From the IMG/VR virus record IMGVR_UViG_3300021387_000544, positions 5,678 to 69,677 of that record: a stretch of 64,000 bases of DNA; one strand, 5' to 3'. The DNA comes from a virus (lineage: Duplodnaviria; Caudoviricetes). Shown here piece after piece: positions 1-64,000 of the stretch (position 1 is the first letter of the stretch; each line of letters begins with the position of its first letter). The notes beneath the pieces are model-generated. The model made no database searches, was not told where the DNA came from, and worked only from the letters and a program-made list of their open reading frames with translations. A program made the translations under genes and the position numbers.

Positions 1-161
1 TCAAGGCTCAGTGAGTCTAGCGACTTCTCCTCCGTCGACTCCGGTTCTCCGAGAAGGCGTACCGTGCGGTCGCCAATCTTACATTCGATTGAACTCTGGT
101 ACTTGATGGGCGTCTCGCCTGCCCATGCCACCTCTTTTGTCTGAATTTTGAACTTTTCCAT
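1..161 (-). CDS. Hypothetical protein, truncated at window edge
   Basis: Manual translation MEKFKIQTKEVAWAGETPIKYQSS..., open to position 1. Confidence 0.5.
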   Translation of the reverse strand, partial: MEKFKIQTKEVAWAGETPIKYQSSIECKIGDRTVRLLGEPESTEEKSLDSLSL

Positions 162-187
162 AATTATAAATGGTTATTGAAATTTTA

Positions 188-307
188 CTATCTCTTCGAC
201 GTACACCAGTTGTCGGTGCATTGCCAGTAGCCTGCGAGCCATGCCTCCTCGGCGGTGGCATCCGGATGCTCACTCAGCCACCTCTCCATCTGATCCTTGT
301 ACGTCAT
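188..307 (-). CDS. Small hypothetical protein (39 aa)
   Basis: Manual translation MTYKDQMERWLSEHPDATAEEAWLAGYWQCTDNWCTSKR; below ORF-track cutoff, fits operon. Confidence 0.55.
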   Translation of the reverse strand: MTYKDQMERWLSEHPDATAEEAWLAGYWQCTDNWCTSKR

Positions 308-668
308 AGCCGTGCCTGATTGTGTCGTTTCCGACGATGATGGCCGATGTGGAGTCGAACGCCTGCAGGTACTTGTCTAGGCAACACCCTATAGAGTCGC
401 GCTGATGTTCAGCGGTAATTGCCCTCGCCCTTCCGCTTGTAAAAGTGACCACCCAGATGACCGTCGTTACGACAATGAAGATGACTATTGACGCCTTGGG
501 AAACTTCGACACGGCTGCGGCCAGACGCTCGAAGAGGTACTTGCAGAGGCTGATAAAACCGAAGACCATGCAGGTAATAATGCGCCAGATGCCCCACCCT
601 GCATTTTTGAGGCCTGAAAGGATGCACACCTTCCACTGGTGAAATGATTCAAATAAAAGATTCTTCAT
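270..668 (-). CDS. Hypothetical membrane protein
   Basis: Two hydrophobic segments; AT-rich leader tatagcgtATG. Confidence 0.7.
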   Translation of the reverse strand: MKNLLFESFHQWKVCILSGLKNAGWGIWRIITCMVFGFISLCKYLFERLAAAVSKFPKASIVIFIVVTTVIWVVTFTSGRARAITAEHQRDSIGCCLDKYLQAFDSTSAIIVGNDTIRHGYDVQGSDGEVAE

Positions 669-680
669 ACGCTATATTTT

Positions 681-1448
681 TTAGTCTGATAATGACGATT
701 TGATGACATCACGATAAGATCCTGCAAGATTCCCTTCCACGAACACTTTGAGAGGTATGGCCTCAGTACGGCGCTCAGTCTTCGTGACGAGCTTCGTTGC
801 TGTGTAGACGGATTCCGGGTCGTTTGCAGACATCCGCTTTGCGACCATCTGCGCGGAGGCCTTGTCGATATCGTCCTCCATGGTCTCCTGGGTGCGTGCC
901 TTGCTGTCGTACCTGGTGACACAGTAGGTCTCGTCAGGCTCTTCCAGGCTCTCGGTGTCGATGACGGTGGTATAGAAGTTGATGTCGCGGTCAGGCATGG
1001 ATACCGTCACCATCGGAGTGGTCTCAAGCTCCGTCTGCTGCGGGTCGCCCAGTGTCCATGCCTCAGGCAGCTTGCACCATCGCATGAACTGATGGTAGAA
1101 CTCTTCTGACTCCTGATTCATCTCCCTGACGCCGTTCATCGTCTGGTAGTCGCGGAAGAAGCGGAAGAAGCGGTCGTAGGCCTTTGCAAGGTTCTCCAGT
1201 TCCATCTTGACGGCGTGGCGCCTGGCCCCGGCGACGTCGAAGAGGTTGTCGACCTCTCCCTGCAGACGGAAGGCCGTAGTGTAGAGACAGTGCATGGCGC
1301 ATACGAGGAACGATATTCGGCTGAAGAGTCCGAGTTCCTCTGCCTTCCTGGTGTCGAGCGCGCCGGCTCCGTGCTGCCGGATGAGGCTCATGACCTTCTT
1401 GATGTCACCGGGCGACGGTGTGTTGTTAATCACTTTCTCATTCTTCAT
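681..1448 (-). CDS. Hypothetical protein
   Basis: 255-aa ORF in leftward operon. Confidence 0.8.
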   Translation of the reverse strand: MKNEKVINNTPSPGDIKKVMSLIRQHGAGALDTRKAEELGLFSRISFLVCAMHCLYTTAFRLQGEVDNLFDVAGARRHAVKMELENLAKAYDRFFRFFRDYQTMNGVREMNQESEEFYHQFMRWCKLPEAWTLGDPQQTELETTPMVTVSMPDRDINFYTTVIDTESLEEPDETYCVTRYDSKARTQETMEDDIDKASAQMVAKRMSANDPESVYTATKLVTKTERRTEAIPLKVFVEGNLAGSYRDVIKSSLSD

Positions 1449-1547
1449 TTGTATTCTCTCCCATATGTTGTGCGATATAGGCTATGTCGTTCGCGATGAC
1501 CACGACCGCGACGGCAGAAGCCGCAATCAACAAGACTGTTACTATTG

Positions 1548-1829
1548 TCATTTTCTTGATTCTTTATATTTTCTGTATCTGTCTATGAGTCCTTCCTCTT
1601 CGAACATCCAGTGCGATGAGTTTCCATCAGCACGTTCGCCTCCGATCTGCTCTGCAATGTCGCAGACGGTCTTCCTGGTGATGCCGAGCATCTCCGCAGC
1701 CTGCCTTGAGTTGAGCAGTCTGTTCTTCCTCGGCATGAGCCTTGCCATTCGCTGCATGAAACGGTCGTTGTTGACGAGGTTTTCCACGACGGCAGAAGAG
1801 ATGCGCTGGATGTCGTAGTCAGTTAGCAT
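1548..1829 (-). CDS. HTH DNA-binding protein (excisionase/MerR-like)
   Basis: LLNSRQAAEMLGITRKTV motif. Confidence 0.75.
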   Translation of the reverse strand: MLTDYDIQRISSAVVENLVNNDRFMQRMARLMPRKNRLLNSRQAAEMLGITRKTVCDIAEQIGGERADGNSSHWMFEEEGLIDRYRKYKESRK

Positions 1830-1835
1830 TGTTTA

Positions 1836-2561
1836 TTACTTTTTCGACTCGCGCCATTTGACAATCATATCAGAGATAATATCAAAGATTGGCTGCAGCA
1901 ATCCCTTACGCTCTGCAACATCTAATTTACTCTCCCTGCTGAACAATTTTGTATAACTGTTAATGCTCTTGTCGTACTTGTAATACAGGTCTTTGTAAAC
2001 AGAATGCCATACATCCTTCTGAGGGGTATTCGTTGCAGCGGAATACTCGTTTACCAAAGCAATGATATTCTTGCGCAGTGTCATGGCAGGCACAACATTG
2101 GTCGAAACTTGTGCTTCAAGAAGTAAACGGCCGTTTTCTGCACGCTCCGTTTCCATGTCCTCCACTTTCTTCTCCAAAGCATTGAGACGATTCTCATTTT
2201 CAAGATTAATCTGGGCTTGAAGCGCAAACATCTGTACCGAAGTCAAAGCCTTTGGTGTCTCCAAATTTGCCTTCTCCAATTCCTCCCAGCGGATTACCAA
2301 CTTTGCCCTGGCTTCGTCGTTGAACTTGGTGGCAACATATAAGCACTCGCGCTTGTTGAGGTAGTAGCAGGGGCGAGACTGGTTGTTTGCGTCCTTGTAG
2401 GAGCCGAGGGAAAATTTTCCCTGGGCTACTTTCTCCCATGATGGTTCCATGTTACGGATGGCTTTCAGCACATCATTGTGCGGCTTGCCTGTGACCTGAG
2501 CAATCTCAAGACTGCTCATTGTCTTACGGCTTTCACCGAACTGAATTAACTCATTATTCAT
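1836..2561 (-). CDS. rha: Rha-family phage regulatory/antirepressor protein
   Basis: MSSLEIAQVTGKPHNDVLKAIRNM...YLNKRECLYVATKFNDEARAKLVIRWEELE. Confidence 0.85.
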   Translation of the reverse strand: MNNELIQFGESRKTMSSLEIAQVTGKPHNDVLKAIRNMEPSWEKVAQGKFSLGSYKDANNQSRPCYYLNKRECLYVATKFNDEARAKLVIRWEELEKANLETPKALTSVQMFALQAQINLENENRLNALEKKVEDMETERAENGRLLLEAQVSTNVVPAMTLRKNIIALVNEYSAATNTPQKDVWHSVYKDLYYKYDKSINSYTKLFSRESKLDVAERKGLLQPIFDIISDMIVKWRESKK

Positions 2562-2581
2562 ACGCGTTCATTATTTATATA

Positions 2582-2821
2582 TTACTGCTTATTTTTTCGG
2601 TTAACATCGTCAGGATGGACGACGCTGATCGTGATAGTGTTTGTGGAACGGTCTACCTTGGTTGTGTAGGTCATTCCGTCTTCTCTCGGATACGCTGCTT
2701 TTGCCCTTGACACAAGGTTCTTGACCGATTCAATCGCCTTGTAGTCAGGCAGCGTAACGGTCAGGCTTCCTCCTGTACCGATTGCGTTGATGTCGAATGT
2801 CGAAATTTTATCTGCTACCAT
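2582..2821 (-). CDS. Small putative DNA-binding protein (Cro position)
   Basis: First gene of the leftward lytic transcript, divergent from the repressor. Confidence 0.6.
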   Translation of the reverse strand: MVADKISTFDINAIGTGGSLTVTLPDYKAIESVKNLVSRAKAAYPREDGMTYTTKVDRSTNTITISVVHPDDVNRKNKQ

Positions 2822-2886
2822 TCTTTAATTTGTTTAAATTATACTTAAATTTAATCTCAAAATTTGGCAGCATCACGGATTTTCCG

Positions 2887-2896
2887 TATATTTGCA
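2887..2896 (+). promoter_or_regulatory. Bacteroidota -7 promoter box (rightward, towards repressor)
   Basis: TATATTTGCA. Confidence 0.6.
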
Positions 2897-2973
2897 GTCC
2901 CCACTGAAAGTCGCGGATTTTATTCATCCGTGATGGTCTGCCTTGTGTGAGGTTGTATTTACCAAAACACGAG

Positions 2974-2983
2974 TGCAAAGATA
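2974..2983 (-). promoter_or_regulatory. Bacteroidota -7 promoter box (leftward lytic)
   Basis: TATCTTTGCA on minus strand. Confidence 0.65.
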
Positions 2984-3082
2984 GTCAATATTCTGCTATA
3001 TTCCAAATTATAGCAAATAAATGATGTAATATTAAAGAATAATTAAGGTTACTAAAGATATTTTCACTAAATATTGCGCTAT

Positions 3083-3754
3083 ATGACACCTTATAAAGAA
3101 TTTGGAGAGTTCATCAGCGACTTCTTTGGCCAATATATGCCAGGGATGACGCAGACGGAGATTGCCAGGGGACTCGGCACTCAACAGTCAGTAGTGTCAA
3201 AATGGTATGGCGGAGAAAGACTTCCTACCGAAGACATGGTCCGCAGGATAAATGATTTACTCGGAAAGGACATAGGCGACCGGGTAAAGTCCGCTAAACA
3301 GAACAGAAGAATCTATTTGTCAGCAGAGGAAGTATCAAAGAAACCTTCCGTCGATGTTGTAGCCGACATTAGGGAGAATTACAGGCCGAGAGTCGATGTG
3401 TATGCCAATGCAGGCATACTGACGGAACAGATTGATGCTTCATTCGAGCAGATGCCGGTGATCGCACAGATGCCGAAGTATGACTTCACCATCATCGTCA
3501 AGGGTGACTCCATGGAGCCTGAGTTCCGAAGCGGAGAGGAGATAGCATGCCTCAACGTTAAGAACACAAGCTACCGCCAGTGGGGCAGGCCTCATGTGCT
3601 CAATACCTCCCAGGGTGTGGTGCTGAAAAGGATCTATCGGGGAGAAAGAGGCTACATCTGCCGTTCAGACAACCCGAAATATCCAGATTTCGAGGTTCCA
3701 GAAGAAGATGTATGGCAGATTGCGCTAGTTGTAGGAATGCTAAGGACCTATTAA
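3083..3754 (+). CDS. cI: CI/LexA-like repressor (XRE HTH + S24 peptidase)
   Basis: N-terminal HTH (MTQTEIARGLGTQQSVVSKW); C-terminal VKGDSMEP...VLKR S24 motifs. Confidence 0.9.
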   Translation: MTPYKEFGEFISDFFGQYMPGMTQTEIARGLGTQQSVVSKWYGGERLPTEDMVRRINDLLGKDIGDRVKSAKQNRRIYLSAEEVSKKPSVDVVADIRENYRPRVDVYANAGILTEQIDASFEQMPVIAQMPKYDFTIIVKGDSMEPEFRSGEEIACLNVKNTSYRQWGRPHVLNTSQGVVLKRIYRGERGYICRSDNPKYPDFEVPEEDVWQIALVVGMLRTY

Positions 3755-3765
3755 ATTCACACGAT

Positions 3766-4191
3766 ATGGAAAAGAACTGCGAAAGAGGTATAGACCGCAT
3801 TCATGCGCTGGCCAACTGGCTGATAGCACACAAGGTCGTGAGGTCGCTGCAGAACTTTGAGACGGTGTGCGGGCTGTCGAAATATTATATCAAGAACCTT
3901 TCCGCAACGGAAAAGGGCAACCCTGGACTGGACGTCGTGGCAAAGATATACGACGTGTTCCCTTCCGTAAACCTGAAGTGGATGGTTACCGGGAAGGGCA
4001 ATATGTTCACGGTCAGGAATGAGGATGAACTGGCAGAGAGGCTCAGGATAGACATGGTGACCAACCAGGTGCTGTCTGCCAACAAGACTGAGGCGGACCT
4101 GAAGGATGCTCTGAAGAAGACGCTTCAGGATCTGAAGGACGACCTGACGGCAGAGCAGAAGGTTGCATTATTGGAAAAACTGCTGAAATAA
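3766..4191 (+). CDS. XRE-like HTH protein
   Basis: NPGLDVVAKIYDVFPSVNLKWMVTGKGNM; ATG at 3766. Confidence 0.75.
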   Translation: MEKNCERGIDRIHALANWLIAHKVVRSLQNFETVCGLSKYYIKNLSATEKGNPGLDVVAKIYDVFPSVNLKWMVTGKGNMFTVRNEDELAERLRIDMVTNQVLSANKTEADLKDALKKTLQDLKDDLTAEQKVALLEKLLK

Positions 4192-4467
4192 TGATACGAA
4201 TATGATACTGTTTTCAAAAATATTCCCGTAAACGACTGAGTATCAGCGAATGCAGTTATTCCCCTATCGACTACTGAAGGGGTTTTCGAGCCCCTTTTTT
4301 GTTGTACTAAAAATCAGACAGTTACATCTATAACACACTGAAAACCAATAGTATAAAAGAATCAAGACTCTCGAAAAGCCTGTCCTAAAGTGGCTGAAAG
4401 CGGCAGAAAGTGGCGGGTGCTAGTGATACAAAATGTGATACAAAATTTTGGGGAAATGATACAAAAG
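4191..4467. other. Putative attP (core 4258-4274 with flanking arm-type repeats)
   Basis: TGATAC x2 at 4192-4208; GTGATACAAAAT tandem at 4423-4446 plus ATGATACAAAA at 4456; tRNA-like core ATTCCCCTATCGACTAC; IHF-like AATCAGACAGTTA at 4312-4324. Confidence 0.7.
4277..4301 (+). terminator. Intrinsic terminator
   Basis: AAGGGG-ttttcgag-CCCCTT followed by a T run. Confidence 0.7.
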
Positions 4468-4511
4468 CCCTGATTAGGGAATCGAACCCCCACAAAAAAC
4501 AACAATTCATT

Positions 4512-5696
4512 ATGAAAATACCGACAATAAGATTCGTATTCGACAGAAGGAATACTGCAGGAAAGAACGGTAAGGGCTATGTAGAAATGGTGATTACCTG
4601 TGATAAGCAGCGAAAGTTCGTCGCCACTGGTGTTACATGCTATCCGCACAACTGGAAAGGCGACAACAAGCGCAATATCTATGTCTCAGGCACGGGTGCG
4701 GACATGGAACTGAACCAGATACTGCTCACGATTTACCAGAAAGCCTACAGAATCGTCTCGCAGCAGGTCGAGAGCGGTCAGGTGGATATATCTGCCATCC
4801 CTGCGCTTTTGAAGGCTCAGAACGTGGATATGACGTTTCTGGACTATGTCTTCAGACGCATGGAGAAGAAAAACGTCGTGGAATACACCAAGAGGTCGTA
4901 TGTAAGTTTCTACAACAAGTTGTCTGAGTATGGCAGTATCAAGTTCTTCTCAGACATCACGGAAAAGGCCATCAGGGACTTCGACGAGTGGCTGCATGCC
5001 TATAAATGGACCGAGAAGGATGCAAGAGGCAATGATATCGTGAAAACGTACTCACAGGCCACGATAGGCTCGTTTCACAAGAACCTGAAGAACTTCATCG
5101 CTGATGCGGTCGTAGACGGATACCTGAAAGAGAACGTTTATGTGTCGAAGGCCATCAAGGTTGACAAGGGGAAGACCAGGATAGACGAGTTCCTCACGGC
5201 AGAAGAGTTAGAGTCCATAGAGAAGGCCGATATGCACCTCAGGAGCCTCTCGGAGTCAAGAGACCTGTTCCTGATGCAGTGCTACAGCGGTATGGCGTTC
5301 GTGGATCTGATGTCGTTCAATTTCTCTGAGGTGAAGGGCATGGAGGACGGAAGTGTTATCCATGGTGTACGCCACAAGACGGGTACGGAGTTCTCGTTCG
5401 TTCTGACGGACAAGGCAAGGGAGATCCTGGAGAAATACGGCTGGAGGCTGCCAAAACTGCCAAACCAGAAATACAATGCGAGGCTGAAGATGGTTGCCGA
5501 TGCCGCCTGGATAGAAAAGAACCTGACATCGCACATGGGAAGGAGGTCTGCGGGCATGATATGGCTGAACATGGGCATCCCCATCGAGATCGTGAGCCGA
5601 TGTCTTGGCCACTCTTCCATCATAACGACTCAGAAGGCATATGCAAGGGTGCTGGACAAGACCATCGCGGAGGCATTTGCGAAAAAGGCGAAATAG
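4512..5696 (+). CDS. int: Tyrosine integrase (arm-binding, SAM-like and catalytic domains)
   Basis: SGMAFVDL, HMGRR, LGHSSIITTQKAY motifs; start set at ATG 4512. Confidence 0.92.
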   Translation: MKIPTIRFVFDRRNTAGKNGKGYVEMVITCDKQRKFVATGVTCYPHNWKGDNKRNIYVSGTGADMELNQILLTIYQKAYRIVSQQVESGQVDISAIPALLKAQNVDMTFLDYVFRRMEKKNVVEYTKRSYVSFYNKLSEYGSIKFFSDITEKAIRDFDEWLHAYKWTEKDARGNDIVKTYSQATIGSFHKNLKNFIADAVVDGYLKENVYVSKAIKVDKGKTRIDEFLTAEELESIEKADMHLRSLSESRDLFLMQCYSGMAFVDLMSFNFSEVKGMEDGSVIHGVRHKTGTEFSFVLTDKAREILEKYGWRLPKLPNQKYNARLKMVADAAWIEKNLTSHMGRRSAGMIWLNMGIPIEIVSRCLGHSSIITTQKAYARVLDKTIAEAFAKKAK

Positions 5697-5768
5697 AGGT
5701 TTTTGTATCCCAATTGTAGTACTACAGAAGCACTACAGAAGTACTACACCACAAATTTCACTAAAAAA

Positions 5769-5808
5769 AAGAGTCGGGAGGGGAGTTCATTGTTCCCCTA
5801 CCCGCTCT
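5769..5808. terminator. Bidirectional terminator between int and the radical SAM gene
   Basis: GAGTCGGGAGGGGA...TTCCCCTACCCGCTC hairpin with an A run on the left. Confidence 0.6.
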
Positions 5809-5814
5809 GTTGCT

Positions 5815-6774
5815 TTAGAACAGTTCAAGTTGCCGCTTGTCCTGTCTTATGTCCACTTTGCCATAATCCTCAAATCGCGGGCATCTGGCAAATATCATCC
5901 TGTTGTTGCACCATCGCTGAAGGTCATGGTAGACGTGATCGGCATTCTGCTTGTCGTAAATCATCACATATGCCCAATATCCCAGGTCGCGCAGGGTGTA
6001 TATGCGTTCCAGATCCTGCTCAATCGTGCTTGTGTGGTTTACTAGGACATAGACGATGGAGTTATGCAAATGATGCTTTGTTCTGCATATCTCTGAAAAC
6101 ATCTTGAGTTTCGGCAGAATATTGTCCTTGTCCTCATACCTGTCCCATGCGAAATGGATGTCCTTTATGCGGATACGGCTTATTGCCATGCATTTCTCCT
6201 CTGTCAGCATCCGTGCATCAAGTCCCTGGTTGAAGTCTATCAATGCGCGGCTTTCCTCCAATTGGAAGAGCAGGTCTTTCCATTCCTTACAGGCAAGTAT
6301 GTTTGGGTCACACAACACAATATTTTTGCCCCCCCCAGTAAAAAATTCTGACAAATTTGCAACTTTCCTGCTGCACAGGCCCTCCTTCTTCCCGACAATA
6401 CAGAATTGGCATCCACGCGGACATCCTCGCGTCAGGAATCCGTATGCGGTGTGAGTGATCCCGTAGAGCGAATAGTCGGGATAGATATGCTCTATCTCAC
6501 CAGGAAGCGGACTGTCGTCTTCCATTTGATAATGCTCGCCTCCTGCTCCGTGAATAGCATAGCCAGTACCGCCTTTAATGACCTTGTCGGCATTTATGAC
6601 GTAACCGAAGTCGGGAGTGAAGGAAAACACCTTCGACATATACACCAGACTATAGTGCGTGAACGGGTTATACCATTCCACGTCGTCGCCCTGATGCTTG
6701 TGCCATGCCGACAACTTCATCAGAGCCAGGTTTGGGAAGTTGTGTCCGTCAACGTCAATCAGCCCGATTTTCAT
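5815..6774 (-). CDS. Radical SAM protein
   Basis: RGCPRGCQFC CxxxCxxC motif; N-terminus MKIGLIDVDGHNFPNLALMKLS. Confidence 0.85.
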   Translation of the reverse strand: MKIGLIDVDGHNFPNLALMKLSAWHKHQGDDVEWYNPFTHYSLVYMSKVFSFTPDFGYVINADKVIKGGTGYAIHGAGGEHYQMEDDSPLPGEIEHIYPDYSLYGITHTAYGFLTRGCPRGCQFCIVGKKEGLCSRKVANLSEFFTGGGKNIVLCDPNILACKEWKDLLFQLEESRALIDFNQGLDARMLTEEKCMAISRIRIKDIHFAWDRYEDKDNILPKLKMFSEICRTKHHLHNSIVYVLVNHTSTIEQDLERIYTLRDLGYWAYVMIYDKQNADHVYHDLQRWCNNRMIFARCPRFEDYGKVDIRQDKRQLELF

Positions 6775-6989
6775 TTCCTGTATATCTCATTTGCACGATC
6801 CACGATTTTCTGACGGCAGTTACTGTCGAGGTTCGAGTACCAGAACATCGTGCGGTCGACCATCGTGAAGGCATCCAGCCACTTGCCATAGATATGGTTG
6901 CCGAGGTCTCTGCCGAAAAGCGCCCTCGCCTCGTCGGCGCTCCACTTGTTGTAAACGTAGAGCATGAAATTAGTCACTTCGTTGTTCAT
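6771..6989 (-). CDS. Hypothetical protein
   Basis: Coupled by ATGA overlaps to neighbours. Confidence 0.75.
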   Translation of the reverse strand: MNNEVTNFMLYVYNKWSADEARALFGRDLGNHIYGKWLDAFTMVDRTMFWYSNLDSNCRQKIVDRANEIYRK

Positions 6990-7501
6990 TGCTTTTCTGA
7001 TTTTGAGTTATTGTTGCTTTCTTCCTGTCTCTTCCTTCTGGTCACCCATGCCTTCCTGGCTCTCTCCTTCAGCTTCGCAGGGTTCATCCTGCACCAGCGC
7101 TTGACAGACATAATACGCTTCGCTTTGGTCTCATCACTCTCAACGTGACCTTTCTTGAACTCACCGTCTGGATTGTGACGTATCCCCTTCTTGAAGGAAC
7201 CGGGTTTTCCCGTCCTCTTGCTGACAATGTGCGCCAACTGTCTTCGCTCCTCCCATACTGCTGCAAGCCATGCGGGGTCTTTCTCCAGTCCTAACTCCCT
7301 CGCTTTGCGTATCATGGTGCGCTGGCTGACACCTAGGCATCCTGCCAGTTCCTCGTTCAGGGTTGTCGCATAGTGACGCCTGAGGTAGTCGAGCATGTCC
7401 TTGTTCCAGAAGATGCGCGTGGCATATCCCTGGTGCTCCATGATGCGACCGTATGAAGGATGGTATCTCTTGCCGTCCGGTACTTTCTTATATACTGCCA
7501 T
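6986..7501 (-). CDS. Basic DNA-binding protein (HTH + NUMOD3-like motifs)
   Basis: TTLNEELAGCLGVSQRTMIRKARELGL; GSFKKG and GEFKKGH motifs. Confidence 0.7.
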   Translation of the reverse strand: MAVYKKVPDGKRYHPSYGRIMEHQGYATRIFWNKDMLDYLRRHYATTLNEELAGCLGVSQRTMIRKARELGLEKDPAWLAAVWEERRQLAHIVSKRTGKPGSFKKGIRHNPDGEFKKGHVESDETKAKRIMSVKRWCRMNPAKLKERARKAWVTRRKRQEESNNNSKSEKQ

Positions 7502-7507
7502 GGTCGT

Positions 7508-7708
7508 CTACGCTAAATGATGACCAGCCATTTCGGCATAGTCGATGATCTCATAAAGTATCTTCTTGTCGCAATTCCGCATACGGAGGTATTCTGCCCT
7601 GCTGTATGACAGGAGGTCGCCGAGAGTCGTGATGCCGTTTGCGGAAAGGAAACTCAGTGCCCTCACGGTGAGGAGGTCTCGGTTCAGGGGGTCTGACATG
7701 CTGCTCAT
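7508..7708 (-). CDS. RNA polymerase alpha-CTD-like protein
   Basis: LTVRALSFLSANGITTLGDLLSYSRAEYLRMRNCDKKILYEI resembles the RpoA CTD consensus. Confidence 0.7.
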   Translation of the reverse strand: MSSMSDPLNRDLLTVRALSFLSANGITTLGDLLSYSRAEYLRMRNCDKKILYEIIDYAEMAGHHLA

Positions 7709-7914
7709 ATGTCGCCTATGCTTGCCTCCTCCAAGTGATTGTAGTGCTTACAGGTGTTTTTCCACAGGTTCCTGTAATACTCGTTCTCCAACTGTCCGGC
7801 CAGGCTCGAAATCTCAGGCCAGCGCGCCCATGACCATTCCTCGTCCAGGCGGTTTATTCTCTTCAGCAGATCCTTGTCGTGCTGCGACAGGTCTTCATAA
7901 TTTGGTCTTTCCAT
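7705..7914 (-). CDS. Hypothetical protein
   Basis: Start reassigned to MERPNYEDL (aagcgtATG leader). Confidence 0.65.
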   Translation of the reverse strand: MERPNYEDLSQHDKDLLKRINRLDEEWSWARWPEISSLAGQLENEYYRNLWKNTCKHYNHLEEASIGDI

Positions 7915-7942
7915 ACGCTTTAAAGTTTTATATAAACGGTTA

Positions 7943-8536
7943 TTATTTGTCATCCACGAAATAAACACCGGCATTGTGGCCAAAAAGAGTCTTGACAAGC
8001 CTCACCTCGATTTCGTTCTCTGTCTCGTATTCACCGTCTGACGTCTTCAGAATAGCCTTCCATCCGTCATCCTCGTACTCGTCGACGTCATCATCTTCTG
8101 CATGCCACTCGATGCTCCTGACGCCGTCAAAGGGGATCATGCAGCCTCCTATATTGACCATACGGCTGCGGATGAAGGTCTCCAGCTTACGCGAATATGT
8201 CTGCTCGTCATCGTATTCCTGGAGGAACGAAGAGCGTTTAGCGTAGCTGCCGAGGTAGTCTTCTCGGTCGAACTTGACCACGTCTCCGTCAGGGGAAAGG
8301 TGGGACATGTACTCAATGAAATTCCTCACCTTCGGAATCATGTCCTTGATGTACGCAACCTTCTTTGCACGCGCCTCAACGGCCTCCTCTTCCGTGTCGT
8401 AGAACTTAGACCCGAACGGCATGCTTAAAAAGTCGTTTTCACCGGAGACAAGCACCTTGCCGTCTTCAACGATTGCGACCGTCTCATGGACTCCCAGATC
8501 GCGGTCGAGCTCCCACATTTTCTTTTTCTCTATCAT
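7943..8536 (-). CDS. Hypothetical protein
   Basis: 197-aa ORF with tatagcgtATG leader. Confidence 0.8.
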   Translation of the reverse strand: MIEKKKMWELDRDLGVHETVAIVEDGKVLVSGENDFLSMPFGSKFYDTEEEAVEARAKKVAYIKDMIPKVRNFIEYMSHLSPDGDVVKFDREDYLGSYAKRSSFLQEYDDEQTYSRKLETFIRSRMVNIGGCMIPFDGVRSIEWHAEDDDVDEYEDDGWKAILKTSDGEYETENEIEVRLVKTLFGHNAGVYFVDDK

Positions 8537-8996
8537 ACGCTATATTTTCGTTTAAATCAATGTTCAAATTTTAGTGCGCCCTATTGCGAAAATGAGAAAT
8601 CGCAAATTTGACAAAATAATATAATTTGCCCTTTACCTCCGAAAGAGGGGTTCTTAGGGGAGGATTGTATCATCTGGATTAAATTTCCTTCAGATCCGAG
8701 CAACAGATAGGACTCTCCAATTGCAGTCTAAGTCTTTCGCTTTACTTTTACCCTCTGGGCTTCGGTATGACCTGTCGTCAGGGCTGGACGTTGCAGGATT
8801 AGCGTTCTGTTACTAATCAGGAGCTTTTTGTCTTTTTGGTTTTGCATGCTGTTAAGTGGCTACGGATGGAACTTTCAGCAAAACGCCTAAAATGGCGAAA
8901 CCCCCGCAACGTGTCGTAGTTCGTGCAGGGGTTTCTATATTGTGCTCCTAGGAGCCAATTTTCGATAAGACTGCTATCGCTACGACTCGATTGCGC

Positions 8997-9006
8997 TGCA
9001 AAGATA
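8997..9006 (-). promoter_or_regulatory. Bacteroidota -7 promoter box
   Basis: TATCTTTGCA on minus strand upstream of a ~460-nt non-coding leader. Confidence 0.6.
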
Positions 9007-9162
9007 TGGATTAAATTTAATCCCTGCAAATAGTGTAAAAAACCGTTAAACCACATTACTCCACTTTCCTCCGCTTTGTGCCGCTTTTAACATTTCGACT
9101 TTATACTTTATTAACATCGCAGACCCTCAGAAATCAAGGGAACCAGTTGCGAAAATGGAATT

Positions 9163-9555
9163 TTACCATTTTATGCCGTTGCGCCTGAAGATGTCCATGA
9201 GGCTGTTAAGCGACCCCATGCCGACATTACGGCATTTATAGAAATCGGCCAAAGTATACTCCTTCAGGAATGTCCTGACGGTAAACCCGACTCCCAGGTA
9301 CTTGCCGCAGTATCCCCAGCCTTTAACGGGCTTCACCTCCATGGCCTTCGCGATTTTGAGCACCCTCATCGGTGCCCCGTTCTCCTTCAGGAACTCCCTG
9401 AACGGCATGTCCAGGATATCGCCGTGATCCGTGATTGAATTTTCTGCCGTATCCGTCGCGTCGGCAATTTCCAAAATGATGTCCTTGATCTCCGGGCACT
9501 CGCGGTACATGGCCGTGAGCACTCTCTTCATGATTTCTCTTTCTGAATTGTTCAT
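9163..9555 (-). CDS. Hypothetical protein with C-terminal alpha-CTD/HhH-like motif
   Basis: FTVRTFLKEYTLADFYKCRNVGMGSLNSL. Confidence 0.7.
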   Translation of the reverse strand: MNNSEREIMKRVLTAMYRECPEIKDIILEIADATDTAENSITDHGDILDMPFREFLKENGAPMRVLKIAKAMEVKPVKGWGYCGKYLGVGFTVRTFLKEYTLADFYKCRNVGMGSLNSLMDIFRRNGIKW

Positions 9556-9606
9556 AATCTGTAATCTTTGTACGCCTTATGGCGAAAATGAAAATATAAC
9601 CCTTAT

Positions 9607-10458
9607 TTAGAATTGTTCAAAATACTGCATGGCAAGTTCCGTCATGGACTCCATACCGGCACAGATGTAGCGCTCCGTCATCGTCGTAGAGGAGTGCCCG
9701 GCCAGTCGCGAAACGAGCAGGAGGTCACGGCAGCGCAAATAGAGATTCGTGCAGAAGGAACGGCGCGAGGTGTGTGACGAAACTGCCTCATACTTCGGTC
9801 CCGTCCAGAAGGCTCCGTTTCGGTACAGCTGGATCTCCTGGTCGATGTCGCACAGGCTGCAGATGGTGCGGATGGTAGCGTTGAAGGTGTTGTCGCTGAC
9901 CTCATGACGGTATGCCTGTGCGAAGGTGGTGCCTGTGGCGAAAAGGATCTGGCGTGCAACTGGCGATAACGGCAACTCCGCCTTGATATGCGTCTTCTGC
10001 GATACGTACACCAGATGGCCCGTAGGAGTCACGTTTGCAGTCGTAAAGCGCGAATAGTCGCTGTGCCTGGCTCCGGTCAGGCATCCCAGAATGAACTGCT
10101 GCTGCACGATGGCCTCCGTCAGGGTATCCGGGCGGTATGCGATAATACGCCTGATCTCCGACTCCGTGAGATAGGTCTGCTGTGACTCGTCGTCTCGTAC
10201 TGCCAGGCTCTTGCGCCAGTCCCTGGGCAGATCCACCTCGTCGGTGTACTGCTCGATCACGGCCTTAAGTTTGGCGGTATATTGCCGGGCTGATGACTGT
10301 GCCATATCGTTGCACAGCCAGTCGGCAAAACGGCTCATGTTGGCCTTCGTGAGAGACTCCCAGGCAAAGGGTGTGCCTGTTGCGATAGTCCACTTTTCGG
10401 CGATCTTGCCGTTTTTCGGATACTTGGCCAAAAGGGCCTCTGATAGCGTCGTAGTCAT
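9607..10458 (-). CDS. Second tyrosine recombinase (short, no arm-binding domain)
   Basis: TGARHSD, HTSRRSFCTNL, AGHSSTTMTERY catalytic motifs; 283 aa. Confidence 0.9.
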   Translation of the reverse strand: MTTTLSEALLAKYPKNGKIAEKWTIATGTPFAWESLTKANMSRFADWLCNDMAQSSARQYTAKLKAVIEQYTDEVDLPRDWRKSLAVRDDESQQTYLTESEIRRIIAYRPDTLTEAIVQQQFILGCLTGARHSDYSRFTTANVTPTGHLVYVSQKTHIKAELPLSPVARQILFATGTTFAQAYRHEVSDNTFNATIRTICSLCDIDQEIQLYRNGAFWTGPKYEAVSSHTSRRSFCTNLYLRCRDLLLVSRLAGHSSTTMTERYICAGMESMTELAMQYFEQF

Positions 10459-10628
10459 TTTGATGCCTCCCTGATTAAATTGTTAATAAACTCCGTCGTC
10501 GTCTGGTCGCCCTTTGCGGACTGTATCCAGTCGTACAGGCTCTTTTCCAGGTGGAAATTGACCCGGACGGCCTCCGTGGATCGTGCCGGGCGCCCTACTC
10601 TCTTTGTACCGTTTTTCTGTGCAGCCAT
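10455..10628 (-). CDS. Ribbon-helix-helix DNA-binding protein (57 aa)
   Basis: Manual translation MAAQKNGTKRVGRPARSTEAVRVNFHLEKSLYDWIQSAKGDQTTTEFINNLIREASK; ATGA overlap with the recombinase start. Confidence 0.7.
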   Translation of the reverse strand: MAAQKNGTKRVGRPARSTEAVRVNFHLEKSLYDWIQSAKGDQTTTEFINNLIREASK

Positions 10629-10649
10629 ATTGCGAAAATGAATTTAGCG

Positions 10650-10880
10650 TTATTTGTCCCTGAATAATTCGACGTAATAATAAAAACCGTCTATTTCGAC
10701 CCTGATAGTGCCGCGAAGCTCCTTGCCGGGCATGTTGCGGAAATAGGTCTTCACGCTGTATCTTTCAGCCAGTTGCCCGGCCATCGCCAAAAAGGCGCTT
10801 TTCGCCGATTGCTCCTTTTTCCAGATCTCTTCGTGACGTTTGCCAATAGGCAAATTATCCTTAATGATATACTTTCCCAT
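10650..10880 (-). CDS. Small early hypothetical protein
   Basis: 76 aa, co-oriented array. Confidence 0.7.
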   Translation of the reverse strand: MGKYIIKDNLPIGKRHEEIWKKEQSAKSAFLAMAGQLAERYSVKTYFRNMPGKELRGTIRVEIDGFYYYVELFRDK

Positions 10881-10950
10881 ATATGCCGTTTATTTTGATT
10901 GTGAGACGTTAAAATGATTATTCCCTGTAACTGTGCGCCCTGTTGCGATA

Positions 10951-11133
10951 TCAGGCCGCAGCGGCCTTTTTACGCCGTTTCCGGGCTTTTCTCTTATACC
11001 GCTTATCGATCCTTTTCCAGTCGATACCGTAAACGAAAAGATAATAGACCGCCATACCCGGCAAAAACCACCACGGCAAAAGGCATGCGGCCAGGAACAC
11101 CAACAGGATCGCCCAAACATATACACCTAACAT
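10951..11133 (-). CDS. Small membrane protein with basic tail
   Basis: Hydrophobic N-terminal half, RKARKRRKK C-terminus. Confidence 0.6.
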   Translation of the reverse strand: MLGVYVWAILLVFLAACLLPWWFLPGMAVYYLFVYGIDWKRIDKRYKRKARKRRKKAAAA

Positions 11134-11149
11134 AATAACCTCCTATCTT

Positions 11150-11368
11150 TTAGTTGTTGATCACCATACGCGAAATATCACGCGTTTTAACTTCATTTCC
11201 CTGATCGTCGTACATGGTCACGAAAACTCCCGATACTGCAGCGCCTGAGGCCTGATAAAACGAAATAGTATCCGTGAGCTCCGTATGATCCAGGATCATG
11301 CCGGCCGTTTCCTGTTCGCCATCAATTGTAACGGCGTCCACCGAATAGACAAAATAGTACTTTTCCAT
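11150..11368 (-). CDS. Small early hypothetical protein
   Basis: 72 aa. Confidence 0.7.
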   Translation of the reverse strand: MEKYYFVYSVDAVTIDGEQETAGMILDHTELTDTISFYQASGAAVSGVFVTMYDDQGNEVKTRDISRMVINN

Positions 11369-11392
11369 ATCTGATAATGCTTAAATGATTAA

Positions 11393-11614
11393 TTACTGTT
11401 TTTCCTCAAAAAAGATATAGCAGCTTTCCGGGCTGATGACGCCGGAGTTATTAAAAAGATCCTGATACTGTGACGGCGTTAATACGTCGGCGTAATCGTA
11501 ACCAAAATCACGCTCAAACTTTGCCAGCTCTATACGCTCCGCCGCCGACATGTTTTTTAATTCGTCCAAATTATAAAGATCGGATGAAAAAACCAAAATA
11601 ATAATATTTTCCAT
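11393..11614 (-). CDS. Small early hypothetical protein
   Basis: Start reassigned to MENIIILVF (tatcattATG leader). Confidence 0.7.
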   Translation of the reverse strand: MENIIILVFSSDLYNLDELKNMSAAERIELAKFERDFGYDYADVLTPSQYQDLFNNSGVISPESCYIFFEEKQ

Positions 11615-11725
11615 AATGATATAACTTTTAAAATGATACGTTTTCTTTTGTCTCTGGCCGCCGATCATGTGCCGGGATGAATAAGTCCCGGACACAGCGA
11701 AACGGCCGTAAATTCGGCCTGTATT

Positions 11726-11974
11726 CTATTCGGGCCAGGCCGTTTTAATCCCGTTTTCTATAAGAGTACACAGGGCCACCGGATCACCTATATATTTTTT
11801 TGCCACCTTTGTAGTTTTCCGGCGACGGCCCGTTATTATCATTTTGTCGCCGTCGAATTCAATTATAACATTTTCTTTAACGGCCAGCGTATTCAGTTTA
11901 CAAAGATCTTTGCAGCATTTTTCCGCCGTCGAATAGATAACACTACTTTTCCAGATATCGATATTAATTTGCAT
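11726..11974 (-). CDS. Small early hypothetical protein
   Basis: 82 aa, tatcattATG leader. Confidence 0.7.
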   Translation of the reverse strand: MQINIDIWKSSVIYSTAEKCCKDLCKLNTLAVKENVIIEFDGDKMIITGRRRKTTKVAKKYIGDPVALCTLIENGIKTAWPE

Positions 11975-12082
11975 AATGATATATTTTTAGTCGTTATTAC
12001 TTCTTTTTGTCGTCGCTGTTGGCGTTTCCGGCTAATCCTGTATAACTAACAGGCCGGGGCCAGAAAACGCCGTTAAAACCGT

Positions 12083-12292
12083 TTATTTGCTCATTTTGTT
12101 ATAGATCTTTTGCAGCAGCATATAAAAACCAAATCCCCTGGAGTGCAAAACGGGTTTTTTGTATCCGTATACCTTTGCCAGCTCATTATATTTTGTGAGC
12201 TCACAGTGATTTAATAACATGACGTCGCGCGAAAAATCGACACCGTCGGCAACCAGTTTTAAAACCAGATCCGTATATTTATTTATATTCAT
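12083..12292 (-). CDS. Small early hypothetical protein
   Basis: 69 aa, conserved AT-rich leader. Confidence 0.7.
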   Translation of the reverse strand: MNINKYTDLVLKLVADGVDFSRDVMLLNHCELTKYNELAKVYGYKKPVLHSRGFGFYMLLQKIYNKMSK

Positions 12293-12395
12293 GACTATAT
12301 ATTTTTAAATTGTTAATACTCTTTTCTTTTCCCTGTGCCGGGCTGATCCGGTGACACCGTACAATTGTGCCACCGGCGCCCGGATCGGCCGTTAT

Positions 12396-12527
12396 TTAGT
12401 CGTTTTCATCATTTATAAAGTGATCGCTTAATTTTGTCTGACCTGTAGTATACAAAGCATTAAACAGGCTGAAAACGTCGACACGATTAAAACCGGCATT
12501 TTTGTTGTTGTTACTTTTCTTTTCCAT
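12396..12527 (-). CDS. Very small early hypothetical protein (43 aa)
   Basis: Start reassigned to MEKKSNNN (tatcattATG leader). Confidence 0.55.
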   Translation of the reverse strand: MEKKSNNNKNAGFNRVDVFSLFNALYTTGQTKLSDHFINDEND

Positions 12528-12670
12528 AATGATAATATATTTAATTGTTAATACTGTTTTGTTTAATCCCTGATCCCCGGCCGTTATTTCCCGGCCGTCT
12601 CTATCTGTTCCCGATATATTGCGTAAAAAACACAAAATAAAACGAATAGTAAAAACATGATCCCAAATAT

Positions 12671-12928
12671 TTAGCAGTTTATTGATACTTCATTTATAAC
12701 GGCCTGTGCCCAATACTTTTGCGACGTTTCGCCGATCTCAAACCACAGTATATTTTTACCGTCGTACCCGTCGTATGCTGCAGCGTCTGGCGCCTGTTGC
12801 ACCTGGTATTTATATTCTTCATTAAAACGTATCTTTGCGTCTATCAGATCCGCAAATAACGTCGTTTCTGTATTCAGTACACCGTCGAAACATGTTACCA
12901 CTATTAAAGCAAATAATTTGTTATTCAT
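12671..12928 (-). CDS. Small early hypothetical protein
   Basis: 85 aa. Confidence 0.7.
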   Translation of the reverse strand: MNNKLFALIVVTCFDGVLNTETTLFADLIDAKIRFNEEYKYQVQQAPDAAAYDGYDGKNILWFEIGETSQKYWAQAVINEVSINC

Positions 12929-13040
12929 ATCTTTAAATATTTAATGTTATTACTTATTTCTTTTGCCTGTAATCGATTTAATTAGTGTTTAGGTAGCGAC
13001 GGCCGCCCGGATGATCCGGACGCCGCCACAGGCCTAATAA

Positions 13041-13892
13041 TTACGCTGATATTCTACAGTCATTTTCTTTAATGATAAACGGCGTATCTGGCGTTATATA
13101 TGTGCGCACACCGTTAACCGTTTTATAGTCATTGGCGACGGGATGATAAGAGAGGCCCACAATACTTTTACCCGGGTCCATATATCTCATATCGTAGTTA
13201 TTACCGTTTACAACTTTATAACCGGCGAAAGATCCCGGCAATTTATTCCCGGCAAAAACAACAGCCACCCGGCCGCCGGCCTGCAGATACTTTTCGGCCG
13301 TTTTCCAGTTGTAGCCGTCAAAGCTGAAAGTGAGATCATAATTATTATATTTGCCTAATAACTTAATTCTGTTTGGCACCTTTGTATAATCGTAAAATTG
13401 TACGTCGGGAAATAATTCTAAAATATTCAGGCCTGTAACAGGATCAACAAACAACTCCGGCGAAAGATCCGACGTACAGTTTAAACGTACCGAAAACGGG
13501 ACATTTGCAGCCAGCGCGCGCGCCTGTGCTCTCTTAATTTCGTGTACCAAAATACGCATAAATAACGGCCTATTTTCGTAAAATAAACGCGTTTTCTTCA
13601 CTCTGGACTGATTAATTTTTGATAACTCTTTCCCGCGTGCCAATTCATCAATTTTATTTTGTCCTGATCCGTTTAAACAGAATTCGTGACAATGTGCACC
13701 GCCGGCGCAAACCTGGTGCCCGGACATATTCCAGGGTGCAAGATACAGGCCGTATGTTAACGTGCCGGCCGTTTCGCTTAATTCCAGCTTGTGAGAAGTC
13801 GAGACGCCACCCAAATAGGAAACGTGAAACGCTTTCTTAAATGCTGTATAGCTCATATCTTTTGCAAGATCATTAATTACTAAATTTTTCAT
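13041..13892 (-). CDS. GP88-like / radical-SAM-like Fe-S phage protein
   Basis: C-x5-C-x3-C (CAGGAHCHEFC), VRLNCTSD, FYDYTK, LTFS, VAVVF, IVGL motifs. Confidence 0.7.
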   Translation of the reverse strand: MKNLVINDLAKDMSYTAFKKAFHVSYLGGVSTSHKLELSETAGTLTYGLYLAPWNMSGHQVCAGGAHCHEFCLNGSGQNKIDELARGKELSKINQSRVKKTRLFYENRPLFMRILVHEIKRAQARALAANVPFSVRLNCTSDLSPELFVDPVTGLNILELFPDVQFYDYTKVPNRIKLLGKYNNYDLTFSFDGYNWKTAEKYLQAGGRVAVVFAGNKLPGSFAGYKVVNGNNYDMRYMDPGKSIVGLSYHPVANDYKTVNGVRTYITPDTPFIIKENDCRISA

Positions 13893-14021
13893 AATTACTG
13901 CAAATTAGTTGTTTAATTCAAATCTTTTATTTACCTTTGCAGCCCGTAACAGACTTTTAAAGGTTTGTTATTAATTTGTTTCTGATCCGGGCACCTGTGA
14001 AGATCCCCGGATCTTCTGTTA

Positions 14022-14306
14022 TTAAACGGTATACCAATTATAAGAGTTAATAACGGCGCCGTTATAGATCGGATCCCAATTCTTTTGAGAAACATAAACG
14101 CCCAATGCATTAAGACGGGATCTGGTAGTAACACTATTCCACCCGGCCAGCGTGAAACGCTTAACACCCTGATAAACTGCAAAAATACAGTTACCGTGCA
14201 AATACACCTTAACGCCTGTTGTGTCTGCAGTTACTACTGTATTACCACTCCTGAAGTTGCGGCCGGATCTAACAGCCTGTAACATGTTCTTTTCAATCTG
14301 TTTCAT
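14022..14306 (-). CDS. Conserved small phage early protein
   Basis: VYLHGNCI...GWNSVTTRSRLNAL pattern; first gene after promoter at 14352. Confidence 0.75.
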   Translation of the reverse strand: MKQIEKNMLQAVRSGRNFRSGNTVVTADTTGVKVYLHGNCIFAVYQGVKRFTLAGWNSVTTRSRLNALGVYVSQKNWDPIYNGAVINSYNWYTV

Positions 14307-14351
14307 AATTCAGTACTTTTAAATTGTTATTAATTTGTTTCTTTTATCTGT

Positions 14352-14361
14352 TGCAAAGATA
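14352..14361 (-). promoter_or_regulatory. Bacteroidota -7 promoter box driving the small-gene array
   Basis: TATCTTTGCA on minus strand. Confidence 0.65.
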
Positions 14362-14525
14362 CGACTATTTAATTAAATGTGCAAGAAAATAGACGAAAAA
14401 ATAACCCTAAAACACAAAAATATCTTCATTTTCTTGCGTGATCAGAAAATAATAACTAACTTTGTAAACTCTAAGATTGCAATTTAACCACATTTTAATA
14501 AATCAATCATCAAATTAAAATTAAT

Positions 14526-15068
14526 ATGGAATATTCGGTAAATACACAAATTTTACAGGCTAAATATAATATAACCGTAAATGAAGTTATATTTGCATAC
14601 CTGATCGCCGCCGGACTGGATCCCGCGGACGCACACTATTTTATCTATAGCGCTGGCGCCGGATCAGGACTGACAACAGCAGAACAACAGACCGCCAGAG
14701 CAAAAGAGTTATTAAAACTCAATCCGGGGCTATCACTGTTAATCCAGGAAATAAAACGCAAACAGTTTAAACAAACAGCCGCACAAACGGCCGCCAGCCT
14801 ACAGGATCGAGAGCTAACAGAAGAAGAAAAAGAAAAGTATACAACCAGAAAAGGACTAATAGAGGAGATTATAAAAGATTTGCCGTTAATGCCAGGAAAG
14901 GACCGGGCAAATGTCCTTCAATCACTTGCAAAATTACAGGGACTAGACAAACCGGATGAAACAGAAGAAGAAGAAAGGCGTATTTATGTACTCCGATATT
15001 TGTCACACTGCAGATCCTGTAAATTAATGAAGTTATATTTGCAGATCCAGGCAGAGGAAAAGCCCTAA
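14526..15068 (+). CDS. Putative terminase small subunit
   Basis: N-terminal helical/HTH-like part, coiled coil, LQSLAKLQGLD motif; no other terS candidate near terL. Confidence 0.5.
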   Translation: MEYSVNTQILQAKYNITVNEVIFAYLIAAGLDPADAHYFIYSAGAGSGLTTAEQQTARAKELLKLNPGLSLLIQEIKRKQFKQTAAQTAASLQDRELTEEEKEKYTTRKGLIEEIIKDLPLMPGKDRANVLQSLAKLQGLDKPDETEEEERRIYVLRYLSHCRSCKLMKLYLQIQAEEKP

Positions 15069-15469
15069 AACGGCCTATTTTATTTCATTTTATAGGTATA
15101 AAACGCAAAACGGCCGTAATATGCTGTATTTCTGCAGTTTTGCCAGGCACCCGGACACCCCGCACGACACCCACCACCCCCCAAACCATACATATATAAG
15201 GCGCATTCGTTCTCTCTCAAAATTTTTTCCGGATTTTTTTCTGATTATTTTTTTTTCTGTATTAGTGAACTCTTGTTTTTGTTTTTTCACCTGGAGTTCA
15301 CTATGTTTTTGCGGAGTGTTAGTTGTTAACATTTGGTTGTTGAATTGTTAACGGGAGTGTTAAAAATCTGCGTTTTTTGCAGTATTTTAGTTGTTATTTT
15401 GCAATTATCGTTGTTTTGGCAGGGGTGTTGGTATGAATATTATAATAAATAGGAATGGTATATTGGTTA

Positions 15470-15795
15470 TGGTCTGGTGAAGTGGATTATGTGTTATTTC
15501 ACCAAGATTTCACGGATAAATTTTGCATAATCTGCTGATTGTCAAGTGTTTGGTTAAGTATTGTGCATTGGTGAATAAAGATTTATTAGCATATATTTAT
15601 TTCTTTTAGTATTCTACTCTTTAAGTGGAAAAAAGTTCATTTTGGGGTTCACGTTTTCACTTTTGCGGTTTATCGGTTTGATTATCAATCACTTAGCGGT
15701 GTAGTTTTGCGTAAAAAAAGTGAAAAGTGGCGTGTAAAAGTTCACTGTTTGGTGAAAAATGCAGTTTATTTCATTTGGTTTTTCACTAAAATCTT
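15470..15795. repeat. AT-rich region with about 10 GTGAA/TTCAC repeats in both orientations (putative replication origin)
   Basis: Copies near 15476, 15497, 15508, 15571, 15648, 15656, 15720, 15741, 15752, 15782; IHF consensus TATCAATCACTTA at 15683-15695. Confidence 0.55.
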
Positions 15796-15797
15796 CG

Positions 15798-15807
15798 TAT
15801 ATTTGCA
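15798..15807 (+). promoter_or_regulatory. Bacteroidota -7 promoter box for the middle operon
   Basis: TATATTTGCA. Confidence 0.65.
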
Positions 15808-15835
15808 GACGAAAATTTAATCGTTATCTGTGTGT

Positions 15836-16333
15836 ATGAGTGAAAGACTGGTTATAGGCATTGATCCAGGGCGTCATGGCGGCATTGCCGCAGTGTGTTC
15901 TGACGGTGTGGTCATGGATGTCGTTCAGATGCCTGAGACGGCGCAGGACATACTTCTTACTCTCCGTGAGTTCGTCTGTTCCTTCAGGCGTGACGGCGGC
16001 GACGTGGTGTGTTTTGTGGAGAAGGTTGGCGGCATTCCCGGTCAGGGTGCTTCGAGTGCGTTCAACTTCGGCAAGGGGTGCGGTTGGCTTGAGATGTGTC
16101 TTCTTGCCTTGGAGGTGAGGACGGTGTACGTCACTCCGCAGCGCTGGCAGAAGGTGTACGGTGTAGGCAGTTCTTCTATTACGAGGTCGACTGCTGCCGA
16201 GAAGCGCGATCACAAGAATGCGCTGAAGGCGGTGGCTCAGAGGCTGTACCCTTCGCTGGGTCGTCGTGTGACTCTTCGGACGTGTGATGCTTTGTTGATT
16301 GCCGGCTATGGTCTCAAGGAAGAATCGAGGTGA
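15836..16333 (+). CDS. RuvC-like Holliday junction resolvase
   Basis: VIGIDPG, FVEKV, SAFNFG, CDALLIA motifs. Confidence 0.88.
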   Translation: MSERLVIGIDPGRHGGIAAVCSDGVVMDVVQMPETAQDILLTLREFVCSFRRDGGDVVCFVEKVGGIPGQGASSAFNFGKGCGWLEMCLLALEVRTVYVTPQRWQKVYGVGSSSITRSTAAEKRDHKNALKAVAQRLYPSLGRRVTLRTCDALLIAGYGLKEESR

Positions 16334-16461
16334 CGGAGTTCAGGACTCTGACGGTTCGCGGGAGAAGGCCCACGCTTGGGACTTGTCCTTACTGGAAGGA
16401 GAGCAGGTGTGTGCTGCTGAGTCAGCGCGCGTGTGTACATTATAGGAAAAGAGTATAGCGT

Positions 16462-16956
16462 ATGAAACCAAGTAAGAGAATCATGTGTCCGGACTGCGGG
16501 AGGCCTAAGATGCTCTTTGAGACGGAGCGCAAGGCGAACGGCTTCATCAGGTGGAACGGTGACGAGTTGCACGTCCCTGAGGGTTGCGAGTTGCGTGCGT
16601 ACTACTGCCCTTCGTGTTGCGGATGGCACATATCGCACCAGAGGCACAGAAAGTCGTATGACCAGCAGACGAACAACCTCATAGGTGCGTTTGAGCGGTC
16701 GAGGACTTCGGTGTCGAAGATTGACAGGCTCATCAACAAGGATCTGTTCGACCTTGAGGAGAAGAGGCTCATGGAGAAGGCGCAGAGGGTGTATGACGAC
16801 ATACCCGATGAGATAAAGGGTGTCGGAAAGAAAGGCGGCATCAAGAAGTTCCTTGACGGCTATTTCGTCGGCAACGGCATCCACGACAGGAGCGGAAGGC
16901 TGAGAGGTGCCGTATATAAGGTTTTTGAGAAGGACACGGATAAAAGGAGGACATAA
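16462..16956 (+). CDS. Hypothetical protein with Zn-ribbon-like Cys pairs
   Basis: CPDC...YYCPSCCGWH. Confidence 0.75.
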   Translation: MKPSKRIMCPDCGRPKMLFETERKANGFIRWNGDELHVPEGCELRAYYCPSCCGWHISHQRHRKSYDQQTNNLIGAFERSRTSVSKIDRLINKDLFDLEEKRLMEKAQRVYDDIPDEIKGVGKKGGIKKFLDGYFVGNGIHDRSGRLRGAVYKVFEKDTDKRRT

Positions 16957-17113
16957 ACTGTTTAGGTATATTCTTTGGTTATGAATAGGACGCTGACTGA
17001 CAAGGATATTATCGAGGACTACAGGAGGTTCCTCCGGCATGAGTCGATGCGTGCGAATGTGATGCAGGACTATGTGGCGATGGTGATTATTAACGAGATA
17101 AACAGATAGGAAT

Positions 17114-17362
17114 ATGGCAGACAACATTTATCTACCGAGTGACAAGGGGATTGCCCTGCTGATCGAGAATGCGTGGAAGGAGTTCTGCACTGAGGCACAG
17201 AAGGCAGGCTATAACATCAATGACGATACGGCTGACGGGTTTTTGAAGGACTCCTTTGTAGGCGGCTACTGTTATGGTTATAACGACATCATGGCCATCA
17301 TCCGCGATCAGATTGAGGTCGGTGAGGGCGTAAACGATTTAAACAATGAAGAGGGAAATTAA
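17114..17362 (+). CDS. Hypothetical protein
   Basis: Operon position. Confidence 0.7.
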   Translation: MADNIYLPSDKGIALLIENAWKEFCTEAQKAGYNINDDTADGFLKDSFVGGYCYGYNDIMAIIRDQIEVGEGVNDLNNEEGN

Positions 17363-17990
17363 GCATATCTATCAGTTGGAACTGACGGAGCGTCAGGCGA
17401 AGTTGCTCTCCTATGCCTGTGACAGACTGAGCCGCATCATCTGCGGTCAGGACTGGACGTATCAGGAGTTCATGGAAGAGGCCTGGGAGAAACGCTGCAA
17501 GGAGGCCACGGGCAACTCGATGGACAAGGAATGGGACGGCGGGTGGTCTGCGATGCGTGAAGATGCAGAGGAAATATGCAAGAAGATCAAGAAGAGGTTC
17601 TGGGGTATGGACAGTAACGCCATTTACGGCATCCACTATGATGATACGGCAGACATCCTCTTTGCCCTGCATACCGTGATAAGACATCAGATATGGCTTG
17701 ATGGTGACAGGTCGTTTCACGGTGTCGATTCGAACAAGCCTGTAATGCTTGGCTCTGAGCCTTTGGCAGCCATCAGGCGTACGGACGTGTCTTCCGATGA
17801 AATAATGAAGGACATAGAGGCGCTGTATGCCGACATCTACAAGTGCATCGTCGATTTGGTTCAGGGACGGGCAGAGAAGAATGATGCCGCCGTTGCCAAT
17901 GCCCAGCACAAGATGGAGTCGCTGATGGTGTCAACGCAGCAGGAACTGAGAGTGATAGCGGATTATTTGACAGAATCTGGAAAGTCATGA
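17346..17990 (+). CDS. Hypothetical protein
   Basis: 214-aa ORF overlapping neighbours. Confidence 0.75.
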   Translation: MKREIKHIYQLELTERQAKLLSYACDRLSRIICGQDWTYQEFMEEAWEKRCKEATGNSMDKEWDGGWSAMREDAEEICKKIKKRFWGMDSNAIYGIHYDDTADILFALHTVIRHQIWLDGDRSFHGVDSNKPVMLGSEPLAAIRRTDVSSDEIMKDIEALYADIYKCIVDLVQGRAEKNDAAVANAQHKMESLMVSTQQELRVIADYLTESGKS

Positions 17991-18295
17991 TTGTTTATAT
18001 TTTACAGGAGAACTACACTGAATATGTGCCAGAAGCAGGTTGGGACGAAAGCGGCTCTTACGACGAGGATGTTGAGCATCGTGATGTCATAGGGGTATTC
18101 ACGTCGCTTGATGATGCGGTGAGGAAACTTGTCGAGACGTGCAGGCTTGCAAAGGAGCGTGATTTGGATGGTGATGAGTATTGGAATTATGACATTCTTG
18201 CAGGCGACACGGAGGCAACAGAGGTTCGTAGTTTGCTGTATAAAGAATATGAAGAATTGCTAAAGAAGTTTGATAAAGGCCCTTTTAACGAATAA
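17987..18295 (+). CDS. Hypothetical acidic protein
   Basis: ATGA overlap. Confidence 0.7.
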   Translation: MIVYILQENYTEYVPEAGWDESGSYDEDVEHRDVIGVFTSLDDAVRKLVETCRLAKERDLDGDEYWNYDILAGDTEATEVRSLLYKEYEELLKKFDKGPFNE

Positions 18296-18305
18296 CGATT
18301 GATAT

Positions 18306-18638
18306 ATGACAACATTGATTTCAGACGGCTACATCGTCAAGGAGAATATGGACAGGACATTTATTTTAAAAGAGAACTCTGAGGATATCCGAAGGAAGAT
18401 AGCGGAGGCTGGGATATCTGTCTGCCAGTGTGCCTCGTTTGCCGACGCTGACTGGCTGGACTATCATACGTCGATTTCCAACGGCGTCCACGGCAACGGC
18501 TATCCCTATGAGGGTATGACCAAGGAAGAGACAAGGGCTTTGTTTTTGTATGAGGTCAAGAACCCGGTTTTTTGTGAGAACGTGAAAGAGTTCATTGACA
18601 GGATCAAAGCACATGAGGCTTTGATTAAAAAAGGTTAG
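18306..18638 (+). CDS. Hypothetical protein
   Basis: Operon position. Confidence 0.7.
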   Translation: MTTLISDGYIVKENMDRTFILKENSEDIRRKIAEAGISVCQCASFADADWLDYHTSISNGVHGNGYPYEGMTKEETRALFLYEVKNPVFCENVKEFIDRIKAHEALIKKG

Positions 18639-18641
18639 TGT

Positions 18642-18839
18642 ATGGAGATTTGGAAGGCAACAATCAAGGAGAGATGTAACGAGCATCTGCTGACGCCCGA
18701 ATACTGTTTCAGCAACCAGTTCGACCACATCAAGGACGAGAGGCTGCGGGAGTGTGAGACACGGAAGTTCCTCAAAAAGTTCTGGGGGCTTGAAAAGCCA
18801 GACGTTGAGTGGTACAAACTTGAAAGGATGGAGGATTAG
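18642..18839 (+). CDS. Hypothetical protein
   Basis: Operon position. Confidence 0.65.
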   Translation: MEIWKATIKERCNEHLLTPEYCFSNQFDHIKDERLRECETRKFLKKFWGLEKPDVEWYKLERMED

Positions 18840-18842
18840 CCA

Positions 18843-19196
18843 ATGGATTTGAAATACGATAATGTGTTTTACCATAAAAATCAGTGGTGGTGGGGAGAAT
18901 CGGTTGATATAGTTCGTTGTGATTGAACGGCAATAGTTTGTGTTAAGTACGACAAGAAATCATTTCCGCACACTGGATATATATGTGACTTGTCTGTTCT
19001 TTCTACCGAAAGGAAGAAAGGCTTGGGGTGGCAAATGATGCAATATGCACTTTGCGATTGCCGTGACAGAGACATGATATATGCTCGCCTTCACGTTGAC
19101 GCAAAGAACATTTGGCTAAAGGAATGGTACGAACGACTTGGTTTCAAGGAACTGTCACGCGATGAAAACGAGATAGAGATGATCAGTGAATTGTAG
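18843..19196 (+). pseudogene. GNAT acetyltransferase interrupted by an in-frame TGA (18924-18926)
   Basis: ATG 18843 is in frame with ERKKGLG and WYERLGF GNAT motifs; single TGA at codon 28. Confidence 0.75.
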
Positions 19197-19213
19197 AAAT
19201 CAAACGAAAAGAT

Positions 19214-19669
19214 ATGAAACAAAGGGACTTTACATCTGCAAAGGCGAAGGAATCTATTCTGCCTGACAAGGAAGAAGAGAAACAGATAGACCTCATACCA
19301 GAGGAGCGACTGAAAGAAATTCTGAGCATCCTGTTCCCGTGGGGCTACAGCCACTACAAGGAGGTGTTCTACACGGGTGTCTCGCCATTCATCGGTGATG
19401 CAACAAACGTGATTACCATCATAGCCAACGACCCAGCAGGATGGGGAAGCGTGTTCGCTATCTGCATGGAGCGTTTCAACGAGGACAGCGACGAAGCCGA
19501 CAGCCTCGGATTCTACAAGGGCATTATGAAACTGATTGCGCCCGAACTTCACAGCAACGACGAGAATTTCCAAGGCCCATTGAACGTGCTTGGCTTCAAC
19601 TGGGCTTACGACAATGTGCAAGACAACAGGTTCCCTGCGGAGGTAAAACTGAAAAAGAAAGATGATTGA
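19214..19669 (+). CDS. Hypothetical protein
   Basis: 151-aa ORF. Confidence 0.7.
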   Translation: MKQRDFTSAKAKESILPDKEEEKQIDLIPEERLKEILSILFPWGYSHYKEVFYTGVSPFIGDATNVITIIANDPAGWGSVFAICMERFNEDSDEADSLGFYKGIMKLIAPELHSNDENFQGPLNVLGFNWAYDNVQDNRFPAEVKLKKKDD

Positions 19670-19973
19670 CATGAAGCAGAAGGAAGAGAAATACTGCGGC
19701 GAATGCTGCTGGTTCTGTGGCGAGGATACGTGGGGCTACGGCTCATGCCCGCACAGGTTCGCTGAACTCCAACGGTGCAGCGACAAGTGTATGATTACGG
19801 AGAAGTATGTCAGCAAGGAGCGGATGAGGCATTATATGGCTGTCTTGTTACAGGCTAACAGGTACAGGAGGGACGACAACGTGCCTTCGATTTACAGGAT
19901 GCCCGACCCGAAGGAGTTAGGGAAGGCTATTGACTTTGCGGTAGACTATATGCGTATATTCAGTAACTTATAG
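19662..19973 (+). CDS. Hypothetical protein, Cys-rich N-terminus
   Basis: CGECCWFC...CPH...C. Confidence 0.7.
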   Translation: MIDMKQKEEKYCGECCWFCGEDTWGYGSCPHRFAELQRCSDKCMITEKYVSKERMRHYMAVLLQANRYRRDDNVPSIYRMPDPKELGKAIDFAVDYMRIFSNL

Positions 19974-19975
19974 AT

Positions 19976-20482
19976 ATGGATATGGAGAAAGTAAAGATTA
20001 AACTAAACGGTGGCATTATGCCCACGAAAGGCTCTGAGTATGCAGCTGCCTACGACCTCTACGTTCCAGACATTGTGGAACTGAAATACGGAAGACAGGT
20101 AATTGACTTGAAGTTCTCTATGGAACTACCACATGGCTATGCGGCGGTCATCCAGCCACGTAGCGGCTTTACATGCAAGGGGATGCAGGCATTCCTAACT
20201 ATACGCAAGTGGTGGTATATGCTGCTTGGTGTGTTCAGCAAGGAGGCACGCATTGATGCCGATGTTATTGTTGGGCTTGTTGACGAGGACTACCGTGACA
20301 GTGTAGGGGCTCTGGTGATTTCACGTTTCAGGCCGATATTGAGAAAGGCTATTATCCCAAGAGGAACACGCATTGCGCAGATGCGCATCGTTCAAGTCCC
20401 AGACACGGCAGTTATGGAGGCTGAGGAGTTGGATATGTCAAAGAACAGGGGCGGCGGCTATGGTCACACGGGATCAAAATAG
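19976..20482 (+). CDS. dut: Trimeric dUTPase
   Basis: AAYDL, PRSG, GLVDEDYR, RIAQM, RGGGYGHTG (motifs 1-5). Confidence 0.9.
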   Translation: MDMEKVKIKLNGGIMPTKGSEYAAAYDLYVPDIVELKYGRQVIDLKFSMELPHGYAAVIQPRSGFTCKGMQAFLTIRKWWYMLLGVFSKEARIDADVIVGLVDEDYRDSVGALVISRFRPILRKAIIPRGTRIAQMRIVQVPDTAVMEAEELDMSKNRGGGYGHTGSK

Positions 20483-20574
20483 GAGGCTGTATGCGATGGT
20501 AAACAACAGGAAGATACGGAAGGAGTGTACTGACAAGGATATACTGTTGATGGATTTTGTAGATATGGGATAAT

Positions 20575-20820
20575 ATGATGAAGGAAGGGTACAGACAGAT
20601 GATTCAGATCGGGAGCAACGTGACAAGCATCATGAAGCTCCAGTGTGTAAGCAGCTGCCGCAAGAAGCTTGACGGTAGCCTTTATTACGTGCTTGATATC
20701 TGGGGAGATGACGGCAACAGGCTTGAGGCGAGGCAGGGCGACTGGCTCTGCCAGGACTACGACGGTGTATGGAGTTTGAGAAAGGATAATGATATAAAAG
20801 ATGAGAAAGCTGACAATTAG
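20575..20820 (+). CDS. Hypothetical protein
   Basis: Operon position. Confidence 0.7.
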   Translation: MMKEGYRQMIQIGSNVTSIMKLQCVSSCRKKLDGSLYYVLDIWGDDGNRLEARQGDWLCQDYDGVWSLRKDNDIKDEKADN

Positions 20821-21247
20821 TGAACTGTTTGTAGGCGCATGGGTACAGACTCCAGTCCCTGCCAGTATGAAGGTGTGCGGATTGTGGGGTGACGGCGACA
20901 TTGCGCTAGACGATGGAGACTATGCCGTGAGTGCGTCTGTCGACGAGGTGAGCGGCCTCCCGATTAACGAGGATGTCTTGTCCGGCTTCGGGTTCTTCCG
21001 CAGCCGCAGGGACAAGGATGTGTGGGTGCTGCAGGTTGGTGATTTCAAGCTGACATGCTCACTCAGGTGGAAGTATGGTGTACAGGAGTGCAGACGATGC
21101 TCGTTCGTAGGGCGTGCTTCTAACTGGAACGAGGATATCAGGTATGTCCATGAGCTTCAGCGCTGGTGGACCGACAAGGTGACGATCCCCTATGGTGTCG
21201 TTCTTGAACTTAAAATGAAGAAAGGCCATGATGGAACAGGACAATAG
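20801..21247 (+). CDS. Hypothetical protein
   Basis: Operon position. Confidence 0.7.
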   Translation: MRKLTISELFVGAWVQTPVPASMKVCGLWGDGDIALDDGDYAVSASVDEVSGLPINEDVLSGFGFFRSRRDKDVWVLQVGDFKLTCSLRWKYGVQECRRCSFVGRASNWNEDIRYVHELQRWWTDKVTIPYGVVLELKMKKGHDGTGQ

Positions 21248-23210
21248 CATTAAGCTGCTCATCAAGGAGCTGTGGAACATACTGGTAGCTGACGGCGGGG
21301 AGAATATCCGTGAGATGCTTGCCATGAAGAAGCGAGAGGACAGGCGCGGCCGTATCAAGCGTCTGCTCTGCCGTGCGATAGACAAGAGTTCTCTCGGTGT
21401 GTTCGGCATGAGGATGTACCATTTCGGCGGTCAGGTTTACGTCCCCATCGATGTGCGCGCCTTCCATAAGGTGCTCTACGACATCATGGCCAACAGGATG
21501 GAGGTGATGGATGCAGACTTGGTCAAACTCAGCGACATCTACTGCGACTGCGTCAACTCGGTGTACTCGAAGAGCCTCCCCGTGAGCAACAACATCATGA
21601 TATTCCGCAACGGCGTGCTTGACGTGGAGAACAATACGTTCGCCAAGAAGTTCGACAAGAAGTACGTTCAGATGTGGTCTGTGGACTACGACTACGAACC
21701 TGGTATGAAGACATTCCTCTGGCATCAGTTCATCAACCAGGTGCTCCCTGAGAAGTGCTGGCAGGAGGCTCTCCAGATGTTCCTGGGCGCCACGTTCATA
21801 GACCGCAGCAAGGTGAAGATAGAGAACATCTTGATCCTGCTCGGCAAGGGCAGCAACGGCAAGAGCGTGATACAGAACGTGGTCTGCGGGGTGTTAGGCA
21901 CGGAGTATGTAGGCCAGTTCGAGATCGGCCGTCTCTGCGCCAGCGGCAACGAGGGTGACATGTCCGTCGCTGAGATCAACGGCAAGCGCCTGAACTACTG
22001 CACGGAGATGGAGGAGAGCGACTTCTACAAGAAGAGCGCACGCCTGAAGGCCCTCGTCAGCGGCGAGAACGTCACGGCGCGCCATCTCTTCGGCAGTCCG
22101 TTCAAGGCCACGAACATCCCTCTTCTGATGGCCAATGCCAACAGGCTCCCCGCCTTCAATAAGCGTGACGCTGCGATGCTCAGACGTCTGTATGTCATAC
22201 CGTTTGAGGTCACCATCCCTGAGGAGAAACAGAACAAGACCCTCGGCGAGGAGCTCAAGGCGGAGTACTCCGGCATCCTTAACTGGATACTTGAGGGTCG
22301 CGAGCTGTTCATCAAGAATGGCTACCGCCTTCCTTCCGACTTCTCGCTTGACAAGTTCCTCGATTCGGACGCTATGGAGTTCAACAGCGTGATGAAGTTC
22401 ATGAGCACACGCGGCTGGCACAACAAGATAGAGGGCGTGAATGTGGAGCCTTTCACCTGGATACGCCTTGCAGACATGTATGCCGCCTATACGAGGTGGT
22501 GTACGCTCAACCATCTTGAGGCCGTCGGCAAGACCATCTTTAGCCATACCATCAGCAACGACCTCGGCTACAGGAAGGAGCGCAAGAACAACGGGTACTG
22601 CGTCGCCGTCTACGGCAAGGACATTGAGGCCATTGAGCGTCAGGTAAGACGTGACTATGGTGTGAGGAAGAAGGCAGACCTTTTGTGGTACGACGGTGTC
22701 GGCTATGCCACTACGATGGTCATGCTTGCCAAGTTCGCAGGAGTATCGAAGCATGTCGTTGCGAGGCTGAACAACGAAGGGAAGTTTGATGACTGCAAGA
22801 AGGCTCTCAAGAATAAGGACGTGTACGACGTGAAGGCCTGTATCGCCGTGATGAAGAGGATTCACGTCATAGCCACCGACAACGAGAGGGATGCCCTGTA
22901 CCGTATCGCGCAGGATCTGAGATACCGCCGCACGCTGTTCAACATACGCATGCAGAACAGGGGATGGCCATACCGCATGTATGACAACGACAAGCCTCAG
23001 CTGGAGGAGGGCATCATCGTCGTTTCCGACTACACCACCGACGAGGAGGTCATCAGGATGGCCGAAGCCGCCGGGTTCAACATGGGATGCCTCCGTGGCG
23101 CATACGGTGCATACAGCCAGGGAGGGAAGGGAACCCAGAAGAAACGTGAGGATATCCCGACGGACAAGGAGACGAAGAAGCTGATCGGGCGTACTATACC
23201 AAAGAAATGA
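21228..23210 (+). CDS. P4/D5-family SF3 helicase (phage primase-helicase C-terminal type)
   Basis: IFRNGVLD (D5_N-like), Walker A GKGSNGKS, LNYCTE, MANANRLP, RRLYVIPF. Confidence 0.88.
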   Translation: MMEQDNSIKLLIKELWNILVADGGENIREMLAMKKREDRRGRIKRLLCRAIDKSSLGVFGMRMYHFGGQVYVPIDVRAFHKVLYDIMANRMEVMDADLVKLSDIYCDCVNSVYSKSLPVSNNIMIFRNGVLDVENNTFAKKFDKKYVQMWSVDYDYEPGMKTFLWHQFINQVLPEKCWQEALQMFLGATFIDRSKVKIENILILLGKGSNGKSVIQNVVCGVLGTEYVGQFEIGRLCASGNEGDMSVAEINGKRLNYCTEMEESDFYKKSARLKALVSGENVTARHLFGSPFKATNIPLLMANANRLPAFNKRDAAMLRRLYVIPFEVTIPEEKQNKTLGEELKAEYSGILNWILEGRELFIKNGYRLPSDFSLDKFLDSDAMEFNSVMKFMSTRGWHNKIEGVNVEPFTWIRLADMYAAYTRWCTLNHLEAVGKTIFSHTISNDLGYRKERKNNGYCVAVYGKDIEAIERQVRRDYGVRKKADLLWYDGVGYATTMVMLAKFAGVSKHVVARLNNEGKFDDCKKALKNKDVYDVKACIAVMKRIHVIATDNERDALYRIAQDLRYRRTLFNIRMQNRGWPYRMYDNDKPQLEEGIIVVSDYTTDEEVIRMAEAAGFNMGCLRGAYGAYSQGGKGTQKKREDIPTDKETKKLIGRTIPKK

Positions 23211-23232
23211 AAATAATTCAATAAAGTGAAAT

Positions 23233-23673
23233 ATGAGCAAGAAAAATGAAAACAAGTGGACGCAGGTAGGCAATTTCCTGCTTGGCGTGGAGAAGTCGTC
23301 AGTCGGAAACCGATTTGTCGCGAGGACGGTGTCAGGAGACTGGCGCATCGCATGGCTTGAGGGCACGATGATGTATGCCATGATGCTGTCGTTCATCAGT
23401 GACGAGAAGTGTCACAAATACCTCGACGCCCTATTGGTGCTCCAGTATGCGGCAACGAACTACCCTCATGACCTTGTCGCCATCGCAGAGATGCAGAAGA
23501 CTCCGTTCATGGACGGCTTCACAAGGCTTATCAGGGAGCAGACGGACTACGAAGTGAGCGTGAAGGGCAACGGCACGGACGAGGAGAACGAGGCTGCGCT
23601 CCGTGACATCGGCGAGATGCAGGAGATAGAGAACGAACTGGAGAAACTTGACGAGGTGGAAGGCAATGGCTAG
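23233..23673 (+). CDS. Hypothetical protein
   Basis: 146 aa, overlaps next gene. Confidence 0.75.
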   Translation: MSKKNENKWTQVGNFLLGVEKSSVGNRFVARTVSGDWRIAWLEGTMMYAMMLSFISDEKCHKYLDALLVLQYAATNYPHDLVAIAEMQKTPFMDGFTRLIREQTDYEVSVKGNGTDEENEAALRDIGEMQEIENELEKLDEVEGNG

Positions 23674-24442
23674 CATATTCTATACAGACGATGAACTTGA
23701 GGCTGCGAAGGAATACCTGCGTGACCGCCTGAGGAACGAGCGCTCGATGACATCCGACTTGGAGAACCTGCTGACGGTCTATGCAGGACACCTCCTTTCC
23801 GCACTCTTCGACAACATGAGCGAGGACGCTATTGAGCGCATCATCCAGGAACTCATAGACCTGCTTATCGCAGACTGCGAGACCCTTGCCGTTGACGAGC
23901 ATGACCGCAAGGACACGATCCTGCTGTGGCTGCACCGTGATGTCGGCGGAGATACCATTGACGGCAGGGTAGACAGGCGTGTCAACACCTTCTTCAACGA
24001 GGTGTATGCCGTGTATCTGGCAGGGAGGCTGATGAACCTGAACAAGGTGACGATGCTATCATCCATCAAGGCGAACCTGAAGAAGCCGTGGGACAATGAG
24101 ATACTTGTCGCTGCGAGGGAGAAGGTGAGGCGTGGCGAGATAGAGGCGTCGTACGGCTTCGATGAGCCTCATTTCGGAAAGGGCGTGGAGATATCGTCCT
24201 TCGGAGCACTCGACACCATACTGACCACGGGCATTGCCGATGCATGGATGTACTGGGGCTATGAGGATGCGCTTGCAAGAGGCGCGAAGGGGTATTTCGT
24301 CGAGCGCGGGAGCAGTTATCCGTGTGCGGAGTGCGACTCACACTGCGGCGTGTTCCACTACATCACCGATGAGGACAACCGTCCTCAGTTCCATTCGCAC
24401 TGCTGCTGCTATATCGTCTACAGTTATACGGAACGGTTATAA
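23666..24442 (+). CDS. Head morphogenesis / minor capsid protein (SPP1 gp7 / Mu gpF-like)
   Basis: C-terminal CAECD...RPQFHSHCCC motif. Confidence 0.6.
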   Translation: MASIFYTDDELEAAKEYLRDRLRNERSMTSDLENLLTVYAGHLLSALFDNMSEDAIERIIQELIDLLIADCETLAVDEHDRKDTILLWLHRDVGGDTIDGRVDRRVNTFFNEVYAVYLAGRLMNLNKVTMLSSIKANLKKPWDNEILVAAREKVRRGEIEASYGFDEPHFGKGVEISSFGALDTILTTGIADAWMYWGYEDALARGAKGYFVERGSSYPCAECDSHCGVFHYITDEDNRPQFHSHCCCYIVYSYTERL

Positions 24443-24457
24443 TAATATAATGTATAT

Positions 24458-24946
24458 ATGGTAAAGAAGACAAAGGTTATCAAGGAAGCGACACATGAGG
24501 ACGAGCAGGCTCTTGTGTCGGTAGTGAAGAACGAGGCCGACGTGGTGGAACTGAGAGGCCGCAGGATCAGGGTCAGATGGCTGCACCCAGCCGTCGGTGA
24601 CTGGATATCGGCACTGATGTCGAAGGATGGCGACGATGCGAAGATACTCTCGAAGGCCGCTGCGCTGATACGTCTGAACGGGTTCTGGAAATGCCACCTT
24701 CTCTATTGGCTTGTTTGGCGGTGGTACTACTACGTCAGGCAGTACAATGCCTCTGAACTGACTCCGCTGTTCGAGACGGCTCAAAAAAAAACGGCGCAGG
24801 TGGAGGCTCCGGCGTACTTGAACGCTACAATATTACTGACCGCATTGAGCACGACAAGAAAGCAGATGACAAAAGAGGAAGCAAGGCGTACCCTTCAAGA
24901 ACTTCGTTCGGCCAGCGATGGGAAATCGCCGAGAAGCACGGAATAG
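24458..24946 (+). CDS. Tail assembly chaperone (G-like)
   Basis: A9 slippery run at 24783-24791 with an open -1 frame. Confidence 0.65.
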   Translation: MVKKTKVIKEATHEDEQALVSVVKNEADVVELRGRRIRVRWLHPAVGDWISALMSKDGDDAKILSKAAALIRLNGFWKCHLLYWLVWRWYYYVRQYNASELTPLFETAQKKTAQVEAPAYLNATILLTALSTTRKQMTKEEARRTLQELRSASDGKSPRSTE

Positions 24947-25263
24947 ACACCGGCCCCCTGAAAATCCTCGGCATCCCCGTCAGCGGCATGATGTACTACG
25001 TGAACTGGGTGCTGACGACCGCACAGCTCGAACTCCTAGCGGCAGATGTCAGCGTCGTGGACTATGACTACGGCGACAAGAAGAAGCACGGCAAGGGTGA
25101 GTTTGACGACACACCGGCCAGCGAAGAGAATGTAAGGAAAGCCAACAGGGAATGGATTGAGAAATACGGTGACGGCGAAGACGCAGGCAAGGGGATATCA
25201 ATCGGTGATGTCCTCGGAGGCGGATCGCTTAACATGGGTGCAGGAATAAAAGTAAATGACTAG
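24784..25263 (+). CDS. -1 frameshift extension of the tail assembly chaperone (T-like)
   Basis: -1 frame has no stop from the A run to 25263 and includes ORF 24988-25263. Confidence 0.65.
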   Translation, partial: KKNGAGGGSGVLERYNITDRIEHDKKADDKRGSKAYPSRTSFGQRWEIAEKHGIDTGPLKILGIPVSGMMYYVNWVLTTAQLELLAADVSVVDYDYGDKKKHGKGEFDDTPASEENVRKANREWIEKYGDGEDAGKGISIGDVLGGGSLNMGAGIKVND

Positions 25264-25738
25264 TTATATGACAGACAAGGAATTGAACATCAGGTTGCGT
25301 GAGATGGCCCGCAAGTCTGGGCTGTGCGACAAATGGTATGAGGAGTGGAAGGACGACGACAGCATCGACGTATGTCTTGACAGGGCAATACGCGGCTTCG
25401 ACTTCTGCGTGAAATGCGACTATCCCCCACTCGACTTCATCAGGGAGAACTTTAGGATGGAAGACCTTCACAGGCACAACATCTATCTTGATGAAAAGGT
25501 TGAGATAAGAGGTGCGAAAAGCGGATACTACGTATTCCTGGGAGACTGCACCGGCTCCATCGAGGCGCACGGATTCAGCGTCGTGTCGTGCTACCTGAGG
25601 CATGACAGTATGATCGACGTCACATCGATTGGATCCGCAAGTGTATTCGTCACCTACTACGACCGTTCCGGCGGAAGCGTATACAGGGACGAATATGGCA
25701 GGATAAGGAAGTACGACAGAAGGAAGAAGGAGGGTTGA
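25256..25738 (+). CDS. Hypothetical protein
   Basis: 160 aa, last gene of the rightward operon. Confidence 0.75.
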   Translation: MTSYMTDKELNIRLREMARKSGLCDKWYEEWKDDDSIDVCLDRAIRGFDFCVKCDYPPLDFIRENFRMEDLHRHNIYLDEKVEIRGAKSGYYVFLGDCTGSIEAHGFSVVSCYLRHDSMIDVTSIGSASVFVTYYDRSGGSVYRDEYGRIRKYDRRKKEG

Positions 25739-25750
25739 CAGCCCTCCTTC
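25726..25750. terminator. Hairpin between convergent operons
   Basis: GAAGGAGGG...CCCTCCTTC. Confidence 0.55.
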
Positions 25751-25752
25751 AC

Positions 25753-27267
25753 TTATGCACTTGCTGCAGCTGCACTTTTCAGTTGGTAGAGCCTGTCTGC
25801 CTGCTGTTGCTGCTTTGCCTCCGCCGTCACCCTCTTGAACTCTCCGTTCTTTGAGTACGGGTTATGCTCCGTTGCCGACTCCGCCGACAGGATTCCCGCA
25901 TTCTTGGATGCCACTAGGTCTGCGATGAGCGACGAGTTGTTCTCGTGGACGAACGGCATGACGTATCCGAACAGCCTGTCGTTGAGGTCGAGGAACTCCG
26001 TTATCGCGCCCTGCTCGATGCCATAGCCCTCACAGAACAGCGACTGCATGTCAGTAATCGTGCGCTGGTATTCCTTTGCGTCCAGTTCTGCCTTGTCGAG
26101 CGACGGGGCATAGTACAGTTTCATCGTTCCCGTCGGTGTGTCGCCCGACTTCAGTTCCGGGTGCTTTACGATGAACGCTCCCTGGAAAATCTCGGTGAGC
26201 AGGTAGTCGATGTACTGCGTGTAGTTCTCCGACAGCCCCTGCGGCTGGATGATGGAGACATCGTCGTCCTTCCCCATCGTGAATGCGCGTATGCGTCCGA
26301 GCGGGTCGCCCTGTATGTCAATGTCGTCACCCTTCAGTTTGTATGATGGAAGTGCGGCGCCCGCATTGTTCTTGGCGAAGTACGACAGCGCCACCTCATA
26401 GTCGTCGATGAGGCACTGCACGTTGTTCCAGCACGGTCCGTTGTCCTTGTCCCTGAGATAGACGACCGGGCATCTGGTGAACCCGTGCCTCTGTCGCAGC
26501 ACCACCTCATATCCGTCCATGCCGAAATAATCCTTCAGCGCTCCGACTGCACCTGCGACGCCCGTCTTTGCCTGACGGTATCGTGTAAGGTACTCATCGT
26601 CCCATACCTCAACCCATGAGACTGTTTCATTTCCCTCCTCGTCGTATGAGGAGAACTTTCTGGCGAACCTGCCCATCTTCCCCGTTATCGGGTCATAGTG
26701 CGGGAAGAGCGTGTCTCCGTTGAGGAACGACAGCACCTTCGTGCCCAGCGTCCCTTCATTGAGATAGAATACCACCGCCCCGTCGGCGGTCACCTTGACG
26801 GATTTGGCGAGGTCGTAGAAGTCTATCTCCATGTTCTTCCTGAGCCATCCCTTCTGGTACTGCTTGTACAGCGCCTCATGGCCTTCCGTGATGTCCTCGT
26901 CCGTCAGTTCCCAGTGGATGTCGTTGCAGCACAGGTGTACGAGTTGCTGTGCCGTGATGACGCCCTGCAATGTGGATCCTATGCGGAACGTCTCCTCGCG
27001 GTGGAACTTGATCTCTTCGTTTCCGTCCTCGTCCACCTCTGTCGAATAGTTATAGAACTCAGGGAAGTAGAAGTCCGACATCACCCTGTGCGAGAATGGG
27101 TAGAACTCCTCAACGTAGTCGGCCTGAGTCATGATGCTGCCGGTCATCTTCCGCTCCGTGTACATCATCTTGTCGACATACATCGGCTTGTTGTACTTCT
27201 GCGACTCTCTTCCTCCATTGGTGAGTCGGTAGAACGGCTGCTTTGTTAAAAGGTCTCTTACTGCCAT
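25753..27267 (-). CDS. Portal protein (SPP1 gp6-like)
   Basis: About 504 aa, adjacent to terL; VKVTADGAVVFY, CPVVYLRD, IDDYEVALS, helical C-terminus. Confidence 0.8.
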   Translation of the reverse strand: MAVRDLLTKQPFYRLTNGGRESQKYNKPMYVDKMMYTERKMTGSIMTQADYVEEFYPFSHRVMSDFYFPEFYNYSTEVDEDGNEEIKFHREETFRIGSTLQGVITAQQLVHLCCNDIHWELTDEDITEGHEALYKQYQKGWLRKNMEIDFYDLAKSVKVTADGAVVFYLNEGTLGTKVLSFLNGDTLFPHYDPITGKMGRFARKFSSYDEEGNETVSWVEVWDDEYLTRYRQAKTGVAGAVGALKDYFGMDGYEVVLRQRHGFTRCPVVYLRDKDNGPCWNNVQCLIDDYEVALSYFAKNNAGAALPSYKLKGDDIDIQGDPLGRIRAFTMGKDDDVSIIQPQGLSENYTQYIDYLLTEIFQGAFIVKHPELKSGDTPTGTMKLYYAPSLDKAELDAKEYQRTITDMQSLFCEGYGIEQGAITEFLDLNDRLFGYVMPFVHENNSSLIADLVASKNAGILSAESATEHNPYSKNGEFKRVTAEAKQQQQADRLYQLKSAAAASA

Positions 27268-27308
27268 ATTTCTGGAGTTTAAAGAGGTAGGCTGCAAGTA
27301 GGTTTTTC

Positions 27309-29039
27309 CTACCATCTCCTTCCTCCGAAGTTTAACTTATCTGAATATCTTAATTTTCTCTTCACGTTTTCGGGCATCCCTCCGAGGAGTCCGCTGTTGT
27401 GCGGCTTGTGATGCACGCGCTTGATGTTGAATATCTCGCGTATGGCCGCACCCTCGATGAAGTCAGGCGACCGGTGTATGATGCGTTTCATCACCCTCAC
27501 CTTGTCGACCACCCTCGTCGGGTCGTCCTCACGGAACCTGATGCATTTGCGCTCCTCGTTCATCAGTTCGCGGAACGTCCTGTTCTTATATCCCTTGCCG
27601 GAGAACCTCCTGTCGAGCAGGTCTGGGTCTATGGAGTATGTGCCGTCCTTGATGTGGTCTGCGAAGTACTGGAACGTCTGCGCCTTCATGTTGAAGAACA
27701 TTCCCTTGAAGTCCTCCTTTACACCCTCCCTCGGATCAAACGGGAGCGCTTTCGGGAAGAACCCCTTGAACACCTGACCGACGCCCGGAAGGTCATAGGC
27801 AAAGTTCTCCTCGCGCACCCTCCATCTCTCCAGGAGCGCCTTCGCAAACTCGACGGTATGCTTTGCGTCCTTCTGGCAAGTTGCTATGTCAGCCATGTGG
27901 TTCCCTATCCAGAGGTAGAAGACACACATGTCGCCTCCGTCGAATGCAGCGTCGCACGTCACCCTCCTGATGCCGTCTCCGAGTTGCTCCGCATTGCCGT
28001 AGAAACGCTCCATATGCTCCATCTTGATGATGTCAGACCCTGCCGCCTTGTACTTCCAGTTACCCTCAAGGAACCTTGCACGCGTCTCCTCGTCCTGGTT
28101 GAAGAGGTTGGCGAGATAGGAAGGGTCTGAGCCGAGCAGCGCCTTGTTGTCGGTGAGTTTCGCAGGCACGAATGCCACCGACTTGATGAACAGATCCTGC
28201 GGTGTGCCGAACTCCTCATATTCCTCCCTCCATGAAGACATGATGGCATCGCGGCACTTCTCGAATACCTCCTCGCGGGTATCTCCCCACACGACCTCCG
28301 TCACGTCGTCGCCCATCATGGTGCAGTACCGCACCTTTCCAGACCTCTCAGGTATAGGCAGTCCTGTCTCCTGGTCAATCCACCACTCGATGAACCTTGC
28401 CACCCAAGAGTCGGGATCGGGGTTGCAGGAGCCGACGATTCTGTTTCTTATGCCGTATGCGTTACGGTTGGACATCGTGAGCACCTTGAACTTCTGGTAT
28501 GACATCTGCGTCACCTCGTCGATGCCGATGTACGGATACTGCTTACCCTGATATCGGTCGTGGAAGGACGAGAACTCCATGTTGTGGTATGTGAACGTGA
28601 GCCATCCACCGGCCCTGAAGTTCCATGTGAGGTCGTTCTTTGACTTGTTGAACAGGCCGTACGCATCATACAGTTCGTATGAGGTGTCGATGATATCCGA
28701 GAGGTCGTCCAGTTCCTTACGGAAGATGATCGAGCGGAAGTTCGGGTTCGTGATGTCGTAGAGCGCCTGCATGAGCAGTATGTACGACTTTCCTCCTCCA
28801 CGCGAGCCTCCCACGATGGAAATGTCTGCCACTGATGACAGCATATCGTCCTGTCCTCCCGGCTGGAAGTACGTCATGTTCTTCGGCTTGGTGGAGCGTA
28901 TGGCATCCCACTCATCGTCAGTGATGACGGTGAGCGACCGTGCCAGTTCCCTGAACCTCTCAGCCAGCAGCGGTTCTACAGGCCTCGGTATGTACTTGAC
29001 AGGCTGATATGTCTGCATCTGAACCTTATTTGCGGGCAA
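27309..29039 (-). CDS. terL: Terminase large subunit
   Basis: Walker A IVGGSRGGGKS, Walker B IGIDEVTQ, GSCNP, nuclease TCDAAFDGGD...SPDFIE; start uncertain. Confidence 0.92.
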   Translation of the reverse strand: MPANKVQMQTYQPVKYIPRPVEPLLAERFRELARSLTVITDDEWDAIRSTKPKNMTYFQPGGQDDMLSSVADISIVGGSRGGGKSYILLMQALYDITNPNFRSIIFRKELDDLSDIIDTSYELYDAYGLFNKSKNDLTWNFRAGGWLTFTYHNMEFSSFHDRYQGKQYPYIGIDEVTQMSYQKFKVLTMSNRNAYGIRNRIVGSCNPDPDSWVARFIEWWIDQETGLPIPERSGKVRYCTMMGDDVTEVVWGDTREEVFEKCRDAIMSSWREEYEEFGTPQDLFIKSVAFVPAKLTDNKALLGSDPSYLANLFNQDEETRARFLEGNWKYKAAGSDIIKMEHMERFYGNAEQLGDGIRRVTCDAAFDGGDMCVFYLWIGNHMADIATCQKDAKHTVEFAKALLERWRVREENFAYDLPGVGQVFKGFFPKALPFDPREGVKEDFKGMFFNMKAQTFQYFADHIKDGTYSIDPDLLDRRFSGKGYKNRTFRELMNEERKCIRFREDDPTRVVDKVRVMKRIIHRSPDFIEGAAIREIFNIKRVHHKPHNSGLLGGMPENVKRKLRYSDKLNFGGRRW

Positions 29040-29094
29040 AAATAAGTAAAAAGTGCATATTTTTATAATTTTAGACGAAAATTTAATCCAAAAA

Positions 29095-29130
29095 ATTTGC
29101 GAATATGCAATAAATATCTATTTTTGGAGC
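29095..29130 (+). promoter_or_regulatory. Putative late promoter (head operon)
   Basis: ATTTGCGAATATGCAATAAATATCTATTTTTG, near-identical to 44449-44484. Confidence 0.55.
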
Positions 29131-29237
29131 GTGAAATCATCAAATTGGCGTATTTGGCATGACACACGAAGGCAGAAAGACTGCTTTTCAGGATAATTTC
29201 TACTAGTGTAGATAGGATAACATTTAATCGCAATTTT

Positions 29238-29921
29238 ATGGAAATCGAAAAAATCGTTTCTACTGTGCAGGAGAAGGTCGGAAACACCGATTTTTCAGCG
29301 CAAACCATTCAGAAGTACGTAGAACTGAACCCTGTTGCCGAGGGGCAGGAGCCTGACGAGGCATACTTCACCAAGGCGAAGGACTTTCTGACAGCCATGC
29401 AGGGACAGTACAACCACGACTTCTCGACAAAGTTCAACGAGGCAAAGAAAAACTTGCTTTCGGAGGACACGTTCAAGAACTTATCGGCAGAACAGTTAGC
29501 CGAAGTCAAGAAACTGCTGGAGGGTCTGAAGCCCAGCCCGCAGCCTCAGCCTCAGGAGAGTGAGGTGGTCAAATCCCTAAGGGAGCAGATCAAGGCACTC
29601 AGCGACAGGCTCGACAACGACGACAAGGCGAAGCAGCAGGCCGAACTCCTCTCAAAGGTGAAAGCCGTCATGAGGGAGAATAAGGCCATTGACGAGTATG
29701 TTCTTGAAAACACACTCAGAGGCGTGGAACTTGATGCCACAAAGAGCGTTGAAGACCTGGCCAAAGAGTGCCTGGCGAAGTACGATTCCGAATACCTGAG
29801 ATGCCGCGGTGCAGGCGCTCCTCCGAGAACTGGAGGCGTAGGCGGCACGGACGGTGACTCTGAACTGAAGAAGCGTTTCAAGAAGAAGTTCGAGAAAGAG
29901 GGTATCGGCAAGAAGGACTGA
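29238..29921 (+). CDS. Capsid scaffolding protein
   Basis: Charged, helical; first gene of the head operon. Confidence 0.7.
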   Translation: MEIEKIVSTVQEKVGNTDFSAQTIQKYVELNPVAEGQEPDEAYFTKAKDFLTAMQGQYNHDFSTKFNEAKKNLLSEDTFKNLSAEQLAEVKKLLEGLKPSPQPQPQESEVVKSLREQIKALSDRLDNDDKAKQQAELLSKVKAVMRENKAIDEYVLENTLRGVELDATKSVEDLAKECLAKYDSEYLRCRGAGAPPRTGGVGGTDGDSELKKRFKKKFEKEGIGKKD

Positions 29922-29969
29922 GCCGCAAGTGATAGGAATAATTGTCTAACAAAAAAAAGGAAACGAAAG

Positions 29970-30440
29970 ATGAAGAATCAGGTTTTTCAGACGGGCAATA
30001 CCTATGACGTACAGAGTTTTTCTGTAGGTCATGCACGTAAGGTATGGCGCAGAATTGAGGAGCAACTTCCCGGCGGTCACAGAATCAAGAACGTGGCCGA
30101 CTTTGTTTCTGCTGGTCTTATCCGTTCAGGATTGCCAGTAGTGAAGGACGATGCTCTTGGTGCAGACGAGAAGGACATCAAGGTCCTGACTTGGGCACAG
30201 GTAAAGGCTGCCATTTCGGGTGACACACCCGCTGGCATCGACTCTCTCGGTATCATCGGCTTCTTGCAGGAGGATGCTCCTGTACTGAGCGCACAGACCA
30301 TCGCCACCGGCACGGTTATTGTGAAGGGTGAGATTTACGACTACATGCTTGGTGACAATCTTGAGGACGCTGCCCTCATTGCTGCTGCCATTAAGGGCAT
30401 GAGTCAGAAGAACGGTATGGCTATCCGCGTGGTAGAGTAA
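29970..30440 (+). CDS. Head decoration / cement protein
   Basis: Between scaffold and capsid genes; VIVKGEI motif. Confidence 0.6.
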   Translation: MKNQVFQTGNTYDVQSFSVGHARKVWRRIEEQLPGGHRIKNVADFVSAGLIRSGLPVVKDDALGADEKDIKVLTWAQVKAAISGDTPAGIDSLGIIGFLQEDAPVLSAQTIATGTVIVKGEIYDYMLGDNLEDAALIAAAIKGMSQKNGMAIRVVE

Positions 30441-30474
30441 CCGAAGTGTTTAACGAAAAGAAAGGAACAAGGAT

Positions 30475-31686
30475 ATGAGAACTATTCCAGTTACTTTGCG
30501 CGACATGATCTCTCTCGGCATGTACGGCGAGACATGGCAGAGTTTCGTAGACAACTACGAGGAGAAATTCAATGCCATCAACATTGACGGCTTCGACTTT
30601 GATCCCGTGACCATCGGTTACACATTCGCGCAGATGCTTTCAAAGGTGGGCGCACAGGTGCTTCCTACCTATGTAGATCCTGAGAGCGAGGGTTACGAGA
30701 AGCCTCTCGGCCAACTCGAAGGCAATACGGGCAACATCCCCACGCAGAAGTTGTACTATTCCGTGAACCGCGTCATCCTCCGCGAGAAGATGCAGTTGGT
30801 TCAGAAGTACGGCAACGCCGTCATGGACGACGAGATGCGTGACGTGATGTTCGGCCTTCTTGACGAGGGAACGGACGGACTGATCCAGTCGTTCGTCAAC
30901 GCCCTGAACCACCAGCGTCATCAGGTGGTCTCGAAGGGTGAGTTCACCATCGACGCAGTCAACAACCCGCGCGGTCTGAAGGGCATCACCATCGGCTTCA
31001 ACATGCCGGGTGCCAACAAGGACGTGTTGACGGGAGAGAACCGCTGGTGGAAGTCCGACGAGCACACAACGGCCAACGAGGGTAAGAACTCCGACCCGCT
31101 GATGTACCTGAAGAACCGCCGCAAGGCCATCCGCCGCACACTGACCGGCTACAGCCGCTACGAAGGCCCGCTCGGCATGGAGATCTCGCGCGACCTGTGG
31201 GATGACATGCTCCAGCACTCGAAGGTGCTCTTCCGTCTGGCTGCCAACATGTACCCGACCATCAGCGACGACACCGTACGCCTGACCTTCCTTGAGAACA
31301 ACGCAAGCGAAGACCGCTTCAAGGAGATCATCCGCAAGTTCATCGGCGTTGAGTACATCAAGGTTCAGGAGACCTACTCGTTCGTGAGCAAGAAGGGCCA
31401 GAACGCTGCCGGTGAGAACGACCTCATCGAGGAGCGCATCGACAACTTCGACCCGAAGAACGTGTCGTTCGTTCCCGCCATCGGCCGTCTCGGCGGCATC
31501 CAGGGCGTCACTCCGCTCTCCATGGGCTATGACTCCGACAAGGTGGCCTACGCACTCGGCAACCGTCTGCTGATTGAGCAGGAGGACATCCCCCGCACTC
31601 ACAGCATCAACGTGAACGGTGAGATGGCACAACTCTGTGTGCCTGAGGCAATCCTGCACATGTACATCAGTACTGTTACGGCGTAA
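30475..31686 (+). CDS. Major capsid protein
   Basis: 403 aa, strong C-ending codon bias, position after scaffold and decoration genes. Confidence 0.85.
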   Translation: MRTIPVTLRDMISLGMYGETWQSFVDNYEEKFNAINIDGFDFDPVTIGYTFAQMLSKVGAQVLPTYVDPESEGYEKPLGQLEGNTGNIPTQKLYYSVNRVILREKMQLVQKYGNAVMDDEMRDVMFGLLDEGTDGLIQSFVNALNHQRHQVVSKGEFTIDAVNNPRGLKGITIGFNMPGANKDVLTGENRWWKSDEHTTANEGKNSDPLMYLKNRRKAIRRTLTGYSRYEGPLGMEISRDLWDDMLQHSKVLFRLAANMYPTISDDTVRLTFLENNASEDRFKEIIRKFIGVEYIKVQETYSFVSKKGQNAAGENDLIEERIDNFDPKNVSFVPAIGRLGGIQGVTPLSMGYDSDKVAYALGNRLLIEQEDIPRTHSINVNGEMAQLCVPEAILHMYISTVTA

Positions 31687-31710
31687 ACACTCAAAGTGAA
31701 CGGAATCCGT

Positions 31711-32100
31711 ATGGCACAAGTCACTACGATAAGCGAATACCTGAAGGGCGTCAGCCAGTTACTCACTGATGACGGCCTCAGGTATGTGCTTTCCAAGCGG
31801 AGGCTGACCGGAGACGAACTGCTTCCACAGTACGAAGGCAAACCGGAGGCCGAGGGACATGACGTGCTTACTGAGCGCGAGATGGACTTGGCTGAAGGGG
31901 TGTCGTATTACTGGTTGAGCAACCTCCCTGTCGGCGGTGCGACGGAGAAGGTGTCCGACGGTGGGTGGTCTCACAGCGAGGGCGGCTGGACGGTATCCAA
32001 GGCAAACATCGATGAATGGATGCGCAAGTACCGCTCACTGTACCAGAAGTGGGACGAGGAACTGCTGGACAGGTCACGGATAAGGATTATTAATTTCTAG
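31711..32100 (+). CDS. Head-tail adaptor protein
   Basis: Directly after capsid gene; SEGGWTVS...LYQKW. Confidence 0.6.
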   Translation: MAQVTTISEYLKGVSQLLTDDGLRYVLSKRRLTGDELLPQYEGKPEAEGHDVLTEREMDLAEGVSYYWLSNLPVGGATEKVSDGGWSHSEGGWTVSKANIDEWMRKYRSLYQKWDEELLDRSRIRIINF

Positions 32101-32106
32101 GCAAAT

Positions 32107-32502
32107 ATGGGCAGGCTCGGCAAACAGTTCCCAAGGTTCCCCCACAGATGCACGATCTATTCCATCGGCGAACCCACTCCATTCAGCGAGGGTGAGAAGG
32201 TCATTCACTGGGAAGGCATCTGCAGGAAGGAGAGTAACACCTCCGTCAGAACCTTTAGGAGCACGGATAGCGTCCTCAAGTCAGACTACCGTGTTCAACT
32301 TGGCTGTAAGGTCGGAGACCTGGAAGCGGCAAGCGACTACTCACGCTTCAGCGACGAGGTAGGAGCCATTGTTGGCGGTATACGCGCCGGCATGTTCATA
32401 GACGTCGAGGACTTAAGCGGAAACTTCGAAGGCCTGACTATCAGCGACGCCTACGCAGGCAACCTAGGCACGACAATCTACTGTGACAATCCAAAGAACT
32501 GA
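32107..32502 (+). CDS. Head closure / stopper protein
   Basis: FPHRCTIY start, synteny. Confidence 0.55.
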   Translation: MGRLGKQFPRFPHRCTIYSIGEPTPFSEGEKVIHWEGICRKESNTSVRTFRSTDSVLKSDYRVQLGCKVGDLEAASDYSRFSDEVGAIVGGIRAGMFIDVEDLSGNFEGLTISDAYAGNLGTTIYCDNPKN

Positions 32503-32508
32503 TGCGTC

Positions 32509-32895
32509 ATGAACAGGTATAAGAGGATAGAAGTACTGCAGGAACTCTGCGAAAAGGCAGGCGCGGTGTGCGGCAACGTGTACACCAACACCCGCCCCAC
32601 CGCAGTAGAGAAGATGGACGAGTTCATTGTCGTCCGTCTGCCTCAAGGCATCGACCCTTATGCCGACACGCATAACACAGCCTTTGTCCAGATGAACTGT
32701 TTCGCCCGCGACCGCCAAGGCGGCATTACCAACGAGAATGTCCTCGAAAGACTTGTCGACGGCGTTGTCAACCTCCTGCCTTTCAACGACAGCCTGATGT
32801 CGTGCAACGACGCACCGCTTGTCATGGGCACAGTCTCTGACGGTATGGGATTTCATTCAACTATCATTCAATTCAGAATTGTCATTAAAGTCTGA
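32509..32895 (+). CDS. Tail terminator-like protein
   Basis: Synteny, beta-rich. Confidence 0.55.
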   Translation: MNRYKRIEVLQELCEKAGAVCGNVYTNTRPTAVEKMDEFIVVRLPQGIDPYADTHNTAFVQMNCFARDRQGGITNENVLERLVDGVVNLLPFNDSLMSCNDAPLVMGTVSDGMGFHSTIIQFRIVIKV

Positions 32896-32939
32896 TGACG
32901 ATGGCAAAGTTAAGGAAAACATTAAAAACAACAACAGTT

Positions 32940-33527
32940 ATGGCAAATATCGTTTCTACAAACAAAGAGACCTTGAAGACTATTTTCGACAAGGTTCATC
33001 GCGTGTACTATTTCGCTAACAACAAGTCAGAACAGGGTGCAGTATTGCCTCTCGGAAGCCTGACCGGCGGTGTTGAGTTCCCAGTATTGGAAGACGGTGT
33101 GTCTTTTGACACCGGCGAACCCGACAAGAACGAGGTGAAACTGACCGACGGCACGACCTGGACATCCAAGGTAAGCCAGGGTGAGAGCGACATCTCCTTC
33201 CAGGTGTCGTCTGTTCATGCCACCATCAACGACATCCTGATGGAGAAGAAGACGGCAGCCGTCATCTCCACAGGTGTTCAGATCGGTGACTACGACTACA
33301 CCGGTCAGGGTTATTCCCTTGCCCCGAAGAAGATCGGCGGTGCGCTGGTCATGGTGTCTAGCGACGGCCTGTCTGGCGTGTACCTTCCCGACGTGGAGAT
33401 GTTCGCATCGTTCAACGGCGAGGGCGGTGATGACTCTACCGGCTTCTACAACGTCAGCGTCACTCCTCTTACCGACGCCAACGGTGCAGGCTTCTACATC
33501 CTCAGCGGCACTGCTCACAGCGCATAA
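32940..33527 (+). CDS. Major tail (tube) protein
   Basis: About 195 aa, acidic, beta-rich, followed by a terminator; ATG 32940. Confidence 0.7.
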   Translation: MANIVSTNKETLKTIFDKVHRVYYFANNKSEQGAVLPLGSLTGGVEFPVLEDGVSFDTGEPDKNEVKLTDGTTWTSKVSQGESDISFQVSSVHATINDILMEKKTAAVISTGVQIGDYDYTGQGYSLAPKKIGGALVMVSSDGLSGVYLPDVEMFASFNGEGGDDSTGFYNVSVTPLTDANGAGFYILSGTAHSA

Positions 33528-33550
33528 CATTCATACGCTAAATACAGTCG

Positions 33551-33584
33551 GGGGTGGTGGTACGGATAATGCTGCCACCCCTTT
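33551..33584 (+). terminator. Intrinsic terminator
   Basis: GGGGTGGTGG...CTGCCACCCC TTT. Confidence 0.6.
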
Positions 33585-33605
33585 AAAATTATAACAAGCA
33601 AGCAT

Positions 33606-34124
33606 ATGGACGACATACACAAGCTTCTATTCCAGAAAGGTGAAAGCGCGGTCGTTGACTCTTACACGCAATGGGGTCTGGTCTGCATCAATGTTCCGTT
33701 CAAGGCAGGCGGCAAGACTAAGAAACTGCCGAACCGCGAATGGTTTGACGAGCACGGTGACGACACTTACATCCCTGACGCCCTTATGATGGAGGGCTAC
33801 GACGCGGAGTTTGAGATGGCCTACAAGGGTGAGGAACTGGCCACCAACCCTTTTGACCTTGACCTTGCATTCCAGAATATCAACGCCTTCAAGAAATGGC
33901 TGTCAGGGAACAATACTGATAGCGGCAGCGGTGCTGAACTCAAGATTTACTCTCCATACTCCACTATCGGCAGGCAGGGATGCTATCTTCTGGAGATATC
34001 CGACGAAGATCCGCACGTACAGACAAAGAATGTCGGCTCGAACTTGTATCATGAGAATGTCGTGACCTTTAAGGTAAAGTTCCGCGTCACAGACCCTGCC
34101 ACAGAAATAACGCTTACGGTATGA
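33606..34124 (+). CDS. Distal tail (Dit)-like protein
   Basis: DSYTQWGLVC...EWFDEHGDD...FKVKFRVTDP. Confidence 0.55.
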   Translation: MDDIHKLLFQKGESAVVDSYTQWGLVCINVPFKAGGKTKKLPNREWFDEHGDDTYIPDALMMEGYDAEFEMAYKGEELATNPFDLDLAFQNINAFKKWLSGNNTDSGSGAELKIYSPYSTIGRQGCYLLEISDEDPHVQTKNVGSNLYHENVVTFKVKFRVTDPATEITLTV

Positions 34125-34642
34125 GAAATGACAATGTCAAGGTTCTTGAGAACGGCTTTGCGAAGGGCTTCCGCATGATAGAGGACACTCTCTACAACAG
34201 CCTCGTATCCGCAGCAGACCGCCTTCTTGTCCGTGTCTCGACCAACAGGCAGTTCGTAGGATTCACCGGCAACACGCAGACGTCGTACATGGCAGGTATC
34301 TACTACGACGGAAGGCTCAGAGACGTTGTCTATCAGCGCAACTGGAAAGAGCCGACGAGGCGGATGAAAGTGCGCAAGGGGAGGGTTGTGTACCTTAGCA
34401 ATCCTTATGAGGGCCAGCCCCGTGCCGTCCAAGGCATGGTTGACATCGGAGAGAACCACGGCGTTCAGACTTCAATCAAGTTCCTTGAGGGTTACCGTGC
34501 GCCCAGGCGAAGCATCTGCCTTGTGCTGACGACCGGTACTGAATACTCGGAATACATTGAGCAGGTTCGCCACTTCGATGTACTGACAAATACATGGAAG
34601 GATGCAGAAGGAATAATCAACCAGAACTGGAGAAAGATATAA
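34121..34642 (+). CDS. Tail completion / neck protein (HK97 gp10-like)
   Basis: FTGNTQTSY...TGTEYSEYIE pattern. Confidence 0.55.
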   Translation: MRNDNVKVLENGFAKGFRMIEDTLYNSLVSAADRLLVRVSTNRQFVGFTGNTQTSYMAGIYYDGRLRDVVYQRNWKEPTRRMKVRKGRVVYLSNPYEGQPRAVQGMVDIGENHGVQTSIKFLEGYRAPRRSICLVLTTGTEYSEYIEQVRHFDVLTNTWKDAEGIINQNWRKI

Positions 34643-34689
34643 TCCTGATCACCATGGGGGAGGTGAAAAATATCCCCCGACATTTAATA

Positions 34690-34800
34690 AAGACTCTCAC
34701 ATACATTATTAAAGTGCGCCCATGCGGTTGCCCGTCGGGGGATGATATGCCCTCTCTTGCAACTGCATGGGTCTTTCTGTTTCCTTAATGTATGTGAGAT
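34690..34800 (-). ncRNA. Putative structured small RNA
   Basis: 14-bp perfect outer stem (34695-708 / 34786-799), 13-bp inner stem (34719-731 / 34759-771); TACCTTTGCA box at 34804-34813 on minus strand. Confidence 0.55.
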
Positions 34801-34834
34801 GGGTGCAAAGGTAGTAATTTAAAATTAAAAAACG

Positions 34835-35080
34835 ATGAAAGTATTTGAGATTTTATCTTTGAACCGTGAATTTCTTGACAGACTGAACAGTTTTGGCATC
34901 AATCCTGACGACTACAAGTGGACTGAACTGTATCTTGATTTCAAAAAGATGAAGGAAAACGGTGACAAGACCGTCTATGCCGTCGCTGTATTGGCTGAGA
35001 GATACAATATATGTGAGCGTAAGGTATACAAGATCATCCGAGAGATGGAAACCGACTGCCAGATTGGTGCATTGGTATAG
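34835..35080 (+). CDS. Small putative HTH regulator
   Basis: YAVAVLAERYNICERKVYKII. Confidence 0.7.
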   Translation: MKVFEILSLNREFLDRLNSFGINPDDYKWTELYLDFKKMKENGDKTVYAVAVLAERYNICERKVYKIIREMETDCQIGALV

Positions 35081-35114
35081 TCCTCAAAAACTTTGAGTCT
35101 CCTTATAATTTCTC

Positions 35115-35124
35115 TATCTTTGCC
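35115..35124 (+). promoter_or_regulatory. Bacteroidota -7 promoter box for the cassette
   Basis: TATCTTTGCC with upstream TTTG. Confidence 0.65.
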
Positions 35125-35179
35125 CTGTCAATCGCGATGACAAGGTAAACATAAGTATTAACATCACAAAAACTAAACT

Positions 35180-36124
35180 ATGGCAGAAATTTATTCAATT
35201 CCAGATTCAGGCAGCACAAGTCTTCCTTACAGTATCCCTGTAGGTTTCGGAGGCTTCGGCGGCAACGGATTCTTCGGTAACGGCAGCGGTTTCAACAGCA
35301 TTGCCGACCTGTTTGGTCTTGCAATCATCGCAAGCATGTTCGGATGGGGCAACGGAAATGGTTTCGGTGGATGGGGCGGCAACGGTAACGGCGCTGCAGG
35401 CTTCCTCTCGAACCAGATCAACAATGATGCCGGTCGCGAACTGATCATGCAGGCAGTAACAAACCAAGGCGAGGCAAGCCGCACGGCCATCCAGACTCTC
35501 AGTACCATGCTCGGCCAAGACTTCAACCTGGTTAACCAAGGCGTACAGACCGTGCAGAACGCTCTCAGCAACCTTGCCTTGCAACAGGCAGTAAGCGTTC
35601 CTCAGATCATCAACTCGATCCAGTCGGGCGACGCAAGCATCATCAGCACCTTCCAGAAGTGCTGCTGCGACCAGCAACTTGCCACCTGTCAGCAGACCAA
35701 CACCCTTCAGAACGCCATCAACGGCGTAGGCACCCAGGTGCAGGCCAAGGCAGCCGCCGACCAGTTGGCCATGTGTCAGCAGACATACGCTCTGACGGAC
35801 AACATGAACCGCAACTATCTTGCTCTTGATAACAAGATAGACGCTATGGAGTCGAGTCGCAAAGACCGTGAGATTGCTGCCAAGGATGCGGAAATCGCAA
35901 CCTTGAAGTCACAGAATTTCACGGCTGGTCTGATGGCACAGAGCCTCGCACCTGTCAACGCCGCACTGGCATCGTTGAACAAGGAGGTCGATGACATCAA
36001 GTGTAAACTCCCCAATACCATCAACGTGGAATATCCGCAGGTGTCCGTAGTCAATACCACTCCCTACATGGGCGGTTTCTACGGTAACGGGTTCAACGGC
36101 TGGGGCGGTAATGTCGTATTCTGA
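35180..36124 (+). CDS. Gly/aromatic-rich, coiled-coil CCC-motif protein of unknown function
   Basis: GFGG-rich ends, hydrophobic IADLFGLAIIASMFGW, KCCCDQQ, long heptad region. Confidence 0.85.
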   Translation: MAEIYSIPDSGSTSLPYSIPVGFGGFGGNGFFGNGSGFNSIADLFGLAIIASMFGWGNGNGFGGWGGNGNGAAGFLSNQINNDAGRELIMQAVTNQGEASRTAIQTLSTMLGQDFNLVNQGVQTVQNALSNLALQQAVSVPQIINSIQSGDASIISTFQKCCCDQQLATCQQTNTLQNAINGVGTQVQAKAAADQLAMCQQTYALTDNMNRNYLALDNKIDAMESSRKDREIAAKDAEIATLKSQNFTAGLMAQSLAPVNAALASLNKEVDDIKCKLPNTINVEYPQVSVVNTTPYMGGFYGNGFNGWGGNVVF

Positions 36125-36134
36125 TTAAAGTATC

Positions 36135-36494
36135 ATGGAGGATATGGATATGGGATGCTTTAATAGTATAACGACCAATGCAGGAGGGGTTCCCTACCTG
36201 ACATCGGCGAACGTCACCGTGTCGGACACGGCCGTTGACATCGCCCTTGGATGGATGCGTAGGCCGATCCCTCCTGTCGGGTACATGACAATCAGGATTG
36301 CCAATGAGATTCCAACCGGGACGACGGCTACGCTGCCGGTTACCATCACGTTAAACGGCATAACACGTCCGCTGACACTGTTCGATGGGACGGCTGTTAC
36401 CGTAGCGGAGGTCATAGGCGGCACGGGCGTCATAACCGTGTTCAACGATAGGTTCAACGGGATTCTCCAACTGATGTCGCGTACAACCGTGTGA
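36135..36494 (+). CDS. Hypothetical beta-rich protein
   Basis: Thr/Val-rich 119 aa. Confidence 0.75.
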   Translation: MEDMDMGCFNSITTNAGGVPYLTSANVTVSDTAVDIALGWMRRPIPPVGYMTIRIANEIPTGTTATLPVTITLNGITRPLTLFDGTAVTVAEVIGGTGVITVFNDRFNGILQLMSRTTV

Positions 36495-36532
36495 ACAGTA
36501 GAAAAGAGTAGTAACACAAAAAGTAGTAACAA

Positions 36533-37069
36533 ATGGATTTCAAGAGTCTTGGAACAGGACAGACCATCTACGTCCTACAGAAAAGTGAAAAGTCAAGGCC
36601 CGTCCTTCAGGTCGGCGTTGTCAAGTCTAAGAGCGAGCCTAAGTCGCCTTATCAGACGAATCAGCCGCTTCTTAACGGCCTTGCCGCAATGAACGGGCAG
36701 AATGCCGTAGTCGACATTGTCGCATCCATCAACGGAGCGGACGTCCCGTTCAGCAATCTTCCGGCAAACGGCGAGACAACCTCATACAACGGCGGAAACA
36801 CGTTTGTCAGTTGTAACCAGCAGGCGACGATACAGGCCGTCGATGCCATGATGCAAGTGTCACGTCAGGAACTTGAACGTGAGTCGTACAACAAAGCCGT
36901 CCTTGACGAGGGCGAGAAGATGCTGGAGACGCTCAATCCACGCTATGCCGAGGAGAAGAAGCGTGACCGCACTATCAAGTCCCTCGAGGAGAGGCAGGCC
37001 GCTACCGACAACAAACTTGACAAGATCCTGTCAAGGCTGGACGAGTTCTTTGCCCCTTCCAAGAAATAG
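36533..37069 (+). CDS. Hypothetical protein with C-terminal coiled coil
   Basis: 178 aa. Confidence 0.8.
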   Translation: MDFKSLGTGQTIYVLQKSEKSRPVLQVGVVKSKSEPKSPYQTNQPLLNGLAAMNGQNAVVDIVASINGADVPFSNLPANGETTSYNGGNTFVSCNQQATIQAVDAMMQVSRQELERESYNKAVLDEGEKMLETLNPRYAEEKKRDRTIKSLEERQAATDNKLDKILSRLDEFFAPSKK

Positions 37070-37082
37070 AATCCTCAAAACG

Positions 37083-37325
37083 ATGACGATTATGGGAAGA
37101 CATTTTATCATTGTAGACGACAAGCACAAGGATGACGGCTACCGTCGTGAGGAGATGTACCGTCGCATGGGTGGCTACCGTATGCATGACGGCATTCGTA
37201 TGGGCGAATACCGCGACAACGAGTATGACGAGGGTTATCGTACCGGCTACGAGCATGGTTTCAAAGACCATGAGCAGGACGAGAACTGGCGCCGTATGCG
37301 TGACTCTCGCGGACGGTTCATGTAA
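37083..37325 (+). CDS. Small Arg/Asp/Gly/Tyr-rich disordered protein
   Basis: 80 aa ending RDSRGRFM; ATG 37083. Confidence 0.75.
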   Translation: MTIMGRHFIIVDDKHKDDGYRREEMYRRMGGYRMHDGIRMGEYRDNEYDEGYRTGYEHGFKDHEQDENWRRMRDSRGRFM

Positions 37326-37335
37326 TTTTATGGGT

Positions 37336-37363
37336 GGGGTGATTATTATTCACCCCATCCTTT
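37336..37363 (+). terminator. Intrinsic terminator
   Basis: GGGGTGA-ttattat-TCACCCC followed by atccttt. Confidence 0.55.
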
Positions 37364-37400
37364 CCAGTATTTAAAGAATTAGAATAAAATTGAAAGGATT

Positions 37401-37799
37401 ATGAAACAGTATATATCAGAAGACAGGGCTATGTATGAGGACATGTACAAGGGTCAGTTCAGCAGGAAACTTGCCCAGTGGGCTATCTCCAAGATGGAGA
37501 CGGAAGACCCGACAACTGGTGTGATGAAGAAGATTACGCCACGCTCCGCAGATGATGTTGCACAGATACTGTCCGCACAGAAGATAGACCTGCCCGACAG
37601 TATGTTCTATACGGCGTGGTACCTGTTTAACATGGCGATCGCCGACTACAAGAAGACCTGCAAGACAGACGAGCAGCGTGCCACGTTCGTGGAGGAGACG
37701 CTTCTCGACCCTGATGGATGTCCTGAGAATGTCCTCGACTGCTTTGTGACAAAGATGTGTAATGCCGACGTCCCCATCTTCTGGGAACGCTTTATCTGA
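37401..37799 (+). CDS. Hypothetical helical protein
   Basis: 132 aa. Confidence 0.8.
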   Translation: MKQYISEDRAMYEDMYKGQFSRKLAQWAISKMETEDPTTGVMKKITPRSADDVAQILSAQKIDLPDSMFYTAWYLFNMAIADYKKTCKTDEQRATFVEETLLDPDGCPENVLDCFVTKMCNADVPIFWERFI

Positions 37800-37806
37800 T
37801 ACGGCT

Positions 37807-38238
37807 ATGGTACAGACAGGATTCTGGCTCGGCGACAGGGACTGGTGGGTGATGGCCTCCTTTGACGTGTCCACGACGGAGGACTTGCGTGACGTCTACG
37901 AGTCCCTGCTTTCCGTGGGCTGCCCGGACCACAAGGCACGTAAGGTGTGCATGACGCTCTCGCAGCCAAACAGTGGCTATACGCTCACTGACTACGACGG
38001 CAGATATTCGCTTGTGTTCATCGGCAGGGCGACCTCCCCTGAGCAGATGTATGACTCCATCGACCATGAGAAGAAACATGTCGTGGAGCACATCAGCAGT
38101 TACTACGGCATTGACCCGAAGAGCGAGGAGGCGGCCTATCTGGCGGGTGAACTTGGCCGTCTCATCTTTCCTGCAGCGGCTTATGTCATCTGCCCTAAAT
38201 GCCACCGTCATGATTACGCGCCTTCATCCTATAAGTAA
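37807..38238 (+). CDS. Putative zincin-like metallopeptidase
   Basis: DHEKKH (HExxH) followed by EEAAYLAG. Confidence 0.65.
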   Translation: MVQTGFWLGDRDWWVMASFDVSTTEDLRDVYESLLSVGCPDHKARKVCMTLSQPNSGYTLTDYDGRYSLVFIGRATSPEQMYDSIDHEKKHVVEHISSYYGIDPKSEEAAYLAGELGRLIFPAAAYVICPKCHRHDYAPSSYK

Positions 38239-38422
38239 CGGCGTTAACGTGCTTGACATCAGTGGCGTCACGCTTCTGTCTCTTGACGAGGTGGACGCAT
38301 GGCTGTTTGCCATAGACATGCTCCCCAAAGAGCGTGCTGAAGCCTGCAGGCAGATTGTATCAGAAGGCAGTTTTAAGGTGTGCAACATCGAGCACAGAGT
38401 CGAGATGAGATGTACGGTCTGA
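38210..38422 (+). CDS. Small hypothetical protein
   Basis: MITRLHPISNGVNVLDISG..., 70 aa. Confidence 0.55.
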   Translation: MITRLHPISNGVNVLDISGVTLLSLDEVDAWLFAIDMLPKERAEACRQIVSEGSFKVCNIEHRVEMRCTV

Positions 38423-38507
38423 CAGTGTCATAACGTTAAAAAAAAGCAATTTGCTTAAACTATGCAAATAAAATGCATAGTAAGACATTCGTTTGCATTA
38501 TTTTTGG

Positions 38508-38517
38508 TATATTTGCA
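38508..38517 (+). promoter_or_regulatory. Bacteroidota -7 promoter box
   Basis: TATATTTGCA upstream of a lone membrane-protein gene. Confidence 0.6.
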
Positions 38518-38533
38518 GCATTAACTAATATGT

Positions 38534-38788
38534 TTGCATATGAATAATTTTATAGTCAGCGTCATTAAGATTATGAGCCTGCTCACCTTTATTATCGGTG
38601 TACTCATGATTATTGCCTGCTTTTCCAAGGAAGATGCCGGTTTTTTTGTTGACGGTATAGGCCTTATTATTGCCAGTGTGTTCCTGGCAGGTTTTTCTAA
38701 CATAGTAGATGCCGCATGCCGCTATATCGACAAATGCGATGCAGATGACGATAAAAACTCTGCAGATGATGAAGAAGCGGAGGAATAA
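38534..38788 (+). CDS. Small two-TM membrane protein (moron-like)
   Basis: Two hydrophobic helices, acidic tail; own promoter. Confidence 0.75.
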   Translation: MHMNNFIVSVIKIMSLLTFIIGVLMIIACFSKEDAGFFVDGIGLIIASVFLAGFSNIVDAACRYIDKCDADDDKNSADDEEAEE

Positions 38789-38803
38789 TCCACCGCTTCC
38801 TTG

Positions 38804-41800
38804 TTATGCCATCCTTACTTTTGTTGCTCCGATGTCTATCTTGTGCATGATGTCGTAGATTCGGTCTGCGGCGTCTGCATTGCGCAGTGTGTTGGCCGCT
38901 ATCTGCTGCTGCAGTGTCACCTGCGTCTCAGCCAGTACGCTTGTGCGCTGTAGTGATGCCGCAATAGCTGGAAGGTGTACTGCCTGACTTATCCTGATGA
39001 CGCTCACATCGGCACGTATTGCGTTGATGTATGACGCCAGCAGGTCTGCCGTCTGCTCTGTCACGCCTTTGATGCCGGATGCCGCAGATGATGATGACGA
39101 AGAACCCTTCATGTCTGCCCCGTACTGTTCAGAGATTGTGTTAAGCCCGTCCATGAAGGTGTTGACCTGCCCCTGCAGCGTCTCGCCAGCCTCATACATC
39201 CTTCCGAGGATTTCCATGCCCTGCTTTGTCAGGATGCCGTCGTCCTTCTCGTACTGCTTGAGAAACTCGTCCATGACAGGTTCGATGGCCTTGGAGACGA
39301 ACCTTTCCGTGATCATCTTCACTCCGAGTCCCTGCAGTATCTCACTGACCTTCTTCTTGTATGCCTCCGCTCCGCTCTCCCCGTCAGCCCATGCACTCAC
39401 AAGCGCATCGCCAAGTTCGGATGCCCATGATTTGAAATCAATATCATACAGCGTTTTGGCCATGTCTTCCGCAAAGTGAGTGACAGAATCCTGCAAGCTC
39501 TCGATTTCAGCCTTGTAGTCTGCAAGCTTCTCTGAATCAGAATTCTTCTTATCTGCTTCGGCGTTGTATTGAGCCTGCAACTCGTCTCTTTGCTTCAGAA
39601 GAAGAGCGTAACTCTGATCATAGTAGGTCCGCGACTGCTGGGCAGCCTCCATAGCGTGGAAGGTTTCGTCAGAAATGTTAGTCCTTGGCGCGAAAAGACC
39701 AAGACCCAGACGTCTGAATAGCTGAATCTTCCTCCAGTCCTCTATATCACCCGTGAAACTGTCATTGACGGCATTAGACCCAGGAAGACTATAAATACCA
39801 CCGAGAGCTCTTTCAAGACTACGTTCAAGTGATTCTTTCATGCGGTTGATGGCATTTATCTGTTCTTGCGCAAGTTGTATCTGTCGCTCACGTTTTGCAT
39901 CATGGCCCTTCGCAAAGCCTGTTATCCATCCCGTAAACGATCCGACGACTCCTTCAATAACGCCACCCATATTGCCGTTCTTTAAAGAGTCCCAGCCTTT
40001 CGTTGCACTCGCACTTGCCGAAGAGAATGAACTTAGGAATGTTCCCCAGTCTTGCCATGCATCGCTGTTCGTATCATGGCCGAGCGCCTCATACATCTCC
40101 CGTATCTCGTTGAAGGCACCATTTATACCCTGAACGGTATCGTTTATACCGTGTATTATGGTATCAATGACTGCAACAGCCCCGGCTGCCTTTCCTGCAG
40201 CTCCCGACATAGCCTGTCCGCTCGCCATCATTGAGTTTGCACTCTTCATGGCATTCTCCGATGCAGTCATCTGGGCATCTGCAGCCTCCATCCCTTTCAC
40301 ATCACCGGAAGATGATGCTTCATTGTACATCTTGACAGCTTTCTCAAAGTCCTTTTCTGCAGCCTGAAGGTCGTTTATGCCGCGATTCCATTTTGAGTCG
40401 CCCTGTTCCTTCATATTGCTGATGTATCCGTTAAGTCCGCCACCGAGCATTGCCGCAAGACCGTTTCTCTTGTTCTGCAGCTTCTCTATCTGCTCATTGA
40501 TTCTGTTTATCTCGGTAAGATACTGACGTGCGCTAAGTCTGCCTGACTTGAGTTCAAGGTTAAGGTTCTTCCTGATGGCTTCTCCTATCTTCTCCGCCTC
40601 AGGTATCGTGAGCGTAAGTATTGCATTATAGAAATTCAAGTAGTCTAAAGACTCTTTCAATGCGTCACTCTTGGCCTTTTCAAGTTCTTTTCTCTTTGCA
40701 TTTATCTGTGCCTCATATCCTTCGCTTACGGCCTTGTCATTTCCATTGTACTGATCTCTCTCCTTTTCAAGTTCGGAAAGTTGACGCTCGATTTCTATTA
40801 CCTTTTGTGCATTCGTCAGAGATTTTGAATATGCCTCTGCTGAGTTCTCCAGGAACTTCGTGTAGTTGCCGCGTATGACATTCTGAATGGCCTTTGCCAG
40901 ATCTACGAGTTCTGTCTGCACCTGTCCCTTTGCGTCGACGAGCGCCTCTCTCAGCTGCTTCTCGTTCATGCTCCAGTCAAATCCGACTGGAATGACGCCA
41001 AGCTCCGCGCCTCTCTGGTTGAACCGTTCCAGCATCTTCTTTGCCGTCTCGTCCCATATCGTTCCCTCGTTGAAGGCGAGAGCAGCAAACGACTGGTTAC
41101 CTCCGGACTTTCCGAGGAGTGAGCGGTAGAGCTTCCACTGCTCCGACATCTTCTTGGTGTACTCCTGCATGGCTTCGGCATTCTCCTTCAGGGATTCCTT
41201 CTCCCGGTCGAAGACAGTGTCTGCGCTCGTCTTGTCTATATCATTCAGGAACTTCTTTCGTGCCTCCGTCGTCGCAGGAAGGGAATCCCGCAGTTTGTCA
41301 AGCACCTCCGTATAGTTGTCGACGAGTTGCAGTCCGAGGAAGTTTCCTTTATCGTCCTTCAAGTCAGGGAAGAGGTCACCGAGTTTACTGATGGCCTTCT
41401 CCTTGTCGTACATCTCGCGATACTTCTTGTATTCGGAGAGGAATGCCTTGTACTGCTGGAGTTTTGTCTTGGCTGCATCCAGTTCCGCATCCCTATTTTG
41501 TTCTTTCTTCTTTGTAGGATTGTCATTCTTGTCGGTGATGTCTGCCTTCTCATCCTCGTCAAGGAGTTTCTTCATCGTTTCGTCATCAAATACGGAAGCG
41601 CCTAAGGCAGCACCGTCTGCAAGCCCCTTCTCAAGTTCTCCAAAGCGCACATAGTCGTAGAAGAGGCGCTTGAGCCTTCTGCGAATCTCCGGTTCCTGGA
41701 CACCCAACTGGTCTGCAATTCCTTCGAGCATAAGTTTAAAGTCGTCGACGTTGTTCATCGCCCACTTGTTGAGTTCCTTCTCATCCATGTTCCGCTGCTG

Positions 41801-44371
41801 CATGATTTTCTTCAGCATGCGAGGAATATCGTCGTTCGCAATTTCGTCCCATCTCTCAGTGACACCGTTTGACGCTTCCTTGATGCGATCTGCAAAATTT
41901 ACGAACTCAACGTTGGTTGCCGTCACCTTTTCAACAATCGTCTGCCAGTATCCGCTCTCAGCAAGAAGGCGTATCTGTTCTTCGAACGGCGCCTTTGAGA
42001 GTTGTGCTGCAAACCCTTCCGATATCGTGCCAGCCTTCACCATCTCGTCGATGACGTTCTTGATAGCCTCCTTATACTCCCAAGCCGTGTCTATGACGGT
42101 TCTCAAGTCCTTGTATGCGTCGAGCGTCTGCTGCATGTTCTTGTTGATGTCGTCATTGAAGAACCATTCCATGTTCTCGCTGACATTCCAAGACGACATG
42201 TCTCCGGTGGAAGCCTTTATCATCTCCGCCACGTCATCCTGTACGTCGAGCATCTTGCGGTTCTTCTCCACGGCATTCTCGATGGCCGTTGCAAGGATGT
42301 CGTACTGCTCAGGCAGTCCGTTGGTTTTCTTCAACTGCTCGTCAATCGTCTTGGTGTATGCCTCAGAGTTTGCCAGCACCTGCTTCATCTCGTCGACGCG
42401 GTTCTTCAGTTCGACCTTGTCCGTAGGCTTGCCATCGTCATCCATCGTCTTCTGGAGTTTCTGCATGTCGATAATGCGCGACTTGATGAGGTCTTTTATC
42501 TCCTTCGACTTCTCGTCAATCTTACTCTTCCACTGGTCATACGCCATGTATATCTCCATGCCTGCCATGGCGGCGAGTGTAGCCCATGTCCCAGCCCCAA
42601 CGCCCATGAATGCATTCTTGAGCGACATCTGAAGCCCGGCAAGAGCCGTTCTCCACTTCCCTGCAGCGGCTGCGGCACGTATCTCTGCGGCCGTGATGCC
42701 GTTGATACCGACCAGGTGCATCGCCTGAGCAACTTTTATCTTCTTGAGCGCGATTAGCCGCAGAACATCACTTTTGGTCAGGTTGTTGACCGCCATTGCC
42801 TGCCTGAGGTCTGCCGCCGTCAGCGAGTTCCTCGATGCAACGGCGATGCGCTCCTGAGCCGTGAGCGTGCGGTAAGTGGATGCAGCCACCAACTGGTTAG
42901 CAGCCAGTTGTTTGGTTGCCATGATGTTTTTCAACGTCGCAGCTGTATTGCCCTGCATGGCTATCGTCTGTGCGCCGATGCGCAGTTTAGACAGCAGGAA
43001 CGCGCCCATGGCCACACCCATGACGTTCATGATCTCCCTCCAGTGCCTTGTAGTCTTCAGGAGTACTCCGGCAAGGTCTTTCAGCGCATCGCCGACCATA
43101 CCTTCTGCCATCTCTCCGTACATGATATCCATGGCGTCGCGGAGGTTCTTGTACCTTGCGGCAAGAGACTCTGAGATCTTCTCCTGCATGTTGTAGAACA
43201 TACCGCCTTCGTCCGTAAGTCTGCGGATCTGCTCGATGACGTCCTCATACGACACCTGGCGCTTGGAGATGCGCTTCTGCACCTCTGCCGTGGTGACGGC
43301 ATGCTTCTCGACCTCAGAGTAGTAGTCTGCCAGCATCTTCAGCATCGGGATGTTGTTCATCGAGAACTGACGGAGCGTGATACCAGTGAGGTATGTGGCA
43401 GAGCGTACGTGGCCTAATGCAAGTGTGAGTCGTCCGATATCCGTACCCGCACCCGCCGAGATATCAGCAAGACGCTTTGTCATGTCAAACAGTTCGTTGT
43501 ACTTGAACCCGTATGCAGAGAGTTGCTTGGTGTATTGGTCGAGTTCGACAACTCCGAACGGAGACTGGAGTGCAAGTCCCTTGATCTGCTCGAACAGGTG
43601 GCCTGCCTTCACGGTATCTCCGAGGATGGCACCGATGGATATGCGCTGTTTCTCCAACTGGCCGCCGATCTCGATGACCTGTCCGAGGAACTGGCGTGCT
43701 GCATCTATCGCGAACAGGGAACTGAGAGCCGAACCGAGTTGTGTCGAGATGTGTATGCCTCCAGCCAATGTCGCATTCAGTCGCACATGGTCAGAGTTCC
43801 ACTGACGTGCGGACTTTGCTGCATCTCGCATATTCCTTGCATTCTCCTGCGCGGCTATGGATGCTCTTCTCATATCGACACCAAGAAGACCAGCATTCGT
43901 CCGCAGCATATTTAGGCTGTCCACCGCGCTACGGTACGATGAGAATGCGGCTTTCGCCTGTGCGGATTCTTTCCCGTGCGCGCTGACCATGTTCTGCCAT
44001 TCACGTTTTAGCGCCCGCACCTTCTCGGTCTGAAGGACGATAGACTCCGTCAGCTGCGTCATCTGCATCTTCATCCCCGAAATTCCTTTCAGGCCGCCCA
44101 GATCCACCTTCGGCGCATTTGCACTGTTGTTGATACTACTCAGCGAATTCTGCAGGTTTTGTCTGACAGCCGCCGCATTGGTGTTTATCTTTATATCGAA
44201 AGTCTCCTTTCCAAGTTCAGTTCTCAACTTGCTTACCATTTGCTGGTATGACTGCGGGTCGTAGTTCATCTTCAGTGCATCAAGGATGCTCTGATTCCCA
44301 CTCTGTATTTTCTGCTTTAAAGCAGAGAGGTCGATGTCTGCACCGAACCATAATGTGCCGAGATTCGCCAT
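38804..44371 (-). CDS. Tape measure protein
   Basis: About 1855 aa, helical; GQLEKQRISIGAILG...ALQSPFGVVEL...KQLSAYGF tape-measure domain; start MANLGTLWFG. Confidence 0.92.
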   Translation of the reverse strand: MANLGTLWFGADIDLSALKQKIQSGNQSILDALKMNYDPQSYQQMVSKLRTELGKETFDIKINTNAAAVRQNLQNSLSSINNSANAPKVDLGGLKGISGMKMQMTQLTESIVLQTEKVRALKREWQNMVSAHGKESAQAKAAFSSYRSAVDSLNMLRTNAGLLGVDMRRASIAAQENARNMRDAAKSARQWNSDHVRLNATLAGGIHISTQLGSALSSLFAIDAARQFLGQVIEIGGQLEKQRISIGAILGDTVKAGHLFEQIKGLALQSPFGVVELDQYTKQLSAYGFKYNELFDMTKRLADISAGAGTDIGRLTLALGHVRSATYLTGITLRQFSMNNIPMLKMLADYYSEVEKHAVTTAEVQKRISKRQVSYEDVIEQIRRLTDEGGMFYNMQEKISESLAARYKNLRDAMDIMYGEMAEGMVGDALKDLAGVLLKTTRHWREIMNVMGVAMGAFLLSKLRIGAQTIAMQGNTAATLKNIMATKQLAANQLVAASTYRTLTAQERIAVASRNSLTAADLRQAMAVNNLTKSDVLRLIALKKIKVAQAMHLVGINGITAAEIRAAAAAGKWRTALAGLQMSLKNAFMGVGAGTWATLAAMAGMEIYMAYDQWKSKIDEKSKEIKDLIKSRIIDMQKLQKTMDDDGKPTDKVELKNRVDEMKQVLANSEAYTKTIDEQLKKTNGLPEQYDILATAIENAVEKNRKMLDVQDDVAEMIKASTGDMSSWNVSENMEWFFNDDINKNMQQTLDAYKDLRTVIDTAWEYKEAIKNVIDEMVKAGTISEGFAAQLSKAPFEEQIRLLAESGYWQTIVEKVTATNVEFVNFADRIKEASNGVTERWDEIANDDIPRMLKKIMQQRNMDEKELNKWAMNNVDDFKLMLEGIADQLGVQEPEIRRRLKRLFYDYVRFGELEKGLADGAALGASVFDDETMKKLLDEDEKADITDKNDNPTKKKEQNRDAELDAAKTKLQQYKAFLSEYKKYREMYDKEKAISKLGDLFPDLKDDKGNFLGLQLVDNYTEVLDKLRDSLPATTEARKKFLNDIDKTSADTVFDREKESLKENAEAMQEYTKKMSEQWKLYRSLLGKSGGNQSFAALAFNEGTIWDETAKKMLERFNQRGAELGVIPVGFDWSMNEKQLREALVDAKGQVQTELVDLAKAIQNVIRGNYTKFLENSAEAYSKSLTNAQKVIEIERQLSELEKERDQYNGNDKAVSEGYEAQINAKRKELEKAKSDALKESLDYLNFYNAILTLTIPEAEKIGEAIRKNLNLELKSGRLSARQYLTEINRINEQIEKLQNKRNGLAAMLGGGLNGYISNMKEQGDSKWNRGINDLQAAEKDFEKAVKMYNEASSSGDVKGMEAADAQMTASENAMKSANSMMASGQAMSGAAGKAAGAVAVIDTIIHGINDTVQGINGAFNEIREMYEALGHDTNSDAWQDWGTFLSSFSSASASATKGWDSLKNGNMGGVIEGVVGSFTGWITGFAKGHDAKRERQIQLAQEQINAINRMKESLERSLERALGGIYSLPGSNAVNDSFTGDIEDWRKIQLFRRLGLGLFAPRTNISDETFHAMEAAQQSRTYYDQSYALLLKQRDELQAQYNAEADKKNSDSEKLADYKAEIESLQDSVTHFAEDMAKTLYDIDFKSWASELGDALVSAWADGESGAEAYKKKVSEILQGLGVKMITERFVSKAIEPVMDEFLKQYEKDDGILTKQGMEILGRMYEAGETLQGQVNTFMDGLNTISEQYGADMKGSSSSSSAASGIKGVTEQTADLLASYINAIRADVSVIRISQAVHLPAIAASLQRTSVLAETQVTLQQQIAANTLRNADAADRIYDIMHKIDIGATKVRMA

Positions 44372-44401
44372 ATGAAACAAGATTATATATAATACTTTGG
44401 T

Positions 44402-44411
44402 GGCAAAGATA
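44402..44411 (-). promoter_or_regulatory. Promoter box for the tape measure gene
   Basis: TATCTTTGCC on minus strand. Confidence 0.55.
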
Positions 44412-44448
44412 TCAAAATTTTGCATATTGTTTAAATTTTCTGCAAAAT

Positions 44449-44484
44449 ATTTGTGAATATGCGATAAAAATATATATTTGCACC
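44449..44484 (+). promoter_or_regulatory. Putative late promoter (tail tip/fibre operon)
   Basis: ATTTGTGAATATGCGATAAAAATATATATTTGCA, matches 29095-29130. Confidence 0.6.
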
Positions 44485-44507
44485 AAAAAAAATAAGAGGT
44501 CAGAAAA

Positions 44508-47500
44508 ATGAGCAGGTGGTCAATATATAACAAAAATGGTGTGGAAAAAGCCGTCGTGAAGGATTTGGAGCTTCATGATGAATGGATGGCCGAATGTTTC
44601 CTGACTGTATCAGTCAAGAGTGCAAAGCCTATTCAGTTCGCTATCGGTGACTATATAGACTATCGAGATGAACGCTATATTATACAATATGACCCGAATG
44701 TATTAAAAAAAGCCAAGAGTGGTGCTTATGGTGAGGGATTCAATTACGACAGTATCAAGTTTGTTGGCTTGCAGGACGAGATTGTTCGCTGTGACTTCAA
44801 CGACATAGTGCTGAATGATAACGAAATGCACTATACTTCGCTGCCTACATTCCCATTTTACTGCGCGAGTGTTGATGATTTGCTTGACCGCATACAGGCT
44901 AACCTCGAAGATTTATACCCTGGCGAATGGGTAGTAATAGGTCTTAATACTGTTCGCAACAATCAGCGTGGAACTGCTGTTGGCAGATCCGCAGATTTCG
45001 AAGCTGCATACCGGCAATATATAGACCCCACTGGTACACCAAAGACTGACCCATACGGCAATCAGAGCATTGCTGAGACAGCCGACAATATAACCTGTTG
45101 GGATGCGATGAAGAAAGTGCATGATGATTTTGGGCTGAACTTCATCGTTCGTGGTCGTGTGATTGTTGTAGGAACAGCCGGAGTGTTTACGGCAAAAACA
45201 TTCCGTTATGGAAAGGGTAACGGCTTGTATGAGATAGAACGCATTGGTGAGAGTGACCAGCAGATAGTGACCCGCTTACGTACTTATGGTAGTGAAAAAA
45301 ATCTGCCGCAACACTACTATGCCAACCTCAATACTCAGGTATTTGCACATATCAGTAATATTCAGAAGTTTTCTACGCAAGGATGTAGTTTCTTACTTGA
45401 TTTCAATTTCGATAGCAAATACTTTACCTATCGTTCCGAAGATTATCCTGGAGATTCTGTTCATCCAAACTATATCGTTGAGATAAAGGCCAACAACGTT
45501 ACAGTTAGAGGTTTTGTCACAATGGATAGTCAGTCAAACAGCTGCTATGTGTATTGTGAATATACTGGTGGCAGTGATGATGATAGAGACGAGCCGGATG
45601 CTGCTAAAATGTCAGCGTTCATCAATGCGCTATCCAATGGAGACAGACTTGATTTTGTTAATTACATAAACAAAGATACATTCGATCCTACACATAAGGA
45701 TAGTTCTACAGACAATCTGCCTAATAATATGTCTGTGTCGCGCCTGATGCTGCCAGGATTCCCGAACCTTTCTCTTAACGAATGGGTACAAGCACACAAA
45801 AACGATGAAGATAAGCAATGGTTACGTGATGCTATTGCTGAAGGCTTTACTTTTTCTATAGAGAAGTATCGACCTTATATTGACTCTCCAAACATAGACA
45901 ATTATGGTATTCGTCCTGCGTCTATCTCCTTTGATGGAAGCAATGAAACGACAGAAATACACCCAACCATCACGGGAATGGAATATGGCGGTGTGGCGAT
46001 TGATGCTGTCTATGCTGCCGATCAAGTAGAGGATAACGGCGTATTCCCTGCAGGTGAGGAAGTGAAGAATATCAATATCACTATTCCTGACCTTGGTTTT
46101 GATCTTGGTAGTCTGTATGTTGATGGCGCAACCATTGACATGACCAGTGGTATGTGTGGCGCACGTTCGTTCAAGGTTGCCAATAAACCCAAACAAGATG
46201 CAAATGGAAGATGGGTATGTAATGTTGAGCGTGTACATGATGAATCCCTTGATTTGTGGTTCCCATACAAGGACTTCCAGATTACAAGTGGTGATAAGTA
46301 CGTTCTTACAGGTATATCGCTTCCTGATGCCTATGTAGATGCAGCTGCCATCAAATTACTGCAATCGTCTATCGAGGCTCTTAAAAAGAACCATGCTCCA
46401 CGCTACACCTACATACCGAGGATAGATGAGATATTCATGCAGAGACAACATGATACTGCGATAAGTAGTCAGGGCGTTGTTTCTTTGCATGATACTCTAA
46501 AGGCTGGTGACGTGTTTGTGTTTGCCGATACCGATATGGGTATTGATGCAAGCATTATTATTGACGTGCTTTCTATCAAGGAAAATGGTAATAACGGTAT
46601 TCCGACGTATGATATAACCCTTCGAGACGAAAAGCAAGTCGGTACGATACAGAAGATAACCAACAAGATTGATTCTGTTATCAATGGTGCTGTGAATATT
46701 AATGGTGGGGCAGGTGGACTTACTTCAAGCCAGGTGCGATCGCTTATTAACAACTATGGCCGTGATCAGTTCCTTTCAAAGGTAAGTGACGACACGGCAT
46801 CTGGCCTTATAGGATTCCTGAAGGGTATATGGATAGGTGTCAAGGGCATGTTCGGGTGGGACGCTGAGGGTAATATCAAGGCGAACGATATAGACCTGGC
46901 AGGTGAGCTGCGCGGTATCGCGGCACGACTGGACAAGATACAGTCGAGTGTATATACCGGCGACGGCATGGCTGACGTGGGCTTCCTGCTGCAGTATATC
47001 AACGGGCGCTCGAAGCTGGTGGTGGACGACCTCGTGGCTCGCGGCAAGTTTACAGTGAACGAGCTGGAGGTGCGCAAGTGGACGTACGCTGGCGGCAACA
47101 TGGTATTCTCCGGCGCAGGCAGTATCATTCACTATGTGGAATACCTCGATGCCGATGGTGTACCGCAGGGGTATACGAGCATACTGGTGCCGTGGACGGT
47201 TAAGGGTAAGGCCCTGTTGTCGTGGGCTCTGACTTTCGGTGCAAGGCTGGCGTGGGCCAAAAGAAAGCGCATCATGTCGGAAGCCTCCGTCGACTGGTCG
47301 AAGGTGGTGACGTTCCGCTGCTATATCCTCTCTGACGACGGCTCGATGCAGACGCGCAACTGGTGGCAGGTGGACGATCAGGCACGCTGCGAAACCTTGA
47401 ACAAGGTGGAACAGAAGCGGGAATCCAGCGGCGCGTATTCGGGAGCTGCCTCGAACACGCTCTATTGGCGCCGCGTGACCGGCATCGGCTCGAAGAAGAT

Positions 47501-50500
47501 AGAGGCGCTTGAGGACAACAGAATATATGACTACGTGGACCTGAGCGTGACTGATCATGCCGACGGCTACGACGATATACCTGCTGCGGGCGACAGTATC
47601 GTACAGTTCGGAAACCGCACCGACACCTCACGCCAGACGATTCTGACGATAGAGGTGGTCGGCGACGAGCGCGGACTGAAGATATACGACGGCGTGAACG
47701 GCTACGACCTCACGGGCAAGCGTAAGTCGGTGATAGGTCCGGACGGTGTGGAGTTGTATGCCAGGAAGTTCGTGATAGAGACCGACTACGGCGTGGAGCG
47801 TGTGCCTATGGACAGGGGCAGCTGGGAGGACGTACCGCAGCACAGGTGCTACTACTACGACCGCGTGGCTCACAACGGCTCTCTGTGGCTCTGTATCTAC
47901 CCCGAGGGTATGACACCGCCATATACGACTGAGGAACCGAGCGACACGGCTGTCTACTGGCGCAAGCAGGTGAGCCACGGAAGGGCATATCAGAACCAGT
48001 ACGTGTTCAAGCGCAGTGCCACGAAGCCTGTCAGGCCGGGCGATACGGAAGGGTACTTCAACAACCCCGTGCCGCAGGGGTGGAACGACGGCGTGCCTGC
48101 CGGTACCGACACGATATGGACTACCCACCGGCTGTTCACTTCCGACGGACAGGGACAGGACTTGCACTGGAGCGACGTTGGAATTCTGTCGGACACCGAG
48201 TCGTTCGACGTAGAGTTTTCGCCCAGCCACAGCCGTCCTGCCGCCCCGACCGATGCCAACCGTCACGGGGGCAGCGGCACCCAGGTGTGGTTCGACCCCT
48301 CGCTTGACCCGAACGCCGACTGGGAGAACATGTGGTGGATGGCCTCGCGGACTAAGGAGGACGGTATCTGGGGGGAATGGCGGCTGTCGAGGATAAAAGG
48401 CGAGGACGGAGCGTTCGTCTCTACCGTCTTCTGCCGTACCAACTCGACTCCATCCACTCCCTCCGGGGGCTCATACGCAGCCCCGTGGCCTGACGGAAAG
48501 AAGGATGGAGACCTGTGGCACGACGGCATCCCCTCGGGTGACGCCCGGCTATGGGAGTCGAAGCGCACCTTCCACTATACTGAGCAGCAGGGCGAGGCAT
48601 GGAGCCCGCCAAGGCCCGTCAGCGACACCGCCGACCTCGACATAGAGTTCTCTCCCAGTGAGACGGAACCTGCCGAAAGCACGCTGCGCCCGACACCAGG
48701 CGCGGCCCATCCGTCGACAGGCATCTGGTACGACCCGTCGAACCTGCCCAGTGGCCGGACGATGATTTGGCGTGCCGAGCGCAAGATCAGGAACGGCGCA
48801 TACGACGGCAGGTGGGTCGTCTCGCGTATCTATGGTGAGAAGGGTGAAACGGGAACTCAGGGTGTCGGCTACGAGCACACCGACCAGTACTACTATGCCA
48901 CGACTACGGACTCTGCGCCTGCCTTCAACAAGAACACCTGGAGCAAGGGGGCTAAGCCGTCGAACTGGAACACGACCAATAAGTTCCTCTGGTGCTGTGA
49001 GGTGAGCCACAAGACCGACGGCAGTGAGGAGATTGGCTCGGTGTACCCCGTGGGTGTCTACAGCAAGGACGGCAAGGACGGCAAGGACGGCACGAGCGTG
49101 ACAATAGCGGGCGACGTGCAGGAGTTCGCCGTCGGCACTTCCGGTACTGTCGTTCCGACGAGCGGCTGGAGCTCGTCCATGCCTGCTGCGGAGAAGGGCA
49201 AGTTCCTGTGGACCCGCGACACTACGACATACAGTGACGGAAAGATGACGGTGACCTATGGCGTGAGCTACTGGGGTACAGACGGCACGACACTCGACAA
49301 GAACAAGTCGTACATACGGTACTCCACTCAGAAGACATCATCACAGCCAGCGGACTCAACGTTCACGCTCGTAAATCCTCCTGCACTGTCGAAAGGCGAC
49401 TGGCTGTGGATTATGAGCCTGCTGACCTATAGCGACGGCACTGTGCTGAAGTCGTACAGCACCAGTTATGCGGGCTCCGACGGAGCGCACGGCGACAAGG
49501 GTGCGGACGGGTATACGACGCACTTCGCCTACGCCACCAGTGCCGACGGTAGCCAGAACTTCAGCGTCACCCCGTATACAGGTGCGACATACATAGGCTC
49601 TTACCGCGACCAGGTAGCCGCAGACTCGACCAACTACCGTTCCTATACGTGGACGCAATGGAAGGGTGATGCGGGCAAGGACGGCAAGGACGGCAAGAAC
49701 GGCACGAACGGCAAGAACGGCACGAACGGCAAGGACGGCAAGGACGGTGCGGACGGCTATACCATCGACATCACACCGAGTTCGCTCATTTTCAACCAGG
49801 CAGACAACGGGTCGCTCGACAACGGAAACTACGAGGCGGAGATCGTGGTCTATAAGGGCAGTACCAAGGTACAGCTCGCCGCTGGCAATTTCTCGCAGAA
49901 GACGACGAGTCATTGTGGTGCCTATGTCCGCATAGACAGTGCCACGGGCAAGGCCTTAGTGGGCTTCAGTTCCGTGGAGACTTACAGAGACGCTGCTCTC
50001 GGCAAGAACGTGTATTACGACACGGGCTATGCACAGTGGGAGCTGATCGTCGGCACGCTCGACATCTTCGTCCGTGTGAACTGGTACGCTAATCTGAAAG
50101 CGACCTACAAGGAGTCTATCTCCAACGGCGTAAAGACCGAGGTGGCGCAGGAACTGTCCTATGGTTATGACCCCGGCGGCAGCGTTCATTCCCTTTCCAA
50201 CATCGGAGAGTACCTGAAGAGCGCCGAGGAAAACGTCAGCACCCTGCAGACTACCGTCAACGGCATACCAAGCACATATTCAAGGATAGACCAGACGAAC
50301 AAGCTGATAGAAATGAGTGTCGGCAGTGCCAACGGCAAGATGCTGATACCCGTGGGCAGCTGGGTGGACACGAACGGGAATGCCATATTTCGCTACGAAA
50401 AGAGCGGCAGAATAGGCTTAGGCTCCTCGAAATACGCCATCTCGCCCATCATGGCACTGAATCCGGGGACGTATTGCCTCTCGTTCTATGACCCGGAGGG

Positions 50501-51530
50501 CTTAGTCACCAGCTTTGGCATCAGGTACAGCACACAGAAGACCACTTCCGCCCAGATATTCAACAGCGGCTCAAGGCTCGTACAGGCTGGCATCGGCAGT
50601 GCGTCGACCATGTCAGATGGCTATGGCACGCGCTACTATTATGTCTTCACGGTAATCACGGCAGGCTATTACGTGCTGTACTTCTACGACGAGAACCTTG
50701 AGGTCTACTACCCGATGGTGGAAGCAGGCAGCGTGCCGAAAACTACGGAACAGTCACTGATAAAGGCTTCGTCCGATAAATTATCGCTCAGTATCAATAA
50801 CGGTCTGAAGAAGACGGGTATCGATATCACCAATGGAAAGATCAGACTGTCGGCAGACAAGACCGAAGTGGACGGCAACCTGACAGTGGCATCGTTCGAC
50901 ACAAAGGAACAGGGCGGTTATCGCATCCGTATAGAGGGCGGGCACTTCGACGTTTACAACGCACTTGGCAAAATAGGGCTGTCTATAGGGTGGGAAGGCC
51001 AAAACGGCGATCCATACCTTATACTGACCAACAGCGATGCATCGAAGAGCTACAAGCTAACCTATGACGGCGTGAAGGAGCAGTCTGGCTATTTCACCTC
51101 AGACAGTTTCGCTACGTCATTGAGAAAAAAGGTGGCCAACGGTGACACGGTATCCTCGCTATACAGCGGAGCCGCCAACCATTACACCTATTCCGCCGCC
51201 CGTCACCTTACGACACACGAATACCAGAACTCTGACGGCAAGGGGTCGGCCCGTGCCCGCTACGATGGCAAGGTGTTCACCACGAACAATATCACGACTG
51301 TGCTTAACAGTGGTTCGAGCTATTATCCCGCCAACGGGTACTACGTGACGAAGGATGGCCCGCAGACCTTCGACACGAATGTGACGATGCGAACAATATT
51401 CCTTGTAAGCAACGGTTCGAGCCTGAAGGTGGGAACGTTGTACACCAAGAATAACCTGTTTACAGACGCGAATGGCGAGAACGGAGAGTCGACACTTCGC
51501 ATCGAGAGGTATGTTATGATAGAATCGTAA
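44508..51530 (+). CDS. Large tail tip / baseplate hub-spike protein with collagen-like linkers
   Basis: 2340 aa; N-terminal tail-hub-like part (IVTRLRTYGSEKNLP), duplicated internal domains, G-X-Y runs. Confidence 0.88.
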   Translation: MSRWSIYNKNGVEKAVVKDLELHDEWMAECFLTVSVKSAKPIQFAIGDYIDYRDERYIIQYDPNVLKKAKSGAYGEGFNYDSIKFVGLQDEIVRCDFNDIVLNDNEMHYTSLPTFPFYCASVDDLLDRIQANLEDLYPGEWVVIGLNTVRNNQRGTAVGRSADFEAAYRQYIDPTGTPKTDPYGNQSIAETADNITCWDAMKKVHDDFGLNFIVRGRVIVVGTAGVFTAKTFRYGKGNGLYEIERIGESDQQIVTRLRTYGSEKNLPQHYYANLNTQVFAHISNIQKFSTQGCSFLLDFNFDSKYFTYRSEDYPGDSVHPNYIVEIKANNVTVRGFVTMDSQSNSCYVYCEYTGGSDDDRDEPDAAKMSAFINALSNGDRLDFVNYINKDTFDPTHKDSSTDNLPNNMSVSRLMLPGFPNLSLNEWVQAHKNDEDKQWLRDAIAEGFTFSIEKYRPYIDSPNIDNYGIRPASISFDGSNETTEIHPTITGMEYGGVAIDAVYAADQVEDNGVFPAGEEVKNINITIPDLGFDLGSLYVDGATIDMTSGMCGARSFKVANKPKQDANGRWVCNVERVHDESLDLWFPYKDFQITSGDKYVLTGISLPDAYVDAAAIKLLQSSIEALKKNHAPRYTYIPRIDEIFMQRQHDTAISSQGVVSLHDTLKAGDVFVFADTDMGIDASIIIDVLSIKENGNNGIPTYDITLRDEKQVGTIQKITNKIDSVINGAVNINGGAGGLTSSQVRSLINNYGRDQFLSKVSDDTASGLIGFLKGIWIGVKGMFGWDAEGNIKANDIDLAGELRGIAARLDKIQSSVYTGDGMADVGFLLQYINGRSKLVVDDLVARGKFTVNELEVRKWTYAGGNMVFSGAGSIIHYVEYLDADGVPQGYTSILVPWTVKGKALLSWALTFGARLAWAKRKRIMSEASVDWSKVVTFRCYILSDDGSMQTRNWWQVDDQARCETLNKVEQKRESSGAYSGAASNTLYWRRVTGIGSKKIEALEDNRIYDYVDLSVTDHADGYDDIPAAGDSIVQFGNRTDTSRQTILTIEVVGDERGLKIYDGVNGYDLTGKRKSVIGPDGVELYARKFVIETDYGVERVPMDRGSWEDVPQHRCYYYDRVAHNGSLWLCIYPEGMTPPYTTEEPSDTAVYWRKQVSHGRAYQNQYVFKRSATKPVRPGDTEGYFNNPVPQGWNDGVPAGTDTIWTTHRLFTSDGQGQDLHWSDVGILSDTESFDVEFSPSHSRPAAPTDANRHGGSGTQVWFDPSLDPNADWENMWWMASRTKEDGIWGEWRLSRIKGEDGAFVSTVFCRTNSTPSTPSGGSYAAPWPDGKKDGDLWHDGIPSGDARLWESKRTFHYTEQQGEAWSPPRPVSDTADLDIEFSPSETEPAESTLRPTPGAAHPSTGIWYDPSNLPSGRTMIWRAERKIRNGAYDGRWVVSRIYGEKGETGTQGVGYEHTDQYYYATTTDSAPAFNKNTWSKGAKPSNWNTTNKFLWCCEVSHKTDGSEEIGSVYPVGVYSKDGKDGKDGTSVTIAGDVQEFAVGTSGTVVPTSGWSSSMPAAEKGKFLWTRDTTTYSDGKMTVTYGVSYWGTDGTTLDKNKSYIRYSTQKTSSQPADSTFTLVNPPALSKGDWLWIMSLLTYSDGTVLKSYSTSYAGSDGAHGDKGADGYTTHFAYATSADGSQNFSVTPYTGATYIGSYRDQVAADSTNYRSYTWTQWKGDAGKDGKDGKNGTNGKNGTNGKDGKDGADGYTIDITPSSLIFNQADNGSLDNGNYEAEIVVYKGSTKVQLAAGNFSQKTTSHCGAYVRIDSATGKALVGFSSVETYRDAALGKNVYYDTGYAQWELIVGTLDIFVRVNWYANLKATYKESISNGVKTEVAQELSYGYDPGGSVHSLSNIGEYLKSAEENVSTLQTTVNGIPSTYSRIDQTNKLIEMSVGSANGKMLIPVGSWVDTNGNAIFRYEKSGRIGLGSSKYAISPIMALNPGTYCLSFYDPEGLVTSFGIRYSTQKTTSAQIFNSGSRLVQAGIGSASTMSDGYGTRYYYVFTVITAGYYVLYFYDENLEVYYPMVEAGSVPKTTEQSLIKASSDKLSLSINNGLKKTGIDITNGKIRLSADKTEVDGNLTVASFDTKEQGGYRIRIEGGHFDVYNALGKIGLSIGWEGQNGDPYLILTNSDASKSYKLTYDGVKEQSGYFTSDSFATSLRKKVANGDTVSSLYSGAANHYTYSAARHLTTHEYQNSDGKGSARARYDGKVFTTNNITTVLNSGSSYYPANGYYVTKDGPQTFDTNVTMRTIFLVSNGSSLKVGTLYTKNNLFTDANGENGESTLRIERYVMIES
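49674..49754 (+). repeat. 9-bp tandem repeat encoding collagen-like GKD/GKN/GTN
   Basis: GGCAAGGAC-type unit x9; same unit x3 at 49062-49088. Confidence 0.9.
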
Positions 51531-51551
51531 AACAAAAAGAATACAAAGAAT

Positions 51552-53900
51552 ATGGCAGACAATCAATTCCTACAACAGTTTGACGAGGCAATGGAGCAGC
51601 GAGGTGCTATCATTGGAGGCGAGAAGGTGGACGTGCTCACCGAGGACGAGGTGGACGACGCGACTACCATTCCTGCAACGAAGATAGACAGTACGAGGGG
51701 CGAGGCCGTCGGGTGGTACGTGGCTCCTCTGTCGGTCATCATGAAACCTATCCGTGCGGCCATCAGTACGCTGTCGGAGCTGATAGCCTCCGTGACACAG
51801 CAGGGTAATCGCGCCGAACAGGCAGCAGGACGGGTGGATGCCGTCATCGCCACGGCCAATACTGACCACACTCGCGCAGAGCAGAACCATAGCACAGCCA
51901 CATCAGACCACAACACTGCCACATCAGACCATACTACAGCACTTACAGACCATACCCGCGCAGAGCAGGACCATACAACGGCACTTGCCGACCATAGCAC
52001 AGCAGGAACAGACCACACCCGTGCAGGACAAGACCACAGTACAGCCGCCACCGATCATACTCGCGCAGAGACCGACCACAACCGCGCCGCTACCGACCAC
52101 ACGACAGCACTTACAGACCACACGACAGCACTTACAGACCATACCCAAGCAGAACAGGACCATTCGGACGCACTGGAGGCTACGGCGGGGGCTGAGAAGG
52201 TGAATGCCACGCTCGTAGGCATGACGGTCACCGTTACCGACAGAAACGGGCAGAGCCGGTCGCAGAACATCGGATTCGAGATTACCGAGGACCATGTATA
52301 TCCCTCCGTCGCTGCCATGCAGACCGACGCCGCCAACGTGCAACCGGGCAAGTTCTGTATGGTAGCCACGACGGACAAGACTTCGGAGGAGAACGCCCGC
52401 CTCTATACAAAGAACTCCGCAGGTGGATTCACCTTCCTTAGCGACCTCGACCAGGCCGCCACCCACGCCTTCGCCGACTGGATGGAGAACTACAAACCCG
52501 TCATCGAGAGTGACCATGCGAGGGCAGAGACGGATCATTCCACGGCATCCGCAGACCACTCCGTAGCCGTCAGCGACCATTCCGTAGCCACGGCCGACCA
52601 TACAACGGCGGTATCAGACCATACAACGGCGGTATCAGACCATACAACGGCGGTATCAGACCATACGAGGGCAGAGTCGGAGCATACGAGAGCCGAGAGT
52701 GACCACACACGCGCCGAAGGCGACCATACGAGAGCGGAACAAGACCATACGACGGCAGACACAGACCATACGGTGGCAGACACAGACCACACAACGGCCG
52801 TAACAGACCATGACAGAGCAGTAACAGACCATACCATAGCCGTCAGCGACCATCAGACGGCTTCCTCAGACCATGTCACGGCACTCGATGACCACGAAGC
52901 ATCGGAGAAGGCGGTGGAGGAGGCGGAGAATGTCAATGCCGAACTGGAAGGAATGACGGTCACCATCACTGACCGCAATGGCACGTCAGTAAGCGTGAAT
53001 ATCGGCTTTGAGATATACAGGACATATTCTTCCGTTGCCGCCATGGAGGCAGATGCGAAGAACGTCCCTGACGGAAAGTTTGTGATGATAGCAACCACCG
53101 ACCCGACGTCTCAGGAGAATGCACGCCTCTACGGAAAGAACAGGGAGGGAGGGTTCACGTTCCTCTCTGACCTTGACCAGGCGGCAACGAGCGCCTTCGC
53201 AGACTGGCTTGAGAACTATAAGCCCGTCATTGAGGCTGACCACTCACAGGCACAGACAGACCATTCCACGGCCACGGCTGACCATTCTACGGCAGCGCAA
53301 GACCATACCATTGCATCTGCTGACCACGACACCGCAGAGTCAGACCATACATTGTCAGTCTCCGACCACATTCAGGCATCTTCCGACCACACAACGGCAC
53401 AGACGGACAGCGCCATCGCGGGGACAGACCATGCCACGGCAGCGGAAGACCATACAATTTCCTTGGCAGACCATCAGACGGCATCAAGTGACCATGCCAT
53501 TGCTGCTACAGACCATCAGACGGCTGCTGATGACCATACCATTGCGGAAAGCGACCATAATACGGCTTCTGCCGACCATACACAGGCATCCACAGACCAT
53601 ACGGCATCGGTGGAGGCAACGGCAAATGCCAACACGCAGGCAGACAGGGCGAAGGGATGGGCAGACCACGCACCGTATATAGCAGACGGAACGGAGGAAT
53701 ACACGGGAGACCTCAACTATTGGTATCTGTGGGACGTGGAGACGGAAGAGTATGTGAAGTCACGCTATGCGAAGGGTGATGACCTGCACTGGTCAGAAAT
53801 GACGGAAGAGGAAAAGGACGCGCTGACTGAAAAGATGCTCGAGAACCTTGTGTTCTCTTCTCAGGAAACATGTGAGGATATTATCGAAGAGTTAAACTAA
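51552..53900 (+). CDS. Tail fibre-like protein with Asp-His heptad repeats
   Basis: About 50 AxxDHxx heptads in three blocks separated by two copies of a globular module. Confidence 0.88.
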   Translation: MADNQFLQQFDEAMEQRGAIIGGEKVDVLTEDEVDDATTIPATKIDSTRGEAVGWYVAPLSVIMKPIRAAISTLSELIASVTQQGNRAEQAAGRVDAVIATANTDHTRAEQNHSTATSDHNTATSDHTTALTDHTRAEQDHTTALADHSTAGTDHTRAGQDHSTAATDHTRAETDHNRAATDHTTALTDHTTALTDHTQAEQDHSDALEATAGAEKVNATLVGMTVTVTDRNGQSRSQNIGFEITEDHVYPSVAAMQTDAANVQPGKFCMVATTDKTSEENARLYTKNSAGGFTFLSDLDQAATHAFADWMENYKPVIESDHARAETDHSTASADHSVAVSDHSVATADHTTAVSDHTTAVSDHTTAVSDHTRAESEHTRAESDHTRAEGDHTRAEQDHTTADTDHTVADTDHTTAVTDHDRAVTDHTIAVSDHQTASSDHVTALDDHEASEKAVEEAENVNAELEGMTVTITDRNGTSVSVNIGFEIYRTYSSVAAMEADAKNVPDGKFVMIATTDPTSQENARLYGKNREGGFTFLSDLDQAATSAFADWLENYKPVIEADHSQAQTDHSTATADHSTAAQDHTIASADHDTAESDHTLSVSDHIQASSDHTTAQTDSAIAGTDHATAAEDHTISLADHQTASSDHAIAATDHQTAADDHTIAESDHNTASADHTQASTDHTASVEATANANTQADRAKGWADHAPYIADGTEEYTGDLNYWYLWDVETEEYVKSRYAKGDDLHWSEMTEEEKDALTEKMLENLVFSSQETCEDIIEELN
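52596..52666 (+). repeat. 21-bp perfect tandem repeat (x3) within the DH-heptad gene
   Basis: GACCATACAACGGCGGTATCA x3 + GACCATAC. Confidence 0.9.
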
Positions 53901-53913
53901 AGATTATACGACT

Positions 53914-54141
53914 ATGGCAGAACAGATTAACAAAATCATCATCGAGACAGCTGGAAAGGAATACGAGTTCTCGGGTGGCGGCGGTGGCATACCCGCTCCG
54001 AACTCTGTGGGAACGGAGCAGATAAAAGATGACTCCGTGGAGATGCAAGACCTCAATGAGGACGTAAAGAAGAACATGACACACTCCTACGACGCGGAGA
54101 GTGAGGGTATCAGGCTTGGCGGCCTCGTAGACAAAGGATAA
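53914..54141 (+). CDS. Small fibre-associated protein
   Basis: SVGTEQIKDDSVEMQDL motif. Confidence 0.7.
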   Translation: MAEQINKIIIETAGKEYEFSGGGGGIPAPNSVGTEQIKDDSVEMQDLNEDVKKNMTHSYDAESEGIRLGGLVDKG

Positions 54142-54146
54142 CGGCT

Positions 54147-54449
54147 ATGGAGGAAAGGAAATACAACCTGATAAAGGCTCCCGACGGGTACTACATCGGG
54201 AAGATTATGAAGAGCGGCATGCTGTCGAAGGACTCGCGCAGGATTTCCGACGAGGAGATTATGGCGATGTTCGAGGATGTGCTGCGACGTAACAGGGCTG
54301 AGACGGGAAGGAGCGTGATGAGCGTGTTCTCACACGGCAAGCCCGTGATGGTGGCCAAACTCGAACCCGACATCATGGAGTGCGGGGTCATAGAGAGGCC
54401 GCAGAGACAGGCTGGACGCATGCCGAACATCATGCGGAAGGCCGACTGA
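54147..54449 (+). CDS. Hypothetical protein
   Basis: 100 aa. Confidence 0.7.
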   Translation: MEERKYNLIKAPDGYYIGKIMKSGMLSKDSRRISDEEIMAMFEDVLRRNRAETGRSVMSVFSHGKPVMVAKLEPDIMECGVIERPQRQAGRMPNIMRKAD

Positions 54450-54528
54450 GGAATCTGACTTGCGGGATAACTACCTGCCCCAGATATTTAGTTCACTTAT
54501 TGTTTAACCAATTAAAGATTTTAGCATT

Positions 54529-55713
54529 ATGCCAGATCCTAAATTGTATTTTTCCTATTTGGAACTTGCTGACGGTAGCAAGAAGTATGTAAAGGATGCC
54601 GATGCCCGCGAGGAGATTGCGGAGATCAAGGAAACCATCAAGAACGGTGCCCACTTTATCGGCAAACTCGTGAGCGCAGTGGTTGGCGGCGAGACCGTGA
54701 CAACCCTGAACGACGGTGACGTGCCAACCAGCATCACTACCGACGAGGGAACGTTCGTCCCCGGCACTCCCGGTGAGGGACAGGAGCAGCTCACCAACGG
54801 CGACTACCTGTACGTCCAGGGCGCAGAGGGCAAGCCGACACTTGAGTTCATGTGGACAGGCACGAAACTGTCTGAGTACGGTTCTACAAGCGTATTGAAA
54901 GCGCTCGCTTTCAAGGACAGCGCCAGCGGAACCTACACCCCCGCAGGTAGCAACGCTGCCTCTGCCGTTACCTTCTCCGGTACCGCAGATGGTGACTTCG
55001 TGACGGGCTTCGACGTGGCTCCCGTGCTTCCCTCGTTCCAGGAGGGTGCCTTCGACGCAGGTTCGCTGCCTTCGTTCAGCGAGGGGGCCTTCACTCCCGC
55101 ATCTCTCGGCACAGGCTTCTACAGCGCAGGTACAGCAGCCCAGTTCACTGAGGGTGCTTTCAGCGCAGGCTCTCTGCCTTCATTCGAGGAAGGTGAGTTC
55201 GACGCAGGCTCCCTGCCTTCAAAGGCTGCCGACACGTTCGATGCCGGTACTCTTCCCACAAAGGCTGCCGACACCTTCACACAGGGCGCTCTGGCCACTC
55301 TGACCTACGATTCCGCCAACGAGGGTCTCGTCTTCGGAGCAGGCACTCTGCCCACCTTCTCTGAGGGTGCTTTCACACAGGGCACTCTTCCTTCCTACAC
55401 CGAAGGTACGTTCGATGCAGGCTCACTGCCCAGCAAGGCCGCTGACACCTTCAGCGCAGGAACACTGCCCAGCAAGCAGAGCGACACCTTCGTTGCCAAC
55501 ACCCCCGCTGCCATCGACGTGACCAAGTTCGACGGCGGCAGCAAGGCAGCAGACACCTTCGCAGCAGGCTCTCTGCCCTCAAAGGCAGCAGACACCTTCA
55601 GCGCAGGTACCGCTCCAACTCTCGCCACCGACAAGGCCATCACCGACCTCGGCACAGCCGAAGCCGCTGCACAGGTCTTCACTGGTACGGAGGCTACCAT
55701 CACCGTATCATAA
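54529..55713 (+). CDS. Repeat-rich virion fibre protein
   Basis: About 13-aa repeats FxAG(S/T)LPS(K/F)xxx; strong codon bias. Confidence 0.85.
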   Translation: MPDPKLYFSYLELADGSKKYVKDADAREEIAEIKETIKNGAHFIGKLVSAVVGGETVTTLNDGDVPTSITTDEGTFVPGTPGEGQEQLTNGDYLYVQGAEGKPTLEFMWTGTKLSEYGSTSVLKALAFKDSASGTYTPAGSNAASAVTFSGTADGDFVTGFDVAPVLPSFQEGAFDAGSLPSFSEGAFTPASLGTGFYSAGTAAQFTEGAFSAGSLPSFEEGEFDAGSLPSKAADTFDAGTLPTKAADTFTQGALATLTYDSANEGLVFGAGTLPTFSEGAFTQGTLPSYTEGTFDAGSLPSKAADTFSAGTLPSKQSDTFVANTPAAIDVTKFDGGSKAADTFAAGSLPSKAADTFSAGTAPTLATDKAITDLGTAEAAAQVFTGTEATITVS

Positions 55714-55817
55714 GCGGTGTACTGACTTTCGGAGAGGGCGGAGTACTTTTCACAATGTCTTTTGGGGAAACGCCCTCCCCGATATCAAGTTGAACGATAA
55801 AAAGAAAATTAACGATT

Positions 55818-55994
55818 ATGGCTGACAATAAGACACATGCTGACTGGCTCGACATCCCCGACGGGAGCGGCGGCACTCAGCGCACATGGTTCAGGGATGC
55901 GGATGCGAGAGCCGCAATCGAGGAGATTGAGAGTGAAATCCCATCTGTAGCATCCGCAGAGACTTGTGAGGAAATTATAAATGAATTAACATAA
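55818..55994 (+). CDS. Small fibre-associated protein (58 aa)
   Basis: Manual translation MADNKTHADWLDIPDGSGGTQRTWFRDADARAAIEEIESEIPSVASAETCEEIINELT. Confidence 0.7.
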   Translation: MADNKTHADWLDIPDGSGGTQRTWFRDADARAAIEEIESEIPSVASAETCEEIINELT

Positions 55995-56009
55995 ATAAAA
56001 CAAATAATT

Positions 56010-59000
56010 ATGGGTACAATCGGACACGAATCAGAAGCCGTCAACGTCGGCGGACTGAAGGCTGCGATGCAAGAGTACAAGTCTACGTACAATACTCTTG
56101 TCACATTGCAAACAGAACCTTCTGAGACAACACTTACCTACACGCATAACGGAAAAACCTATGATTTCAAGATAGGTGATGATGTGCGTGTCAAGGACAC
56201 CTTTGCGGGAACACAGAGAAGCAATGAATATGTCTACTACAGACTCTACGACATCGTAACGGAGAACGGCGTGAATAAAGCCTTCTGGGATATTGTAGGT
56301 GCTGGGTCAGGTAGTGGGGCATCATACACGCCCACCCTTACATCGGTGCCGACGGAATCGACGCTGACGTATGTCAAGGACGGAAAGACCGTGCCTTTTG
56401 AGATAGGACAGTTCTGCCGCGTGGCGGACGCAAGCGCACCGCTTGGGTACAAGTTTTTCCAGCTCTTTGACATAGCAGAGAACGGCACGGTGGCCAAGTG
56501 GAACGCCTATGCGACGAAGATACCGGCAGAGTACACAGCGCCGACACCGAAGACGCTGACATACAACACGGAGGCTCAGGAACTCTTGAATGCAGGCTCT
56601 TCTGATGAAGGAACGATACAGTATTCAAGTGACGGAGAGATATGGCTCACCACCATCCCGACGGGAACGGACGCAGGGACATACAATGTGTACTGGCGGC
56701 TGAACGGTGACTCACAGCATCAGGATGTTCCAGCAACATCCATTGCCGTGACGATAGCCAAGAAGGAGGTTGCAAGTCCGACGGTCATCCTCTCGGAAGA
56801 TGAGTACACCTATGACGGCACGGCGAAAGAGCCAACGGTGACGGTCAAGGATGGTGATGATGTGATTCCTGCCACCAACTATTCGGTAAGCTACTCGTCG
56901 AACACGAACGCAGGAACGGCCACCGTGACCATCACCAGCGGCAACGGTAACTACACGTTCTCCACGACGGCGACGTTCACCATCGCCAAGGCTGATGGAA
57001 GCGTGACCACCATCCCAGCGAGCAGGGGCGTGACATACAACGGCAACGCACAGATTGTGGCTGACGCAGGCGCAGGTACGGGAACGATGATGTACCGCTT
57101 CGGTGATGCGGGCGAGTTCTCATCCGCCATCCCCACGCTGACCGATGCGGGCGAGTACACATTGTACTACTATGCCGCAGAGAGCGAGAACTACGGGCAG
57201 AGCCAGACGGGAAGCATCACAGTGTCCGTGTTGAAGGCAGCACCAACATACAGTTCACCGAGCGCAAAGACCCTTACGTATAACGGGGATGGTCAGTTCC
57301 TTCTCAACGCGGGATCGTCGAATGACGGCACGTTCCAATACTCGCTCGATGGTGAGGAATGGGGTACTGGACTGCCGCAGGGCACTAATGCGGGCGACTA
57401 TACACCGCAATGGAAACTCATCGGTGACAATAACCATACCGACATCGCAGCCGTAACCATAAATGTCAGCATAGCCAAGGCCAGCCCGTCCTATTCCGCG
57501 CCGAGCGCAAGGGAACTCACCTACAATGGCAGTGCGCAGGTACTTGCCAACGCAGGAGAGTCCTCCGACGGCACATTCAGTTATTCTTCTGATAACGAGG
57601 ACTGGAGTTCTGCCATCCCTCAGAGAACTGATGTCGGTAACTATACCGTCTACTGGAAACTGACGGGTGATGAGAACCACAACGATGTGGCATCAACGCT
57701 CATAAACGTGACCATTGGAAAGGTCACTCCTACCGTGTCCGCCCCGACACCGAAGACGGGTCTCGTGTATAACGGTACGGCACAGAATCTTGTGAATGCC
57801 GGAGGTACGAACTTCGGAACACTACAGTACTCGTTGGATGGCAATACATATTCAACAAGCATACCACAGGGAACGGATGTCACGGGCTATACTGTCTACT
57901 ACAGGGTTGTAGGCGACGAGAACGTCAATGACGTGGATGCGCAGAGCATCGCCTGCTCCATTGCAAAGGTGACGCCTACGGTTATAGCCCCGACCCCGAA
58001 GGTGCTGACGTTCAACGGATCGGCACAGGCTCTTGTGAACGCAGGCTCGGCAGATTTCGGAACGATTCAGTACAAGGTGGGCACAGACTCTTGGTCTATG
58101 GACATCCCAGAAAGGACGAAGGGCGGCTCTTACGAACTGTCATACAGGGTTGTCGGAGATTCTAATATCAACGACGTGGCGGCTGACAGCGTCACCTGCT
58201 CCATTGCGGAGAAGGAGGTAGCGGCGACCGTTGAACTTTCTGAGAACTCCTATGTCTATGACGGAACGGCCAAGACGCCTTCCGTGACCGTGAAGGATGG
58301 TACGACCGTCATCGACCCGTCGGAGTATTCGGTGACGTACAGCAACAACACGAACGCAGGAACGGCAACGGTCACCGTCTATGACAACGAGGGTGGTGAC
58401 TACAAGGTGATAGGCAGTGCCACATTCGCCATCACGAAGGCAAGCGGAAGCGCCACGGCTCCCACGGCGAAGACGCTCACCTACAGCGGTGCGGCGCAGA
58501 CCCTCGCCAACGCAGGCAGCGGAACAGGAACAATGTACTACAGCCTGAGCGAGAGCAGCGGCTTCAGCACATCCATCCCGCAAGGAACGAACGCAGGCTC
58601 ATACACCGTCTATTACTACGCTGCGGAGAGTGCGAACTACAACCAGAGCGCAACGGGAAGCATATCCGTAAGTATCGGCAAGGCTAATGGTAGTGTCACC
58701 TCTGCCCCAACGGCAAAGAGCCTAACCTACAGCGGTTCCGCCCAGACGCTTGCTAATGCCGGCTCTGGAACAGGTACGATGTATTACAGCCTGAACGCAT
58801 CAAGTGGATTCTCTACAACCATCCCGACAGGTACGAATGCAACGAGTTATACGGTTTATTACTACGCTGCTGAGAATTCCAACTATAAGCAGAGTGCCAC
58901 ACAGAGCATCAATGTAAGCATTTCCAAGGCAGACCCGACATACACCGCTCCAAGTGCCAAGTCCTTAACATACAACGGAAGTGGTCAGGTCTTGCTTAAC

Positions 59001-60470
59001 GCAGGCTCGGTGACGGGCGGCACTATTCAGTACAGCAGTGATAACAGTTCATGGAGTACGACCATCCCGTCACAGACCAATGCGGGAACGTACACGTCGT
59101 ACTGGCGTATCGTTGGTGACTCTAACCACAACGACAAGGCATCGGCAAGCATCAGCACGACCATTGCAAAAGCAAGTCAGTCTGCTCCGACGGCAACAGG
59201 TGCAACAACCACCTACAACACCACTGCCACGGCTACCGCCTCGGGTGGAGGCGGTCAGGGTTCTATCGAGTGGTCGAATGGGAACACGCAGACAAGCGTA
59301 GGCTCAAAGAGTACGCAGGCTCGTTGGAGCGGCAACAGCAACTACAATGCCTCTGGCTGGTCTAACTCAGTGACGCTGACGATGAACAAGGCGGCAGGCA
59401 GCGTGACAACAGCACCGGTGAACACCAACTACACCTACAACGGAACAGCCCGTGCCGTGGCATCAGCTGGTAGTGGTACTGGAACAATGTACTATCGCCT
59501 TGGTTCAAGCGGAGACTTCGGCACTACCATGCCGACGATGACAAATGCAGGTTCCAACACTCTTTATTACTATGCTGCTGCCTCTACCAACTACAATCAG
59601 AGCGCAACTGGAAGCATTACGGTGACCGTACAGAAAGCCTCGCAGAGCGCTCCGACGGCTACGGGTGCCACTGTCGACGAAGGCTCTACTGCTACTGCTT
59701 CTGCCAGCGGTGGTGGAGGCCAGGGTTCTCTTGAATGGAGCAACGGAAGCACAAGAACCGCCGCCGGTTCGCAGACCACCAAGGCAAGATGGACAGGTAA
59801 TGGAAATTATAATGCTTCTGACTGGTCTAATGAGGTGACGTTGACTGTAGTAAGTGTATGGGTTGACTTAGGCCTTCCTTCTGGCCTCAAATGGGCAAAG
59901 GGAAACATCGTCAAGAACGGCAACAGCTACAAAATCGGTAAGGAGACGGACTACGGTGCATACGTCTCGTGGGGTAACATCGTGCCGCACTTCTCTGCCA
60001 ACGGCTCGACGTTCGACGATGGCTACAACTGGGGTTCGAACAACAGCGGCCCCTACGCATCGACTCCAGGCTCTACCATCGCCTTCACCGAGCAGGGCGA
60101 GGGTTTCAGCGAGGACAGCGGCTACGACGCAGCTCGCGAGTTGCTGGGCGGCAATTGGAAGATGCCTACGTCGGCTGACTTCCAGGAGCTGAACGACAAC
60201 TGTACGTCGGAATGGGTCGCCGACTACAACGACTCTGGCGTTGCTGGCCGACTGTTCACCTCAAAGATAAATGGTGCGACATTGTTTTTCCCCGCTGCGG
60301 GTCGCGGCTACAATAGCACCTTGAGCCAACGCGGTACGTGGGGATACTACTGGTCGCGTTCGCTGGCTTCTGCTGGCAACGGGTACAACATGAGCATCAG
60401 CAGTACGAGTGCTAATGCTAAGAACAACATCTTACGATGCCGTGGGTTCTCAGTTAGGGCTGTTCAGTAA
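56010..60470 (+). CDS. Adhesin/tail fibre: 14 Ig-like (MBG-like) repeats + C-terminal CLec-type receptor-binding domain
   Basis: About 80-aa repeats; C-terminus WVDLGLPSGLKWA...LFFPAAG...YYWSRS...GFSVRAV. Confidence 0.9.
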   Translation: MGTIGHESEAVNVGGLKAAMQEYKSTYNTLVTLQTEPSETTLTYTHNGKTYDFKIGDDVRVKDTFAGTQRSNEYVYYRLYDIVTENGVNKAFWDIVGAGSGSGASYTPTLTSVPTESTLTYVKDGKTVPFEIGQFCRVADASAPLGYKFFQLFDIAENGTVAKWNAYATKIPAEYTAPTPKTLTYNTEAQELLNAGSSDEGTIQYSSDGEIWLTTIPTGTDAGTYNVYWRLNGDSQHQDVPATSIAVTIAKKEVASPTVILSEDEYTYDGTAKEPTVTVKDGDDVIPATNYSVSYSSNTNAGTATVTITSGNGNYTFSTTATFTIAKADGSVTTIPASRGVTYNGNAQIVADAGAGTGTMMYRFGDAGEFSSAIPTLTDAGEYTLYYYAAESENYGQSQTGSITVSVLKAAPTYSSPSAKTLTYNGDGQFLLNAGSSNDGTFQYSLDGEEWGTGLPQGTNAGDYTPQWKLIGDNNHTDIAAVTINVSIAKASPSYSAPSARELTYNGSAQVLANAGESSDGTFSYSSDNEDWSSAIPQRTDVGNYTVYWKLTGDENHNDVASTLINVTIGKVTPTVSAPTPKTGLVYNGTAQNLVNAGGTNFGTLQYSLDGNTYSTSIPQGTDVTGYTVYYRVVGDENVNDVDAQSIACSIAKVTPTVIAPTPKVLTFNGSAQALVNAGSADFGTIQYKVGTDSWSMDIPERTKGGSYELSYRVVGDSNINDVAADSVTCSIAEKEVAATVELSENSYVYDGTAKTPSVTVKDGTTVIDPSEYSVTYSNNTNAGTATVTVYDNEGGDYKVIGSATFAITKASGSATAPTAKTLTYSGAAQTLANAGSGTGTMYYSLSESSGFSTSIPQGTNAGSYTVYYYAAESANYNQSATGSISVSIGKANGSVTSAPTAKSLTYSGSAQTLANAGSGTGTMYYSLNASSGFSTTIPTGTNATSYTVYYYAAENSNYKQSATQSINVSISKADPTYTAPSAKSLTYNGSGQVLLNAGSVTGGTIQYSSDNSSWSTTIPSQTNAGTYTSYWRIVGDSNHNDKASASISTTIAKASQSAPTATGATTTYNTTATATASGGGGQGSIEWSNGNTQTSVGSKSTQARWSGNSNYNASGWSNSVTLTMNKAAGSVTTAPVNTNYTYNGTARAVASAGSGTGTMYYRLGSSGDFGTTMPTMTNAGSNTLYYYAAASTNYNQSATGSITVTVQKASQSAPTATGATVDEGSTATASASGGGGQGSLEWSNGSTRTAAGSQTTKARWTGNGNYNASDWSNEVTLTVVSVWVDLGLPSGLKWAKGNIVKNGNSYKIGKETDYGAYVSWGNIVPHFSANGSTFDDGYNWGSNNSGPYASTPGSTIAFTEQGEGFSEDSGYDAARELLGGNWKMPTSADFQELNDNCTSEWVADYNDSGVAGRLFTSKINGATLFFPAAGRGYNSTLSQRGTWGYYWSRSLASAGNGYNMSISSTSANAKNNILRCRGFSVRAVQ
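60283..60470 (+). other. DGR-type variable region (no template or RT found in window)
   Basis: Invariant FFPAAG, YYWS and GFSVRAVQ scaffold with NNC/NNT codons at variable sites; GC-rich hairpins downstream. Confidence 0.6.
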
Positions 60471-60673
60471 TTTGCTCACCGAGTCCACTCTGCCTCCCTC
60501 GGAATGCCGCATACAGCCCCCCTCAAGGCGGCGCGGCACGAAGGGGAGACTGACACCAAGAAACAAATTAGTTCAACAAAATAAAAAAGATAGCTCCGCG
60601 AGCGGTTCCTCAAAATATCAATATTCGACAACAATATATCAATATTCAACAAACCAATAAATACACAAGCATT

Positions 60674-61246
60674 ATGAAAGTATTTGGAAAGACAGAGCGT
60701 TTCACGCTCATCAACACAAAGGGCAACCGCACCATCGTGTCTTACGACCGAGAGCAGGTTGACGACGTGAACAGCACATGGCACGAGCTGAGTTTCTCGA
60801 AGGCTCACAGCGAGAAACCGAGTATCGAACAGGTAAGGGATGCCATCATCGCCGACATCGACGCACGCACGGACGAGAAAATCCTCGACGGCTACGAGTG
60901 GACGGTGATCCATGGCGACGACAACGGGGCGCACGTGGGCGAGACGGTGAGGGTATGGCTCTCCGGCGAGAACCAGAGCAACTTCAAGGAGGCGCACCGC
61001 CTGGCGAGTGCCGACCCGACGAAGATTCTCCCCGTGAGGTTCAAGATATCGGAGGATGCTGAGAAGAGGGCCGTCTACGAGACGTTCCACAGCTTCGAGG
61101 AACTGAACGCCTTCTACATCGGCGCGTTCGCCTATATCAAGGGGTTGCTCGACGACGGATGGGCAAAGAAGGACTCGTTCGACTTCGCCCCCTACGAGGC
61201 CCTGCTCCCATCGCAGAGTCAGAAAGATAACCAGCAAGACGAGTAA
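60674..61246 (+). CDS. Putative tail fibre assembly/chaperone protein
   Basis: Follows fibre gene; VWLSGENQSNFK...FEELNAFY pattern. Confidence 0.6.
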   Translation: MKVFGKTERFTLINTKGNRTIVSYDREQVDDVNSTWHELSFSKAHSEKPSIEQVRDAIIADIDARTDEKILDGYEWTVIHGDDNGAHVGETVRVWLSGENQSNFKEAHRLASADPTKILPVRFKISEDAEKRAVYETFHSFEELNAFYIGAFAYIKGLLDDGWAKKDSFDFAPYEALLPSQSQKDNQQDE

Positions 61247-61252
61247 CCGCCT

Positions 61253-61777
61253 ATGATGTATCTTTTATTAGTTTCCATCCTCCTGGCAGTCCTCTACGTG
61301 GGGGCTGTCATCTGGAGGCGGCGGGATTTGCCTGAGTCGATTTCCGCGATGGTTTACGACTTGCCGAAAGGAGGACAGTGGCTTTGGACGGCCTGGATTT
61401 GGTCTGTCGGATTTTCATCCTTCCCTATAGTCTTCGAGGCCATGCCCAAGGAATGGGAGGCGTTAGCACATGCCTTCGCCACGTCGCTTATGTTCGTTGG
61501 TGCAATGCCGGTAATAAAGGGGGAGCGTAACACGGCTCACAATATACTTGGAGTAAGCGCAGGAATATTCTCGCAAGTGTGCGTGTTTCGTGTTTGCCCG
61601 TGGTGGCTACTTGTCTGGATGCCGATGGCGGTACTTATGCTTATGTGCTCGGTACGCATTAGTGGTAACAGTTGTGTTCCGTCCATACTGGAGGGCAAAG
61701 GCATTTTTATTGCCGAAGCCTTATGCGGATTGTCGCATTACGGGTCACTATTCACTTATTTAATTTGTCATGGATGA
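61253..61777 (+). CDS. Multi-pass membrane protein
   Basis: Five to six hydrophobic segments. Confidence 0.75.
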   Translation: MMYLLLVSILLAVLYVGAVIWRRRDLPESISAMVYDLPKGGQWLWTAWIWSVGFSSFPIVFEAMPKEWEALAHAFATSLMFVGAMPVIKGERNTAHNILGVSAGIFSQVCVFRVCPWWLLVWMPMAVLMLMCSVRISGNSCVPSILEGKGIFIAEALCGLSHYGSLFTYLICHG

Positions 61778-62333
61778 TATGGAAATGAATACAGGAACGA
61801 AAGGCATCGTCTGGGCCACAATAGGGCAGGAATTGATGGTTGTCTGTTTTGAATTGAGGTACATGATTATCCTGTCCTTCATTCTGATCTTTGCTGATTT
61901 CTGGTGGGGACATTCGGAATCGTCAAAACGCTACTACCATTGCGTAAGCGAAAATGACAAGGCTGGAATGGAGAAATACAAGTGGCACAAGTCGCGGGCC
62001 ATCCGTCGCTCTGCCAACAAAGCCGTCGATTACCTGACTTATCTTCTCGTAGGTGCATTCCTGGGGCTTGCCATAACGGAGCCTATGGACGTTTGTAGTC
62101 ATATGGTGACTGCCGCAATGGCCCTTGGTCTCGGCTGTGCCTGCGAGGTGGCCAGTATTGTTGGCCATATCCTATACGTCAAGATGGGAATAGAAATGAA
62201 GGTAAGCGACGCGTGGCGGTGGACCAGCCGCTTCTTCGTCAACCTCATTAAGATCAAGAACCACGACATCGGCGAGGCCGTCGACAATACCATCAACGAT
62301 AAATATGACAAGGAACAAAACATGGAGGATTAA
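61770..62333 (+). CDS. Holin-like protein
   Basis: TM segments, IRRSANKAVDYL, directly upstream of endolysin. Confidence 0.65.
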   Translation: MDDMEMNTGTKGIVWATIGQELMVVCFELRYMIILSFILIFADFWWGHSESSKRYYHCVSENDKAGMEKYKWHKSRAIRRSANKAVDYLTYLLVGAFLGLAITEPMDVCSHMVTAAMALGLGCACEVASIVGHILYVKMGIEMKVSDAWRWTSRFFVNLIKIKNHDIGEAVDNTINDKYDKEQNMED

Positions 62334-62335
62334 CT

Positions 62336-62890
62336 ATGAAATTGACTACGGCACAACTAATGAGGGCGGTCCCCCAGACCAATCGCACGCGAGCAGAAGA
62401 GTTTGTCAATGTCTTCAACGAGTGGGCACCACAGTTCGATATCGACACGCCGCTTCGTGTCGCCCATTTCCTTGCACAATGTTGGCAGGAGAGTGGCTGT
62501 CTGAGGTATCTTGAAGAGATAGCGAGCGGCAAGGCTTACGAGTGGCGCAAGGACCTCGGTAACGTACAGAAGGGTGACGGCGTGCGCTTCAAGGGACGTG
62601 GCATCATCCAGATAACGGGGCGAGCCAACTACCAGGCATACGCAAAGAGCGGCTTCTGTGTTGGCGACCTGATGGCGCATCCCGAATGGCTTGCACAGTC
62701 GCCCGGCTGCTATAAGAGCGCAATGTGGTTCTGGTGGAAGTCAAACCTATCCGAACTGGCCGATACCGACAACGGCCACAACTCCGGCGATGTATGTCGT
62801 CGGATAACCCGTAAGGTTAATGGCGGTATCAACGGACTGTCGCAGCGGCAGTACTATATGCGTAAATTTAAAAGGGAGTTTGGTGTATGA
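62336..62890 (+). CDS. Endolysin, glycoside hydrolase family 19
   Basis: AHFLAQCWQESG, FKGRGIIQITGRANY, ITRKVNGG. Confidence 0.9.
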   Translation: MKLTTAQLMRAVPQTNRTRAEEFVNVFNEWAPQFDIDTPLRVAHFLAQCWQESGCLRYLEEIASGKAYEWRKDLGNVQKGDGVRFKGRGIIQITGRANYQAYAKSGFCVGDLMAHPEWLAQSPGCYKSAMWFWWKSNLSELADTDNGHNSGDVCRRITRKVNGGINGLSQRQYYMRKFKREFGV

Positions 62891-63504
62891 ATAAGGTTGG
62901 AAGAATCAGTTACAGCGACCTTAATGGTGGTCTCGGCAATGGCTGTGGACCGACGCTGATATGCGGTATACTTTTCTTTGTAGTTGTGTTTTTTGCCAGT
63001 TGCAAGACTGTTAAACAAGCAGAGACCATCACAGAGAAAAAAACTGAAATAAGGAGCGACTCTACAGACGTTTCGGCAACTCATAGCGACACGAATCGCA
63101 CAAAGCATAGCAAGCAGGAGAGTGAGATGGAGAAGACCAATAAGGAGTCACATACGGAAAAAAAGGATTCATTTGTGACTGTCGTAGATCAGAACGGGAA
63201 CGTCGTCAGCACAAAAGAATACCACTGGCTCAAAGAGACCCTGCAGGAAGTATCAGAGAGAGAAAGAATCCTGAAAGACTCTCTTTCTATGTATAGACAT
63301 ATCTCCGACTCTTTGAATTATTACAAGAAAAAACTGGATTCCATCAGCCATCTTTCCAAAAAAGAAAAGACCGTTAAGGTAGAAAAAGAACAGAGCATTG
63401 GCGAGAAAATAAAGACGTTCTTTGCCAATGCCATCATAGGCGTGATTTCATTCGTATTAATAGTTACAGTTGTTAGACTGATAAGGAAAAGGCTACGGCG
63501 GTAA
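62887..63504 (+). CDS. Lipoprotein / spanin-like lysis protein
   Basis: Hydrophobic stretch + FFASC lipobox-like motif, coiled coil, C-terminal TM. Confidence 0.6.
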   Translation: MNKVGRISYSDLNGGLGNGCGPTLICGILFFVVVFFASCKTVKQAETITEKKTEIRSDSTDVSATHSDTNRTKHSKQESEMEKTNKESHTEKKDSFVTVVDQNGNVVSTKEYHWLKETLQEVSERERILKDSLSMYRHISDSLNYYKKKLDSISHLSKKEKTVKVEKEQSIGEKIKTFFANAIIGVISFVLIVTVVRLIRKRLRR

Positions 63505-63672
63505 GCTGGTATTTGGTTTTGTTTTTTTTATTAATTTATAGATTTTGGTTTATGTTTTATTAGTTAGTTTATTCTTTAGTTAGTAATATGATTAGGTTGC
63601 AGCGGCAGCGGAATTTAGAGGGTTATACTTCTTGGTTGACAAAGTTATGTGAATAACGCAAAGACCGAAATC

Positions 63673-63708
63673 GCCCGGCACTCCGTGATGGAAAGTCGGG
63701 CGTGTTTC
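63673..63708. terminator. Hairpin terminator between convergent units
   Basis: CGCCCGGC...GTCGGGCG followed by tgtttc. Confidence 0.5.
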
Positions 63709-63724
63709 ATCATCCTTTAGGTAG

Positions 63725-64000
63725 TCATGGGGTTCTCTCAAATGCTTTCTTCAAGTCCTCAATACACCCATCGACATCGTAGGTGTCGTTAATTACACAA
63801 AAGCCGGTCACATTGTTATCCAACCACTCACACACTTCCTTGATAGTTTCCTTTCTTGCTATCTCGGCCACCTTTCTTGCATGGTCTGGAGTAAGCCAAG
63901 ATGTATAGCCTTTTGTATAACTGCACCCATCTTGTGTAGGAATAATAATCTCGTTGCTACAATTCCTTGTATGCTCTTTGATATATTGCTCAACCTTTTC
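63725..64000 (-). CDS. Hypothetical protein, 5'-truncated by window edge
   Basis: Open frame ...EKVEQYIKEHTRNCSNE...DLKKAFERTP-stop. Confidence 0.65.
   Translation of the reverse strand, partial: EKVEQYIKEHTRNCSNEIIIPTQDGCSYTKGYTSWLTPDHARKVAEIARKETIKEVCEWLDNNVTGFCVINDTYDVDGCIEDLKKAFERTP

Follow-up and report, generated by a model that had tools for sequence, protein, structure and literature searches.

The closest described systems are of several kinds and include: (i) morons, which classically bring their own promoter and factor-independent terminator, (ii) the RNase III hairpins between the early genes of T7, of which discrete mRNAs with a protective 3' stem are the expected outcome, and (iii) phage antisense regulators, exemplified by P22 sar, lambda OOP, P1/P7 c4 and the P4 CI RNAs. 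Also included are the PeSL elements of T4-type phages (PMC2839356, PMC4122927) and rAID-1, which is defined by an XerD-like recombinase, co-directional low-GC genes and repetitive intergenic sequences (bioRxiv 10.1101/471110). Under the rAID-1 criteria, the XerD-like recombinase stands at the 5' end and shares 44% identity or more with the B. fragilis reference, and two or more genes with a GC content of no more than 41% follow it in the same direction (bioRxiv 10.1101/471110).

The array considered here lies in a stretch of 64,000 nucleotides (the window; positions 5,678 to 69,677 of IMG/VR virus record IMGVR_UViG_3300021387_000544). The complete 69.7-kb record encodes a portal, terminase, D5 primase, Holliday-junction resolvase, dUTPase and two tyrosine recombinases. 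The array is best explained as an early, rapidly changing accessory operon in a temperate phage of the ruminant gut with Bacteroidota-type signals. Hairpin 1 would differ from the other hairpins by terminating a conserved small RNA, antisense to the operon and with its own strong promoter; the explanation as a whole is given a joint probability of roughly 0.55. The infected host is probably a member of the Bacteroidota. Since the reference genomes searched contained no related prophage, this phylum is read from an integrase domain and the promoter boxes.

Layout and composition of the operon

Ten or eleven minus-strand genes, all co-oriented, extend from 14306 to 10455, and a tyrosine recombinase closes the series (Table 1). 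The initial annotation had listed about ten co-oriented AT-rich genes, GC-rich hairpins in six gaps, coding-strand A-rich tracts after most of these hairpins and U tracts after none, a conserved leader and a distal tyrosine recombinase. Each of these features was recovered, the six hairpins at the positions given there, with the AT-rich composition restricted to genes 1-8 (GC3 of 0.39-0.53 versus 0.6-0.8 in core genes). Genes 9 and 10 have native composition and GC3 and are free of hairpins. In the array block the CpG observed/expected ratio is 1.52 and GC3 is 0.39-0.47, compared with about 1.0 and 0.6-0.8; in silico, low GC3 and CpG richness mark out the first seven or eight genes as foreign in composition. 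The start region of gene 9 is of the GGAGG type. Such starts, as at some distal genes here, are unusual for Bacteroidota.

Table 1. Features of the array and its flanks, in window coordinates; promoters, RNA and target are predictions.
Feature	Position	Strand	Basis or remark
Rightward-operon promoter (P_R), TAACTTTG	14457-14464	+	back to back with P_L; replication and recombination genes
Head promoter P_L, -7 box TATCTTTG	14361-14354	-	heads leftward operon; TAnnTTTG scan
19-nt word AGAAACAAATTAATAACAA, proposed small-RNA target	14324-14342	-	5' UTR of gene 1
Gene 1, 94 aa, Kyano_Gp96 family	14022-14306	-	PF23790, E 2.5e-18
Candidate antisense RNA, ~80 nt	13943-14023	+	covariance model 71.4 bits, E 6e-9
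Hairpin 1	13984-14013	+ (as terminator of candidate small RNA)	also folds better on sense strand
Antisense promoter TACCTTTGCA	13932-13941	+	TTG at -33, attcaaa-type spacer
Gene 2, 283 aa, GP88 family	13041-13892	-	PF17338, E 7.9e-27; phrog_1617, E 1.2e-41
Hairpin 2, intercistronic stem-loop	12990-13032	-	-30.7 kcal/mol, z -4.5
Gene 3, 85 aa, ORFan, leader AAGTAATAACATTAAATATTTAAAGATATG	12671-12928	-	ORF
Hairpin 3, short 6-bp stem	12578-12597	-	fold
Gene 4, 43 aa	12396-12527	-	ATG set by reading frame
Hairpin 4, bulged stem-loop	12337-12391	-	-31.5 kcal/mol, z -2.7
Gene 5, 69 aa, ORFan	12083-12292	-	missing with hairpin 5 in natural variant
Hairpin 5, bulged stem-loop	12021-12071	-	-25.8 kcal/mol, z -2.4
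Gene 6, 82 aa, ORFan	11726-11974	-	ORF
Hairpin 6, composite stem-loop	11656-11720	-	-30.3 kcal/mol, z -3.3
Genes 7-10 (11614-11393, 11368-11150, 11133-10951, 10880-10650)	10650-11614	-	tight packing, without hairpins
Small ORF (10628-10455), ATGA overlap with recombinase gene	9607-10628 (together)	-	
Xer-like tyrosine recombinase, 283 aa	9607-10458	-	PF00589, E 2.8e-10

Family searches gave no significant match for eight of the ten array proteins; Kyano_Gp96 and GP88, the two clear matches, are both families of unknown function. Relative L004 has a counterpart of gene 2 (76% identical) and a homologue of gene 4 (61% identity), with gene 3 absent between them; neither gene 3 nor gene 5 has relatives in IMG/VR.

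The divergent gene heads carry boxes of the TAnnTTTG promoter consensus (as cited in PMC7366714), while a scan of the internal gaps of the array returned none on the coding strand. A single host-type promoter, P_L, is predicted in silico to head the ten or eleven small genes. The same TATCTTTGCA head as at P_L is kept in L004, L084, L085, L088 and L104. The 180-aa protein at P_R is without assignment.

Gene turnover and the shared leader

In L084-L087, three anchors (14300-15260, 9607-10458 and 4258-5688), among them the promoter region and the recombinase gene, are kept and the genes between them are almost entirely different. No gene of the operon is better conserved than the recombinase, 71-85% identical in amino acid sequence in these four; genes adjoining it are conserved and promoter-proximal genes are variable. 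Contigs from other ruminant-gut metagenomes carry joints that skip single genes. One contig of run X4 passes from 11984 to 12313 with 13 leader-like letters between, losing gene 5 together with hairpin 5; this junction, the only one resolved to the base and the only one shown to be a clean loss, lies in the A/T-rich leader downstream of TAAC. Gene 1 is skipped in run X7 (14019 to 14317, omitting 14020-14316) and gene 10 in run X4 (10641 to 10890, omitting 10642-10889), and further gene-unit joints connect 6990 to 7509 and 7911 to 8534. Joints other than that at gene 5 may be replacements instead of clean losses, and gene-sized joints are present in hairpin-free parts too. Between L088 and L104 (95-97% nucleotide identity), a replacement runs from an ATG to the next gene start.

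The modular array envisaged in the initial annotation is borne out by the differing content between kept anchors and by the single-gene joints, and its shuffling in part, with one clean loss to its credit. Single genes may be gained and lost when short sequences repeated at gene starts recombine, in the manner of T4-type PeSLs and phage mosaicism generally, and the tyrosine recombinase would have no part in this turnover.

The leader reads GTAWTAAC(A)ATTTAAAA...ATTATG, or a close variant, before the ATGs at 14306, 12928, 12527, 12292 and 11974 and in weaker form at 11614. Five or six of the six hairpin gaps share it; another copy (10475-10494) stands ahead of the recombinase gene. On the minus strand of the 64-kb window, 13 of 15 TAWTAAC words fall within 10488-14332. 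The motif also precedes late genes (35180, 36533, 54529 and 56010) and, thus, is not specific to cassettes. Among 320 upstream regions, TAAC peaks at -23 to -21, about 22 nt before the ATG (39 of 108 occurrences), A is enriched at -14 to -10, -6 and -3, and AACAATTTAAAA ends 10-11 nt ahead of the ATG. This A pattern agrees with the Bacteroidetes pattern cited in PMC7366714. Because TAAC at this distance and the A-rich -14 to -10 region recur genome-wide, the leader is most likely a ribosome-loading signal, that is, a translation start region independent of a Shine-Dalgarno sequence. To our knowledge, no function is established for a TAAC motif at -22.

Hairpins and a candidate antisense RNA

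The six GC-rich hairpins fold as RNA at -19.9 to -31.5 kcal/mol (gap segments of 51-86 nt); relative to dinucleotide shuffles, the z-scores are -2.4 to -6.1. When 9600-14600 was folded in sliding 50-nt segments, the top four structures within the AT-rich part all fell between genes. On the coding (minus) strand none of the six is followed by a U tract and all are followed by an A-rich tract. The sense strand is the more stable in 12 of 15 hairpins classed as other than small-RNA terminators (mean -3.9 kcal/mol), a set that includes a 22.6-bit match to the small-RNA model (L086 7940-7975) and one small-RNA terminator (L088 7718-7752). Within the window, this asymmetry is clear for hairpin 2 alone among hairpins 2-6 (10.2 kcal/mol in favor of the sense strand). 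The preference arises through G-U pairs. Position and strand asymmetry suggest that hairpins 2-6 function as intercistronic stem-loops of the sense mRNA. They may protect 3' ends, be sites of processing or work as attenuators, so that every inserted gene could be expressed independently.

Hairpin 1 is set apart by the predicted transcription unit that it would terminate. The antisense promoter agrees with a promoter cassette repeated ahead of early genes in L005, L006, L007 and L013. The candidate RNA consists of a 5' stem-loop, a U-rich linker (13965-13983) and the terminator hairpin, followed by TTCTGTTATT. Its covariance model finds matches in 14 loci at E ≤ 0.01 (the window and 13 others), and two-hairpin folds are predicted. 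The homologues have TACCTTTGCA or TATCTTTGCA promoters with TTG(G) at -33, and T5-7 tracts in most; the U tract of the window's own candidate is weak. The terminator helix covaries, with 87.9% of positions paired versus 58.6% in shuffles, 48 double-change cells and none of 500 shuffles as high. A search of Rfam gave no match for the candidate.

Only two copies of AGAAACAAATTAATAACAA occur in the 64-kb window, where none is expected by chance. The predicted duplex of the small RNA with the AGAAACAAATTAATAACAA UTR (-33.8 kcal/mol, z -7.7) is the best among all leaders. Complementarity between the linker and a leader of the same phage is seen in seven or more independent phages; the partner is the 5' UTR behind the head promoter or, in one of these phages (L112), an internal gene leader. 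Exact words within a locus are 15-19 nt long against a cross-locus background of 9-13 (seven independent phages). The predicted antisense RNA is probably a regulator of the operon. It would pair with the leader behind P_L and with its own cis site, and the pairing would block translation or trigger cleavage of the operon transcript. A bolder and decidedly tentative proposal is that the ~80-nt RNA is an immunity-type 'anti-leader' switch that silences the whole accessory operon by pairing with the P_L 5' UTR, the cis site and, more weakly, other TAAC-type leaders, and that TAAC at minus 22 is an undescribed translation enhancer. If so, the phage-specific pairs of linker and UTR words would divide a family of Bacteroidota phages from the ruminant gut into specificity groups, and the TAAC leader would serve hosts that do without Shine-Dalgarno pairing.

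Alternative readings and known systems

The initial annotation suggested an integron-like system. Under this reading the hairpins would be attC-like and an Xer-like recombinase would move single-gene circles, as in integrons or Bacteroidales rAID-1. Small genes of low GC in one orientation, each followed by a hairpin, together with repeated intergenic sequence and an Xer-like recombinase in the operon, give the array this look, and the natural variants with gene-sized joints fit it; even so, the reading is scarcely tenable. With the integron-integrase model (TIGR02249), the recombinase reaches 19.9 bits where the cut-off is 265, so IntI identity was rejected, and the best recombinase models are generic Xer, all far under their cut-offs. 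Inverted RYYYAAC/GTTRRRY core pairs 40-150 nt apart are absent from 10400-14600 on both strands; TAAC instead flanks the hairpins in direct orientation. In an integron the integrase would head the array, with attI and a promoter, and new cassettes would enter beside it, whereas the recombinase here is the last gene, co-oriented, and it is the genes far from it that vary. The single resolved junction is 3' of TAAC rather than at a fixed core, joints of this kind are found away from hairpins too, and the hairpins favor the RNA sense strand. As for rAID-1, the low-GC genes lie upstream of the recombinase, and the genes downstream (9555-5815) have a GC of about 0.48-0.50 and a GC3 of 0.59-0.73. 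Hairpins 2-6 appear not to be DNA recombination sites. It is also unlikely, though less so, that the units are true PeSLs or morons, with the leader as a promoter for each gene (for the host or a phage-modified polymerase) and the hairpin as terminator or attenuator. The succession of stop codon, stem-loop, AT-rich element and start codon in a hyperplastic ORFan region fits PMC2839356, content varies between conserved anchors, the gene 5 deletion left a hybrid leader inside the repeated element, and the array differs in composition from neighboring genes, as a moron would. Moreover, the GP88-bearing relatives L005-L013 have a complete TTTGG-N19-TACCTTTGCA promoter ahead of almost all early genes. 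Against this, stem-loops are present in the internal gaps but coding-strand TAnnTTTG is missing from every one. The TAAC element of gene 1 and gene 35180 is in the UTR, 3' of the canonical -7 box, its spacing is fixed relative to the ATG, and the hairpins lack U tracts although canonical U-tract terminators occur in these phages.

The 13-19-nt word common to the head UTR and the small-RNA locus could be a DNA operator of a phage-specific regulator that sets immunity specificity. No RNA pairing would then be involved; the promoter-hairpin unit may nonetheless give rise to a transcript. Covarying, phage-specific words at two positions close to promoters do resemble heteroimmune operators, and the small ORF beside the recombinase and the protein at P_R could be regulators. 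This is improbable, as the words lack palindromic symmetry. Of the two copies, one is always found in the unpaired linker that separates the two hairpins of a promoter-plus-terminator unit, and the second in a 5' UTR, 16-29 nt before an ATG. The two copies of L088 are 6.6 kb apart, and the L112 target is without a promoter in the 45 nt shown upstream. It is very unlikely that the hairpins are mainly antisense-strand terminators or insulators that halt transcription entering from the opposite direction. A moderately T-rich stretch follows each hairpin on the plus strand, a simple scan called plus-strand terminators at 11704-11719 and 13999-14016, and several array hairpins of relatives have T5-7 on the antisense strand. 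However, those hairpins of relatives that have clear U tracts on the antisense strand are for the most part small-RNA terminators, the other hairpins mostly fold better on the sense strand, and the TAnnTTTG scan and inspection gave no credible antisense promoter upstream of hairpins 2-6.

Set against the known systems, the accessory operon shares with integrons and rAID-1 the co-oriented low-GC array, the repetitive intergenic sequence and an Xer-like tyrosine recombinase in the operon, but it is without an IntI signature or inverted cores, its one resolved junction is away from any fixed core, and its recombinase is at the 3' end of the low-GC array. Like the RNase III hairpins of T7, bulged hairpins of 40-60 nt without U tracts separate successive early genes of an operon; the sequences are unrelated, and hairpins 1 and 3 (two of the six) are too short for RNase III. 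As in morons and the mosaic exchange of lambdoid phages and HK97, accessory genes of foreign composition lie between conserved genes and exchange takes place at gene boundaries, whereas the array has one head promoter and non-canonical hairpins.

The T4-type PeSLs similarly pair stem-loops with a conserved AT-rich element as modules between small ORFans of a hyperplastic early region, and indels between relatives join inside the repeated element. By contrast, the modules of this phage have no detectable internal promoter, their element is spaced from the ATG within UTRs and their stem-loops lack U tracts; the present phage is, moreover, temperate and probably infects Bacteroidota. The candidate antisense RNA resembles P22 sar, lambda OOP, c4 and the P4 CI RNAs in being short, with its own promoter and terminator, antisense in an early or immunity operon and complementary to the translation start region of that operon, with phage-specific pairing sequences. 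It differs in that it is a prediction, without sequence or Rfam kinship to these RNAs, for a host whose translation is Shine-Dalgarno-independent, and in that it combines a perfect cis site with a trans site located separately, in the head 5' UTR.

Setting and layout of the early gene array

The source record of the window is a complete IMG/VR virus of 69.7 kb, and the window encodes a portal, large terminase, D5-type primase-helicase, Rha regulator, Holliday-junction resolvase and dUTPase. At the divergent gene heads lie boxes of the TAnnTTTG type, which in Bacteroidota is the -7 element of the primary sigma factor (cited in PMC7366714). Near-identical pieces of this DNA turn up in gut metagenomes of sheep, bovine and other origin, and the sequencing runs that contain it include no RNA run. 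Searches of reference genomes with the recombinase and the large integrase returned no prophage relative; thus, the host phylum is assigned from the type of promoter and the domain found in the integrase. With the array as query, blastn found no match among 50,697 phage records, the 180-aa divergent protein retrieved no related loci, relatives of array genes 3, 5 and 6 in IMG/VR are absent or marginal, and the GP88-like protein (gene 2) has no solved relative and no function found.

The minus-strand genes start at 14306, 13892, 12928, 12527, 12292, 11974, 11614, 11368, 11133, 10880 and 10628, followed by the recombinase at 10458. No coding-strand TAnnTTTG box occurs in any internal gap of the array; therefore, the simplest reading of the sequence is a single operon served by a single promoter.

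Predicted promoters, candidate small RNA and tyrosine recombinases
Feature	Position	Strand	Remarks
Predicted head promoter TATCTTTG	14361-14354	minus	TAnnTTTG-type box
Predicted rightward promoter TAACTTTG	14457-14464	plus	back to back with TATCTTTG; operon of replication and recombination genes
Predicted antisense promoter TACCTTTGCA	13932-13941	plus	-33 TTG; spacer like the cassette before early genes of L005, L006, L007 and L013 (loci bearing the GP88 gene)
Candidate small RNA, about 80 nt	13943-14023	plus	5' stem-loop, U-rich linker, hairpin 1 with T-rich tail
Tyrosine recombinase 1	4410-5696		integrase, 428 aa, SAM_5 domain
Tyrosine recombinase 2	9607-10458	minus	arm-less, 283 aa

Genes 1-8 form a compositional island, with a GC3 of 0.39-0.53 (vs 0.6-0.8 in core genes) and a CpG observed/expected ratio of 1.52 (vs about 1.0 elsewhere); all eight CCGGATC/GATCCGG words of the window fall inside 11779-14665, and the arrays of relatives are likewise CpG-rich. 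Native composition returns in genes 9-10, the small ORF (10628-10455) and the recombinase, which are closely spaced and free of hairpins. Over 10000-15000, the CpG ratio is 1.4-1.6 (vs about 1.0) and TpA is 0.99 (vs 0.72). In 3.7 kb of this island fall 36 of the 151 CCGG and 35 of the 152 GATC sites of the window; their enrichment was dropped as a sign of functional sites, since it follows from the block-wide CpG-rich signature and most of the sites are in coding sequence. Also dropped were an invertible switch at the inverted repeat 13932-13953/14340-14361, which consists of the two promoter boxes themselves, and antisense promoters at plus-strand TAnnTTTG words in genes 3-5, which lack the -33 element and are expected from T-rich composition.

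A candidate antisense RNA at hairpin 1

Hairpin 1, the 13984-14013 palindrome between gene 1 (Kyano_Gp96 family) and gene 2 (GP88 family), lies within the candidate small RNA. A covariance model built on seven phages detects this unit in 14 loci at E <= 0.01, most of which have canonical promoters and T5-7 tracts. The terminator helix covaries, with 87.9% of cells paired (58.6% in shuffles) and 48 double-change cells; none of 500 shuffles reached this score. Rfam holds no match for the small RNA and nothing in 9500-15500; in 5500-9700, it gives only a sub-threshold snoRNA-like chance match.

An exact complement of the linker, a word of 13-19 nt, lies in the 5' UTR close behind the phage's own head promoter, and this word differs from phage to phage. 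The window word, AGAAACAAATTAATAACAA, occurs at 14342-14324 and 13983-13965, with no further copies in the 64 kb. In an unbiased comparison of seven independent phages, own-locus word matches span 15-19 nt vs 9-13 nt for cross-locus matches. In the window, the predicted duplex of small RNA and leader has an energy of -33.8 kcal/mol (z -7.7), ranks first among all leaders and extends over gene-1 positions -35 to about -9; for the relatives, sliding duplex energies are uninformative, as GC-rich chance matches dominate, and the exact-word comparison was used instead. A simple duplication of the word by insertion of gene 1 is excluded by L088 (a locus related through the recombinase), where the two copies lie 6.6 kb apart. 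The main rival explanation is that the shared word is a protein operator. The predicted small RNA is most likely an antisense regulator of the leftward operon; the pairing word and its target change together across at least seven independent phages, and the proposal is directly testable.

A second small-RNA-like unit (8890-9006, minus strand) comprises a TATCTTTGCA promoter (9006-8997), about 100 nt and a U-tract terminator hairpin (8931-8901), with a conserved non-coding stretch on its 3' side to about 8600. It has no match in Rfam, and L096 and L098 (metagenomic relatives) carry the same element 3' of their recombinase. Because the unit overlaps it, the 79-aa ORF at 8817-9056 is doubtful.

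Hairpins, leaders and the exchange of gene units

The six palindromes described in the initial annotation form stable RNA folds (-19.9 to -31.5 kcal/mol for gap segments of 51-86 nt; z -2.4 to -6.1) and, as it stated, all lack a coding-strand U tract. By sliding fold, the top four structures of the AT-rich part are all intergenic. The order is the same each time: a stop codon, the hairpin a few bases on, an A-rich tract and the leader. Through G-U pairs, fold stability differs between the hairpin strands: the sense strand is more stable in 12 of the 15 hairpins of the window and relatives that are classed as other than small-RNA terminators (mean difference -3.9 kcal/mol), whereas the antisense strand is favoured in 5 of the 7 small-RNA terminators. 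The sense-strand bias of the former suggests that they act in the sense mRNA. Canonical U-tract terminators are present elsewhere in these phages; thus, the array hairpins are a distinct class. Hairpins 2-6 would act as intercistronic stabiliser, processing or attenuator stems.

The shared leader of the initial annotation is borne out by leader copies ahead of several array ATGs. In a set of 320 upstream regions drawn from the window and 15 related loci, TAAC has a sharp peak at -23 to -21 from the ATG (39 of 108 occurrences), and A is maximal at -14 to -10, -6 and -3; this A pattern matches that reported for SD-less Bacteroidetes mRNAs (PMC7366714). The element also precedes late genes 35180, 36533, 54529 and 56010. 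At gene 1 and gene 35180, a canonical -7 box lies upstream of the element, which is therefore inside the UTR. The leader is most likely a translation start region, neither a promoter nor a cassette-specific site, and its motif, at a fixed distance to the start codon, may allow ribosome loading where a Shine-Dalgarno sequence is lacking. The TAAC part resembles the T7 gene-10 'epsilon' enhancer (TTAACTTTA), a likeness kept as a lead only. A second recurrent start context, (AT)AGCGTATG, is found at starts 668(-), 8536(-), 7911(-) and 16462(+), in genes of native composition. Several distal starts (11133 and 10458 in the window, and others in relatives) have a GGAGG- or GGAGA-type sequence (e.g., AGATAGGAGGTTATTATG) 6-10 nt on the 5' side, which is unexpected if the host lacks Shine-Dalgarno pairing.

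Relatives were collected via the recombinase (L084-L089 and the metagenomic L090-L123) and via the GP88 gene (L004). They share three anchors with the window, namely the promoter region (14300-15260), the recombinase and the large integrase, and the gene content between these anchors is almost entirely different. The layout of gene, GC-rich hairpin, A-rich tract, (T)AACAATTTAAA-type leader and ATTATG recurs in L004, L086, L087 and L089, with hairpin sequences that are unrelated despite the like architecture.

Comparison of 5000-17000 with contigs from four other metagenomes revealed natural variants. At joint 11984->12313, gene 5 and hairpin 5 are cleanly absent and 13 leader-like letters stand in between; the junction falls within a leader 5/leader 6 hybrid, 3' of TAAC. 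Joint 14019->14317 skips gene 1 and retains both the leader core and hairpin 1, while joint 10641->10890 skips gene 10. Past the recombinase, where there are no hairpins, single genes are skipped at 6990->7509 and 7911->8534, the latter exactly between two AGCGTATG copies. Joints 14019->14317, 10641->10890 and 7911->8534 may be replacements rather than losses. Between L088 and L104 (95-97% nucleotide identity), a replacement extends from the ATG after a conserved leader to the next gene start. These variants indicate that whole genes are swapped at short sequences repeated at gene starts, whether or not a hairpin is present.

The interval from small recombinase to large integrase is 3.9 kb in the window (5700-9600), 0.5 kb in L084 (8831-9317) and 1.2 kb in L085; this part of the window forms a second accessory region of variable content, in which metagenome variants show gene-sized joints. 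Three direct minus-strand copies of ATTTTCGCNATANGGCG are located at the start of the pre-recombinase small ORF (10623-10639), 18 nt past the recombinase stop codon (9573-9589) and before gene 8536 (8577-8593), and L004 has similar TTTTTCGCGATAGGGCGG repeats ahead of its recombinase. An operator and a site of the recombinase itself are both possible roles of these repeats.

Comparison with known systems

The integron-like system suggested initially fails on all testable defining features. The 283-aa recombinase scores 19.9 bits against the integron-integrase model (cut-off 265), no RYYYAAC...GTTRRRY pair flanks any hairpin, and hairpins 2-6 also lack a signature of TAAC/GTTA cores. The recombinase is distal and co-oriented, and adjoins the conserved rather than the variable part of the array. 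The sole resolved junction (11984->12313) is away from any fixed core. Thus, 'phage integron', a tempting but wrong label, is now removed; what is documented instead is the packaging and exchange of accessory genes in temperate Bacteroidota phages, whose host phylum has translation and promoter signals that differ from textbook ones. The array also differs from the rAID-1 layout of Bacteroidales, in which the recombinase comes first with low-GC genes downstream (bioRxiv 10.1101/471110). Of the proposed likeness to the PeSL cassettes of T4-type phages, gene-unit exchange is supported by the metagenome joints; promoters within the modules find no support, the internal gaps being devoid of coding-strand TAnnTTTG boxes. 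Loci L005, L006, L007, L011 and L013 carry an identical full promoter cassette (TTTGG, about 19 nt, TACCTTTGCA) at nearly all early genes, together with an AGGAGA-type start region; theirs is a promoter-repeat design, in contrast to the hairpin-plus-leader design of the window.

A parallel to hairpins 2-6 may be seen in the sites that RNase III cuts in early T7 RNA. If the candidate small RNA acts as proposed, it would offer a simple on/off handle for phage early accessory genes and would give the annotation of gut and rumen viromes a new RNA family, and its mode of action would be similar to that of P22 sar, lambda OOP and P1 c4.
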